DNA from: an uncultured Gammaproteobacteria bacterium
Lineage (GTDB): Bacteria; Pseudomonadota; Gammaproteobacteria; CAWCPV01
Length of the DNA stretch: 64,000 nt
NCBI GenBank assembly: GCA_963797555.1
Contig: CAWCPV010000003.1
Span: 416,001 to 480,000, forward strand
Direction: 5' to 3'
Positions 1 through 64,000 of this stretch are shown here, piece after piece. Position 1 is the stretch's first letter; each line of letters starts with the position of its first letter. The position numbers and the translations under genes were made by a program. The notes beneath the pieces are model-generated. The model saw only the letters and a list, made by a program, of their open reading frames with translations, ran no database searches and had not been told where the DNA came from.

Positions 1-391
1 ATCGACAAGTTCACCAGCAGTGACCCCGCCCGGGCCGTCACCCTGTACGAGACGTTCCTCGCCGGCTGCTACGCCAAGATAGAAGGAGCTGGACGATTCG
101 AGCGGCAGCTTCGGGCAGTTCGTCGGCGATCTGTACTGCGGCTGGATCAAGGCCCGCCAGGCAGACGGGGCCAATCCAGACGAAACCGCGTCCCGCTTGC
201 TCGCCTGGATGGATGATGACCCCTACGGCTTTTGCTACCGCCTCGAAAAAGACGCTGCCAAGGTCCTCGACAAGGCCGGCCTCGCCGCGTTCGTGAAGCA
301 GGTCCGAGGGAGATTGGACGGTGCGGCGAAGGCGACACCCGTGCGGCCAGACCGGGGTCAGGTCCCGCCTTATAGCATCTGCGAAAAATGA
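1..391 (+). pseudogene. Fragment of a hypothetical protein (possibly DUF6880-like), open at the window start and truncated near 350
   Basis: Reads IDKFTSSDPARAVTLYETFLAGCYAK, then after a frameshift near 85 LDDSSGSFGQF...LLAWMDDDPYGFCYRLEKDAAK. Runs into the GGGGTC element and intron end. Family label is from memory only. Confidence 0.4.
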
Positions 392-764
392 ATCGGGGAG
401 TAAGCCGGTTCCTTGCCGACGGTTAGGCTGAAGTTTGTGTTCTCTGTTTGCCGCCTGGTTTCCCGGCGGTGCCACGGTATCTCGGCCATGCGTCGATTCG
501 TCCCCGGCTCCTCGCAGAACCGGACTTTGGAGTGTTACACCATCCGGCTCCCAGTTTGGGTCTTCCACAGAGACATGGGATAGAGGTCTTCCTCATCCCA
601 TCGACTCCGGGCGCCTTCCTTCCGTCTTGACGCTCGAAGGTCTCGCGCAACCCTTCCGGGTCGTACACCATCCCCATCAGGGCGTTGAACTGTCTGACGT
701 CAATTACTCTGTCCGGTTGACGACAACTAGAATGGCCGCTCTGTAGTGTAGGCGGTAGTTGTCG

Positions 765-1529
765 TCAGCTCTTGTTCGATACCTCCTGGTTGCGGGTTGC
801 TTGGCGCTTTCGGTAGCTCTGCCCGTTGAGCTCGATGATGTGGGCATGGTGGACGAGCCGGTCGATGGCGGCGACGGCCATCATGTTGTCGGGGAAGATC
901 GCATCCCACTCGCTGAAGGGGTGGTTGCTGGTGATCAGGAGACTGCCGCTCTCGTAGCGGTGGGCGATGAGCTCGAAGAGCACGGAGCTTTCCATCTCGG
1001 TGCGCTTGACGTAGCCGATGTCATCGAGGACGAGCAGCGGGTACTTGTCGAGCTTGGCGAGCGCATCGCTGAGCCTGAGGGCCTGTTTGGCGGTTTGAAG
1101 CTCCTGGACGAGGCTGGTTGCCGAGGCGAAACGCACCCGCACCCCTTGGCTGATGAGCCCGTGCCCAATGGCTGCGGCGAGATGGGTTTTGCCGACGCCG
1201 GAGGGCCCGAAGAGCAGGAGGTTGTCGGTGCGCTCGACCCAGGTGGCATCCTCGGCGAGCTGCACGATCTGCTGGCGGTTCAGCCCGGCGCTGGCCGTGA
1301 AGTCGAAGTGCTGGAGCGTCTTGCCCGCGGGCAGGCGGGCATCGTTGAGGTGGCGCTCCAGGCGCCGCCGCTCGCGTTCGGCGAGCTCGTGCTCGCAGAG
1401 CGCGGCGAGATAGTCGGCGAGGCTCCAGTGGTGCTCGAGGGCCCGGGTTTGCAGCGGTTGATACAGCCGTGCCATGGTCGGCAGGCGCAGCTCCCTGAGC
1501 AGCAGGGGCAAGGTGGCGGCGTTAGCCAT
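765..1529 (-). CDS. istB: IS21 helper ATPase IstB
   Basis: Walker A GPSGVGKTHLA, LLVLDDIGY, ITSN, AAIDRLVHH; overlaps the istA stop. Confidence 0.95.
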   Translation of the reverse strand: MANAATLPLLLRELRLPTMARLYQPLQTRALEHHWSLADYLAALCEHELAERERRRLERHLNDARLPAGKTLQHFDFTASAGLNRQQIVQLAEDATWVERTDNLLLFGPSGVGKTHLAAAIGHGLISQGVRVRFASATSLVQELQTAKQALRLSDALAKLDKYPLLVLDDIGYVKRTEMESSVLFELIAHRYESGSLLITSNHPFSEWDAIFPDNMMAVAAIDRLVHHAHIIELNGQSYRKRQATRNQEVSNKS

Positions 1530-3051
1530 GGCACACCTCCTCGGCGGCACTGCGGTGGGTGGCGGGCAGGAGCGCGTCATAGTCGGCCAGCGGGTGCTGA
1601 GCAGTGGCGCCGAGAGGGAGCGTCGCGGGGGCTGGCGGTGCGAAGCGTTGTTGCAGGGCGCTGAGCGTGGGCGATAGGCCTCGCTCCAGGGCGGCCAGCC
1701 AGTGGGTCCCCAGGGCCTCCTGGCACTCGTGCTCGGCGGCGAGCTTGAGTGCGCCGACCATGCGCTTGCAGGCGTCGGCGGGCGCAAGGGTAGCGTCCAG
1801 ATGCTGCCAGATACGCTGATAGGTGGCATCCGGAAGCAGGGCGTCGCGGTACTGGAGCCGATAGAAGGCGCGGGGCTTCTTCACCAGCCATCCCACGAGA
1901 TGGCGATAGTCGATGCGGCTCGCCCGGCGCTTGCCCGGGGCCGGGTAGACCCGCGGGAGGATGAGCAGGGCCTCGGTGCCGAGGAACAGCTCCAGGCGGG
2001 CGTCATAGAGGTGCACCCGCAGGCGCTCGCCGATGAGCCGCGCGGGGACCGAGTAGACCACCAAGCGCACGGTGATGGTGCTGGCGGTGGTGACCTTCAC
2101 CCACAGCTCGGTGTAGTCGGCCGCGAAGGTCACCGGCAGGGGCCGCAGATGGGGGCGCTCGGCCTCGATGGCGGTGGCGTTACGCCGGTTGACGGCGGCG
2201 GTGACGGTGTCGAGAAAGTCCTGGTAGGACGCCACCGAGGGGAACTCGGCACTGCCCCGGGCCAGAAGGCGCTGCACGATACGGCGCTTCAAATGCCCGT
2301 GGGGTGACTCGATGCTGCCGTTCTCGTGGCAGGCCCCGGGGTTGTTGCGCGTCGGCCTCATCCCATAATGGGCGCAGAGCGCCGCGTAGCGCGCCGCAAG
2401 GTCGTGCTGGGCCTCAGCCGAGAGGTTCTTGAACGCCGCCGAGAGGCTGTCAGTGCGGTGCTCGGCCGGTGCACCGCCCAGGCGCAGCAGCGCCTGGCTG
2501 AGCCCCTCGGCGAGCGCCGTGAAGCTCTCCCCGCCCAGCACCACCCGCACCGTGCACCAGCCGCTGTAGGCCAGGCGGAAATGGTAGAGGCGGTGGGCGA
2601 GCGGCTCGCCGGCGATGGTGACGGTGACGTCCTTGAGCACGGTGAAATCCGACAAACCCCGCAGTCCCGGGACCTGCTGCTGTGGGAACATCACCTCCTT
2701 CTCGGGTCCATGCGCCGCCCGCCAGGCCTTCACCCGGCGCTGCAAGGTGCGCAATAGCTTGTCCGGGTACTGGCCCGGATGGCGCTCCTGGAGCCCTTCC
2801 AAGAGCGTCAGCGCGTGCAGTGCCGGGGTGTGCTCAAGCAGTGGGACCAGCTCGCTGTCCCACACGGTGTCAAAGGGGTCGCGGCGCGTTCGATACCGCC
2901 GCGCGCCCCGCGGTGCTCGACGCTCGTCCCGCTCGTCAAGACGGCGCGCCGTGCGCTCCGAGAAACCCGCCTTGGCGGCGGCGGTTACTTGGTTCTTACC
3001 TGCGGTTCTCTGTGACATATAGACCTTGACCTGTTGCGGTGTGACGGCCAT
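1522..3051 (-). CDS. istA: IS21 transposase IstA
   Basis: LRTLQRR, SDFT, HRTDSLSAAFKN, HENGSIES rve/DDE motifs. Confidence 0.95.
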   Translation of the reverse strand: MAVTPQQVKVYMSQRTAGKNQVTAAAKAGFSERTARRLDERDERRAPRGARRYRTRRDPFDTVWDSELVPLLEHTPALHALTLLEGLQERHPGQYPDKLLRTLQRRVKAWRAAHGPEKEVMFPQQQVPGLRGLSDFTVLKDVTVTIAGEPLAHRLYHFRLAYSGWCTVRVVLGGESFTALAEGLSQALLRLGGAPAEHRTDSLSAAFKNLSAEAQHDLAARYAALCAHYGMRPTRNNPGACHENGSIESPHGHLKRRIVQRLLARGSAEFPSVASYQDFLDTVTAAVNRRNATAIEAERPHLRPLPVTFAADYTELWVKVTTASTITVRLVVYSVPARLIGERLRVHLYDARLELFLGTEALLILPRVYPAPGKRRASRIDYRHLVGWLVKKPRAFYRLQYRDALLPDATYQRIWQHLDATLAPADACKRMVGALKLAAEHECQEALGTHWLAALERGLSPTLSALQQRFAPPAPATLPLGATAQHPLADYDALLPATHRSAAEEVCHG

Positions 3052-3669
3052 CCCTCCCCCCGAAGCATCGGATGTCAGAACGCCGCCAGTGTGGCCGATC
3101 AACCGGACAAAGTAGTTGTCGCCAACCGGTCAACGTAATTGTCGCTCTATAGTTGAACCGCATCCGCGGCGCCTCGCGCGCCTTCTGTGTGAAACGCTCA
3201 AGTCGTGTGCTCACGGTCAGAATCCTCTCAGCGTAGGGCCGTGTTTCCCTCTCGCGTTATCTCAAACCGCCACCCCTTCGCTCCGCCCGCATTACCAGAC
3301 CTCGGCACTACTATGGGTGGCTCCGACTTCCGAACGCCTCCGCCCGTGTCCTCACTTCTTACACTTGTTCACGGGTGCCCACTCCCTGTGGACCGACGCC
3401 CGGACCTCCTCGGTTACCGCCTACTCGCGATGTCAGGCTCGACGCGGCCTCGGACCCCGGGGAGTACCCGCACCACTCGCCATCGCGCAGCGGGGGTTGT
3501 TGCCTGCCGGTTGGACAAGCCTGTCGGCGCTCTCCTGCTGAATTCTTCGGGGCTCTACACCTTCAAGGTCGGCTTCACCCGTTACCCTTGCACCTCCCCT
3601 GCTTTCGTTGCCTACGCATCTACCCGCCTGTTACCAGGTGAGCAGCAAGGCTCGATACTGGGCTCGTGG

Positions 3670-4756
3670 CTAGTGTAGTGCTTCATTCTGTTTAGAACTT
3701 AAACGTGCGTTGGCGCGGATGACCTTCTGCAGGATGTCCTTAGCCTTGGCGGTCCAGATGAAGGGTTTGGGATTGGCGTTGTGGGCATCGACATAGCGGT
3801 TGATGGCATGGATCAACTCGGGGACGCTTCGAAACACGCCACGGCGCAACCGATCCACAGTCAGGTCGCGGAAGAATCGCTCGACCATGTTCAACCAGGA
3901 TGCTGAGGTGGGCGTGAAATGGATGTGGAAACGCGGGTGTTTTCCCAGCCATTTCTGAACGTTGGGATGTTTGTGGGTGGCGTAGTTGTCGCAGACCAAG
4001 TGCAGTTCCTTGTCCTTGGGCGTCTCGCGGTCGATTTGGCGCAGGAAGGTGAGCCACTCCGTGTGGCGATGGTGCGGCTCGCAGCGGGCAATCACGGAAC
4101 CCTCCAAGGTGTTCAGGGCAGCAAACAGTGTCGTGGTGCCATGGCGCTTGTAGTCATGGGTCATGGTCGCAGCCCGCCCCTTCTTCAGCGGCAGGCCAGG
4201 TTGGGTACGATCCAGCGCCTGAACCTGACTCTTCTCGTCGCAGCACAACACCAAAGCATGCTCCGGGGGGGGACAGATACAGCCCGACGATGTCCTCCAA
4301 CTTCTCGGTGAATTTCGGGTCGCGCGATACCTTGAAGGATTCGACACGATGCGGCTTCAGCCCATGGGCATGCCACACGCGCAGCACCGTGGTGTCGCTC
4401 ACTCCCATTTCCTTAGCCAGGGTCCGCGTACTCCACTGTGTCGCTGCTAAGGGCTGGGTCTGAGTCGTGCGTCGCACGATCTCGGCGGCATCCACCTTGG
4501 GCTGACGACCTCCGCGCGGCAGGTCACACTCGATGGCCGCCAGCCCGCCTTGCGCATAGCGCTCCCGCCAACGCCCAACCTGCACACGCCCAATCTTGAG
4601 TTCCGCCGCGATGGCCTTGTTCTCCATGCCCACCGCCGCCAACAGCACAATGCGCGCTCGGCGGGCCAGCCTCACACTCGTGGTGTTCGAACGCGACACA
4701 CGCCTCAGGCTCCGCTGTTCTTCCGCGCTCAGTCGGACCATCGGGGCTACTCGCAT
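3670..4756 (-). CDS. IS630 transposase, frameshifted at a G-run near 4265-4272
   Basis: N-terminal HTH part ([15 protein letters not shown]) and C-terminal DDE part ([36 protein letters not shown]) lie in two frames. Confidence 0.9.
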
Positions 4757-4836
4757 CAGTGCTCTCCTGTCTTGGCTTCATAGCCCTGGACAGCGATAGA
4801 TCATATATGTTCCGTTAATTACCAAGCACTACACTA
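3671..4836 (-). mobile_element. IS630-family insertion sequence
   Basis: Termini TAGTGTAGTGCTT (3671) and AAGCACTACACTA (ending 4836); TA duplicated within a CTAG target. Confidence 0.92.
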
Positions 4837-5363
4837 GCGATTACCCAGGTGGGCTTCACACCCACTAAAGTACGCAGCATTGCCAAGCCGCTGCCGACCC
4901 CCATCATCCTGGATCGCACGGTCGCCGTGGGGAGACGGGCGGGGCCGGTTGTCACGGTATGCGGGCACTGCGAGCTGGAGTACATGCCGAAATGTTGGAC
5001 GGAGCACGGCGCTGAGGTGCCGGAAATATTGCCGGGACCCGGAGCCGTGTGATCCGCGGGGACCGGCGAGGGAAGCCGTCCGAAGGTTGCGGGCGTTGCC
5101 TACGGAGACGTGGGTGGTACGTAACGACGTCGGCAACGATCCCGTTTGGCCTCACCGACGAATGCCATCCCAAGGTTTTTCAAAATGGCATCCTCGGGCT
5201 CCTCGATAAGTCGCTCTGCCGTTTCAGGGACACCTATGGCCTCCGTCGAGGGACGAATTCCCGTGAGCAGCCACCGTGTCGCCTCGGCCCAGGTCTGCCG
5301 ACTGCCCGTCGAGAGCGCGCGTCCGGACTAGCAGATGACCGGGAGGCGGCGCAGTAGGCGATA

Positions 5364-5803
5364 GTGGAGCGTTCCGTACTGCTCGCATTTGTGCTGGGCC
5401 TCGCCAGCACGCTGCACTGCCTCGGCATGTGCGGCAGCATCGTAGGCGCATTGACTCTGAGCCTTTCCCCGGAGATCAGGGCGCGCCGAACCGGTTTGTT
5501 GCTCTATGCGTTGGCATACAGTGCGGGCAGGGTCGGGACCTACGCCTTCGCCGGGGCGCTGGCGTGGAGCACGGCCGCGGGGGGGCGCCGGCCTGGGCAG
5601 TCTGTACATGCTCGCCTTCGGGCTGGGCACGCTACCGGCCGTCGTTGGGGCCGGCGTCCTCACCGGACACGTGACGCGCCTGCTAGCCAGGGGTCAGCTA
5701 CGGCAGGCTGTTGGGCTATTGGTCACCCTGGCCGCGGTGCTCAGCCTCGCGGCCGGCAACCTAGCCTCGAGACACTCAGGTGCGCATCTGGAGCACGGGG
5801 GCC

Positions 5804-5826
<23 letters not shown>
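5364..5826 (+). pseudogene. Sulfite exporter TauE/SafE (DsbD_2)-like membrane protein, internally deleted
   Basis: HCLGMCG and YSAGRVGTY N-terminus joins out of frame near 5580 to LYMLAFGLGTLP and a His-rich tail. The central GxLPCG segment is missing. Confidence 0.7.
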
Positions 5827-6760
<934 letters not shown>

Positions 6761-6971
6761 CCTGATGTCCGCGGAAACAGCCCGCAGGTCTCTCGTGGTT
6801 GACCCGTGAGCGCCTCCGGCGCCGCTGGTCCTCAGCCACTAACCCCGGCTCCGCAGTCTGGTGGCCGAGGCGAGGTCGCTGAAGCGCTGCACCGAACATC
6901 CGGCCGGTGTCTTACCGATGCCCGATGCTGTCCATCGCGTCTCGAGACCGCCGGATGGCGGTGTGACCATG

Positions 6972-8317
6972 CTAGGCGGGCTGCGGGAAGCGGACCTCTA
7001 CCAGAAGCCCCGGGTCTTCATCGCGGCCCCTTAGCTGGACATTCGCGCCGTGCAGCTCGGCGATGCGCTGGACGATGGATAGACCCAGTCCGCTACCGTC
7101 CGGGGCACCCCCGGCAACCCGATAGAAGCGCGCAAACACCCGCTCCCGTTCCTCAGGAGGAATGCCCGGGCCTGAATCCGCGACCGTAAAGCGGGCAGCG
7201 CCGGCCTCTGCCTCCACTTTGGCGAGCACACAACCACCGCGCGGCGTGTAGCGTATCGCATTCTCCACCAAGTTTCTCAGCAGGATGGCCAGGAGGTCGG
7301 CATTGCCACGCACGGGGAGGGGGCCCTCACCCTGCAGCTCCAGCTCCACGCCCTTGCCCAGTGCCGAGGGGGTCACCTCGGAAAGCACCGAGACGGCAAG
7401 ACGATGCAGGTCCGGCCTGGAGAAGACGAGGTCCGCCGCCTCTCGGTCGATACGTGCGAGTACGAGGAGCTGCCTCACCAGATGAACCGCCCGATTCACG
7501 CCTTGGAGCACCTGCTCGAGGGCCTTGCGACGCTCGGGATCCTTGGTGGCCCGCATCGCCACCTCCGCCTGGGTCTTTATCCCCGCGAGCGGCGTACGTA
7601 GCTCGTGGGCGGCATCCGCGGTAAACCGCCGCTGCTGCAAGTAGGCTGCGTCGAGCCGCTGGAAGAGATCGTTGAGGCCCTGCACCAAAGGCATTACCTC
7701 TCGCGGCACCTCCTCCGCAGGGATCGGATCGAGTCTGCGGTGGTCCCGCGCGGCAAGCTCCCGCGCCAGGCGATCGAGCGGTGCCAGCCCCCCGCCGATC
7801 CCGAGCCAGAGCAGCCCCACGAGAAGCGGGAGCGCCCACAGCAGCGGAGTCAAGACACGCACGATCATGCCGCCGACGGCGGCCTGCCTGTCCGCAGAGC
7901 ACTGAGCAACATCGATCGCGGTCCCCCTGCTCGGGGTCGGTGACGGCCAGGGTGCGCCATGTCACCCCCTCCCGCACCACATCGGCGTAACCCTATGGAG
8001 GCAGCCGGCAAGAGGGGGTAAAGAGGCGCTCCGTCGGTGCGCGCCAGCAGTCGGCCGTCTCGACTCCAGACCTGGACCGTCAGACACGGGTCGATGGCCG
8101 GGATGACGTTGCGCTCGAGGTGCTTCCGGTCATCCTCGTCGATCTCGTGCCGCGTCGAGACGACGAACTGCACCGCGAGCTGCGCCAACTGTGTATCCAG
8201 CAGCCTAGCGACCTCGCGTCGGGCATGATACTGGAGCAGGAAAACCGCCCCGCCCCAAACCGGCACCAGAACAGCCAGCAGCAGGGCGAGCAGGCGCCAC
8301 CGAATCGAGCGGCTCAA
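6972..8317 (-). CDS. Sensor histidine kinase, QseC/PmrB-like (frameshift near 7985)
   Basis: TM helix SIRWRLLALL, H-box DAAHELRTPL, N-box NLVENAIRY, G boxes DSGPG and GSGLGLSIV. TTG start overlaps the regulator stop. Confidence 0.85.
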
Positions 8318-8977
8318 GGCAGCGGCTCCACCATGTACCCGACGCCCCGAACGGTGCGCACCAGATCGAAGCCCAGCTTCTTGCGCAGGTTGTGAACGTG
8401 AACCTCGACGGCATTGCTCTCGACCTCCTCGCCCCAACCGTAGAGGATCTGCCCGAGGCGGTCCCGAGAAAGCACCTTACCGGAGTTCTCTAGGAGAGCG
8501 TGCAGTAGCGCGAACTCTTTGGGAGAGAGGAGCAGCGGCCTGTCCCCCACGACCACCGTGCGCCCCGCCGGGTCCAAGGCCAGCGGGCCATGCCGCAGCA
8601 GAGGCTCTGCCCGCCCGGTGTTGCGGCGGCGCAAGGCGCGCAGCCGCGCACACAGCTCCTCCAGCTCGAAAGGCTTGATCAGGTAGTCGTCGGCACCCGC
8701 GTCGAGGGCCCGCACGCGGTCCGGGACCTGATCGAGCGCCGTAAGCACGAGGACGGGTGTGCTATCGGACCGATGCCGCATCGCCATCAGGACGTTCGAA
8801 CCCAGAGCGGCGCGGCAACATCAGATCCAGCACCACCATCCCGTACTCCGCCAGCGACAGGGCGGCGTCGGCCGCTATCCCGTCCTGAACCCAATCGACC
8901 ACATAGCCAGCTTGGGTCAGGCCAGCGGCCAAGCCATCACCGAGCAGCACGTCATCCTCGACTAACAGAAGACGCAT
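8314..8977 (-). CDS. OmpR-family response regulator, QseB/PmrA-like (frameshift near 8800)
   Basis: MRLLLVEDD, VVLDLMLP, GADDYLIKPF, SNAVEVHVHNLRKK, RTVRGVGY. Confidence 0.88.
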
Positions 8978-9152
8978 GCCTGAGCCTCACCTGGGACACG
9001 CTGTATCGATAACCGGTGTGCACTAGGGCACTACCGCGCTCCTCTGTGATTTCCCGCGAGCCGCCGTCGGACACGTCTCCACGCAGACGCACTCCGCCCC
9101 CCTGCTGAGAGCTTCACTCTTGGGACGGTCGCCGCTCCAGTGCCGGCAGCCG

Positions 9153-10085
9153 TCAGGGAGTGTACCCAAAACTTTCCCTGAACCGCACCTCGAGCGCGGC
9201 CCGGTCGAAGCGGTGGTTCTGCGTTCCATGTTGCTCCACCTTGATGGTCCCCATCAAGGCGGCCAGACGGCCCGTCGTCTCCCAGTCCATGCCATGCATG
9301 AGTCCGTAAAGCAGTCCGGCCCGGTAGGCATCTCCGCAGCCGGTCGGATCGACCACGGCGCGTGGCTCGGCGGTAGGAATATCGACGCGCCGCTCGCCCG
9401 TGTAAATCGAGGAGCCCTTCGCCCCGCGGGTGATAATAAGCGCCTGAACCCGCTCGGCCAACTCGTGGGGGCTCTGTCCGGTGCGGCTGACGAGAAGCTG
9501 GGCCTCATAGTCGTTGAGCGTGACCCACGCCGCCTGTTCGACGAAACGCAGCAGCTCCCCGCCATCGAACATCGGCATGCCTTGGCCTGGATCGAAGATG
9601 AACGGGATACCCGATTCCGCCAACTGCTCGGCATGCTCTATCATGCCCCGCCGACCGTCCGGAGAAACGATGCCGATGGTGGCACCGCTCACGCTGTCCA
9701 CCCGGTTGAAGTGCGAGAACTCCATCGCCCCGGGATGGAATGCCGTGATCTGGTTGTCGTCCAGGTCGGTGGTGATAAAAGCCTGCGCCGTGAACGTGTT
9801 GTCCACCACGGTGATGTGCTGGGTCGGCAGTCCGCAGGACTCCATCCACTGAGCATAAGGGCCGAAATCGGTCCCTACGGTGCCCATGGGCAGGGCATTT
9901 GCTCCCAAAAGCTTGAGGGTGTAAGCGATGTTCCCCGCGCAGCCGCCGAACTCTCTGCGCATCTCCGATACGAGGAATGAAACGTTCAGGATATGGACCT
10001 GGTCCGGAAGGATGTGCTCCTTGAACCGGTCGTGGAATACCATGATGGTATCGTAGGCCAGAGATCCGCAGATGACCGCCGCCAT
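9153..10085 (-). CDS. PfkB-family carbohydrate/nucleoside kinase (adenosine kinase-like)
   Basis: GSLAYD, FGGCAGNIAY, DPTGCGDAYRAG PfkB signature. Confidence 0.88.
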   Translation of the reverse strand: MAAVICGSLAYDTIMVFHDRFKEHILPDQVHILNVSFLVSEMRREFGGCAGNIAYTLKLLGANALPMGTVGTDFGPYAQWMESCGLPTQHITVVDNTFTAQAFITTDLDDNQITAFHPGAMEFSHFNRVDSVSGATIGIVSPDGRRGMIEHAEQLAESGIPFIFDPGQGMPMFDGGELLRFVEQAAWVTLNDYEAQLLVSRTGQSPHELAERVQALIITRGAKGSSIYTGERRVDIPTAEPRAVVDPTGCGDAYRAGLLYGLMHGMDWETTGRLAALMGTIKVEQHGTQNHRFDRAALEVRFRESFGYTP

Positions 10086-10420
10086 AGTGTGGCTCCCTAC
10101 CCGCTCATGGTGGTATTCGCGACCCCGGACATGCAACCGGTTGCGGCGCCATGAGCGGTCCGTTCACCTCGGCACCCCCAGCCGCGGCGTTTTTCCACAG
10201 TGACGCTTCGGACGCGGCCGGCTGCTGTGCTCACCTGCCAGACGGCGCCGCACGGTCCGGCACCACGTCGCATGCCCGAGCGCTTGGCCGTGTGAGAGCT
10301 GATGAATCAACTCGTCGCTGCGGCCTGTGCGCGTCGCTGTCGGGCCGCTCGCCATGATCTTCCACAAGCTGTGAGCCCGGAGCCACGAATGTGCGGCCAT
10401 GTGGCCACCACGCAAGCCCG

Positions 10421-11875
10421 CTAGTCCCGGCCGCCGACCCACCTCACGTCCAGCTCACGCGCCGCCCGCACCTCGTCAAGTCGCCGTACCGGCTGGGTAT
10501 AGGGCGCCCCTTTCAGGCGCTCGGGCTCCGCCTCGGCCTCCTCCCTGATGCGCCGCATCGCCTCGACGAAGTCGTCCAACACCTCCTTGCTCTCCGTCTC
10601 GGTCGGCTCGATGAGCAGGCATTCCGGCACCAGGAGGGGAAAATAGGTGGTCGGAGCATGATGGCCGAAGTCCAGCAAGCGCTTGGCCACGTCCATCGCG
10701 GTCACCCCGTTGCGCTCCTTGAGCTGCTTGATCGTGACGATGAACTCGTGCACCGCCCGCCGACGCGGAAACGCCGGCTCGAACCCCACCCTCGTCAGCT
10801 CTGCCATGAGATAGTTGGCGTTCAAGGTGGCGAACTCGGCCACGCGGGCGATCCCGTCCCCACCCAGCATGCGCAGGTAAACATAGGCCCGCAGCAACAC
10901 GCCCACGTTCCCTGCGTGGGCGGACAAGCGCCCGATCGACTGCGGACAGTCATCTTCTGTGAGCCACCGATACTCGCTGCCGTCGTACGCCACCATCGGC
11001 ACAGGCAGGAACGGGAGCAGCCGGGCACTGGCACCCACCGGACCGGCACCCGGGCCGCCGCCGCCATGGGGCGTGGAGAAGGTCTTGTGAAGGTTCAGGT
11101 GCACGACATCGAAGCCCATATCGGCCGGCCGTACCTTGCCCAGGATGGCGTTGAGGTTAGCCCCGTCGTAATAAAGGAGGCCACCGCAGTCGTGCACGAT
11201 GCGAGCGATATCGACGATACGCCGCTCGAACACACCGAGCGTCGAGGGGTTGGTCAGCATAATCCCCGCCGTCTGCGCCCCCACTGCCAGCCTTAGGGCA
11301 GCGAGATCCACGTCGCCCTCCGAATCGGTCGGGACCTCGCGCACGGTATAGCCGCACATCGCCGCGGTGGCTGGATTGGTGCCGTGGGCCGCATCAGGCA
11401 CGATTATCTCCCTGCGTGCGGCGTCTCCCCGGGCATCATGGTAGGCGCGCATCATGGCCACACCCGCGAACTCGCCCTGCGCCCCCGCCATCGGGGTCAG
11501 GGAGACGGCACGCATGCCGGTCACTTCCTTGAGCATCTCCTGCAGCTCGTAGAGACAGGCCATCACGCCTTGCCCCATGGCTTCCGGCGCGGCGGGGTGC
11601 CGCCCCATGAAGCCGGGCAGCATTGCCAAACGGTTGCACCCCCGCGGGTTGTACTTCATCGTGCAGGAGCCCAAGGGGTAGAAGTGCGTATCGACCGAAA
11701 AGTTCTGCTGAGAGAGGCGTGTGTAGTGACGCACCACCTGCAGTTCGGACACCTCGGGGAGCGCGGGCGGCCGGTGGCGCAGCAGCCGCTCCGGAATGTC
11801 CGTCGCTTGCGGCACCTGTCGCGGCGACTGGGCGCAAGCGCGGCGTCCCGCTCGGGACTGCTCAAAGATCACCAT
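10421..11875 (-). CDS. gcvPB: Glycine dehydrogenase subunit 2
   Basis: [37 protein letters not shown] (PLP lysine), IEPTETES. Confidence 0.96.
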
Positions 11876-11884
11876 GCGCAGAGG

Positions 11885-12388
11885 TCACCTGTTGAGCACC
11901 GCCAGTGCCGCCTCATAGTCTGGCTCCTGTCCGATCTCGGGCACGAGCTGCGTATAGATCACTCTGTCGTTCTCGTCCAGCACCACCACGGCACGCGCGG
12001 TCAGACCCGCCAGCCGTCCGTCGGCGATCATCACCCCGTAGTCCAGGGCAAAGTCCGGCGAGCGCATCAGCGAGAGCGGCACGACATTCTCCAGCCCCTC
12101 GGCGGCGCAGAAGCGCTTCTGCGCAAAGGGCAGGTCGGCCGACACCACGAGCATGACGGTATTGGGCGCCTCAGCGGCTTGGGCACTGAAGCGGCGCGTC
12201 GACTCTGCGCACACCGCGGTGTCCAAGCTGGGCACGATGTTGATGAGCTTTCTCCTGCCTCTGAAATCCGCCAGCGTGACGTTGTTCAGCTCCCGGTCGA
12301 CCAAGTGGAAATCGGGGGCCTGGCTTCCGACCGCAGGCAGCTCGCCATTGGTGTGGATTGGATTACCCTTGAAGGTGACGGTAGCCAT
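11885..12388 (-). CDS. tpx: Thiol peroxidase (atypical 2-Cys peroxiredoxin)
   Basis: [30 protein letters not shown]. Confidence 0.95.
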
Positions 12389-12476
12389 TCTCTATTCTCC
12401 TTCCGAACTCTTGGGATGTGGGCGGGATTCGGCGACAATCGGCGGCGTCAATGCTGGAACTGGAGGGAGGACCGCT

Positions 12477-13874
12477 CTACCACTTGGGGCCGACGGGGCA
12501 GGCCACCACCTTGCGCCGCTCCAAGATGCGTCGCAGGTGCTCCGTGTAGACCCGAAGGTCTTCTGCGGACCTCGCCTCGGTGGCGCATACCAGTAACGCT
12601 TCGCCTAACTCCGGATAGTGCGGCTTGACGGCATAGCCGGCGAGCAGGTCCTGTGCCGCTAGCGCACGCTGCACCTCGTCGACGGGCAAAGGCAGGCGCA
12701 ACAATACCTCGTGAAAGAACGGTCGATTGAATACGCGTTCCACTCCGGGCAGTCCGGTAAGGCCTTGGGCGAGCGCCGCGGTATTGGCATGACACTGAGC
12801 GGCCACGCGCTTCAGGCCCTCGCCACCCATCAGGGCCATGTGTATGGTCGCCGCAGTCACCATCAGGCCCTGATTGGTGCAGATATTGGACGTGGCCTTG
12901 GAGCGCCGGATGTGCTGCTCGCGGGCTTGCAGCGTCAGGGTATAGCCGCTGCGTCCGTCGCGGTCCACCGTACGCCCCACGAGGCGGCCGGGCATCTGGC
13001 GCACGTGGGCCTCCTTGCAACACATAAACCCGAAGTAGGGCCCGCCCGACGAAAGCGGGACCCCCAGGGGCTGACCCTCGCCGCACGCGATGTCCGCACC
13101 GTTGCTGCCCCATTCCCCAGGGGGCGAGAGCAGCCCCATGGCTACGGGGTTGACCAAACCGATAACCAGCAGACCCGCGCGGTGGGCTCGGTCGGTCAAG
13201 GTGTCCACCTCCTCCAACACGCCGAAGAAGTTAGGCTGAGGAACGACCAGGGCCGCGAAGTCACCCCCCTCGTATTCCCTGAGTGCCTCCGGGTCGAGAT
13301 GGCCGCCGACTTTCGAGTATGGCACCTCCTCGAGACCGATCCCCTGGTTGCGGACGATGGCATGCACGACGCGCCGGTAAATGGGATGCACCGTCGCCGG
13401 CATCAGCACCCGGCGCGCCCCGGAGCGGCGCGACAGACGCACCGCCATGAGCACCGCCTCAGCCAGGGCAGAGGCCCCGTCGTACAGCGAGGCGTTGGCG
13501 ACCTCCATGCTCATGAGGTTCGCCATCATGGTCTGGTATTCGTAGATCAGCTGCAGAGTACCCTGGCTGGCCTCGGCCTGGTAGGGGGTATAGGCGCTGT
13601 AAAACTCGCCCCGCGCGGCGATTTCCCAGACTGCAGCCGGGATGTGGTGCTCGTAAGCACCTGCACCGACGAAGCAGAGGGGCTGCCCGTCGCGGGTAGC
13701 ACGCTGCGCCATCAGGCGCGTCACCTCCCCCTCGCTAAGCGGCGTCGGCAACCCTTGGAGCCGGACGCCGCGCAGGGCGGCCGGAATCTCCGCGAACAGC
13801 TCATCGATGCTGCCCACCCCGATGGCCGACAGCATGGCCCGAACATCATCATCGGTGTGCGGGATGAATGGCAT
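12477..13874 (-). CDS. gcvPA: Glycine dehydrogenase subunit 1
   Basis: [44 protein letters not shown]. Confidence 0.96.
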
Positions 13875-13909
13875 GATCCCACCCGAGGTGGCGGGCCGGA
13901 GCCGCCGGT

Positions 13910-14305
13910 TCAGCTCTCCTCGGACGCGATCAACGACGCATAGGCGGCAGGGGTCAGGAGAGCGTCGACGGCCTTGGAGTCCACGGGACGAAGCCGGAAC
14001 AGCCAACCCTCGCCATAGGGATCCTGATTGATCACCTCGGGCTGGTCGGTCAGGGCATCGTTGATCTCCGCTACCTCGCCGGCCAGGGGAGCGTATATGT
14101 CCGACGCCGCCTTGACGGACTCCACGACACCGCATTCTTCGCCTTGAGACAGTGAGCTGCCCACCTCCGGCAGCTCGATAAACACCATATCGCCGAGCAG
14201 CTCTTGGGCGTGGTCGGTGATGCCCACCCGGAGAGTGCCATCGTCCAACGGCTTCACCCACTCATGGGTCTCGGTATATCTAAGCTCTTCAGGCAGCTTG
14301 CTCAT
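13910..14305 (-). CDS. gcvH: Glycine cleavage system H protein
   Basis: [25 protein letters not shown] (lipoyl lysine), PYGEGW. Confidence 0.96.
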
Positions 14306-15411
14306 AGCGTCACCCCGGCGGACTGGACCATCGGCTTGCCGTGGCGCACGAAGGGTGGCTTGACCACCCGCGCCGCGCATAGTTTGCCACGGATCTCGAC
14401 GTGGCAGGGAGCCTCGTAAGGCGTCGCCGCTGGGACCCTGGCAAGCGCGATGGACACACCCAAGGTGGGCGCGAAGCCGCCGCTGGTCACCATCCCTTCT
14501 CCGATCGCGTCCACGACGACCCGCTGGTGGCTGCGCAGGACGCCCCGGTCGGTGAGCACGAGACCCACCTGCTTCCGTGCGGGTCCGCCTCTCCTCTGAG
14601 CCTCCAGCGCGCTCCGCCCCACGAAATCCCGGGTGCGCGGCTCCCAGGCGATGGTCCAGCCAAGCCCAGCCTCGAGCGGCGAGGTGTCCTCGTCCATGTC
14701 CGATCCGTACAGGCAGAGCCCGGCCTCCAGCCGCAATGTGTCCCGCGCACCGAGGCCGCACGGCCCAACGCCCTGTTTTTCAAGTCCGTGCCACAAGGCC
14801 GCGGCGGAGGCGCTCGGCACCATGACCTCGAAGCCGTCCTCTCCCGTATAGCCGGTGCGCGCGACCAGGTGATGTCCGTCGCTGCACGCGGTGAACGGCT
14901 TGAGCTCGCGGGCCTGCGCCCGCAGGGACTCCGGCAGCACAGGATAGGTTCGGTCCCGGGCTTGCGGTCCCTGAACCGCCAGCATCGCCAAGTCCTCCCG
15001 GGGCCTGACCTCCACCTGCCGACCTGCCGCGTGACGGGCTATCCAGGCCAGGTCCTTCTCCTTCGTCGCGGCATTCACCACGAGGCGCAACGCGTCCGGA
15101 GCAAGGGCATAGGCGATCAGGTCGTCCATGACGCTGCCGCTCGGATTCAGCATGCAGGTGTAGAGGCCCTTGCCCGGCCGCAGCGTGCCCACGTCGTTGG
15201 CCAGCAGGTAACTTAAGAGTCCCGCGCTGCCCGGTCCGGCCAGGTCGACGATTCCCATGTGGGAGACATCGAACACACCGGCGGCGCGCCGCACCTGCTG
15301 GTGCTCCGCTACCTGGGAGCCATAATTCAGCGGCATGTCCCAGCCGGCGAAGTCGACCATCCGCGCACCGGCCGAGCGATGAATCTGATAGAGAGGCGTG
15401 CGTTTCGCCAC
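14302..15411 (-). CDS. gcvT: Glycine cleavage aminomethyltransferase T
   Basis: FAGWDMP, FDVSHMG, RTGYTGEDGFE, GLGARDTLRLEAG. Confidence 0.96.
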   Translation of the reverse strand: MAKRTPLYQIHRSAGARMVDFAGWDMPLNYGSQVAEHQQVRRAAGVFDVSHMGIVDLAGPGSAGLLSYLLANDVGTLRPGKGLYTCMLNPSGSVMDDLIAYALAPDALRLVVNAATKEKDLAWIARHAAGRQVEVRPREDLAMLAVQGPQARDRTYPVLPESLRAQARELKPFTACSDGHHLVARTGYTGEDGFEVMVPSASAAALWHGLEKQGVGPCGLGARDTLRLEAGLCLYGSDMDEDTSPLEAGLGWTIAWEPRTRDFVGRSALEAQRRGGPARKQVGLVLTDRGVLRSHQRVVVDAIGEGMVTSGGFAPTLGVSIALARVPAATPYEAPCHVEIRGKLCAARVVKPPFVRHGKPMVQSAGVTL

Positions 15412-15421
15412 TGCCAGCAAC

Positions 15422-15449
15422 AAAAAAGGGTGGGTCGCCCCACCCTTTC
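15422..15449 (-). terminator. Rho-independent terminator downstream of fba (possibly bidirectional)
   Basis: AAAAAAGGGTGGG-TCGC-CCCACCCTTTT hairpin; T-run follows on the - strand. Confidence 0.75.
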
Positions 15450-15474
15450 TCGTCGAGAGCGCCTGCTGTCGCGA

Positions 15475-16575
15475 CTAGCCCACCTTGGCCGCCACCCTGG
15501 CGCTAGAGCGAACCTCCACCCGGGGAGCCAGCTCGCCTTTGGCGTAGCGCATGCTCATGGCGGCCAGTGACAAGGGCTTGATTTTGGAGGCCATGCCAGC
15601 CGCCCCGAAGGCCTGGAAGCGCGCCTTGCAGATGTCCGCCATGGCCTTGGTGGACACCTTCAAGAACTTGCGCGGATCGAACTCCTTGGCATTCTCTGCA
15701 AGGAACTTGCGGACAGCGCCGGTCGAGGCCATACGCAGGTCGGTGTCGATGTTGACCTTGCGCACCCCGTGCTTGATGCCTTCCTGGATCTCCTCGACCG
15801 GCACTCCGTAGGTCTGGCCCATGTCGCCGCCGTAGCTGTTGATGATTCGCAGCCAGTCCTGCGGCACAGAGCTCGATCCGTGCATCACCAGATGGGTGTT
15901 CGGAACGCGGGCGTGGATCTCCTTGACGCGCTCAATGGCCAGGATATCGCCCGTCGGTGGGCGGGTGAACTTGTACGCCCCATGGCTGGTCCCGATGGCG
16001 ATGGCCAGTGCGTCCACACCCGTATTGGCCACGAAATCCGCGGCCTGCTCGGGATCGGTCAGCAGCATATCGTGGGACAGCTTGCCCTCGGCGCCTACGC
16101 CATCCTCCTCGCCAGCCATTCCGGTCTCGAGCGACCCCAGGCAGCCCAGTTCACCCTCCACGGATACGCCCACGGCGTGAGCCATCTCGACCACCTTGCG
16201 CGTCACGTCGACGTTATACTCGTAGCTGGCAGGGCTCTTCATGTCCTCCAGCAAGGAGCCGTCCATCATCACCGAGGTGAAGCCGCTCTGGATAGAGCGC
16301 AGGCACACGGCCGCGGATGCGCCGTGGTCCTGGTGCATGCAAATGGGAATGTGAGGCCATTCCTCCACCGCCGCGATCAGCAGATGCCGCAGAAACGGCT
16401 CCCCGGCATAGGAGCGCGCCCCCGCGGATGCCTGCAGGATCACCGGGCTGTCCACGGCATCGGCCGCCTGCATGATGGATTGCACCTGCTCCATGTTATT
16501 CACGTTGAACGACGGCATCCCGTAGCCATGCTCGGCCGCATGGTCCAAAAGCTGGCGTAGCGTGATTAACGCCAT
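15475..16575 (-). CDS. fba: Class II fructose-bisphosphate aldolase (CbbA-like subtype)
   Basis: [41 protein letters not shown]. Confidence 0.95.
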
Positions 16576-16658
16576 GGTTTCCTCCTCTCGGTCTTGATGT
16601 CGAGCAAACGTTTATTGTAGCAAATGGGATTTGCGGAATTCCCCAGTATCTGTCCGGT

Positions 16659-18101
16659 TCAATCCTGTGGCATCACGAGATCGCCTACGCGCACGATCTT
16701 CATGGCGTTGGTGCCGCCGTGCGAGCCGATCAGATCGCCCTTGGTGATGATCACCAAGTCTCCATCGGCGATGGCGGCCCGGCTCTCCAGCTCGTCGATG
16801 GCGGCCCGGTTGACGACAGGATGATCCGTGCTCTGCGGGTCGAAAAATACGGGTGAGACCCCGCGGAACAAGGTCACTTTGCGCAGCGTTTGACGCTGAC
16901 GGCTGAGCGCGTAAATAGGGATGCCGGAGCTGATGCGGGACATCCATAGCGCGGTGGCGCCTGACTCGGTAAGGGCGGCGATGGCCCGCACGCCCAAGTG
17001 GTTGGCGGTATACATGGTGGCCATGGCGATGGCCTCGTCCACCCGCCCGAACTGGCTGTTGATGCGGTGATCGGAGACCCGGGCGAGGCGCTGCTTCTCC
17101 GCCTCGCGGCAGATGCGATCCATGGCCTCTACCGCCTGCGCCGGGAAGCGCCCTGCGGCGGTCTCCGCCGAGAGCATGACGGCATCGGTGCCGTCCAGGA
17201 CCGCGTTGGCAACATCGAACACCTCGGCCCGGGTGGGGATGGGGTGGGAAATCATCGATTCCATCATCTGGGTGGCCGTGATCACCGCCCGGTTCATCGC
17301 GCGCGAACGCTCGATGATGCGCTTCTGGACGGGTGGCAGCGCGGCATCACCAATCTCCACACCGAGGTCACCGCGGGCGATCATCACCGCGTCGGCCGCG
17401 CCGATGATCTCCTCGAGACCCTCCACGGCCTCGGCGCGCTCGATCTTGGCCACGACCGCTCCATGGCCACCCGCCGCACGCAGCAGCTCGCGGGCCTCGT
17501 TGATGTCGGCCGCGGAGCGGGGAAAGGACACGGCGAGGTAGTCCACTCCCATGCTGGCCGCGACCCTAATGTCGTTTCGATCCTTGTCGGTCAGGGCGGG
17601 GGCCGACAGGCCGCCACCCTGGCGATTGATGCCTTTGTGGCTGGAGAGTAGACCTCCCACGACGACCTTGGTGCGGATCTGGCTGCCGGTCACCTCCTCG
17701 GCCCACAGCGCTATCTGGCCATCGTCCAAGAGCAGCGTATCCCCGCGATCGACGTCGTCCGGAAGGCTCTTGTAGGAGATGCCCACGCAGTCCTGGGTGC
17801 CTGCGTCCGGGGGGCACTGGGCGTCGAGCACGAAGCGAGCGCCCTCTTCCAAGAGGATCTTTCCTTCGCGGAAGCCCTCGATGCGGATCTTCGGCCCTTG
17901 CAGATCCGCCAGAAGCCCCACCTCGCGGCCCATCCACGCCGCCCGCTCGCGCAGCAGCCAGGCCCGTTCCTGGTGTTTCTCGATGACGTCGTGGGAGAAG
18001 TTGAGGCGGGCGACGTCGATACCGGCCACGATCATGGCGCTCATGATCCGCGGGTCGTCCGTCGCCGGCCCCAGAGTTGCAACGATCTTGGTGCGTCTCA
18101 A
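16659..18101 (-). CDS. pyk: Pyruvate kinase
   Basis: RRTKIVATLGP, RLNFSH, DLQGPKIR, MIARGDLGVE, DAVMLSAETA. Confidence 0.96.
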   Translation of the reverse strand: MRRTKIVATLGPATDDPRIMSAMIVAGIDVARLNFSHDVIEKHQERAWLLRERAAWMGREVGLLADLQGPKIRIEGFREGKILLEEGARFVLDAQCPPDAGTQDCVGISYKSLPDDVDRGDTLLLDDGQIALWAEEVTGSQIRTKVVVGGLLSSHKGINRQGGGLSAPALTDKDRNDIRVAASMGVDYLAVSFPRSAADINEARELLRAAGGHGAVVAKIERAEAVEGLEEIIGAADAVMIARGDLGVEIGDAALPPVQKRIIERSRAMNRAVITATQMMESMISHPIPTRAEVFDVANAVLDGTDAVMLSAETAAGRFPAQAVEAMDRICREAEKQRLARVSDHRINSQFGRVDEAIAMATMYTANHLGVRAIAALTESGATALWMSRISSGIPIYALSRQRQTLRKVTLFRGVSPVFFDPQSTDHPVVNRAAIDELESRAAIADGDLVIITKGDLIGSHGGTNAMKIVRVGDLVMPQD

Positions 18102-18140
18102 CGAAGGCTACCGGGGAAACGGCAGCCGGCAAGGTCCAGC

Positions 18141-19325
18141 TCAGGACCCTGCGCCTGCCCGTTCCTCTAGGATGGCGACGGCAGGCAGCTTCTTGCCTTC
18201 CAAGAACTCCAGGAACGCGCCGCCGCCGGTCGAAATGTAGGACACCTTGTCGGCAATGCCGTACTTGGCCACCGCAGCGAGGGTGTCACCGCCCCCCGCG
18301 ATAGAGAACGCCGGGCTCGCCGCGATGGCCTCGGCCATGGCTTGGGTGCCGGCCCCGAACTGGTCGAGCTCGAAGACCCCGACCGGCCCGTTCCACACGA
18401 TGGTCCCTGCGGACTTCAGGGTCTCGGCGAAACGCCGCGAAGTCTCGGGTCCGATGTCCAGGATCATCTCGTCCCGGCCCACCTGATCCACCCGCTTCAG
18501 CGTGGCGGCAGCCTTCTCGGAGATCTCCGTGGACACCACCACGTCGCTGGGCACTGGAATGTCCCCGCCGCGAGATCGGGCGGCCTCGCCAAGCCGTCGC
18601 GCCTCGCTCACCAAGTCCGGCTCGTACAGCGACTTGCCCACATCGTTGCCGGCCGCGGCGATGAAAGTGTTGGCGATACCACCCCCTACGATGAGCTGGT
18701 CCACGACCTTGGACAGGGAGTCTAAAACAGTCAGCTTGGTGGAGACCTTGGACCCGCCTACGATAGCCACCATGGGACGGGCCGGTTTCTCCAGGGCATT
18801 GGCGAGAGCCTCCAGCTCCGCAGCGAGCAGCGGACCCGCACAAGCAACCGGTGCATACTTCGCCACGCCGTGCGTGGATGCCTGGGCGCGATGTGCCGTG
18901 CCGAAGGCGTCCATCACGTAAACATCGCACAGCGCCGCCATCTTCCGAGCCAAGCCGTCGTCATTCTTCTTTTCCCCCTTGTTGAAGCGGACGTTCTCGA
19001 CGATGACCACAGCGCCTGGCGCCACGTCCACACCGTCCAGCCAGTCCCTCACCACGCGCACCGGCCTGCCCAGCAAGCCCCCTAGATGGTCCGCCACGGG
19101 CTTGAGCGAGAACCTCTCGTCGTAGACGCCCTCATCGGGGCGTCCCAGGTGGGACATCAGCATGACCTTGGCCCCCGCCTTCAAAGCGTACTGCACCGTG
19201 GGCAGCGAGGCGCGGATGCGGGTGTCGTCCGCGACCCGGCCGTCTTTGAGCGGAACGTTCAGGTCCTCCCGGATCAACAGGCGTTTGTCGGCGAGGTTCA
19301 GGTCGGTCATCTTGATGATGGACAT
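18141..19325 (-). CDS. pgk: Phosphoglycerate kinase
   Basis: [38 protein letters not shown]. Confidence 0.97.
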
Positions 19326-19394
19326 GCAACGGCTCCTTACAAGGACTCCCAGGGCGTTGGAGACACGGGACCGGCCTCCGCCGCCTCCGATGGC

Positions 19395-20408
19395 TCAACG
19401 GGCGTTCATCATCGCGATGGTGGTGTCCAGCATGCGGTTGGAGAACCCCCACTCGTTGTCGTACCAGGACAGGACCTTGACCAGCTTGCCGTCGACCACC
19501 CGCGTCTGGGTCGCGTCGTAGGTGGACGAGACCGGGTCGTGGTTGAAGTCGATGGAGACGAGCGGCTGATCGTTGTAATTCAGGATACCCTTCAGCTCCC
19601 CCTGGGATGCCTCCTTCATGATGGCATCGATCTCCTGCTTGCTGGTCTCGCGCGCCGCCACGAAGGTGAGGTCGACCACCGAGACGTTGATGGTCGGCAC
19701 GCGGATGGCGAAGCCGTCCAGCTTGCCGTTCAGCTCCGGCATCACGAGACCCACCGCAGCAGCCGCCCCGGTCTTGGTGGGAATCTGGGACATGGTGGCG
19801 GCGCGGGCGCGGCGCAGGTCCTCGTGATAGACGTCGGTCAGGACCTGGTCATTGGTGTAGGAGTGGATCGTGGTCATCAGCCCGTGGACCAGCCCGATGT
19901 TCTCGTGCAGCGGCTTGACCAGCGGTGCCAGACAGTTCGTGGTGCAGGAGGCATTGGAGATGACCGTATCGCTGGCCTTGAGCGTGCGGTGGTTGACCCC
20001 GTAGACGATGGTCCCATCCACGTCCTTGCCGCCGGGCGCGGAGATGATCACCTTCTTGGCCCCCGCCTTGAGATGGGCCGACGCCTTCTCCTTGCTGGTG
20101 AAGAGGCCCGTGCACTCATGTACCACGTCCACACCCATCTCCGCCCAGGGGAGCTGGGACGGGTCGCGCTGCGCCAGCACGCGGATCTTGTCCCCGTTCG
20201 CCACCAGATAGTCGCCCTCCACCGTCACCGTGCCCGGGAACTTCCCGTGCACCGTGTCGTATCGCGTCAGGTGCGCGTTGGTATTGGCGTCGCCCAGATC
20301 GTTCAGTGCCACGATCTGGATGTCGTCACGCCGGTCGTGCTCGTAGAGGGCACGCAGAATGTTGCGGCCGATTCGGCCGTACCCGTTGATAGCGACTCTG
20401 ATGGCCAT
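19395..20408 (-). CDS. gap: Type I glyceraldehyde-3-phosphate dehydrogenase
   Basis: [29 protein letters not shown]. Confidence 0.97.
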
Positions 20409-20619
20409 GGATGTCTCCTTGAAGAGGCTGGTGGGGCGAAAAGCTTTTGAGTTTACAGCAAGAAGCTCTCAACGCCCAATGCCGGCAGCCTCCCGAACGT
20501 GTCGCCGGTCCGAAGGACGCCTGTCGAAACCGTTCGCTGGCCCGCCGGCACCGTTTGCGTAGCTCACCCCTAGGACGGGCCGCCTCGTCGCCCCGCCCGC
20601 GCCGCCGGCCCGGTTCGCT

Positions 20620-22620
20620 TCAGTGGCCGATGGCCTCGTGGGCCGCCTGCACCACTTTCTCTACCGTAAAGCCGAAGTGCTTGAAGACGGCGCCTCCGGG
20701 CGCAGATTCTCCGAAGCGATCGATGCCGATGACGCGCCCCGCAGGCCCGACATACTTGCGCCAATAGTGGGAAACACCGGCCTCCACCGCCACGCGCGCC
20801 TTGACCGGGCTCGGCAGCACGGCCTCGCGATAGGCTTCATCCTGGGCGTCGAAAACTTCGCAGCAGGGCATGGACACGACCCGCGCGCGCCTGCCCTGGA
20901 GGGTGAGCTGCTCTGCCGCTCCCACCGCGAGAGCCACCTCGGAGCCGGTCGCGATGAGGAGAATCTCCGGCTCTCCCACCGAGTCACGCAGCACGTACCC
21001 GCCGCGCTCGATGTTGTCCAGCGCGCTCTCGTCGCGTTTCTGGTGCGGCAGGTTCTGGCGCGTCAGCACCAGGCTCGACGGCCCGTTGCGGCGCTCGACG
21101 GCCGCCTTCCAGGCCAGCGCCGTCTCCACCCCATCGCAGGGCCGCCACACCCTCATGTGGGGGATGTAGCGCAGTGACGCCAGGTGCTCGATGGGCTGGT
21201 GGGTCGGCCCGTCCTCGCCGAGTCCAACGGAGTCGTGGGAGTAAACGAATATCGACCCCACGCCCATCAGGGCAGCCAGGCGAACCGCATTGCGCGCGTA
21301 GTCGGAGAACACCAGGAAGGTGCCGCCGTAGGGGATGAAGCCGCCGTGCAGACCGATGCCGTTCATCAGCGCCGACATGGCGAACTCACGCACCCCGAAG
21401 TGGAGGTAGTTGCCGTCCGGGTCGCTGCCAGTGATGGGACGGGAACCCTTCCAGTCGGTGTTGTTCGAGCCCGTGAGGTCCGCCGAGCCGCCAATGAATT
21501 CGGGCAGCAAGGGTCCGTAGGCATTGAGCGTATTCTGCGAGGCCTTGCGGGTGGCCACTGCGTCGGTCTTCTCACTGGCCGCGCGCACATGCGCCCGCGC
21601 CTTGGCCTCCCAGCCCTCCGGCAGCTCCCCCCGCGTGCGCCGCTCGAACTCGGCGGCGAGGTCGGGGTAGGACTCCCGGTAACGCGCGAACCGCTCGTTC
21701 CACTGGCCCTCCAGCGCGGCCCCCTTCTGCACTGCGTTCCATGCCTCGTAAATCTCGCCTGGCACGACAAAGGGCGGATGGGGCCAGCCCAAATTCTCCC
21801 TGGCGGCTGCCACCTCGTCTTCGCCCAGCGGTGCGCCGTGGGCATCGTGGCTTCCGCACAGGTTCGGCGCGCCGTAACCGATCACCGTCTTGCAGCAGAT
21901 GAGGGAGGGACGGTCGGTTGCCGCGCGGGCAGCCACGATGGCCTCTCGCACAGCCTCCGCATCGTGGCCGTCGACACCGGGGAGCACGTGCCAACCATAG
22001 GCATCGAAGCGCTTGGGCGTGTCGTCCGTGAACCAGTCGTGCACGTGGCCGTCGATGGAGATGCCATTGTCGTCGTAGAAGGCGATGAGCTTGCCCAGGC
22101 GCAGGGTGCCGGCCAGGGAGCACGCCTCGTGGGAGATGCCCTCCATCAGGCAGCCATCGCCGAGAAAGACATAGGTGTGGTGATCGACGATATCGAAGCC
22201 GCCGCGATTGAACTGTGCGGCGAGCACCTTTTCAGCGAGGGCCATTCCCACCGCGTTCGCCAGCCCTTGGCCCAACGGTCCGGTCGTGGTCTCCACACCG
22301 GGCGCCAGCCCATACTCGGGATGTCCAGGGGTCTTGGAATGGAGCTGACGAAACTGCTGGATGTCCTCGATACCGAGGTCGTACCCGCAGAGGTGCAGAA
22401 GGGAGTACAGGAGCATGGACCCATGGCCGTTCGACAAGACGAACCGGTCGCGGTCTACCCACTTGGGATTCTTCGGATTGTGCCGCAGAAAATCATTCCA
22501 TAGTACCTCGGCCATGTCGGCCATCCCCATGGGCATGCCGGGATGACCCGATTTGGCCTTCTGCACGGCATCCATGCTCAGGGCACGTATGGCATTGGCG
22601 AGATCTCTGCGCGAGGGCAT
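20620..22620 (-). CDS. tkt: Transketolase
   Basis: [30 protein letters not shown]. Confidence 0.97.
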
Positions 22621-23133
22621 TCGACGTCTCCTTTGAGCCCAAAAAGAGCGCCACTGGCGCTCATAAGCTTCGTTTATGGGCAAGCAAAACCACAAGTAAA
22701 ACCAACGGCCGCCCCAGCGACGGACGCTCTCTTCCGATGGTTCCGGGAGCAGTCATGGGGGCCGCGCAGCCTGCCCAGCGGCGTTTCCGACCAGTTTTCG
22801 AGCGCCGCGGCGACCGAGAGGGTGCAGCTAATTTTCACCTAACACCGCCGTCCCAGGCAACACCTCATGCCGACTTGCGGCCGATGTTGCTTCGGTCCAG
22901 GCAGCGCACACCAGGCGTCAGGTCGCATCGGGCGGGAAGTCACTCGTTTGAGGAGCGGCGAGAGCCCTCCCGGAAGCACCTAGCTCACCCCGGAACAGGC
23001 CCCGGCTCGCGCTCAGCCGCGCCCACAGGTCCCGAGGCCATGCGGCCCGCTGCCCGGCAGTGGAAAAAGCGCACCGTCGTCGCTAAACTGATGCGTTTGC
23101 GGCCGTTCCCCTGCGGACAGGAGTGCTTTAGCG

Positions 23134-24333
23134 ATGGCGCACGACTACCTATTCACCTCGGAGTCTGTCTCCGAGGGGCACCCGGACAAGATCGCGGACC
23201 AAATTTCCGACGCGGTCCTGGACACCCTCATCGCCCAGGACAAGAACGTCCGAGTCGCCTGCGAAACTCTGGTCAAGACCGGCATGGTGGTGATCGCGGG
23301 CGAGATTACGACCAGCGGCTGGGCCGATACCGACGAGATCGCGCGCGCGGTCGTCAGGGACATTGGGTACAACAGCTCTGAAATGGGATTCGACTGGGAA
23401 TCGTGCGCAATTCTCGCAGCCATCGGCAAGCAGTCGGCGGACATCGCTCGAGGCGTCGATGAGGCGGAAGGGCATGAGCAGGGCGCGGGCGATCAGGGGC
23501 TGATGTTCGGGTACGCGACCAACGAGACCGACGTGCTCATGCCTGCCCCCATCACCTATGCGCATCGCCTGGTCCGGCGCCAAGCCGAGGTCCGCAAGAG
23601 CGGCGTCCTTCCCTGGCTGCGCCCAGATGCGAAGAGCCAGATCACCTTCCGCTACGAAGACAGTCGGCCGGTGGCCATCGATGCCGTCGTGCTGTCCACG
23701 CAGCACAGCCCGGACATCCCGCAGAAGGCGCTGCAGGAAGCCGTGATGGATGAGATCGTCAAGCACGTCCTGCCCGAGCACTGGCTCCACAAGAACACCC
23801 ACTATTACATCAATCCTACCGGGCGCTTCGTGGTCGGTGGGCCGATGGGGGACACCGGGCTAACGGGCCGTAAGATCATCGTGGACACTTACGGTGGAAT
23901 GGCGCGGCACGGGGGCGGCGCATTCTCCGGCAAGGATCCCTCCAAAGTCGATCGCTCGGCGGCGTACGCCGCACGCTACGTGGCGAAGAACGTCGTGGCG
24001 GCCGGGCTCGCCGAACGGTGCGAGATTCAGCTTTCCTACGCCATCGGCGTCGCGGAGCCCACTTCCATCATGGTCAACACGATGGGCACCGGCACCGTCC
24101 CCGATGCGTGGCTGGTGGAGCTCATACGAGAGCACTTCGACCTCCGCCCCAAAGGGATGATCCAGATGCTGGATCTGCTGCGCCCCATCTACCGCCGCAC
24201 GGCCGCTTACGGACACTTCGGGCGCGTGGAGCCGGAGTTCAGTTGGGAGCGGACCGACAAGGCCGAAGCGTTGCGCGATGCCGCCGGGCGGCAGCACGCC
24301 GGCGAGCCCAAGGTCATCTCTCTGGAACGCTGA
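23134..24333 (+). CDS. metK: S-adenosylmethionine synthetase
   Basis: [28 protein letters not shown]. Confidence 0.97.
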
Positions 24334-24395
24334 GCCATCTCGCGCACGCCAGCCCCTTCGGAATCACCGAACAACCTCAAGCAGCAGGAGCGACG

Positions 24396-25811
24396 ATGAC
24401 CGTTCATCCCGCGCAGCACCTCGCACCGGACCACAAGGTCGCCGATCTCTCCCTGGCCGAGTGGGGGCGCAAGGAGATCGCCATCGCCGAGACCGAGATG
24501 CCCGGCCTCATGGCCCTGCGCCAGGAGTATGCCGGCCAGACCCCGCTCAAAGGCGCGCGCATCGCGGGCTCGCTGCACATGACCATCCAGACCGCGGTGC
24601 TCATCGAAACCCTGGAGGCGCTCGGGGCGCAGGTGCGCTGGGCCTCGTGCAACATCTTCTCCACCCAGGACCACGCCGCCGCGGCTGTCGCTGCCCGGGG
24701 CGTCCCCGTATTCGCGCTCAAGGGCGAGAGCTTGGAAGATTACTGGGAGTTCACCCACCGCATCTTCGAGTGGCCGGGCGCCGGACCCAACCTGGTCCTG
24801 GACGACGGGGGCGATGCCACGCTGCTCATCACGCTCGGAGCCAAGGCGGAAAAGAATCCCTCGGTAGTGGCCGACTCCTCCAATGAGGAGGAACGGGCGC
24901 TGTTTGCCGCCATCAAGCGGCACCTGGCAGCGGACCCGAGCTGGTACTCCCGGCGACTCACACACATCCACGGGGTCACCGAGGAGACAACCACCGGAGT
25001 GCACCGCCTCTACCAGATGGAGGCCGAGGGCCGGCTGCCCTTCCCCGCGATCAACGTCAACGACTCGGTGACCAAGTCGAAGTTCGACAACCTCTACGGC
25101 TGCCGGGAGTCCCTCGTGGACGGCATCAAGCGCGCCACGGACGTCATGATCGCCGGCAAGATCGCAGTGGTGTGCGGCTATGGCGACGTTGGCAAGGGCT
25201 GCGCCCAGTCCCTGCGCGGGCTCGGGGCCACGGTGTGGGTCACGGAGATCGACCCCATCTGTGCCCTGCAGGCGGCCATGGAGGGCTATCGCGTGGTGAC
25301 CATGGATGACGCGTGTGGTCAGGCCAATATCCTCGTCACCGCCACCGGGAACGTCAACGTCATCACCCACGACCACATGGCACGGATGAAGGACCAGGCC
25401 ATCGTCTGCAACATCGGCCATTTCGACTCCGAGATCGACGTGGCAAGTCTCCGGCAGTACCGCTGGGAGAACATCAAACCCCAGGTGGACCACGTCATTT
25501 TCCCGGACGGCAAGCGCATCATCCTGCTAGCCGAGGGGCGCCTCGTAAACCTGGGCTGCGCGACCGGACACCCGAGCTTCGTCATGTCCAACTCCTTCAC
25601 CAACCAAGTGCTCGCCCAGATCGAGCTGTTCAAGCACCACGACCGGTACGAGAGAAAGGTATACGTGCTCCCCAAGAAGCTAGATGAAAAGGTGGCACGG
25701 CTGCATCTCGCCAAGATCGGCGCGCACCTTACCGAACTGCGGCCAGACCAGGCCGCATACATCGGCGTGCCCGTGGACGGGCCCTACAAGCCGGAGCATT
25801 ACCGCTACTGA
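24396..25811 (+). CDS. ahcY: Adenosylhomocysteinase
   Basis: [47 protein letters not shown]-terminus. Confidence 0.97.
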
Positions 25812-25901
25812 AACCTCAAGCATCACGCGATTTCTGACCAGAGAAATCGGAGCTGTAGGCCGCTCATCGGCCGACGAGTGGCAGATCGTCCCCGGGAGGA
25901 C

Positions 25902-27530
25902 GTAGGTGACTGGTCTACGGTGCCTTCGGAGGGACCGCGGGTGGGGCGAACCACTGGTCGCGCGGGACCACCTTGGCGTCCGGGGGGTCGCGCTCGTAGG
26001 CGGCGTCATGATCTGTACGCCGTATTCGTTGAAGACGTCCAGAATATTCTGGTGCAGCGCGGTATACAGCCGCGGCATGGCCTGGGCGTCGTCGCAGTAC
26101 GCGTTCAGCTCGTAGGTGATACAGAAGTCGCCGAGCGCCGTCTGCAGCACGAAGGGGGCGGGCTCCCGCAACAGATCCGGAGTGCGTCCGGCGGCGAGCT
26201 TGAGCATGGCCTCCACCTGACGCCAGGGTGTCTCGTAGCCGATGCCGACGGTGGTGTGTAGGATCAGCCCTTGCTGACGGGCGAAGGTGCTCAGGTTGAC
26301 GACATTGCTCGTGAGCAGGAGCGAGCTCGGGATGACGACCTCCTCGTTCTTGAGCGAACGCACGCGCACCACCAGCAGCTTCACCTCCATGACATCGCCG
26401 ACCACGTCCCCGATGCAGATGCGGTCACCGACCCTGAAGGCGCGCCGGTAAGTTAACTCACCCCCGGCAAAGCCGGGGGCTTATTGGGTGAGCGCCTCAA
26501 AGGCGCCATAATACCGGGAGCCGCCCAAGGCGGCTGGACCTATGTCCGCAGCGTCAGTTGATCGTAGCGCTCCTCCTCTTGCTCTTGGTTCCGGATGTAA
26601 GCCCTTCAACTACCTTCGATTCCTTATGGCCCGCCAACTCGTGGAAGATCCGTCCCAGGTGGCGGCGCAGCGCCCCGAAGATCCGCTTTTTCCTGCACTT
26701 ACAGTCCCACTTCGTGTGGCTCAGACTCTGGTACTCTTTCATCGTGGATCCCCTTCTCTTGGCGGAGATTGGAGATTCACGACGACCGTCGTATAGGTCA
26801 AACCTCGGTGAGTCCCCCGGCAAAGCCGGGGGCTTACCTCAGGGAGTCAGGGTATACCCCGCGATCAGGTTGCCGACGATGGACGACGATCCGAGCGAGA
26901 ACACCACGCCGAGGAAGATCGAAATCCCCTTGAAGGCCGCCGACTCGGAGCCGGGGATGTAGGGGTAGGCGACGACCAAGGCGAAGACGACCACGAGCAG
27001 GCGCACGATCCGGTAGGTCGGCCAGGCCCACTCTCGCTCGAAGCTCGCGAACGCGAGGGTGCCCCGGTCGTTGCCGGCGAAGAAGTGCCTGACGAGCTTC
27101 AGAGCGTAACGCGTCAGGATGAACAATACGGCCAGGAACGCAAGCTTCGGCAGCACCTCGACGAGGGCGTCGCCCATCGTGCGCAGCGGGTCGAGGACGA
27201 GCCCGAGGAGCCACTCCGTCGAACACGCTCATCAGCAGGCGGTCGCCGGCGAGGATGTTGGTGCGATCGCCCACGTCCTCCACCCGCACCGCGTCGGCCG
27301 GAACAGACTCGTCGGCCGCCACGGCGGCAATCCGTGCAGCTACAAGCTGCGCGCGTTTCTCGGCCGGCAAGGCCGTGACCCCACGCACCCGGTAGAGCAC
27401 ATGACCGTCCAGCCTGACCGCTGCTCGTGGCTGCTTGACCGACGCCTCGGTCTGGGCGGGAGAGGATTGGGCGGAAGCAGCTTGCGCCAGTGCGGCGGGC
27501 AGCCAGAGCGCGCAGCCCGCGAGCAGCATG
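25902..27530 (-). pseudogene. MscS-family mechanosensitive channel, interrupted by a mini-IS200 and internally deleted
   Basis: GNLIAGYTLT (ending 26845) continues as YRRAFRVGDRI (from 26450), then IPSS and VGIGYETPWRQVE. The N-terminal periplasmic part breaks near 27220. Both ends approximate. Confidence 0.8.
26451..26844 (-). mobile_element. Internally deleted IS200/IS605-family element (non-autonomous)
   Basis: Same hairpin CCCCCGGCAAAGCCGGGGG near both ends (26461 and 26814). TnpA remnant MKEYQSLSHTKWDCK...RIFHELAGHKESKVVEG lacks the HUH motif and catalytic Tyr. Removing the element rejoins mscS. Confidence 0.85.
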
Positions 27531-27929
27531 GCCGCGCACGGTCCACGGGCAGCGCCCGCCCGCCCCCACCAGGTCCGGGGCGCGCGACTCTCCCGATGCT
27601 CGCTCTGTGCGGCCGCTGCTGCGCTTAGGGAGCCACTGCCCGCATGTCTTGGGGATGCGTGGACCATTGCGTCACTCCGAACGGTGCCGTTGTCTTCATT
27701 GGCCGTTGCTCTGGCTGGGCGCGCCGGACGCCCGCGAGACTGCGCCGCTGGCCGGCGTCGAGGCCGTGACGCGCGACGCCGTTGCCGGCTGACGCCCTCA
27801 TGGCGCACTGCTCGGCTCCTGGGCAATGGCATCGCCCCGATGCAGGCGCGACCGTGGGGCGGGGAGTCAATTTTTGGGCGACCGGCATCTATACCGATCC
27901 CCTCCTAGAACGGCCGAAACTCGGCGAAT

Positions 27930-29982
27930 TCACAGGCTCTGTGACCATCCCCGCTTTGGCGCGAAGCGCTCCCCGTAGCGCCTCTCCAGCTCCCCCAGGC
28001 GCGCCCGCAGCCCGTCGACCCCCCGGGTGCGCGCATATTGCAAGGGACCGCCCCGGAAAGGCGCAAACCCGGTCCCCAGGACCACCCCGGCATCTACCAA
28101 GTCCGCGTCTGCCACTACACCGTCGGCCAGACACTCCAGTGCCTCGTTGATGAGCGCCAGCAACAAGCGGTCCGTGATCTCGGCCCGGGTCTCCCCGCCG
28201 ACCTTGCCCTCTGGCGGCCGATCCCTGGGCGATGGGTAGCGGTGGAAGCCCTGCCCCGCCTTACGACCGAGGTGTCCGGCCGCCACCAGCTCCTCCAGCC
28301 GGCCGGGTACCGCGAAGCTCATACGCGCACTCAGGATACGCGCCACGGACAGGCACACGTCCAGCCCCACCGTGTCGGCCAGGCCCAACGGACCCATCGG
28401 AAAACCGAAGTCGACGGCAGCTCGGTCCACGGCCTCGGCCGACACACCCTCCTCCACCAAGCTGATGGCCTCCAAGAGATAGGGCATCAGGATGCGGTTC
28501 ACCAGAAAGCCAGGGGTGCTGCGCACCGGCAGCGGCGCACGGTCGATGCGACGGGTCAGGACCAGAGCTAGCTCGGCACTGGCCGCAGCCGTCGCCGGAC
28601 CGCTCACCACTTCCACCAGTGGCATCCTTGCCACGGGGTTGAAGAAGTGAAGGCCCACCAAGCGCTCCGGACGCGCCAGCGGGACGGCCAACTCCTCCAA
28701 CGGAATGCTCGAGGTATTGGTGGCAAGCACGGCGTGGCTTTGCATGCGCGGCTCGATCGCCTGGTACAGGCTGCGCTTGGCGGCCACATCCTCGAACACC
28801 GCCTCGATCACCACCTCGGCCCGGCGCAAGCCATCGCCCTTCGGATCGGGGACCAGACGATCGGCGGCGGCCTGCACCTCCCGCTCGCTCTTGAGCCGCT
28901 TGCCGAACAGACCATAGGCCCGCTGCAGCGCGCGCCCCAAGTTGGCGTTATCCCAGTCCTGAAGCGTGACACGCAGACCCTGCAGGGCGCACCAAGCGGC
29001 GATATCGCCACCCATCACGCCGGCCCCCACGACGTGCACGCGCTCCGGGGCGGGCACCTCTTTGGGCGCCAGGGACTTGAGGCGCTCCTGCAGGAGGAAA
29101 ACGCGAATCAGATTGCGCGCCGTCTCCCCCTGCGCCAGATGCACCACGGAGGCCGCCTCCTCGCGCAACGCAGCGGCCGTGTCGCGGGGTTGACGTACCC
29201 ACAGATCGATCAGGGCATAGGGCGCCGGGTAATGGTCGAGGCGGGTCGTCTCCCTCAGCTTGCGCCGCGCCCACGCGGCCGTCACTCTCCGCCCCGGCCG
29301 GTGCCCTGCGAGCACCCGCCAGCGGGATCCTCTGCGTACCTTCGGCGCGCCGAGCACGAGCGCCCGCGCGGCGTCCTCCAGGTGCCGTCGGGGAGGCGCG
29401 TGGTCCACCAACCCGATCCGCCGCGCGCTCCGCGCGTCGATGCCGCGACCGCCGAGCATCATCTGCAGGGCGGGCAGCGCCCCGATCACCCGCGGCAGCC
29501 GTACCGTTCCGCCGAAGCCCGGGTGGATCCCCAGCCTGACCTCAGGCAGGCCCAGACGCGTTTTCGGGCTGTCCTCCGCCACCCGGTAACGGCACGCCAG
29601 GGCCAGCTCCAGCCCACCCCCCAGACAGAACCCGCGGATCATCGCTACGCTCGGACAGGCCAGAATCCTCGAGGCTCTGGAACACCGCGTGAGCCTGTGC
29701 GATGTAGCCCAGGACCTCCTCCTGCGTGCGCAGGTGCGCCAGCTCTCTCACATCGGCTCCAGCAATGAAGCCGTTCTCCTTGCCCGATGCGATCACCACG
29801 CCCCGCGGGACCGCCGCCGTCAGCGCCGCCAAGTGCCCGCCCAGCTCGCCGAGCGTCTCCGTGGACAGCACGTTGGCACCCCGACCCGCCATGTCGAAGT
29901 GCAGCCACACGATACCGTCTCGGTCACGCGCGACACGCCAATGGCTGGCGCACGCCTGCAGGATGCCCGGTGCTGCGCTCAC
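27930..29982 (-). CDS. fadJ: Fatty-acid oxidation complex alpha subunit (enoyl-CoA hydratase/3-hydroxyacyl-CoA dehydrogenase), frameshift near 29650
   Basis: FIAGAD, CLGGGLELALAC, LPEVRLG, GAGVMGG, TNTSS, GLHFFNP. Confidence 0.85.
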
Positions 29983-31289
29983 CGCGTGTCTCGCTCCAGC
30001 AGCATCGCTCCCCCTTGGCCGCCACCGATGCACAGGGTGGCTACGCCGCGCCTCCCGCCAAGGCGCGCCATCACCTGCAGCAGGTGGAGCACGATGCGCG
30101 CACCGCTCGCCCCGACGGGATGTCCCAGGGCTATAGCACCCCCGTCCACGTTGAGGCGCGAGGGGTCGATCTCCCCCAACGCCTCATCCAGGCCCAGATG
30201 CTCGCGACAGAACCGGGCGTCACGCCACGCCGCGAGACAGGCCAGCACCTGCACGGCAAACGCCTCGTTGATCTCCCAGCAATCCACGTCGCCTAACCCG
30301 AGCATCCGCCGCCTCAGCAGCGGCGTACTGGCGTATATCGGACCGAGACCCATCTGAGCCGGGTCCAAAGCCGCCCACTGGGTGTCCACGATGCGTCCCA
30401 GCACCGCGAGCCGGTGGCGCTCGACGCCGGTCTCGCTCGCCAGCAGCAGCCAGGCTGCGCCGTCGGTGACCTGAGCGCTGTTTCCCGCAGTCACCTGCCC
30501 GAATTCCCCGTCGAATACCGGCCGAAGACCGGCCAGCTTGGCCAGATCAGTGTCCCGGCGCACCCCATCGTCGTGGTCGTAAAGGTTCCCCTGGTGGTCC
30601 CAGATCGCCTCCAGTTCGCCGAACCAGCCTTGGTCCTGAGCATGCGCCGAACGGCGCTGGCTCTGCAGCGCATAAGCGTCCGCCTCCTCCCGCGAGATGC
30701 GGAAACGGTAAGCGAGGTTCTCTGCTGTCTGACCCATGGAGAGGCCCACCACCGGGTCTGTCAGGCCGCGCAACAGTCCGACCACCGGGGCGAGGTCCCT
30801 CACCCGCAGGCGCTTGAGGACGCGCAAACGTTCGCCCAGCCGCCGGGAGGCACGCCAATCCGCCAACCGATGTGCGAATGCCCGGCCGAGCAGCAGCGGC
30901 GCATGGCTCATGGCCTCCACTCCGCCCGCCAGCACCAGGTCTGCACGGCCCGCGGCGATGTCCCGGGCGGCGCTGTCCAGGGCCTGCAGGCCGGAGCCGC
31001 AGTTGCGCTGCACCGTCCACGCCGGCATCCGGTCTCCGCAGCCGAGGCGCAGGGCCACCACGCGTGCGATGTTGGCCTCCTCCGGCGCGGGCATGACGCA
31101 ACCGACGATGACCTCATCCAGGTCGGCTGGCGCGAACGGCTGGCGCAGCAACAGCCGGCTCCCCGCCGCAACCGCCAAGTCCGCAGCCGCAAAGGGGCCA
31201 GGCCGACCGCGCGCCTTCAAGAAGGGCGTGCGGCTGCCGTCGATCACATAGACGGCTCGACCTGCGTCGCCGGCTCCTTGGGGCGCCAT
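29979..31289 (-). CDS. fadI: Acetyl-CoA C-acyltransferase (thiolase)
   Basis: RTPF, RNCGSG, EINEAFA, GHPVGASG, LCIGGGQG. Confidence 0.9.
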   Translation of the reverse strand: MAPQGAGDAGRAVYVIDGSRTPFLKARGRPGPFAAADLAVAAGSRLLLRQPFAPADLDEVIVGCVMPAPEEANIARVVALRLGCGDRMPAWTVQRNCGSGLQALDSAARDIAAGRADLVLAGGVEAMSHAPLLLGRAFAHRLADWRASRRLGERLRVLKRLRVRDLAPVVGLLRGLTDPVVGLSMGQTAENLAYRFRISREEADAYALQSQRRSAHAQDQGWFGELEAIWDHQGNLYDHDDGVRRDTDLAKLAGLRPVFDGEFGQVTAGNSAQVTDGAAWLLLASETGVERHRLAVLGRIVDTQWAALDPAQMGLGPIYASTPLLRRRMLGLGDVDCWEINEAFAVQVLACLAAWRDARFCREHLGLDEALGEIDPSRLNVDGGAIALGHPVGASGARIVLHLLQVMARLGGRRGVATLCIGGGQGGAMLLERDTR

Positions 31290-33547
31290 TCTGCTAGCCT
31301 CGACTGAAAGGGAAAGTCATCCACCTGAATCATCGCGCTGCGAGCGCGGAACGCGGCCGCAAGCGCAGCGGCCTGCTCCGGCTCCAGGATCCCGTGCACC
31401 CGCGCCTCTTCGACAGCGTCTTCCGGAAAGCGGCCCGCCAGCTTACCGGCCTTGAGCGCCAACTTGACCGTGTGGCTCATGGATTCGGTAGCGACGGTTC
31501 GCATCAGTGCGTCCTCGAGACGACCCAGCGGCTCGTCCAGGTCCCTGGGCACGAAGATGCCCTGCGTCAAGCGTTCCCGGACCTCGGACGGCTCCATGAG
31601 GAGGCGCGCCACTTCTTTGCTGACGGCGTCCGAGGGCGGCGCGAACCGCCGCCCCCCGGGGAACACCAGAGCACGCAGGCAGAATGCTGCCCAGCGGTGA
31701 GGGAAGTTGCGCAGCACGGCGTCCAGGCCCTCCTGGGCCTGGTACAGGGACTGCTCGCAGGCCCAGCGAAGCAGCGGCAGATCGGCGTCGGGCGCGCCCT
31801 CGTCTCGGAAACGTTTGAGGGCGGCAGATGCGAGGTACAGTTGGCCGAAGACGTCCGCGAAGCGCCCGGAGATCATCTCCCTGCGTTTGAGGGTAGCGCC
31901 CAGCCGCCAGATGGCCACGTCGGAAACCAGCGTGAATGCTGCGCTCAGACGGTTCACTGCCCGGAAGTACCGGCCCGCCCGACCCGCGTCCGCAGGAATG
32001 TGGCTGAGACGCCCTGCACTAACGGCTAACATGAACGCCCGCGCCGCCGTCCGCAGGGTAAAGCTCAGATGACCTAGCGCGGCGGCACTCAGCTCCCTGA
32101 GCGCGTGCCTGGCATCCGAGTCGCCAGCCGCCCGCAGCTCTGCCAAGAGATAAGGATGGCAGCGCAGGGCCCCCTGTCCGAAGACGATCATGCTGCGGGT
32201 CAAGATATTCGCTCCCTCGACGGTGATGCCGATGGGCAGCGCCTCGTAGACACGGCCCAGCAGGTTGCGAGGTCCCAGGCAGATGCCGGCTCCGCCGTGC
32301 ACGTCCATGGCGTCGTTGACCACCCGACGCATCAGCTCGGTGCAGTGGTACTTGACCAGCGCCGAGAGGATCGCTGGGCGCTCCCCCTCATGCAGGGCGG
32401 TCAGGGTCAACCGCCGCGCACTGTCCGTCAGGTAGGTGTATCCGCCGATGCGCGCCAGGGCCTCCTGCACACCCTCGAAGCGCCCGATGGGGGAGCCGAA
32501 CTGCTCGCGCACCCGCGCATAGGCCCCGGTCACGCGGCTGGCGAGCATGACGGCACCGGCACTCAATGCAGGGAGCGAAATGCCGCGGCCGGCGGCCAGA
32601 GACTCCATCAGCATGCGCCAGCCCTGCCCGGCTCGCTCCGCGCCGCCGATAATCCACCCCACCGGAGCGAATACGTCGCGGCCCGTGATGGGACCGTTCT
32701 GGAACGCAGAATCGAGAGGCAAATGGCGGCGTCCCGCAACGACACCCGGCGTGTGCGTGGGGATCAGCGCCACGGTTATCCCGAGATCCTCCGCGCCTCC
32801 GAGCAGCCGCTCGGGGTCGAACAGGCGGAATGCCACGGCGGCCACCGTGGCCACCGGACCCAGGGTGATGTAGCGCTTCTGCCACGTGAGGCGCATGCCG
32901 AGGACCTCTTGCCCATGCAACGTTCCCCGACACACGACACCATGGTCCGCAACCGCGCTGGCGTCGCTGCCCGCATCGGGTCCGGTCAAGGCGAAACACG
33001 GGATCTCCTCCCCGCGCGCGAGTCTTGGAAGATAGTGCTGGCGCTGGGCGGCTGTGCCGTAGCGCAGGAGCAGCTCGGCCGGACCCAGCGAGTTCGGGAC
33101 CATCACGGTCACGGCCGCCGTCAAGCTGCGGCTCGCGACCTTCAACACGACCGCCGAATGGGCCGCCGGGGAGAATTCGAGGCCGCCATATCGGCGGGGT
33201 ATGATGAGCCCGAAGAACCCGTTCGTCTTGAGGAACTGCCACACCTGGGACGGCAAATCCAGGTCCTCGTGAGTGATGCGCCAGTCGTCCAGTATCCCGC
33301 ACAGCTCCTGGACAGGGCCGTCCAGGAACGCCTGTTCCTCGGCGGACAGACGGGGGGCAGGCGTGGACGCTAGCCACCGCCAGTCCGGACGCCCCACAAA
33401 CAGGCTGCGTTCCCACCATACGGTTCCCGCAGATAGGGCCTCCTGCTCCGTGGACGAGAGGGTCGGCACGGCTGCGCGGACCCTGCGCAGCAGACTCATA
33501 CGCAGGCCCTCCCCGGCGTAGAGGCCGCGGCTGGGCCAGCCGTTCAC
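31244..33547 (-). CDS. fadE: Acyl-CoA dehydrogenase FadE (short form without the N-terminal membrane segment)
   Basis: MVPNSLGPAELL, CFALTGPDAGSDA, ITVEGANILTRS. Start is 33547 (GTG, coupled to upstream stop) or 33499. Confidence 0.9.
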   Translation of the reverse strand: MNGWPSRGLYAGEGLRMSLLRRVRAAVPTLSSTEQEALSAGTVWWERSLFVGRPDWRWLASTPAPRLSAEEQAFLDGPVQELCGILDDWRITHEDLDLPSQVWQFLKTNGFFGLIIPRRYGGLEFSPAAHSAVVLKVASRSLTAAVTVMVPNSLGPAELLLRYGTAAQRQHYLPRLARGEEIPCFALTGPDAGSDASAVADHGVVCRGTLHGQEVLGMRLTWQKRYITLGPVATVAAVAFRLFDPERLLGGAEDLGITVALIPTHTPGVVAGRRHLPLDSAFQNGPITGRDVFAPVGWIIGGAERAGQGWRMLMESLAAGRGISLPALSAGAVMLASRVTGAYARVREQFGSPIGRFEGVQEALARIGGYTYLTDSARRLTLTALHEGERPAILSALVKYHCTELMRRVVNDAMDVHGGAGICLGPRNLLGRVYEALPIGITVEGANILTRSMIVFGQGALRCHPYLLAELRAAGDSDARHALRELSAAALGHLSFTLRTAARAFMLAVSAGRLSHIPADAGRAGRYFRAVNRLSAAFTLVSDVAIWRLGATLKRREMISGRFADVFGQLYLASAALKRFRDEGAPDADLPLLRWACEQSLYQAQEGLDAVLRNFPHRWAAFCLRALVFPGGRRFAPPSDAVSKEVARLLMEPSEVRERLTQGIFVPRDLDEPLGRLEDALMRTVATESMSHTVKLALKAGKLAGRFPEDAVEEARVHGILEPEQAAALAAAFRARSAMIQVDDFPFQSRLAEWRPKEPATQVEPSM

Positions 33548-34467
33548 GTGATCTCCTCGCGGCTGTCCGCCGGCACCTCGTCCGTCGCGACCGCGGCGCT
33601 CTCGAACTCAGGCTCGGCCGCCGTGGACCCAGCATCCGACCGCACCACGTAGCAGTCGCCGGGTCCGTTGCACACCAAGCCCTCGGCGTTCCAGGGTAGC
33701 TGCCGGTAAAGCGGCAGGTCCTCGATGCCGAGGAACGGATACTTGATGATGTCGAAGTAGGGTGAGCTGTCGAAGTCCTTCGGCGTGAAAAGGCGCGGGT
33801 TCCGCTTGTACAGCCGGACGCTGCCGTCGGCACTGCGCTCTATGAACGGCAGTATCGGGAAGTGTACGGCGTTGAAGGCTTCCGCCAGCATCGAACAACA
33901 TACGGTCCGGGTCGGCTCACCCAAATCGTACTCGAACAGACTGGAGCGCCAGCGGCGCGGCAGGATGCCATAGGGGAACAGGAACCGTGCCAAGTCCAGC
34001 AGGTGGCGCAGGTCGTACGCGTTCCCGAGGCGCCGCGCGGCGAAGCCAATCACGTGCTGGGCGTCCGGGCGTGACAAGCCCTTGGGCCGGCATATGCGCA
34101 AGTGGCGCTCACGGTACTTGGACAGGGGGCTGACGATGGTCCCCTCCCCGAGCAATGCCTCGATCACCAACTGCTGGTTCGGATCGCCACGGTAAAAACC
34201 CCCGACACGCGCCCGAACCGCAGGCTCATCGATATCGTGCAGGCGACCCAGGTACAGGGCGGAATGAGTCCACGGGCTCTGGGTGATGAGTTTGATGACC
34301 TCGCTCACCCGGCTGGAGCCTTCGACCAGCAGCACGTCCGCGGGACGCACCTCGTAGCAGAGGCGATCGAAGTCGTATAGCGAGGCGTTACCGGATCGCG
34401 GCTCGCGGTCCTTCACCAGCCAGTCGATAACTCCCCGTTGGAGTCTTTGGGTGAGAGTGGGACGCAT
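33544..34467 (-). CDS. Permuted papain-like NlpC/P60 amidase (YiiX/YebB-like)
   Basis: PADVLLVEG, ITQSPWTHSALY (His) precedes YD and TVCCSMLAEAF (Cys), the permuted catalytic order. Confidence 0.75.
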   Translation of the reverse strand: MRPTLTQRLQRGVIDWLVKDREPRSGNASLYDFDRLCYEVRPADVLLVEGSSRVSEVIKLITQSPWTHSALYLGRLHDIDEPAVRARVGGFYRGDPNQQLVIEALLGEGTIVSPLSKYRERHLRICRPKGLSRPDAQHVIGFAARRLGNAYDLRHLLDLARFLFPYGILPRRWRSSLFEYDLGEPTRTVCCSMLAEAFNAVHFPILPFIERSADGSVRLYKRNPRLFTPKDFDSSPYFDIIKYPFLGIEDLPLYRQLPWNAEGLVCNGPGDCYVVRSDAGSTAAEPEFESAAVATDEVPADSREEIT

Positions 34468-34789
34468 CTGAGGTCGCCGCGGCGCGAGCCCGCACGCGCC
34501 ATAAAGAATGCGAATAACGCTATGTGGTTGATTAGACTCCGGAGCTTTGGACGAAGTTGCACGGGCGTGCGCTGGGGGCAAGAGCAGACGCCCTCCCGCC
34601 TTGCTTCCCATCAGCGCCCCTACGGCACCTTGGAGTACGTCAGCGGGGACGCACGCCAGGGCACCCAATGGCGCAGTTCCTCCCCTGCCCGACAGCTAGA
34701 CGAATGGGTGTCGGGCCAGCGCGATGCCCGCGCTCGAGCTCATCCGAGATGCCCTTGACAGTGCCTGCTACCCCCGGATACCCTGGCCA

Positions 34790-34970
34790 CGCCTCAGGTG
34801 CTCCGCTTCGGCGGAGTGAAACGGGAAGCCGGTGCGCCCTTTCGGGCCAAGCCGGCGCTGCCCCCGCAACGGTAGGCGAGTCAAGGCGGGTCATGCGGCC
34901 ACCGTGCTACGGCACGGGAAGGCGGCCTGTCCGGTGTCGAGCCACTCGCGAGCCCGGAGACCGGCCTGGA
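34790..34970 (+). promoter_or_regulatory. Cobalamin riboswitch
   Basis: AGGTG...AAACGGGAAGCCGGTG...CCGGCGCTGCCCCCGCAACGGTA...GCCACCG...CGGGAAGGC...GAGCCCGGAGACCGGCCT (B12 box), directly upstream of btuB. Confidence 0.92.
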
Positions 34971-35102
34971 GCATGTCCAGGCGTGTCGCGGAGGGCGGCA
35001 ACCGGTGAGGCTCCAGCGCCGCGCTCGAAAAGCGCGCCTCTCCGTCTGCACCGCGTCCTCCGCACACAGCCCCCGCACGGGTGTGTGCAGTGGAGGACCG
35101 GC

Positions 35103-36893
35103 ATGAGACGCCTGCCCGCGGCCGTTCTGGCCGCATCCCTGTCTGCACCGTTGGCCCATGCCAAGGAGTACCAGCTCGAGCCCGTCGTCGTTACCGCAAC
35201 GCGTCTTCCGGAACCAGCGGACGAGTCCCTGGCTTCGGTGCTGGTGATCCCCGAAGAGGAGATCCAGCGCACTCAGGCCACGGACGTGGTGGACTTGCTG
35301 CGTTTCCACGCCGGCTTGGAGGTCGGCCGCAACGGCGGACCCGGCCAGGCGACCGCGGTGTTCCTGCGGGGCGCCAACAGCAACCAGACGCTGGTGCTGG
35401 TGGACGGGGTGCGCATCAACCCGGGAACCATCGGCACCCCGGCGCTCCAGAACATCCTCCCCAACCTGGTGCAGCGCGTCGAAGTCGTGAAAGGGCCCTA
35501 CTCGACTCTGTATGGCTCGGACGCCATCGGCGGCGTCATCCAGATCATCACGCACCCCGATGAGCAAGGCACCACGGTGGGCGCGAGCGCTGAAGCCGGC
35601 TCCTTCGACACCCGCGATATCTCGGCCGCGGTCAACCGCCGGGACGGCGATACCCGGGCGGGCCTCGGTGTCGGTTATCTGGACAGCAACGGGTTTCCGA
35701 CACGGGTCGGGTCGCACGTCGACCGCGGCTTCGACAACCTGAACCTCAACGTCTATGCGGGCAAGCGACTGGGCCCCGTGGACGTGGAGCTGAGCCACTG
35801 GCGGGCGCAGGGGACGGTCCAATATCTGGATTTCCTCCTGAGCCCCCTGGACCAGGACTTCCTCAACGCCGCCACGGCCCTGACGTTCCACGCCCAACCG
35901 AGCCACGACTGGAGCAGCACTTTGCGCCTGAGCGGAATGCAGGACGATATCACGCAGAACCAGAGCAGCGACTTCGCCCGCACCGCGCAGTACACCCTCG
36001 ACTGGCAGAACGACTTGGCCTTCGGCGAGCACCACGCGGTGACCGCCGGGCTCTACGGCTCACACGAGGACACCGCCTCGCGCATCTTCGGCGCGCGCGT
36101 CGACGCAAACACTGACCAGTCCGCAGCCTTCGCCCAGGACGATATCCGCTACGGGGCGCACCGGCTGATCGCCGCCGCCCGCTACACCCACCAGGAGGGT
36201 TTCGCGAGCCCCTTCACCTGGAACCTGAGCTACGGCTACCAGGTCGGTCCGGACAGCCTGCTGTCGGCCGCGGCCGGAACCGCGTTCCGCGCGCCGGACA
36301 GCACCGACCTGTATGGCTTCGGCGGCAACCCGAACCTCCAAGCGGAGACCTCACTCAGCATCGAGGCGGGCATCCGCCACCGCATTGGGGCCGGGCAGTC
36401 GGCTTCCGTCAGGCTGTTCGACAACGACATCCGCAACCTCATCGTGTTCACGGCGAGCAGTGCATTCCCGGACGGCCGGCTGGAGAACATCGGACACGCC
36501 CGCATCCAAGGCGTGGAACTGGCCTACCAGTGGACTTCCGGGTCTTGGCAGGCCCAGCTCGCTGGGGTCCTCCAGAACCCGGAGGACCAGGGCACCGGCG
36601 AGATGCTTCCGCGGCGCGCCCGCCAGAATTTCACCGCCGCCCTGGTCTACCAACGCCCGCGCTACCAGGCCGGGGTCGACTTTCTGGCGACGGGACCGCG
36701 CAAGGATTCCAACTTCAGCGACGTCGAGGACGGCGGCTATGGGCTCGTCAGTCTCACGCTGCAGGTCCGCCTGGCGGCGCGTTGGCAACTGCAGGCCAGG
36801 CTGGAAAACGTGCTCGACAAGGATTACGCTCTGGCCGCGGGCTACAACCAATCCGGTCGCGCGTTCTACGCGGGGGTGCGCTATGACTTGTGA
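35103..36893 (+). CDS. btuB: TonB-dependent vitamin B12 receptor
   Basis: Signal peptide, VVVTATR TonB box, LVLVDGVRI, RVEVVKGP..SLYGSDAIGGVI plug motif (here STLYGSDAIGGVI), ENVLDKDY; riboswitch upstream. Confidence 0.9.
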   Translation: MRRLPAAVLAASLSAPLAHAKEYQLEPVVVTATRLPEPADESLASVLVIPEEEIQRTQATDVVDLLRFHAGLEVGRNGGPGQATAVFLRGANSNQTLVLVDGVRINPGTIGTPALQNILPNLVQRVEVVKGPYSTLYGSDAIGGVIQIITHPDEQGTTVGASAEAGSFDTRDISAAVNRRDGDTRAGLGVGYLDSNGFPTRVGSHVDRGFDNLNLNVYAGKRLGPVDVELSHWRAQGTVQYLDFLLSPLDQDFLNAATALTFHAQPSHDWSSTLRLSGMQDDITQNQSSDFARTAQYTLDWQNDLAFGEHHAVTAGLYGSHEDTASRIFGARVDANTDQSAAFAQDDIRYGAHRLIAAARYTHQEGFASPFTWNLSYGYQVGPDSLLSAAAGTAFRAPDSTDLYGFGGNPNLQAETSLSIEAGIRHRIGAGQSASVRLFDNDIRNLIVFTASSAFPDGRLENIGHARIQGVELAYQWTSGSWQAQLAGVLQNPEDQGTGEMLPRRARQNFTAALVYQRPRYQAGVDFLATGPRKDSNFSDVEDGGYGLVSLTLQVRLAARWQLQARLENVLDKDYALAAGYNQSGRAFYAGVRYDL

Positions 36894-36995
36894 CGGTCAG
36901 GGCTGCGCGCTCGCGGGCGCCGGCCGCGGTTCGTCCGCATGCGACCCGCCGTCTCCGTCGGGCGCGCCCCATGGATACCCCCCGACACTCGACCG

Positions 36996-37556
36996 ATGAG
37001 CTACCGCTTGACTCAGATCTATACGCGGACCGGGGACGACGGAGCCACCGGTCTGGCGGGTGGGGAGCGCATTCCGAAGGACTCCTCGCGCATCGAGGCG
37101 ATCGGCGCCGTAGACGAACTCAACAGCGCGATCGGGCTGCTGCTGACCGAAGACCTACCCGAGGGTCTCAGGTCCGACTTGGAGGAGGTTCAACACCGGC
37201 TGTTCGACTTGGGCGGAGAACTCAGCCTTCCGGGCGAGGCACTGCTCCGGGAAGCGGAGGTCGGCTATCTCGAAAAGCGGATGGATACGATGAACGGCGC
37301 GCTCGGGCCGCTCACCGATTTCATCCTCCCCGGAGGGAGCCGACCCGCGGCGCTGTGCCACCTGGCACGCGCTGTCTGCCGACGGGCCGAGCGGCGCCTG
37401 GTCACGCTGGGAAGGCAGGAAACCGTTTCGGAGACGGTCCGCATGTATCTGAACCGCCTGTCCGACTTCCTCTTCGTCGCAGCGCGCGCCATCAATCGTC
37501 ACGCGGGCGCCCGGGAGGTGCTGTGGCAGCCCGCGCGCAGAGAGGAAAGGAGCTAG
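36996..37556 (+). CDS. pduO: ATP:cob(I)alamin adenosyltransferase, PduO type
   Basis: IYTRTGDDG, DELNS, FILPGG, RAVCRRAER, YLNRLSDFLF. Confidence 0.92.
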   Translation: MSYRLTQIYTRTGDDGATGLAGGERIPKDSSRIEAIGAVDELNSAIGLLLTEDLPEGLRSDLEEVQHRLFDLGGELSLPGEALLREAEVGYLEKRMDTMNGALGPLTDFILPGGSRPAALCHLARAVCRRAERRLVTLGRQETVSETVRMYLNRLSDFLFVAARAINRHAGAREVLWQPARREERS

Positions 37557-37633
37557 ATCTGCGCTGAGGTCGAAGTGTGGCGCCGCGTCGGATGTCCGCC
37601 AAGCCGTGCGGGACGTCGGCGGCAAGGGTCCTC

Positions 37634-39130
37634 TCAGGCCCCGGCGCAGCGAATCCCCAAGCCCTGCTCGGCCAAGGCCACGGCCCGAAAGATGGCGCGG
37701 CCCTTGCTCATGGTCTCTTCCCACTCACGCCGCGGCACCGAATCGTACACGATGCCCGCGCCCGCCTGGATGTGCAGCGCTCCGTCCTTGATGACGGCCG
37801 TGCGGATGGCAATCGCCGTGTCCATGTTGCCGTTCCAGCCGAGGTAGCCGACCGCGCCGGCGTAGATGCCGCGCTTCACCGGCTCCAGCTCCTCGATGAT
37901 CTCCATCGCCCGGATCTTGGGCGCCCCGCTCACCGTCCCCGCGGGGAAAGTAGCGCGCAACACATCCACGGCGGTAAGCCCCGGTTTGAGACGGCCATTG
38001 ACGTTGGAGACGATGTGCATCACGTGCGAGTAACGCTCGATCACCATCTGCTCGGTCACGTGCACCGTGCCGGTCTGGGCGACGCGCCCCACGTCGTTGC
38101 GCCCCAAATCGATGAGCATCAGGTGCTCGGCCCGCTCCTTGGGATCGGCGAGAAGCTCCCGCTCGAGGGCCAGATCCTCGTCCTCGCTGGCGCCTCGCGG
38201 ACGCGTGCCGGCGATCGGGCGCACCGTGACCAAGCCGTCCTCGAGGTGGACCAGTATCTCGGGCGAAGAGCCGACGATGTGGAAGTCCCCGAGGTTGAGG
38301 TAAATCATGTAGGGTGACGGGTTCAGCGTACGCAGGGCGCGGTACAGATCGATGGGAGCCGCGCGAAACGGGATGGATAGGCGCTGCGACAGCACCACCT
38401 GCATGATGTCGCCGTCCACGATGTACTCGCGGGAGCGCGCCACCGCCGCCTCGAACCCCTGCTGCGTGAAGCCGGAGACGAAGTCGCTCTCGCGCACGGG
38501 GGCGGCCGCGGCTAGCCCGGTGTGGACAGGTGTCGGCTGGCAGAGACGGCTGACCAGCTCGTCCAGCCGGGCCTGGACCCGATCCCAGGCATGCGGGACC
38601 TCCGGGTTCACGTGGATCACGATGTACAGCTTGCCGCTGAGGTTGTCGAACACGACCACCTCATCGGACACCATGAGCAGGATATCCGGCGTGTCGAGGG
38701 GGTCCGGTTGGGTGGGACCGCCCAGGCGCGGCTCGATGTACCGGACCGTGTCGTAGCCGAAATAGCCCACCAGCCCGCCGGTAAAGCGCGGCAGACCTCG
38801 GATCTCCGGCGGCATCCGGTAACGGGCCTGGAATCCCACGATCCAGCCCAAGGGATCGCGAACCGTCACCCCCTCGACCTCCTCGCCATCGCGGCAGACG
38901 CGGATGTCATAGCCGCACACGGTCAGGTGAGTGCGGCTCGGCAAGCCGATGATCGAATAACGGCCCCACTTCTCGCCCCCCTGCACGGATTCGAACAAGT
39001 AGGTGTAAGGCTGGTCCGCGAGCTTCAGATAGGCGCTGAGGGGCGTATCGAGGTCGGCCAGCACCTCGCGCATCACCGGGATGCGGTTGTAGCCTTGGGA
39101 AGCCAGCGCACGGAATTGTTCAGGGGTCAC
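37634..39130 (-). CDS. trpE: Anthranilate synthase component I
   Basis: [50 protein letters not shown]. Confidence 0.96.
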
Positions 39131-39181
39131 GGCAACTCCGGCGTCTGCCTGGTGCCGCCCCGCGCATGTCGGCCAGCGGCG

Positions 39182-39910
39182 TCACGCCGCCCGCGCCTTC
39201 AGGAGGTCCCTAAGCTCCAGCAGCGAGTCGACGACCGCATCGGGGCGCGCCTCGCGGATGTCGCGGCCGTGATTATAGCCGTAGGTGACGCAAACCACCG
39301 GGAAGCTCGCCGCCCGGGCCGCTTCCACGTCGTTCACCGAATCCCCCACGAACAGGGCCGCCTCCGGTGGGACCCCGAGGCTAGCCGCAGCGTGCAGCAA
39401 GGGAGCCGGATGGGGCTTCTTCTGGGGCACGGTGTCTCCGGACACCACGACCCGGAAGTAGTGACGGATCCCCAGCGCATCGAGCAGAGGCTCCGTGAAC
39501 TGCGCCGCCTTGTTGGTCACGCAGGCGAGCCGGAAACCACTCCCGCGGAGCCATCCCAGGATCTCCCCGCACCCCCGGGTAAAGCCGGCTGAGCCGGCAA
39601 GTGTTCTCTCGATAGCACGCCATGAACAGGGGGAGGGCGCGCTCGTACAGCTCCCGCGGCGGCTCGCCTTCCAGCCGCCCCAGCAGAGCGCGCTGCACCA
39701 GCCGCTCGACCCCGTTGCCCACCCACTGCCGCACGCGCTCCACCGGGCGTTCCGGCAGGCCGAGCTGAATCAGGGCGACGTTGACGCAGTGGGCCAGGTC
39801 CGGCACGCTGTCCACCATCGTCCCATCGACGTCGAGGAGCACCATGGCCGGCGTGAATAGCGGCCGAGGCTCCCCCGGGCCGCCCCCGACGCCCGCCTGC
39901 CGTGCTGACA
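39182..39910 (-). CDS. gph: Phosphoglycolate phosphatase (HAD family), frameshift near 39565; start uncertain
   Basis: LLDVDGTMVDSVPDL, VTNK, KKPHPAP, VGDSVND; conserved rpe-gph-trpE order. Confidence 0.85.
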
Positions 39911-39928
39911 CGCGGCGAGCCCCGACCG

Positions 39929-40603
39929 CTAACGGCGGACCTGAGCGAGCTCTGCGCGCATCGCTCCGATGGTCGCCTGATAGTCGGAAGTGGAGAAGAT
40001 GGCGGAGCCGGCCACGAAGGTGTCGGCCCCCGCCTCGGCGATCTCCCGGATATTGTCCACCTTGACGCCGCCGTCGATCTCCAGACGGATCGGCAGCCCG
40101 CTCTCGTCGATCATGCGGCGCGCTTCGCGCAGCTTGGTCAAGGCGGAACGGATGAACTTCTGTCCGCCGAACCCGGGATTGACGGACATGAGCAGCACCA
40201 TGTCCACCTTGTCCATGACATACCGCAAGTGATCCAATGGAGTGGCCGGATTGAGCACCAGCCCCGATTTGCAGCCACTCTCCCGCACCAACTGGAGGGA
40301 GCGATCGATATGCTCGGTGGCCTCCGGGTGGAACGTGATATAGCTCGCCCCGGCCTCGGCAAAATCGGGAATGATCCGGTCCACCGGCTTGACCATCAGG
40401 TGCACGTCGATCGGCGCGGTGACGCCGTACTTGCGGAGTGCCTGGCATACTACCGGCCCAATCGTAAGGTTGGGGACGTAGTGATTGTCCATGACGTCAA
40501 AGTGGATGATGTCCGCCCGTGCCGCGAGGACCTCGTCCACTTCCGCTCCCAGGCGCGCGAAGTCCGCCGACAGGATCGATGGCGCAATCCAGTAGTCCTG
40601 CAT
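39929..40603 (-). CDS. rpe: Ribulose-phosphate 3-epimerase
   Basis: [36 protein letters not shown]. Confidence 0.96.
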
Positions 40604-41064
40604 GGGTCCTCCTGTGTTTGCCGGGCACGCCTGCCAACCGGTCTGCTCGGCGGCGCAAGAGTCGTCACTTTACCCGATCGGCCCCGAAAATTCAGCCCGG
40701 CCGCAGGCTTTAGAGAGCCCTCACGGGATGTAACGATTGGCCTCTGGTGGCAGAATCCCCTCGTCCCGAAGTGTCTTTGCCGGGGCGCGCGCGTCGGCAG
40801 AGTCGATAGAAAAGCCTGTTTCTGTTCGTAACTTGCCACACCAGCAGGCGCACTGCGGTAGAATGTGGCGTGCGAGGAACCATGACGGTGGGAGGCGCCG
40901 GAGCGCTGAGCCCGCGGTGACGCGGCGGGTGCGCCCCGCTTCTCGATGTTAGACCGTTGCGGAACCGTGCCGGGCAGCGAAACAGGCAGGGGCGTGCCCC
41001 GTGAGGACATGAGGGCTGCCGCCCGTCCTGGTTTCATGGCTCCTAATCGTTCGTGGTGAAGCTT

Positions 41065-44000
41065 ATGAGCAGAGAGTCTCAACCAGGGTTCCCTTCGCGC
41101 TACGGTCTCTACGATCCGGCTTACGAGAAGGATAGTTGCGGCGTCGGATTCGTGGCCCACATCAAGGGAAGCCGCAGCCACCAGATCGTGTTGGATGCCG
41201 ATCAGGTCCTGCGCAACATGAATCACCGCGGAGCCTGTGGTTGCGAGCCGAATACCGGCGACGGCGCAGGAATCCTGACGGCCCTCCCCCACCAGTTCCT
41301 GGCCAAGGCGGCGCGGAACGACTTGCGAGCCGATCTGCCGGCGCCGGGGCAGTTCGCCGCGGGTCTGGTCTTCCTGCCCAAGGATTCCGAGGAACGCGCT
41401 CACTGCAAGCACGTGGTCGCCGAGTTCGTCGCACAGCAGGGGCAGCGGCTAGTCGGCTGGCGCAAGGTGCCTACTCAGGCCGACGTGGCGGATATCGGGC
41501 CGACGGCCCGTGCCGCCGAGCCGTTCATCGAACAGCTATTCGTGGCAGCGAGCGCGGGCCCCGACGGCCAGCCGCTCAGCGGCGATGCGTTCGAGCGCCG
41601 GCTCTATCTGATTCGCAAGCAGGCCAGCCACCGACTGCGCGGCGACGGGCGGCTGAACCAGGCCAAGGCGTTCTACGTCTGCAGCCTGTCGACCAAGGTG
41701 CTCATCTACAAGGGCATGCTGACGCCCGATCAGCTACTGCCCTACTTTCCGGACCTGGCGGACCCCGACTACACGACGCACCTGGCGATGGTCCACTCGC
41801 GCTTCTCGACCAACACTTTCCCCAGTTGGGACCGGGCGCAGCCGAACCGCTTCATGAGCCACAACGGCGAGATCAACACGCTGCGGGGCAACGTCAACTG
41901 GATGCGGGCCCGCGAGGGTGTCGCGCATAGCGACGCGTTCGGCGGCGAGCTATCCAAGCTGTTCCCCGTCGCCGAGCCCGACTGCTCCGACTCCGGCACG
42001 TTCGACAACGTGCTGGAGTTCCTGCTGATGACCGGGCGCACGCTCCAGGAAGCCGTGATGATGATGATTCCCGAGGCGTGGCAGAAACACGAGAGCATGC
42101 CCGAGAACAAGCGCGCGTTCTACGAGTATCACTCCTGCCTGATGGAGCCATGGGACGGCCCCGCCTCCATCGCCTTCACCGACGGCCAATACATCGGCGC
42201 GGTCTTGGACCGCAACGGGCTGCGCCCGAGCCGTTACTACCTGACCCATGACGACCGGGTGATCATGGCGAGCGAGGTCGGTGTGCTGCCGCTCGACCCC
42301 AGACTCATCAAGGAGAAGGGACGGCTCCAGCCGGGCCGTATGTTCCTGGTCGACTTCGCGCAGGGCCGGCTCATCCCGGACCAGGAGCTGAAGGCCGAGT
42401 TCTCGGATCGCCGGCCGTACGGCGAATGGCTGAACGCAGGCCGTATCAGGCTGCAGGACTTGCGCCCTCAGAAAGAGCCGCACGGTTTCCATCCGGAGAC
42501 GCTACTGGCGCGCATGCAGGCATTCGGCTACACGACGGAGACCATGCAGTTCATGCTGCTGCCCCTGGCTCAGGAAAAACGGGATCCGGTCGGCTCGATG
42601 GGCAACGACTCGGCGCTGGCCTGCCTGAGCGACAAACCCCGCATGCTGTGCGACTACTTCAAGCAATTGTTCGCTCAGGTCACCAACCCGGCCATCGACT
42701 CCATCCGGGAAGAGATCATCATGTCGCTGGAGTGCTACATCGGCCCCGAGCGCAACCTGCTGGAGACGACGCCCGAACACTGCCAGCGACTGTTGGTCCC
42801 GCATCCGATCCTCACCAACGAAGACCTGGCGGCGATCAAGCACGTCGATTTGCCGGGCTGGCGTACCAAGACCATCGACATCACGTTCCCGCGCGCTGCC
42901 GGCGCTGAGGGGCTAACCGAAGCCCTGGAGCGGATTTGCCGAGAGGCCGAGCAAGCGATAGCGGAAGGCTACAGCATCGTCATCCTGTCCGACCGCGGAA
43001 TCTCCGCACAGCGCGTCCCGCTGAGCAGTCTGCTCGCCTGCGGTGCCGTGCACCACCACTTGGTGCACCAAGCGAAGCGCACGCGGCTGGGCTTAGTGCT
43101 CGAGACGGGGGAAGCCCGCGAAGTCCACCATCACTGTCTCCTGATCGGCTACGGCGCCGACGCCGTCAACCCCTACCTGGCCTTCGAGGCCCTGTGGCAG
43201 GCGCGCCGCGACGACCTACTCGACTCCCAGGTGTTCCCGAACGACTCGAAGGTCGTCTGGGCCTACCGAGACGGCGTAGCCAAGGGACTGCTCAAGGTGA
43301 TGGCCAAGATGGGCATCTCCACGCTGCAGTCGTACAAGGGCGCCCAGATCTTCGAGGCCGTCGGCCTGCGCGACGAGGTCATCGAGCGCTGCTTCGTGGG
43401 TACGCCCAGCCGCGTGCAGGGAGTCGACTTCAAGGTGCTGGCAGAAGAGACGTTGCGGCGGCACGCGTTGGGCTTCCCTGATCACCCGGAGGACAGCATG
43501 CCGGCGCTGCCCAACCCCGGCGAATTCCACTGGCGCGCCGACGGCGAGCGCCACGCCTGGGACCCGCAGGCCATCGCCGACATCCAGGTCGCGGCGCGCA
43601 ACAACGACGCCGAAGCCTACTGGCGTTTCGCACGACACGCCAACGACGATGCCCGGACCCGCTATACGCTGCGCGGGCTGCTGAAGTTCAAGTCCGGCGC
43701 CGCTGGCGCCCCGCTGCCGCTGGAGGCCATCGAGCCGGCCAGCGCGATCGTGAAACGCTTCTGCACCGGCGCGATGAGCTTTGGATCGATCTCGGCCGAG
43801 GCCCACGAGACGCTCGCCATCGCCATGAACCGCATTGGCGGCAAGAGCAACACCGGCGAGGGCGGCGAGGACCCGGAACGTTTCATCCGACTGCCCAGCG
43901 GCGACTCCAGACGGTCCGCGATCAAGCAGGTGGCTTCGGGGCGGTTCGGCGTCACCATCTGGTACCTGACCAACGCCGACGAGTTGCAGATCAAGATCGC

Positions 44001-45702
44001 GCAGGGCGCCAAGCCCGGAGAGGGCGGCGAGCTGCCGGGACGCAAGGTGGACGAGACCATCGCCCGCATCCGCTACGCGACGCCGGGCGTGGGCCTGATC
44101 AGCCCGCCCCCTCACCACGACATCTACTCCATCGAAGACCTGGCCCAGCTCATCCATGACCTGAAAAACGCCAACCCGTCCGCGCGGGTCAGCGTCAAGC
44201 TGGTCTCGGAGGTGGGCGTCGGTACCATCGCCGCGGGCGTGGCCAAGGCGCACGCCGACCACATTCTGATTTCGGGCGACGCGGGCGGAACCGGGGCCTC
44301 GCCGCTGACCAGCATCAAGCACGCCGGACTCCCCTGGGAGCTGGGAATCGCGGAAACGCACCAGACGCTGGTCCTGAACGACCTGCGCTCGCGCGTCGTG
44401 CTGCAGACCGACGGCGGATTGAAGACCGGACGCGATGTGGTGATGGCGGCGCTGCTCGGCGCCGAGGAGTTCGGGTTCTCCACCGCGCCCCTCATCACGC
44501 TCGGCTGCATTATGATGCGCAAGTGCCACCTCAACACCTGCCCGGTGGGGATCGCCACGCAGGACCCGGTGCTGCGCAGCAAGTTCATGGGTAAGCCCGA
44601 GCACGTGATCAACTACCTGTTCATGGTGGCCGAGGACGCCCGGAGGATCATGGCGGACCTGGGTTTCCGCACTTTCGACGACATGATCGGGCGGGTGGAT
44701 TGCCTCGACGTCCAGCACGCCGTCGACCACTGGAAGGCGGACGGGCTCGACCTCTCGGCCAGCCTAGCACCGGCGTGCAAGCCTCATCCTGGCGTCCAGG
44801 TGCGTTGCCTGATCAAGCAGGACCACGGACTCGATCGTGCCCTCGACCAACGGCTGCTCGCGGCAGCGGCTCCGGCCCTGGAGAGGGGCGAGCGCGTGGA
44901 GCTCGAGTTTCCGATCGTGAACACCCACCGCACGGTCGGCACTATCTTGAGCCACAACCTGGTGAAACGATGGGGCGAGAAGGGCTTGCCCGACGACTCC
45001 ATTCACATCCGGCTGCGCGGATCGGCCGGCCAGAGCTTCGGGGCGTTCCTCGCGGGCGGGATCACGCTCGAGCTGGAAGGCGACGCCAACGACTATGTCG
45101 GCAAGGGGCTGTCAGGAGGCCGGTTGGTCATCTACCCGCCGCGCGAGAGCACCTTCGTGCCCGAGCAGAACATCCTCGTCGGCAACGTCGTCCTTTACGG
45201 CGCCACCGGCGGGCGCGCCTTCTTCCGCGGCCGCGCGGCGGAGCGGTTCTGCGTGCGCAACAGCGGTGCCTGGGCAGTGATCGAAGGCGTCGGCGACCAC
45301 GCTTGCGAGTACATGACCGGCGGCCGCGCCGTCATCCTCGGACCCACCGGGCGCAACTTCGCGGCCGGCATGTCGGGCGGGGTGGCCTACGTCTGGGACG
45401 TGGACGGAGAATTCGAGAGCCGCTGCAACGTCGGAATGGTCGAGCTGGAACCCTTGCAGGAGAATGGAGACATGGCCGAGCTGCTGGAGATGATCGAGCA
45501 GCACCACGAACACACCGGCTCGACCGTGGCCCAGTGGATGCTCGACCGGTGGCCGCAGATCCTCTCGCAGTTCGTGAAGGTCATGCCCATCGACTACAAG
45601 CGGGTGCTGGCCGAGCGGACACGACACGATGAGGAGGCCGAGACCAGGCTCCACAGAGAGGCCGAGGTCCACACCCAGCCCAAGAGGGTGGCGGCCGGCT
45701 GA
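41065..45702 (+). CDS. gltB: Glutamate synthase large subunit
   Basis: [38 protein letters not shown] [3Fe-4S] motif, GXGXG C-terminal domain. Confidence 0.97.
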
Positions 45703-45804
45703 GCAATCCCCCGCGGGCCCCGCCTTGCCACCGTCGGCGGAGCTTCTTGACTGGCCGGACGCGACCTCGCACACACCGTCCTGTTTGCAACGGAACCACT
45801 GACC

Positions 45805-47325
45805 ATGGGAAAGCCGACCGGCTTCAAGGAATTCCCGCGTAAGGCCGTGCCCTATCGAGCACCCTTGGACCGCGTCCAGGACTTCCGGGAGATCTATACC
45901 GAGGCGGACGAGGATCACCTGCGAACCCAGGGAGCGCGGTGCATGGATTGCGGCGTACCTTTCTGCCAGTCCGACACCGGCTGTCCCGTCGACAACCTGA
46001 TCCCGGAGTGGAACGACTTGGTCTTCCGGGGACGGTGGCGGGAGGCGCTGGACCGGCTGCACAAGACCAACAACTTCCCCGAGTTCACGGGCCGCACCTG
46101 CCCGGCGCCCTGCGAAGGCGCCTGCGTCCTCGGGATCATCGATCCGGCCGTCACCATCAAGAACATCGAAAACGCCATCGTCGACCGCGGCTTTGCGGAG
46201 GGCTGGATCAGGCCGCAGCCGCCGCGTCAGCGCACCGGCAAGCGGGTCGCGATCGTGGGCTCGGGTCCGGCCGGGCTGGCTGCCGCCGCCCAGCTCAACA
46301 AGGTCGGCCACCAGGTCACCGTCTATGAGCGCGCGGACCGGGTCGGCGGGCTGCTGATGTACGGCATCCCCAACATGAAGCTGGACAAGGGAGTGGTCGG
46401 GCGCCGGCTCGAAATCCTGGAGGCCGAGGGAGTCAGATTCGTCACCGAAGCGGACGTGGGCCGAACCATCGACCCCGGGCAGTTGCTGGAGGAGAACGAC
46501 GCCCTGCTGCTCGCGACCGGGGCCACGCGAGCCCGCGACCTGCTCGTCCCAGGGCGCGACCTCCAGGGTGTCCACGTGGCCATGGAGTTCCTGACCGCCA
46601 ATACCCGCAGCTTGCTGAATAGCGAGCTGCGCGACGGCACGTTCATCAGTGCGAAAGACGAGGATGTCATCGTCATCGGTGGCGGGGACACCGGCACCGA
46701 CTGCATCGGCACTTCGCTGCGCCACGGCTGTGCCAGCCTGGTGAACTTCGAGCTGCTGCCCGAGCCGCCCGCAAGCCGCGCCCCCGACAATCCGTGGCCG
46801 CAATGGCCGAAGATCTTCCGCGTGGACTACGGCCACGAGGAGGCGCGCGCGAAATTCCAGAAGGACCCGCGCGAGTACTGCGTGCTCACCAAGGAGTTCA
46901 TCGGCGACTCGAACGGCCGGGTCATCGGCGTGCGCAGCATCCAGGTCGACTGGACCCAAGAGAACGGGCGCTGGAAGCTGAGCGAGGTCCCGGGCAGCGA
47001 GCGCACGTGGGAAGCGAGCCTGGTGCTGCTCGCCATGGGGTTCGTCGGCGCCGAGCATTACGTGTCGGAGCCCCTGGGCATCGAAGTGGACCGCGATCCC
47101 CACAAGACCCCGACCACTTACCGGGCGCAGTACGGCAGGTTCGCGACCAGCGTCCCTGGCGTGTTCGCAGCCGGCGACTGCCGCCGCGGTCAGTCCCTGG
47201 TGGTGTGGGCGATCGCCGAAGGACGCGGTGCCGCCCGCGCCATCGACATCTACCTGCAGGGCCGCAGCACCCTGCCTGCCCCCGGAATCACCCAGGGGTC
47301 GGCTCTCGCGGAGGCCGTATTATAA
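45805..47325 (+). CDS. gltD: Glutamate synthase small subunit
   Basis: [39 protein letters not shown]. Confidence 0.96.
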
Positions 47326-47646
47326 AGTCCGATGGGCGGCGCCCGAAGACCGGCATGTCGGCAGGCGTAGCCCGAAGGGAGGCTGAACAGGCGGGCGGGC
47401 GTACGCGAGAGGTTCCGCCGCTCGCCCATTTCCGGCCCACCCGGTGCCCGCGCCTTCCGCGCCGTCGGCACGACGGGTGGCTGCTCGATTAGGATAGGGC
47501 TGGTCGGGAGGACACCTCCCGCGAGTCCAAGCCATATGGATCTGGCCGCGACCCTCATGGGGCTGCTGCGGGAAACGCTGTTAGAAACGCTCTGCCGTGG
47601 GTCTCCCCGGGAAACCCTCTACTGACGAGGCGTCCACATTCAGACG

Positions 47647-48411
47647 CTAACCGCTGGCGGGACGGTTTTCCCCGGCACGGTGCGGCGGGCCGAGGCGCAG
47701 GAGCTTCTTTAGCTGAGCGACCATGCTCTCCTTCGGGACCTCGAAACCCGACCCTTGCATGGTGTGCAGAATGCTGCCGACGGCGGATTCTAGGGGGACG
47801 CGGTCGGTATTCAGTATGAGGTCATAGGCTTCGGGCTCGTTCAGGTCCCGTCCGCAAAGCTGTTTGCAGAAGGCCGCATGGTCCTCGCGGGCCTGCAGGA
47901 CCTGCTGGCGGGCCTCGTCCACGGGAATCCGCTCGCGCTCGGCAAGGCGCCCCGCGCACACGTCTGGAGACCCGACGATACGCACTCGAAATGCCTTATG
48001 ATTGGCCAGAATGAAAGGCGCCGCATTCCGCCCCACAATCACTCCGCTCTTGCGGCCGATGTTGAGGACGACATTGATGAGCTGGCGGCGATATTCATCG
48101 AGCGCACTCTGGCCGAAGATGATCTGGCGCATGACTTCGTCTCGGGTATGGCTCACCTGCTTGTCCAGACGTTCCATGAGAATCCGGTCTTGCGGCACCG
48201 CTTCGATGATCGCATCCAGGATTTCCTTATCGTAGTATTCCACGCCAAGGCGCGCGGCAAGGCGGCGCCCGACCTCCCGGCCACCGCTTCCCCGATCATG
48301 GGCCAAGGTCACCACGTTCCCCCTTGGGATGTAACGGCTTCTCTCCCAGCGCTCGGCGGTGAGCTCCGCTTCCACCAGGGCGTTTATCATTCGACCAGCG
48401 TCTATAGTCAC
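47647..48411 (-). CDS. Cytidylate kinase-like family protein
   Basis: VVTLAHDRGSGGREVG, YYDKEI, VIVGR, YDLILNT. Confidence 0.75.
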   Translation of the reverse strand: MTIDAGRMINALVEAELTAERWERSRYIPRGNVVTLAHDRGSGGREVGRRLAARLGVEYYDKEILDAIIEAVPQDRILMERLDKQVSHTRDEVMRQIIFGQSALDEYRRQLINVVLNIGRKSGVIVGRNAAPFILANHKAFRVRIVGSPDVCAGRLAERERIPVDEARQQVLQAREDHAAFCKQLCGRDLNEPEAYDLILNTDRVPLESAVGSILHTMQGSGFEVPKESMVAQLKKLLRLGPPHRAGENRPASG

Positions 48412-49214
48412 AATCGCTCACTCCTCTCTCTAAGGTTGTGCTCGCGCGGCTAATATCTGATTGGCAGCGCCGGTCCTGAGCCTGTCTCGACGATTTATCG
48501 TCGCGAGGGTCCCGGCCGGCGGTGGTCAGGCAAGCTGTCGAGCCCGGCGGGAATGCTCCCGGGCGGCATGACGCGAGCCTGGGCGAAGCCGTCCCGGCCG
48601 AAAGGTCGGATGCGCGCTGCAAGCTTCGCGGTAACCGGCCCGCCCCGTTCCGAGCCTGATCGCGCCGCTGGGGCTACTCGCGCGGACCCCAGTCCTCGAC
48701 GGCTGGCGTGCGCCCCCACGGAGGCGAGCGGCCCACACTCGCCGGCCCCATCGCAGCGCACTCTAGTGGGAGCTGTCGCGGCGAGCGCTCTGCCAGCGGC
48801 GGTCCGTGCCGATGTCCCTCCCTCCCCCGCGGCCCCTTTACGCGGGTCTTGGGGAACCCGGCGCAGCATACCGCGGGATAGGCAGTGGGTCGAGACGCGT
48901 GGCAGGCGGTGAGCGGACCATCTCGGCTCCCGGCCAGCAGACGATCTGCACGTCCGCCATCAGATGGCCTACAATGCCGGCAAATAACAAGTCGCGACAG
49001 AGCATTACGCGGCTCGCCCGACCTAACGGCAATGAGCCGGCGGTGCAGATTCATTGGACCCGCACCGCCGCGGCGCTGCCACATGGCGTCTTCGGCGACA
49101 ACGATCCTGCAGGATCTGGAACGTTCGGCATGGCACAGGGTGGTCATCGACGAGGCCCATCAATGTGTGCGCAGGAACGCGGTCGAATAAGCCGCGCTCG
49201 GGAGGGGATCACTG

Positions 49215-53541
<4,327 letters not shown>

Positions 53542-53545
53542 TCCC

Positions 53546-54034
53546 ATGGCAGCCAGGTTCTCGGACCACGAAATCGTCCAGATGCTTCGAGAGCGGAAGC
53601 ACTTGCCGGGGGATTACCAGGCGAAGCTACACTTGCGGGAAAAGCGTGGCCATAAGGAACGTGAGCTTGACTTGGAGGGAGAACAGGGGAGCCAGTACCG
53701 GCTGATATTGCGCCAGAGCAATTTCAACTTGCTGGATTTTTCCATCATCCTCGCCTATAGCCCACCGGCTTCGACCCAATTGTTCCGCCTTCGCCGCTAC
53801 AACGGGAAGAGCCACGAACACACCAACCACATCGAGACCACCACGTTCTACGATTTCCACATCCATCAGGCGACCGAGAGATACCAGGCGATCGGTACAC
53901 GCGAGGATGCTTACGCGGAGGCCACCGATCGTTACAGCGACTTCCGCTCGGCGCTTCGATGTCTGTTGGAAGACTGCGGGTTTGAGCATCCCGAGGGTGC
54001 CCAGAAGTCCCTGTTCGGGGAGTTCGATCTATGA
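53546..54034 (+). CDS. Hypothetical protein (DUF6978-like, His-rich motifs)
   Basis: Intact 162-aa ORF with [13 protein letters not shown] and FHIH motifs; stop overlaps the next start (ATGA). Family label tentative. Confidence 0.7.
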
Positions 54035-54840
54035 CCATCCAAGCTATTGAACAGGATTTTCGAACGAAGGTCTGCTCCAAGATCCGGCTTGCCGAGGAAG
54101 GTGTCGAACGCTTCCGGGTGTTTACCCCTTTCCTTTTCGAGGACGGGGACCACCTTGCCATCGTCATGAAGCGGGAACCGACCGGTTGGGTGCTGTCCGA
54201 CGAAGGACATACCTATATGCACCTCACCTACGATCTGGACGAGAAAGACCTCCAGCGGGGCACCCGGCAGAAATTGATTGCTGGTGCGTTATCGGTCTTC
54301 CATGTGGAGGACCGGGAGGGGGAGCTGGTCCTGCGTGTCCCGGAGGAGCATTTCGGCGACGCCCTCTATTCCTTTGTCCAGGCGCTGCTCAAGGTCACCG
54401 ACGTTTCCTTCCTCTCGCGGGAACGGGTGCGGTCCACGTTCATGGAGGACTTCCGTGAGATGGTGGAGTCCGCCGTCCCAGAGGATCGGCGGACCTTCGA
54501 CTGGCGCCATCCGCAGCACGACCCCCACGGGATGTACATCGTGGACTGCCGGGTCAACGGCATGACCAGGCCGCTGTTCGTCTATGCCCTCCCGAACGAC
54601 GACCGCGTCAGGGACGCCACCATCGGGCTGCTGCAGTTCGAGAAGTGGGGTGTTTCCCATCGATCCCTGGGGATCTTCGAAGAGCAGGAGTCCATCAACC
54701 GGAAGGTGCTGGCGCGCTTCAGCGATGTGTGCGAGAAACAGTTCTCCAGCCTGGGCGCAAACCGAGAGCGGATCACTCGATACCTGGAAGAGACCACGCA
54801 GGAGGTGGACGCTGAGCAGACCAATGGGCGTGACCATTGA
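54031..54840 (+). CDS. DUF1828-like protein
   Basis: Intact 269-aa ORF with [11 protein letters not shown] and [10 protein letters not shown]-terminal motif. Family label from memory. Confidence 0.7.
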
Positions 54841-54952
54841 ACGAACAGGCTTGGGGACCTGGCACCTCCAATTCCTTGCGGGCCATCGATCGCCTTCGGC
54901 CGACCCTCCAATTGTTCCCGAACAGGCTTACCACGGGCGTGCTAGCATATCG

Positions 54953-54967
54953 ATACCAAAACGGTAT
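54953..54967 (+). promoter_or_regulatory. Candidate autoregulatory operator for the TA pair
   Basis: Inverted repeat ATACC-N5-GGTAT just before the AGGAG RBS of the RHH gene. Confidence 0.4.
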
Positions 54968-54980
54968 ACAGGAGTTGCCT

Positions 54981-55292
54981 ATGGCTTCCGTGCTGATAAA
55001 GAACCTGCCTGACGATCTCCACCGCGCGTTGAAGCAGCGAGCCGAGCGCCACCATCGCAGCCTGAACAAGGAAATCATCGCGCTGATCGAGTCGGCCCTG
55101 ACCGGCCAGGCGGGAAAGGAGCCACCGCAGCCCGCCGGGCTGCGTAGGCCCCTTGCGCAAGAGGTGCTGGATGAGGCCCGGCAGAAAAAGGCGGCGCGCG
55201 TCCTTGCGCTGCGCGGAAAGTACCGGAACTCCGTTTCGTCGAGTGAGGAGTTCGCCGCGCGCAAGGCAGCCGAGATCGAGCTGGAACGCTAA
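54981..55292 (+). CDS. Ribbon-helix-helix (FitA/Arc-like) antitoxin
   Basis: MASVLIKNLPDDLHRALKQRAERHHRSLNKEII RHH pattern; RBS AGGAG. Confidence 0.8.
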   Translation: MASVLIKNLPDDLHRALKQRAERHHRSLNKEIIALIESALTGQAGKEPPQPAGLRRPLAQEVLDEARQKKAARVLALRGKYRNSVSSSEEFAARKAAEIELER

Positions 55293-55350
55293 CCGGTCAT
55301 GGCGATTGTCGCCACCCCAGATTATGAAGGCACTTGCGCCATGACCGGTT

Positions 55351-55386
55351 CCCTCACCCCTCCCTCTCCCGCAGGCGGGCGAGGGC
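55351..55386. repeat. REP-like hairpin (CCCTCACCC...CCCTCTCCC...GAGGG type)
   Basis: CCCTCACCCCTCCCTCTCCCGCAGGCGGGCGAGGG forms an imperfect palindrome. Confidence 0.6.
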
Positions 55387-55423
55387 GAGGCGGAGCGCCT
55401 GCGGCGCCTCTTCAGACGAACGC

Positions 55424-55822
55424 ATGAGCTACGTCCTGGATGCGTGCGCTCTCATTGTCTTCCTTCGCGGGGAGGCGGGATCGGAGATTGTCGAAAAACG
55501 CTTGATCGAGGGGACCTGCTACGCGCACGCAGTCAACCTGTGCGAGGTCTACTACGACTGCATCCGCGTCGGGGGAGAGGCCCAGGCCGAAGCGCTGGTC
55601 CGCGAGCTGCTGGATGCGGGTCTGAGCAGCCGTACCGATATCGACGAGGACTTCTGGAAGGACGTCGGGCGGACCAAGGCCGGCGTTGGGCGGATCTCGC
55701 TTGCGGACTGTTTCGCGATCGCCCTGGCGAGGCGGCTGGGCGTGCCCGTACTGACCTCCGATCACCACGAATTCGACGGCATCCTGGCCCAGGGAATCTG
55801 CGCCGTGGAGTTCATTCGGTGA
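55424..55822 (+). CDS. vapC: PIN-domain (VapC-like) ribonuclease toxin
   Basis: YVLDACA, VNLCEV, SLADCFAIALA, LTSDHHEF acidic PIN residues. Confidence 0.88.
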   Translation: MSYVLDACALIVFLRGEAGSEIVEKRLIEGTCYAHAVNLCEVYYDCIRVGGEAQAEALVRELLDAGLSSRTDIDEDFWKDVGRTKAGVGRISLADCFAIALARRLGVPVLTSDHHEFDGILAQGICAVEFIR

Positions 55823-58800
55823 CCGATCGACAGGCAGGCTTGCTCGAGTCGGAGGAAGCAAACAGCGGCGGGCCCCTGACCTGCCTGGGGCTAACCTTCC
55901 CGAACGACGGGGAGCGCCGAAAGCACTTCCTCGGCATTCTGCGCGAGAAGCTGAAGGACCCCGAGTTCCGCAAGATCGAGGGTTTCCCCATCGGCTCGGA
56001 CGAGGACATCCTGCGCCTCTCCGACCCGCCCTATTACACCGCCTGCCCCAACCCTTGGCTCACCGACTTCGTGGCCCATTACGGCCGGCCCTACGACGCG
56101 GCCGAGCCTTACCGCCGCGAGCCCTTCGCCGTGGACGTGAGCGTGGGCAAAACCGACCCGCTCTACAAGGCCCACGGCTACCACACCAAGGTGCCCGCAC
56201 CTCGCCATCGTCCCCTCCATCCTCCACTACACGCGCCCCGGGGACATCGTGCTGGACGGCTTCGCCGGCTCCGGCATGACCGCGGTCGCCGCCCAGTGGT
56301 GCGGCGCCGCCCCGGCCGCGTACCGTTACGAGCTGGAAGCCGAATGGAAGAAGGCCGGACGAGAAAGGCCCCAATGGGGCGCCCGCCGCGCCATCGTCGG
56401 TGACCTCTCGCCCGCTGCCACCTTCATCGCCGCCGGCTACAACCTGCCCTTCGACGTGACGGCCTTCGAGAAGGCTGCGAAACGCCTCCTCGGGGAGGTG
56501 GAGAACGAGATCGGGTGGATGTACAAGACCCTGCATGTGGAGCCTGCTTCCAGCAGGCTCATCCAGCAAACGGGTTTTCAAAAGCCCACTGGAATCGAGC
56601 CGGCTGCAAGCGGGCTCTCAGGCAGGCGGACCGAAGGGATTTCGGAATTCACCGCCCGCCGTGACAACCTCCCACACTGGCAAAGTCCTGGCGCCTTCTA
56701 TTTCCTGACCTTCAACACCAGTCAACACCGTGAATTGTCTCCGGGCGCGCGGGATATCGTGGCTGCAGCCCTGCGACACTGGCACGGGGAGCGGTTGCAG
56801 CTTATCGCCGCGGTCGTCATGCCGGACCACGTTCATGCGTTGATCCAACCGCTCGAAAAACTACCCGGCGTATGGTGGGACCTGGCCGAGCTACTTCACA
56901 GCATCAAGAGTTATTCCGCCAACGAGATCAACAAGCTGGACGACCGTCGGGGCGAGCCTGTGTGGCAGACTGAGAGCTATGACCGGATCGTCCGTGACGA
57001 ACGCGAATACGGCTTCGTGCTGCAATACATCGCCTGGAACCCGATCCGGCAGGGCTTGTGCGACGCTCCGGAGGAGTACCGGTGGTGGATCCAGGGGGAG
57101 GGGTTGAGAAAGGCCGGCTGGAAGCCGGCCCACCGGGCAGGATCAACTACACCGTCTGGAGCGAGGTATTCACCTGTCCCGAGTGCTCGGGCGAGGTGGT
57201 GTTCCTGGAGCAGGCGCTGGACCCGCAGACCAAGCGGGTGAAGGAGGCATTTCCCTGTCCCCATTGCGGGGCGGGACTACCAAGAAGCCGCATGGAGCGG
57301 TTTTACGAGTCCAGGTACGACGCCGCCACCGGTCGACCCGCCGCGTACCCAAGCGCGTGCCCGTGCTCATCAACTACAAGGTGGGTAAGCACGTATTCGA
57401 GAAGGCGCCGGACGCCCATGATTTTGAGATCATCCGCCGCATCGAGGCAGTGCCCCTGCCGCTCGAAGTGCCCACCGACGAGATCCCCCATATGCACATG
57501 ACGCATGAGCGGGCCCGCATGGATCCCGCGGGCGTCACCCACCTCCACCAGTTCTTCCTCCCCCGCCAGGCCCAAGCCCTGGGACTGCTGTGGCGCAAGG
57601 CGCAGGCGGAGGCCGATCCGACGTTGCGGCGGATGCTGCTATTCCTCGTTGAGCAGGCGATCTGCGGGATGTCGGTGCTAAACCGATATGGCCACGCAAG
57701 TTCTCCCAGGTCAACCAGTACCTCCCCGGCGTCTACTACATTCCTCCCAGATCTGCGAGGTCTCGCCCTGGTACGCCTGGACGGCAAGGCCAGCCGTCTC
57801 GGGACGGTTTTCCGGAAGTGGGGCCGGCTTCCAGCCGGCTGAGCCGACAGGATGGTGACTACACATGCGTCACCACTGGCACCGCAGCCGCGCTTGGCAT
57901 CCCGGACAACAGCATCGACTATATCTTCACCGACCCGCCCTTCGGCGAGAACATCTATTACGCCGACTTGAACTTTCTGGTGGAATCCTGGCATCGGGTA
58001 CGCACCGACGCCGAGCCGGAGGCCATCGTGGACCAGGCCAAGAAGAAGGGCCTGCCCGAGTACCAGCATCTGATGCAGCAGTGCTTCGTCGAGTATTGCC
58101 GGGTGCTCAAGCCCGGCCGCTGGATGACGGTGGTCTTTCACAACTCCAGGAACGCGGTCTGGAACGCCATCCAGGAGGCCATGCAGGCGGCGGGCTTCGT
58201 GGTGGCGGACGTGCGCACCCTGGACAAGCAGCAGGGCTCTTACCGCCAGGTGACCAGCACCGCGGTCAAGCAGGACCTGGTCATTTCCGCCTACAAGCCC
58301 AACGGCGGTCTGGAGCAACGCTTCCAGCTCGCCGGCGGCACCGAGGAAGGGGTCTGGGATTTCGTGCGCGCCCACCTCGGGCAACTGCCCGTGTTCGTGG
58401 CGCGCGAGGGCCGCGCCGAGACCATCGCCGAGCGCCAGCCCTACTTCCTCTATGACCGCATGGTCGCCTTCCACGTCCAGCGGGGCATGACCGTGCCGCT
58501 CTCCGCAGCCGAGTTCTACCGGGGGCTGCAGACCCGCTTCATCCCGAGAGACGGCATGGTCTTCCTCCCAGACCAGGCATCCGAATACGACAGGAAGCGC
58601 CTGACCGTCCGGGAGGTGGCGCAGCTCGAAATCGCCGTCTCCGATGAAGCTTCCGCCGTCGGATGGCTGCGTCAGGAACTCTCCAGGAAGCCGCAGACCT
58701 TCCAGCAGCTTCAGCCGCGTTTCATGGAGACCACTCGCGCCGGCTGGCAGAAGCACGAGAAGCCCCTGGAGCTCATGGAGCTGCTGGGGCAGAACTTCCT

Positions 58801-59263
58801 GCACTACGACGGCACGAACCCTATCCCCGCCCAGCTCGTGTCTTGGATGAGACAGAGCGAACCCCTGCGCAAGCTCATCGAGGAAGCCGTCGCGTCCGGC
58901 GATGCCGAGCTGGACAATGGGCAACTGCGCTTCTGTGACGAACGGAAAACGCCGAGCGCCGAACTCAGAACACGCGCCAAAGCGCGCTGGTATGTCCCGG
59001 ACCCGAATAAGGCCGGCGACCTCGAGAAGCTGCGCGACCGTGCGCTCCTCAAGGACTTCGAGGAGTATCGGACCTCCAGCCAGAAGCGCCTGAAGGTCAT
59101 CCGCATCGAGGCCGTCCGCGCCGGATTCAAGAAGGCGTGGCAGGAGCGCGATTACGCCACTATCATCACCGTGGCCCGCAAGATTCCCGAAAATGTCCTC
59201 CAGGAAGACCCGAAGCTCCTCATGTGGTGCGACCAAGCGTTGACCAGAACAGGAGGTCACTGA
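55819..59263 (+). CDS. pglXI: BREX-3 DNA methyltransferase PglXI with inserted RAYT domain; frameshifts near 56195, 57131, 57340 and 57700-57815
   Basis: LSDPPYYTACPNP, HGYHTKVP, LDGFAGSGMT (motif I), CPEC/CPHC Zn ribbon, IDYIFTDPPF (motif IV), RVLKPGRW, FKKAWQ; position in the BREX-3 gene order. Confidence 0.85.
56537..57133 (+). mobile_element. REP-flanked RAYT (Y1 HUH transposase) module inside pglXI
   Basis: RRDNLPHW, YFLTF, VVMPDHVH (HUH), SIKSYSA, WQTESYDRIVRD, YIAWNP (catalytic Tyr). Hairpins at 56537-56560, 56597-56617 and 57113-57133. Confidence 0.88.
57818..57862. repeat. Second REP doublet (REPIN-like) within pglXI
   Basis: GTGGGGCCGGCTTCCAGCCGGC followed by a degenerate inverse copy ending GACTAC (GTAG foot on the - strand). 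Confidence 0.7.
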
Positions 59264-59264
59264 C

Positions 59265-61283
59265 ATGCCATCCGAAACAAAGGCCACCCGTTCGGTTATC
59301 ACACCGAACGACCAGTTCCTTCGCGACGTTTTCGGTGTTTCGAAAGCATATTATGTTGACATCTACCAGCGCGAGTACAAGTGGACGAAAGATAATGTCG
59401 AAACACTCCTCAAGGACATTGAGGGGTATTTTGAGGAGAAACCACGTAACAAAACCGATCCCCGCGACATCCAAGCTGAAGTCAAGGAGGACTTTGAGCC
59501 CTATTTTATCAACACCTACCTGACACACAGTACGGCTAAAAACGTCTCCATTGTTGACGGCCAGCAGAGGCTGACCACTTTCCTTCTGATTCTCATCAAG
59601 CTCTACCATGTACTGAAGACGGTTGAAAAGGACAGTGCGCACTCTGGCAGAACGTTTAGCAGTCAGGCCATCGAGAAGCTAATTTTCGAGAGTGACGACT
59701 TCGGCGGCGCAGGTCGCTTCAAAATATTCAACGAAAACCGAGAAGCAACATTCAGAAGACTCGTTGAGTGTCAACCGATCCAACCGAAAGACGAAACTCA
59801 AAAGCGCATCAAGGACAACTATGACACAATTAGTGAATATTTCGACCGATTCCTTGCCGCGAACGAAGAGCCCGAACGTTACAGCCTGCGTAAGATTACG
59901 TATTACCTTTGCTATTTGCTCGATCGCGTTTCGATCGTTGAGATCAAGATAGAAAAGCAGAAAAACGTGCCCATGATTTTTGAAGTCGTCAACGATCGCG
60001 GGCTAGGTCTTTTGCCATATGAGATCCTCAAGGGCAAGCTGATCGGCAATCTGCCAGTTGAACAAAAGGAACACGCCAATTCTGTTTGGACCCAATTGCA
60101 GGACGACTACTTCAACGCCAACGCTGAGCTGAAGAACAGCACTGAAGCACAACTTGACCTTGACATGTTTTTTCGTACATTCCTGCGCGCCAAGTTCGCG
60201 GACTCGGAAAGCGAGTATGACAAGTTCGAAGGCGATTATCATAACAAGATGTATCGAGATCCGAAGGTACGAGCTTACTTTCAGGATTTTGCCGATCATA
60301 ATCTACTCTACAGCCGTGTTACAGGAGATATCAAATACTTCACAGACATCTATCTGTGGCTAAGGACGACTTACGATAACGAGTACTTGATTTTTAACAA
60401 GCTGTTGGATCAGAACCTACAATACCTACTGATTCTATCGAACCTCACGGCCAACGATCCCGAACTATCCACGAAAGTAACAGGAATTGCGAAAAAGTTC
60501 GATCAGTTCCACGCCGTAATCCGGTTGTTGGACATATACGAAAGTAGTGCGTTTCAGAGAACCATTTTCCCTGTCAATCGGGATATAAGGGATCGGTCGG
60601 TTCCTCAGGCCAAAGCGGTCTTTGATCGGGAATTGATTCGTAACCTGGAAGAATCTGAGGCAGTTCGTACAGGTGAGGTAAGGACAATGGAAGACCTTTT
60701 TACCTTCGAAAGATTTCGGGGAGTCCGCAATAGGTGGGTCAATTTCAGCAAGTACGTGTTGATGCGTGTCGACCGCTATCTAGCGGAACAACTTGACAAG
60801 CCATCCTATGCTAGTGGCCCTCTGGAAGATCTGGAGGAGCACTTCAATAGGACGACGAGACGCAGGTATGGCATGCATCTGGAACACATTTACGCTAACA
60901 ATGAGGCCAACATGGCGCTTTTCGCTCAAGGTGAGTACGGATTTGACGAACAAGCTTTCAATACAGAGCGCAACAAGCTAGGTATGGTCCTTTTATTGAA
61001 GGACAGTCAAAACCTCAGCAGTGGCAATGATAAATATTGTGGCAAGGTGGATACTTACGCGAAGAGCAACTTCATTTGGAATGAGATGCTGGCAGGCCAT
61101 CTGCCTTCTGTTGACGAACGTAACCTTCCCGAGGATTTACGTGTAGGAGCCGTTCCGCCTGATATGTCTGGTGTCTTCCCAAGAGACAAGATCGAGGATC
61201 GGCAACGGCTTATTTATAATGCAATAAGACGTCTTTGGTATGAAAATGTTGGCGACGACCGAGCAACAGCTTCCGACTGCTAG
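59265..61283 (+). CDS. GmrSD-like (DUF262 plus HNH/DUF1524-type) modification-dependent nuclease
   Basis: YQREYKW, IVDGQQRLTT, FEVVNDRG, C-terminal LEHI...N..GMVLLL...N; visibly AT-richer than its flanks. Confidence 0.85.
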   Translation: MPSETKATRSVITPNDQFLRDVFGVSKAYYVDIYQREYKWTKDNVETLLKDIEGYFEEKPRNKTDPRDIQAEVKEDFEPYFINTYLTHSTAKNVSIVDGQQRLTTFLLILIKLYHVLKTVEKDSAHSGRTFSSQAIEKLIFESDDFGGAGRFKIFNENREATFRRLVECQPIQPKDETQKRIKDNYDTISEYFDRFLAANEEPERYSLRKITYYLCYLLDRVSIVEIKIEKQKNVPMIFEVVNDRGLGLLPYEILKGKLIGNLPVEQKEHANSVWTQLQDDYFNANAELKNSTEAQLDLDMFFRTFLRAKFADSESEYDKFEGDYHNKMYRDPKVRAYFQDFADHNLLYSRVTGDIKYFTDIYLWLRTTYDNEYLIFNKLLDQNLQYLLILSNLTANDPELSTKVTGIAKKFDQFHAVIRLLDIYESSAFQRTIFPVNRDIRDRSVPQAKAVFDRELIRNLEESEAVRTGEVRTMEDLFTFERFRGVRNRWVNFSKYVLMRVDRYLAEQLDKPSYASGPLEDLEEHFNRTTRRRYGMHLEHIYANNEANMALFAQGEYGFDEQAFNTERNKLGMVLLLKDSQNLSSGNDKYCGKVDTYAKSNFIWNEMLAGHLPSVDERNLPEDLRVGAVPPDMSGVFPRDKIEDRQRLIYNAIRRLWYENVGDDRATASDC

Positions 61284-64000
61284 TAAATGGTACTACAGCC
61301 CGGACCACGGGCAGCTCTGTCAGGTCATCGAAACCCAGACGCTCTGGGGTGAGACGACCTGCCGCGTCTGGCTGCCCGGGCGTGACTCCGTGGTCCGCAT
61401 CCCGGCTTCCAGGCTCAAGCCCCTGGAGAGCCGCGGTACCGGTTCGCCGGACGATATCGCCTACGTCGCTGCCGCCGCGCGGGTGGCCGACGCCCTGACC
61501 CAGGACGTTCTGCTCGCACCCATCGAGTCCTCCGTCATCCCGCTGCCGCACCAGATTCGGGCCCTGTCCCGCGCCATCGCCAACGACCGGGTGCGCTATC
61601 TGCTGGCGGACGAGGTCGGCTTGGGCAAGACCATCGAGGCCGGGCTCATCATGCGGGAGCTGAAGCTCCGCGGGCTGGTCAAGCGGACGCTGGTCGTTGC
61701 CCCGAAAGGACTGGTGAGCCAGTGGGTCAGCGAGATGCGCTTTCACTTCGGGGAGACCTTCCAGCTCGTGCTGCCCGAGGACATCAAGACACTGAAGCGG
61801 ATTGCCCCGACGACGGGTCCGGGAAGGGGCGAGCGTGGCAATCACGACCTGAAGGTTCTTCCCGCCAACGCCTGGCAGATGTTCTCCCAGATGGTCGTGC
61901 CGATGGATTCGGTCAAGCCCCTGGACAAGCGCCGCGGATGGAGCGCCGCCCAGGTGGGCGAGTACAACCGCGAGCGGTTCGAGGACCTGATCTCTGCCGG
62001 CTGGGACCTGGTCATCGTCGACGAGGCGCATCGCCTCGGCGGCAGCACCGACCAGGTAGCCCGCTTCAAGCTGGGCCAGGGGCTCTCCGAGGCCGCGCCG
62101 TATCTCCTGCTGCTTTCGGCCACCCCGCACCAGGGCAAGACCGACGCCTTCCATCGGCTCGTCTCCTTGATCGACGCCCAGGCGTTCCCGGACATCGGCA
62201 GCGTCACCCGCGAGCGGGTCCAGCCGTATGTGATCCGCACCGAGAAACGCCGCGCCATCGACGCCGAGGGGAAGCCGCTGTTCAAACCCCGGCGAACCGA
62301 GCTTGGGCCGGTCTCCTGGCAAGAGCGCCACCGCGATCAGCAGCTCCTCTACGAGGCGGTCACCGAGTACGTCCGCGAGGGCTACAACCAGGCGATGCGG
62401 GAGAAGCGCAGCTACATCGGCTTCCTGATGATCCTGATGCAGCGCCTGGTGGTCTCCAGCACGAGCGCCATCCGCACCACCCTCGAAAAGCGGCTGGAGG
62501 TGCTCGCCGAGCCCGAGGAACAACTGACCCTGTTCCCGCTCACGTCCGAGGACGAATGGGCGGACCTGGACGGCCAGGAGCAGATGGACGTGCTCCTTCG
62601 CACCCGCCTCAAGGCGCTCAAGAACGAGCGCGCCGAGGTCAGGCTGTTGTTGGAGGCCGCGGCCCGCTGTGAGCAGGCCGGTCCGGACGCCAAGGCCGAG
62701 GCGCTGCTCGACTGGCTCTACCGCCTTCAGTCCGAGGAAGGCGACCCGGAGCTCAAGGCGCTGGTGTTCACCGAGTTCGTGCCCACCCAGGAGATGCTGC
62801 AGCGGTTCCTGACCGAGCGGGGATTTTCGGTCGTTTGCCTCAACGGCTCCATGGACATGGAGGAGCGCAAGCGGGTCCAGGAGGCATTCGCCCAGGACGC
62901 CCGCATTCTCGTCTCCACCGACGCTGGTGGCGAGGGGTTGAACCTCCAGTTCTGCCATGTGGTGGTCAACTACGACATTCCCTGGAACCCGATGCGCATC
63001 GAGCAGCGGATCGGCCGGGTGGATCGTATCGGGCAGTCCCATACCGTGCGCGCGGTCAACCTGGTCTTCGAGGACTCGGTCGAGCACCGGGTCCGGGAAG
63101 TGCTGGAGCAGAAGCTCGCCGTCATCTTCGAGGAGTTCGGCATCGACAAGACCGGTGACGTGCTCGATTCGGCGCAGGCCGGCCGGATGTTCGACGAGAT
63201 GTATGTCGAGGCGATCCTTCATCCCGAAACGGTCGATGAGTCGGTGGACAGCGTGGTCGCCCGACTGCGGGAGGAGGTGCGCGAGGCGCGCGCGACCGCA
63301 TCGGTGCTCGGCGCGAGCGAGGAGCTGGAGCCCGGCGCAGCCCAGCGGCTGCTGAGCCACCCCTTGCCGCATTGGGTGGAGCGCATGACCGTGAGCTATC
63401 TGAAGGCTCATGGGGGCCGGGCGGAGAGGAAGGGCCAGGGCTGGAACCTGACCTGGCCCGACGGCCAGACTTACGACAATGTCGTCTTTACGGGCAAGGA
63501 GGCCGAGAGGCTTCCGGCCGCCCGCCATCTCACTCTGGAAGACCCGAAGGTCCGCGGCCTGGCTATGCGGCTTCCCCGCTTCGCGCCCGGCCAGCCGGTC
63601 CCGGTGGTGTCGATCCCGAGCCTTGCCGAGGAGGTCCGGGGCATCTGGTCCCTGTGGCGGATCGCCATCGCCGCCGCGGAGTGGAACCGCCGTAGGATCA
63701 TGCCTCTCTTTCTGGCCGACAACGGCAGGGTCTTCATGCCGACGGCCAGACACATCTGGGACCAGCTCCTCGGGGCCAGCCCGAAGGTCCGGGCCACTCT
63801 CGATCCCGACGCCTCGCAGGCCGCCTTCGCGCAGCTCCAGAAGGTCGCGGAGGAGCACGGGCGGCCCATCTACGAGGCGCTCGTGCAGGAGCACCAGGCC
63901 CGCATCGCCCGCGAGCGCGAGAAGGCCGACTACGCCTTCGCCGCCCGCCGCAGGACCATCGAGCGGAGCGGCCTGTCGCAGGTGCGCCACCATCGCCTGA
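61246..64000 (+). CDS. brxHII: BREX-3 SNF2-type helicase BrxHII (runs off the window, so absent from the ORF track)
   Basis: Translation of + strand segments: MLATTEQQLPTASKWYYSPDHGQLCQVIE..., PLPHQ, LLADEVGLGKTIEAG, IVDEAH, LSATPHQG, STDAGGEGLNLQ, WNPMRIEQRIGRVDRIGQ. Start and window end are in the same frame. Confidence 0.9.
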   Translation, partial: MLATTEQQLPTASKWYYSPDHGQLCQVIETQTLWGETTCRVWLPGRDSVVRIPASRLKPLESRGTGSPDDIAYVAAAARVADALTQDVLLAPIESSVIPLPHQIRALSRAIANDRVRYLLADEVGLGKTIEAGLIMRELKLRGLVKRTLVVAPKGLVSQWVSEMRFHFGETFQLVLPEDIKTLKRIAPTTGPGRGERGNHDLKVLPANAWQMFSQMVVPMDSVKPLDKRRGWSAAQVGEYNRERFEDLISAGWDLVIVDEAHRLGGSTDQVARFKLGQGLSEAAPYLLLLSATPHQGKTDAFHRLVSLIDAQAFPDIGSVTRERVQPYVIRTEKRRAIDAEGKPLFKPRRTELGPVSWQERHRDQQLLYEAVTEYVREGYNQAMREKRSYIGFLMILMQRLVVSSTSAIRTTLEKRLEVLAEPEEQLTLFPLTSEDEWADLDGQEQMDVLLRTRLKALKNERAEVRLLLEAAARCEQAGPDAKAEALLDWLYRLQSEEGDPELKALVFTEFVPTQEMLQRFLTERGFSVVCLNGSMDMEERKRVQEAFAQDARILVSTDAGGEGLNLQFCHVVVNYDIPWNPMRIEQRIGRVDRIGQSHTVRAVNLVFEDSVEHRVREVLEQKLAVIFEEFGIDKTGDVLDSAQAGRMFDEMYVEAILHPETVDESVDSVVARLREEVREARATASVLGASEELEPGAAQRLLSHPLPHWVERMTVSYLKAHGGRAERKGQGWNLTWPDGQTYDNVVFTGKEAERLPAARHLTLEDPKVRGLAMRLPRFAPGQPVPVVSIPSLAEEVRGIWSLWRIAIAAAEWNRRRIMPLFLADNGRVFMPTARHIWDQLLGASPKVRATLDPDASQAAFAQLQKVAEEHGRPIYEALVQEHQARIAREREKADYAFAARRRTIERSGLSQVRHHRL

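What the first reader, a model, noticed from the sequence alone, without database searches (positions are those of the whole stretch)
56537..57133. REP-bounded RAYT/HUH transposase domain inserted in frame inside the BREX methyltransferase
Seen: pglXI reads ...GWMYKTLH, then about 200 aa containing a full RAYT domain (MPDHVH, WQTESYDRIVRD, YIAWNP), then resumes at GRINYTVWSEVFTCPEC. The insert starts exactly at the hairpin GTGGAGCCTGC-TTCCA-GCAGGCTC and ends at the inverse hairpin GCCGGC-TGGAA-GCCGGCCCAC, so the hairpins are themselves translated. There is no ATG, evident RBS or stop between the insert ends and the domain. The 5' junction is in frame. The 3' junction needs one extra C at 57129-57131, and that same C makes the hairpin identical to the reverse complement of the REP at 57818, which argues for a homopolymer error. 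Known: RAYTs are HUH enzymes that cut ssDNA at REP hairpins and are normally stand-alone genes. Inference: this is either a 'translation-through' mobile element that parasitises a defence gene without inactivating it (intein-like lifestyle, no splicing motifs), or a domesticated ssDNA nuclease that gives BREX a new activity or an excision switch. Best candidate for an undescribed system in this window.
Basis: partly seen in the sequence, partly recalled or inferred. Interest (0 to 1): 0.88.

Follow-up and report, generated by a model that had tools for sequence, protein, structure and literature searches.

The report
In-frame RAYT transposase inside BREX methyltransferase
A small hairpin-flanked transposase gene sits in frame inside a phage-defence methyltransferase gene; this copy is broken, but intact versions occur in many unrelated microbes, and related ones sit inside essential housekeeping genes, which points to an apparently undescribed way of life for a mobile element.

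Summary
A REP–RAYT–REP cassette (56537-57134) lies inside a BREX type-3 (BrxXI/PglXI) methyltransferase, in frame at its 5' end and one base short at its 3' end.

The neighbouring BrxC has 5 and PglZ has 1, while other genes checked in the window are intact. This copy is therefore probably a decaying pseudogene; assembly error is not excluded.

The architecture is not a one-off:
- 43 of the 120 listed homologues, from many phyla, carry the same ~200-aa insert in the same loop as one open frame of ~1,100-1,200 aa.
- These keep the HUH and Tyr residues and mostly lack a Met start of their own.
- They are flanked by GTRG-stem-TTCCA-stem hairpins whose stems covary and are read in different frames.
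- Extra in-frame REP copies occur only in RAYT-bearing alleles.
- In host genomes the REPs are concentrated in this one gene.
- The cassette is patchy on the MTase tree (AU p≈1e-6), although its RAYTs cluster together.
- Related RAYTs sit in frame in AlaRS, ThrRS, ValRS/LeuRS, RecG, PriA, PurH, DnaK and others.

Six literature searches found no description of a RAYT resident inside a host ORF. Best reading: a gene-resident, translated-through REPtron.

The parts
49799..53538 (+). BrxC-like ATPase (DUF6079), broken: 5 frame switches
   Evidence: Pfam DUF6079 on two fragments. tblastn with the intact BrxC of L018 and L013 gives 6 collinear pieces in alternating frames.
54837..55822 (+). RHH antitoxin (FitA-like) plus PIN toxin pair, lying between BrxC and the MTase, preceded by a DUF1828 gene (54031-54840)
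   Evidence: Pfam hits. In intact relatives BrxC abuts the MTase.
55876..59263 (+). BrxXI/PglXI-type N6-adenine MTase reading frame, with 7 frame switches
   Evidence: PF01555 on two fragments. tblastn with P0001. Three-frame reading against P0052 and P0001.
56537..56559 (+). 5' REP: GTGG head, 7-bp stem, TTCCA loop, 7-bp stem; translated as VEPASSR
   Evidence: The same hairpin lies after the TLH codon in related loci.
56597..56617 (-). Degenerate second hairpin (GAGCCGGC-TGCAA-GCGGGCTC) in the linker
   Evidence: Read from the sequence. Inverted repeat I6 with the 57823 REP, 89% complementary.
56675..57088 (+). RAYT (TnpA_REP) core; HUH codons at 56828-56836; Tyr codon of YIAWNP at 57026-57028; no Met start of its own
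   Evidence: NF047646 at 99 bits against a cut-off of 80, profile positions 4-146 of 146. Profile hit to PDB 4ER8, E 5.8e-12. Motifs invariant in A1.
57112..57134 (-). 3' REP in inverted orientation (translated AGWKPA); head one base short, which gives the -1 frame switch at ~57131
57134..57817 (+). Target-recognition (TRD) module with a 4-Cys zinc finger (CPEC...CPHC), bracketed by the inverted REP pair; holds 5 frame switches
   Evidence: Sequence. TRD insert of BrxXI as described in PMC12839542 (passages).
57818..57840 (+). Third REP (GTGG-GGCCGGC-TTCCA-GCCGGCT), translated VGPASSR, at the TRD/core boundary
   Evidence: Other RAYT-bearing homologues have a REP at the same site.
59265..61283 (+). 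GmrSD-type (DUF262/DUF1524) gene between the MTase and the helicase, intact
   Evidence: Pfam GmrSD_N and GmrSD_C.
61288..64000 (+). BrxHII-like SNF2 helicase, intact, running off the window; PglZ follows at window-equivalent 64088-66110
   Evidence: Pfam and NCBIfam. One collinear tblastn piece, 79% identical to the L017 helicase. PglZ Pfam hit.

Best explanation
The feature is a decayed copy of a conserved 'gene-resident REPtron'. This is a RAYT (HUH/Tyr single-strand DNA transposase) with its two inverted REP hairpins, sitting in frame in a surface loop of the BREX type-3 methyltransferase BrxXI/PglXI. The loop is WMYxTLH|TDGKTK|GRIxYTVWS, at the entry to the TRD.

In intact relatives the cassette has no start codon of its own. 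It is made only by translating through it, hairpins included, as an extra folded domain of a ~1,100-1,200-aa MTase.

The RAYT stays catalytically competent and acts mainly on its own gene. It seeds further REP/REPIN copies there, and only in-frame copies in tolerant loops survive.

The cassette passes between MTase alleles and travels with the BREX island between phyla. I take it to be chiefly a selfish passenger that uses the host gene for expression and for protection from loss.

In this window the BREX locus itself is degenerating, so the cassette is probably a relic here.

Shown: the architecture, its conservation, hairpin covariation, patchiness on the tree, and the association with extra REPs.
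Inferred: catalytic activity, action in cis, the route of spread, and selfishness.
For: Architecture:
- 43 of the 120 listed homologues have a 187-223-aa insert at the same loop.
- 11 loci that hold both flanks keep the same frame on both sides.

RAYT competence:
- MPDHVH and Y-x3-NP are kept: my motif patterns matched 42 of 43 each, though at least two HUH matches fell outside the insert in N-truncated rows. Both motifs are invariant in A1.
- NF047646 scores above its cut-off.
- The A1 profile and the P0001 model both hit 4ER8.
- In the model the RAYT block has block-mean pLDDT 81-95 and sits between two host strands.

No start of its own:
- A Met lies within 18 aa upstream of LPHW in only 3 of 43.
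- A free-standing relative (L020) has one.

Conservation at the DNA level:
- 48 of 52 hairpins carry a GTGG or GTAG head that my search did not demand, with 18 different stems.
- The same hairpin is read as VEPASSR, AGFQPA, WSLLPAG, AGWKPA or DAGPT.

Action in cis:
- REP peptides beyond the two flanks occur in 25 of 43 RAYT-bearing proteins, but in RAYT-less proteins only as one scar among 77.
- 42 of 49 hairpins lie in the MTase span, which is 27% of the DNA examined.
- Whole-genome REP counts inside the locus: 3/3 (G000); 4/4, 4/8, 5/9 and 1/2.
- Identical copies with identical flanks occur within one ORF (L022, L012).

Spread:
- The RAYT state needs 8 changes on an N+C backbone tree, and the AU test rejects one clade (p 9.6e-7).
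- The MTase-borne RAYTs nevertheless cluster together (2 changes).
- P0004 and P0012 are about 80% identical in the backbone but 56% in the RAYT.

Wider habit:
- Relatives lie in frame in aaRS, RecG and other genes.
Against: - No activity, protein or transcript was observed; everything rests on sequence.
- The window's own copy cannot give a full-length protein as assembled.
- RAYT-less alleles have the loop TDGKTK, whereas filled alleles have no remnant of it. The event was therefore not a simple insertion, and seamless excision does not explain the empty alleles.
- The gene family is mosaic. Tree-based counts of gains and losses assume a single history and may be inflated by recombination.
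- The deeper nodes of the RAYT tree are weakly supported.
- Long conservation of the catalytic residues also fits a host-beneficial role.
- In one host genome (G004) 18 of 21 REPs lie outside the locus.
- Most sequences come from metagenome bins.
Confidence: 0.7

Rival explanations
1. Domesticated domain. The RAYT and its intragenic hairpins serve the BREX system. They could act as a single-strand DNA nuclease or sensor, or as a device that cuts and rejoins REP-bounded segments of the MTase gene (notably the TRD) to change specificity or switch the system.
For: - HUH and Tyr are kept over 41-66% sequence divergence.
- The insert sits exactly at the entry to the TRD, and a recurrent REP site lies at its exit.
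- In the window a perfect 19-nt inverted REP pair brackets the 684-nt TRD.
- TRD identity is much lower than that of the flanks in close pairs, for example P0002 vs P0045: N 92, TRD 60, C 87.
- A different RAYT lineage sits at the homologous loop of a DUF1156-type MTase (L025).
Against: - Only 43 of the 120 listed homologues carry the cassette, so BREX-3 works without it.
- In one search a REP peptide at the TRD exit is seen in only 6 of the 43 RAYT-bearing proteins, plus the window.
- TRD mosaicism is also seen between RAYT-less alleles and is usual in MTases.
- Relatives live in unrelated housekeeping genes, where no such service is evident.
Confidence: 0.2
2. The window's copy is in fact intact. 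The 13 frame switches in BrxC, the MTase and PglZ would then be consensus errors of the assembly.
For: - All 7 MTase switches lie in short G/C runs, and 6 are single-base losses.
- The assembly is 20 contigs at 84.6% completeness, and a dnaE2-like gene is also split.
- Adding one base restores the consensus REP head.
Against: - Elsewhere in the window gltB, gltD, metK, ahcY, gcvP, gcvH, gcvT, an acyl-CoA dehydrogenase, GmrSD and the 3-kb helicase inside the same locus give full-length matches or a single collinear piece with no break.
- The five BrxC switches are all +1, which is not the usual deletion bias.
- The one public run found covers none of the sites.
Confidence: 0.3
3. A one-off insertional knock-out: a REPtron happened to land in this gene in this genome, and its frame agreement at the 5' end is chance.
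For: The gene is broken here. Frame agreement alone has a 1 in 3 chance.
Against: The same junctions, hairpins and frame recur in 43 protein clusters and 15 genomic loci from many phyla.
Confidence: 0.03

Closest known systems
REPtron: RAYT/TnpA_REP gene flanked by inverted REPs (E. coli TnpA_REP, PDB 4ER8)
   Same: HUH and Tyr motifs, the fold, the GTAG/GTGG-headed hairpins in inverted orientation on both sides, and single copy per genome.
   Different: Not a stand-alone gene. It has no start of its own and is read through as an internal domain of a host protein. There is no genome-wide REP population; the few REPs lie mostly in the same ORF.
Intragenic in-frame REPs (Opitutus terrae GTAG/GTGG REPs; Rickettsia palindromic elements)
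   Same: Palindromic repeats translated in frame within functional genes, often genes for nucleic-acid enzymes such as tRNA synthetases and repair proteins (PMC3733652, passages read).
   Different: In those reports only the short repeats are intragenic. Here the transposase itself is inside the ORF, and the repeats cluster in that ORF.
Inteins with homing endonucleases
   Same: In-frame selfish inserts in conserved genes, a patchy distribution, the same site reused across alleles, and dependence on host-gene expression.
   Different: No Hint domain and no splice-junction residues. The insert presumably stays in the mature protein. The enzyme is an HUH ssDNA transposase that recognises its own ends, not the empty site.
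IS200/IS605 family (IS608, ISDra2)
   Same: A Y1 HUH enzyme with subterminal hairpins and ssDNA chemistry. These are the next-best fold matches after 4ER8.
   Different: Not multicopy. No tnpB was seen in the loci I read, though I did not search for it. The Tyr motif is the RAYT type, Y-x3-NP.
BrxXI/PglXI methyltransferase of type-3 BREX
   Same: PF01555 core, an internal TRD with a 4-Cys zinc finger, and neighbours BrxC, BrxHII and PglZ (PMC12839542, passages).
   Different: Carries the ~200-aa RAYT cassette and extra REP peptides. That paper's main text has no occurrence of 'transposase', 'HUH', 'IS200' or 'RAYT'. Its supplements could not be seen.

Membership tests
RAYT / TnpA_REP (NF047646) | Curated family model scored above its cut-off | tested here: met
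   99 bits against a cut-off of 80, profile positions 4-146 of 146.
RAYT / TnpA_REP (NF047646) | HUH motif and catalytic Tyr | tested here: met
   MPDHVH and YIAWNP in the window. Both invariant in A1.
RAYT / TnpA_REP (NF047646) | TnpA_REP fold | tested here: met
   A1 profile hits 4er8_A at E 5.8e-12. Model of homologue P0001 hits 4er8_A at E 1.3e-6, TM 0.67. The window's own peptide alone gave no PDB hit.
RAYT / TnpA_REP (NF047646) | Flanked by inverted REP hairpins with a GTAG/GTGG head | tested here: met
RAYT / TnpA_REP (NF047646) | Stand-alone gene with its own start | tested here: not met
   No ATG between 56537 and the core. A Met lies near the usual N-terminus in only 3 of 43 homologues.
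RAYT / TnpA_REP (NF047646) | Cognate REP/REPIN population dispersed in the genome | tested here: not met
   Three copies in G000, all in this gene. In host genomes 4/4, 4/8, 5/9 and 1/2 of the copies lie in the locus.
RAYT / TnpA_REP (NF047646) | Binds and cleaves REP single-strand DNA | not testable with these tools
   Needs biochemistry.
BREX type 3 BrxXI/PglXI MTase | PF01555 N6/N4 MTase core with FxGxG and DPPF | tested here: met
   29.7 bits (cut-off 26.7) on the N fragment. 23.8 bits, below the cut-off, on the C fragment.
BREX type 3 BrxXI/PglXI MTase | Neighbours BrxC, BrxHII helicase and PglZ | tested here: met
   The same order holds in related loci. BrxA and BrxF were not looked for.
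BREX type 3 BrxXI/PglXI MTase | Uninterrupted reading frame | tested here: not met
   7 frame switches.
Intein | Hint domain; Cys/Ser/Thr at the insert start; His-Asn plus Cys/Ser/Thr at its end | tested here: not met
   Pfam finds only N6_N4_Mtase and Y1_Tnp. The junctions read TLH|VEPASS and KPAP|LGRI.
IS200/IS605 insertion sequence | Several near-identical copies per genome, often with tnpB | tested here: not met
   Only one close copy in G000; the other Y1 hits are 29-37% identical. tnpB was not searched for.

The most novel reading that the evidence does not exclude
A class of non-splicing, intein-like mobile elements. These are REPtrons that live inside the reading frames of conserved genes (BREX and related MTases, tRNA synthetases, RecG, PriA, PurH, DnaK, RdgB). 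They are expressed only as a read-through domain of the host protein and edit the single-stranded DNA of their own gene. In BrxXI, where they flank the target-recognition module, they may also move REP-bounded TRD cassettes and so change what the defence system recognises.
Probability: 0.3. Interest if true: 0.9.

Novelty: new variant of a known kind. Interest (0 to 1): 0.8.

Why it matters
RAYTs are regarded as single-copy, stand-alone, domesticated transposases, and REPs as extragenic. Here the transposase itself is an obligatory internal domain of a host protein, conserved across phyla. Its close relatives occupy essential genes.

If this holds, it:
- adds a third way, beside inteins and self-splicing introns, for a selfish element to sit in a vital gene without destroying it;
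- explains the 'unexpectedly long' RAYT proteins that earlier surveys set aside (PMC6006769, passage);
- offers a tractable test system, a defence MTase with a built-in ssDNA nuclease and its substrates in cis.

It also matters for annotation. Such proteins are currently named 'REP-associated tyrosine transposase' although they are methyltransferases or tRNA synthetases.

Tried and rejected
Reads:
- The look-up of sequencing runs found one soil-metagenome run holding 8% of the sampled words.
- Laid on the region, it gave three short contigs (55952-55988, 56532-56682 and 56718-56975). None covers a frame switch and none bridges a junction. This gives no verdict on the frame switches.
- A pattern across the 3' junction that allowed zero or one extra base found nothing in metagenome contigs.

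Relatives:
- None of 60 genomes of the same class holds this MTase (one weak hit, E 7.9e-5, over 52 residues only). No close relative of G000 is held, so there was no orthologue with which to judge the indels.

Assembly quality:
- rpoB and rpoC models found nothing in the assembly.
- dnaE is intact and a dnaE2-like gene is split once.

PDB:
- The window peptide alone gave no hit. The alignment profile did.

Rejected readings:
- Intein: no Hint domain and no junction residues.
- Seamless excision as the source of the empty alleles: the empty loop xDGxxx is uniform (73 of the 74 RAYT-less proteins where my anchors matched, of 77 RAYT-less in all). Only P0081 shows a REP scar.
- An own-genome Y1 hit inside a 1,267-aa open frame (C4:479888-483688): it is a separate Y1 gene upstream of hsdR with no intervening stop, not an embedded domain.

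Literature:
- Searches returned no paper on a RAYT inside a host ORF.
- I read passages only (the 'find' mode) of PMC12839542, PMC3733652 and PMC6006769.
- All other papers were seen as search listings only. Supplements are closed and may hold relevant tables, for example the intragenic-REP list of PMC3733652 and the domain tables of PMC12839542.
- Recalled and not checked here: the primary papers on TnpA_REP biochemistry and on Rickettsia RPEs.

Full report
**What is in the window.**

The region 49.8-66 kb (the last part lies beyond the window end, read from the same contig) is a type-3 BREX-like island. In order it holds:
- a BrxC-like ATPase (DUF6079);
- a small unknown ORF, a DUF1828 gene and an RHH/PIN pair;
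- a PF01555 methyltransferase;
- a GmrSD-type gene;
- an SNF2 helicase of the BrxHII/DrmD kind;
- PglZ.

Related loci have BrxC directly followed by the MTase, then the helicase and PglZ. The DUF1828/RHH-PIN block between BrxC and the MTase looks like a later arrival. The gene between the MTase and the helicase may be one too, although some relatives also have a gap there.

The MTase has the features that a recent survey gives for BrxXI/PglXI: an internal target-recognition (TRD) insert with a four-cysteine zinc finger (PMC12839542, passages read; the CPEC...CPHC motif is seen).

**Checking the observation.**

- The frame that encodes ...GWMYKTLH runs on without a stop through VEPASSRL, about 40 linker residues, and a RAYT core with MPDHVH, WQTESYDRIVRD and YIAWNP, to AGWKPA.
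- The core scores 99 bits on NCBIfam's REP-associated tyrosine transposase model, whose cut-off is 80.
- An alignment profile of the insert hits the solved E. coli TnpA_REP structure 4ER8 at E 5.8e-12.
- The insert begins with GTGG-AGCCTGC-TTCCA-GCAGGCT and ends with the inverted hairpin.
- A third copy lies at 57818. Arms 57113-57131 and 57821-57839 are perfectly complementary over 19 nt.
- The 3' junction is a -1 shift. The 3' hairpin's head is one base shorter than the GTGG/GTAG head found in 48 of 52 related hairpins.

There are seven in all: about 56190 (+1), then 57131, 57339, 57692, 57745, 57775 and 57815 (all -1). BrxC has five and PglZ one.

Other genes give full-length matches or a single collinear piece with no break:
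- the helicase inside the same locus and GmrSD;
- every other gene I checked in the window: gltB, gltD, metK, ahcY, gcvP, gcvH, gcvT and an acyl-CoA dehydrogenase.

This uneven spread argues for real decay of three BREX genes rather than general assembly error. I could not settle the point, for three reasons:
- the only public run found covers none of the sites;
- a junction pattern found nothing in metagenome contigs;
- no close relative of the genome is held.

All seven MTase switches lie in short G/C runs, and a dnaE2-like gene elsewhere is also split. I therefore leave about 30% for consensus error.

**The architecture is conserved, not accidental.**

A search restricted to longer proteins gave 120 listed homologues.
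- 43 carry an insert of 187-223 residues at exactly this place. These are full proteins of about 1,100-1,200 residues, against about 920-930 for the others.
- Named sources include Opitutaceae, Chloroflexota, Rubrobacteraceae, Magnetococcus, Thermotogota and Desulfonatronovibrio magnus.
- A scan of one genome per species found 15 loci with the embedded form. They come from Chloroflexota, Desulfobacca, a betaproteobacterium, Brocadia, Calditrichota, a Thermococci bin, Deltaproteobacteria, Lamprocystis, Chlorobiaceae, Eubacteriales, Armatimonadetes and Peptococcaceae.
- In the 11 loci that hold both flanks, the MTase frame is the same before and after the insert.
- Empty alleles read WMYxTLH-(T/S)DGKTK-GRIxYTVWS. 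Filled alleles read WMYxTLH-VEPASSRL...AGWKPAP-(L)GRIxYTVWS.
- One RAYT-less protein, P0081, has VDPASSRLTQSEPAPRL at the site. This is a REP scar that records a loss.

**The RAYT is maintained and has given up its own start.**
- HUH and the Tyr motif are invariant in the eight-sequence alignment A1. My patterns matched each in 42 of the 43 proteins, though at least two of the HUH matches fell outside the insert in N-truncated rows.
- Only 3 of 43 have a Met within 18 residues upstream of the LPHW motif, where RAYTs usually begin.
- A free-standing relative, L020, has such an ATG. It is flanked by the same TTCCA hairpins in intergenic DNA, and its HUH motif is degenerate.
- An AlphaFold model of P0001 has mean pLDDT 73.9 and pTM 0.47, so the relative placement of domains is not reliable.
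- In that model the RAYT block is confident (block means 81-95). It lies between two host strands (248-250 and 453-466) and is joined by a low-confidence REP-encoded linker.
- The model's best PDB match is 4ER8, with TM 0.67 normalised to the target.

**The hairpins are conserved as DNA.**

In 14 embedded loci plus the window I found 52 hairpins with a TTCCA loop and a 7-bp stem with at most one mismatch. Five control loops gave 0-1 against 49 in the same 144.6 kb. Because the search demanded pairing, pairing itself proves nothing. Two things it did not demand are informative:
- 48 of 52 have GTGG or GTAG immediately 5' of the stem;
- there are 18 different stem sequences, so the stem changes while the head and loop stay constant.

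The same element is translated in at least five of its six possible frames: VEPASSR, AGFQPA, WSLLPAG, AGWKPA and DAGPT. The peptide cannot be what is conserved.

**The RAYT appears to act on its own gene.**
- REP-derived peptides beyond the two flanking ones occur in 25 of 43 RAYT-bearing proteins. Among the 77 RAYT-less proteins the only occurrence is the scar.
- They cluster at a few loops, near P0046 positions 88, 324, 400, 478 and 667. The window's third REP is at the 478 site, the exit of the TRD.
- In the loci, 42 of 49 hairpins lie in the MTase span, which is 27% of the DNA.
- In whole genomes the REP is rare and concentrated in this locus: 3 of 3 in the window's genome; 4 of 4, 4 of 8, 5 of 9 and 1 of 2 in four hosts. 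A Brocadia bin differs, with a dispersed sub-family (3 of 21 in the locus).
- Copies identical in sequence and flank within one ORF point to recent local multiplication. L022 has three; L012 has three in tandem at 45-nt spacing.
- Cis action is an inference from these distributions.

**Patchy hosts, clustered passengers.**
- On FastTree trees of the MTase C-terminal part (472 columns) and N-terminal part (227 columns), the RAYT state needs 11 and 7 changes respectively.
- On an IQ-TREE tree of N plus C columns for 27 RAYT-bearing and 22 RAYT-less rows it needs 8. The AU test rejects a single clade (ΔlnL 771, p 9.6e-7). The row choice is disclosed under Tried and rejected.
- The window's own backbone is closest to a RAYT-less protein, P0052.
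- In contrast, the 57 MTase-borne RAYTs plus the window's form one cluster, apart from two free-standing rows. A single origin is not excluded, though the deep nodes are weak.
- Region-wise identities show mosaicism. P0004 vs P0012: N 79, RAYT 56, TRD 79, C 81. P0002 (filled) vs P0045 (empty): N 92, TRD 60, C 87.
- The simplest reading is that the cassette arose once, replacing the TDGKT codons. It has since been exchanged between alleles by recombination in the flanking homology (or by transposition to the same site) and occasionally lost.
- Recombination violates the single-tree assumption, so the numbers of changes are indicative only.

**A wider habit of this RAYT clade.**

Of the other 65 loci from the same scan:
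- 48 have the RAYT inside a stop-to-stop frame of at least 450 codons;
- 17 have it in a frame shorter than that (16 of them 157-279 aa, one of 398 aa).

Pfam on 47 of the 48 gave AlaRS in 24, ThrRS in 9, class-I synthetases (Val/Leu) in 7, RecG in 4, an MmeI-type enzyme in 1 and a DUF1156 MTase in 1 (first eight).
- HUH and Tyr are invariant across the 47.
- Inverted hairpins with other loops (ATCCT, GTCTC, ATCTT) bracket many of them.
- In one complete Chthoniobacterales chromosome the ThrRS-borne hairpin has only three near-exact copies, two of them the flanks.

An unindexed search of 1.84 billion representatives with the window's RAYT core gave these figures among the best 150:
- 67 free-standing-like proteins (260 aa or fewer);
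- 36 with at least 100 residues on both sides;
- 31 with at least 100 on one side;
- 16 other.

Hosts among 40 of the long ones include Ham1/RdgB (9), class-I synthetases (8), AlaRS (7), RecG and PriA helicases (5), PurH (3), and one each of Hsp70, a type ISP enzyme and a biotin ligase.

In the DUF1156 MTase (L025) a RAYT of a different sub-clade sits at the homologous loop, just before the zinc-finger TRD. I followed this wider pattern only partly.

**Comparison with what is known.**
- In-frame REPs in genes, including tRNA synthetase and repair genes and especially in the verrucomicrobium Opitutus terrae with GTGG heads, were reported in 2013, as were REPtrons (PMC3733652, passages).
- The 2026 BREX survey's main text has no occurrence of 'transposase', 'HUH', 'IS200' or 'RAYT'.
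- Six full-text searches returned nothing on a RAYT resident inside a host ORF.
- The library is incomplete and supplements were closed, so I claim only that I did not find it.

**Verdict.**

The window's copy is most likely a relic in a decaying BREX-3 locus. It belongs to a conserved family of in-frame, translated-through REPtrons, which is worth study in its own right.

I file it as a RAYT by sequence, fold and hairpins. It fails two customary features of RAYTs: a stand-alone gene and a dispersed REP population. It works like an intein in its niche but is not one.

Whether it is purely selfish (my preference, roughly 0.7 against 0.2) or serves BREX, for instance by moving REP-bounded TRD cassettes, is open and testable.

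Noticed in passing
L024, L028 (ThrRS); L032, L073 (ValRS); L038, L044 (AlaRS); L089 (LeuRS); others among L024-L089: Relatives of this RAYT lie in frame inside tRNA synthetases, RecG and other conserved genes of Verrucomicrobiota, Phycisphaerales and others. They are bracketed by inverted hairpins with other loops, and HUH and Tyr are invariant. Among the best 150 representatives worldwide, 67 have a flank of at least 100 residues on one or both sides.
   Followed up: partly
L025:2671-6006 (and the near-identical L031): A DUF1156-type MTase (the BREX-related 'BR' kind) carries a RAYT of a different sub-clade at the loop homologous to the window's insertion site, just before its zinc-finger TRD.
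   Followed up: partly
P0081 (902 aa, Bradymonadales bin): A RAYT-less MTase with VDPASSRLTQSEPAPRL at the insertion loop. This is a REP scar showing that the cassette was once there and was lost.
   Followed up: partly
L020:7800-8740: A free-standing relative with its own ATG, the same TTCCA hairpins on both sides, and a degenerate HUH motif (ANYVH).
   Followed up: partly
window 53546-55822 and 59265-61283: An unknown ORF, a DUF1828 gene, an RHH/PIN pair and a GmrSD-type gene lie between the BREX genes. In intact relatives BrxC abuts the MTase. These inserts are intact while BrxC, the MTase and PglZ are broken.
   Followed up: partly
G000:C4:479888-483688: A different Y1 HUH protein (MPNHMH, YIVDNP) lies directly upstream of a type I hsdR, with no stop between them, giving a 1,267-codon open frame. 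hsdR has its own Met.
   Followed up: partly
G000:C14:279113-281666: A dnaE2-like gene is split into two adjacent frames at 280015/280017. rpoB and rpoC models found nothing in the assembly (completeness 84.6%).
   Followed up: no
G004 (the genome of L013, a Brocadia bin): A dispersed sub-family, GTAGCGCAGGCTTCCAGCCTGCA, with the same head and loop occurs at about 15 places outside the BREX locus. The other hosts have very few copies outside it.
   Followed up: no
L012:905-1020: Three identical REPs in tandem at 45-nt spacing (15 codons each) inside the MTase frame, at the 5' border of the RAYT.
   Followed up: no
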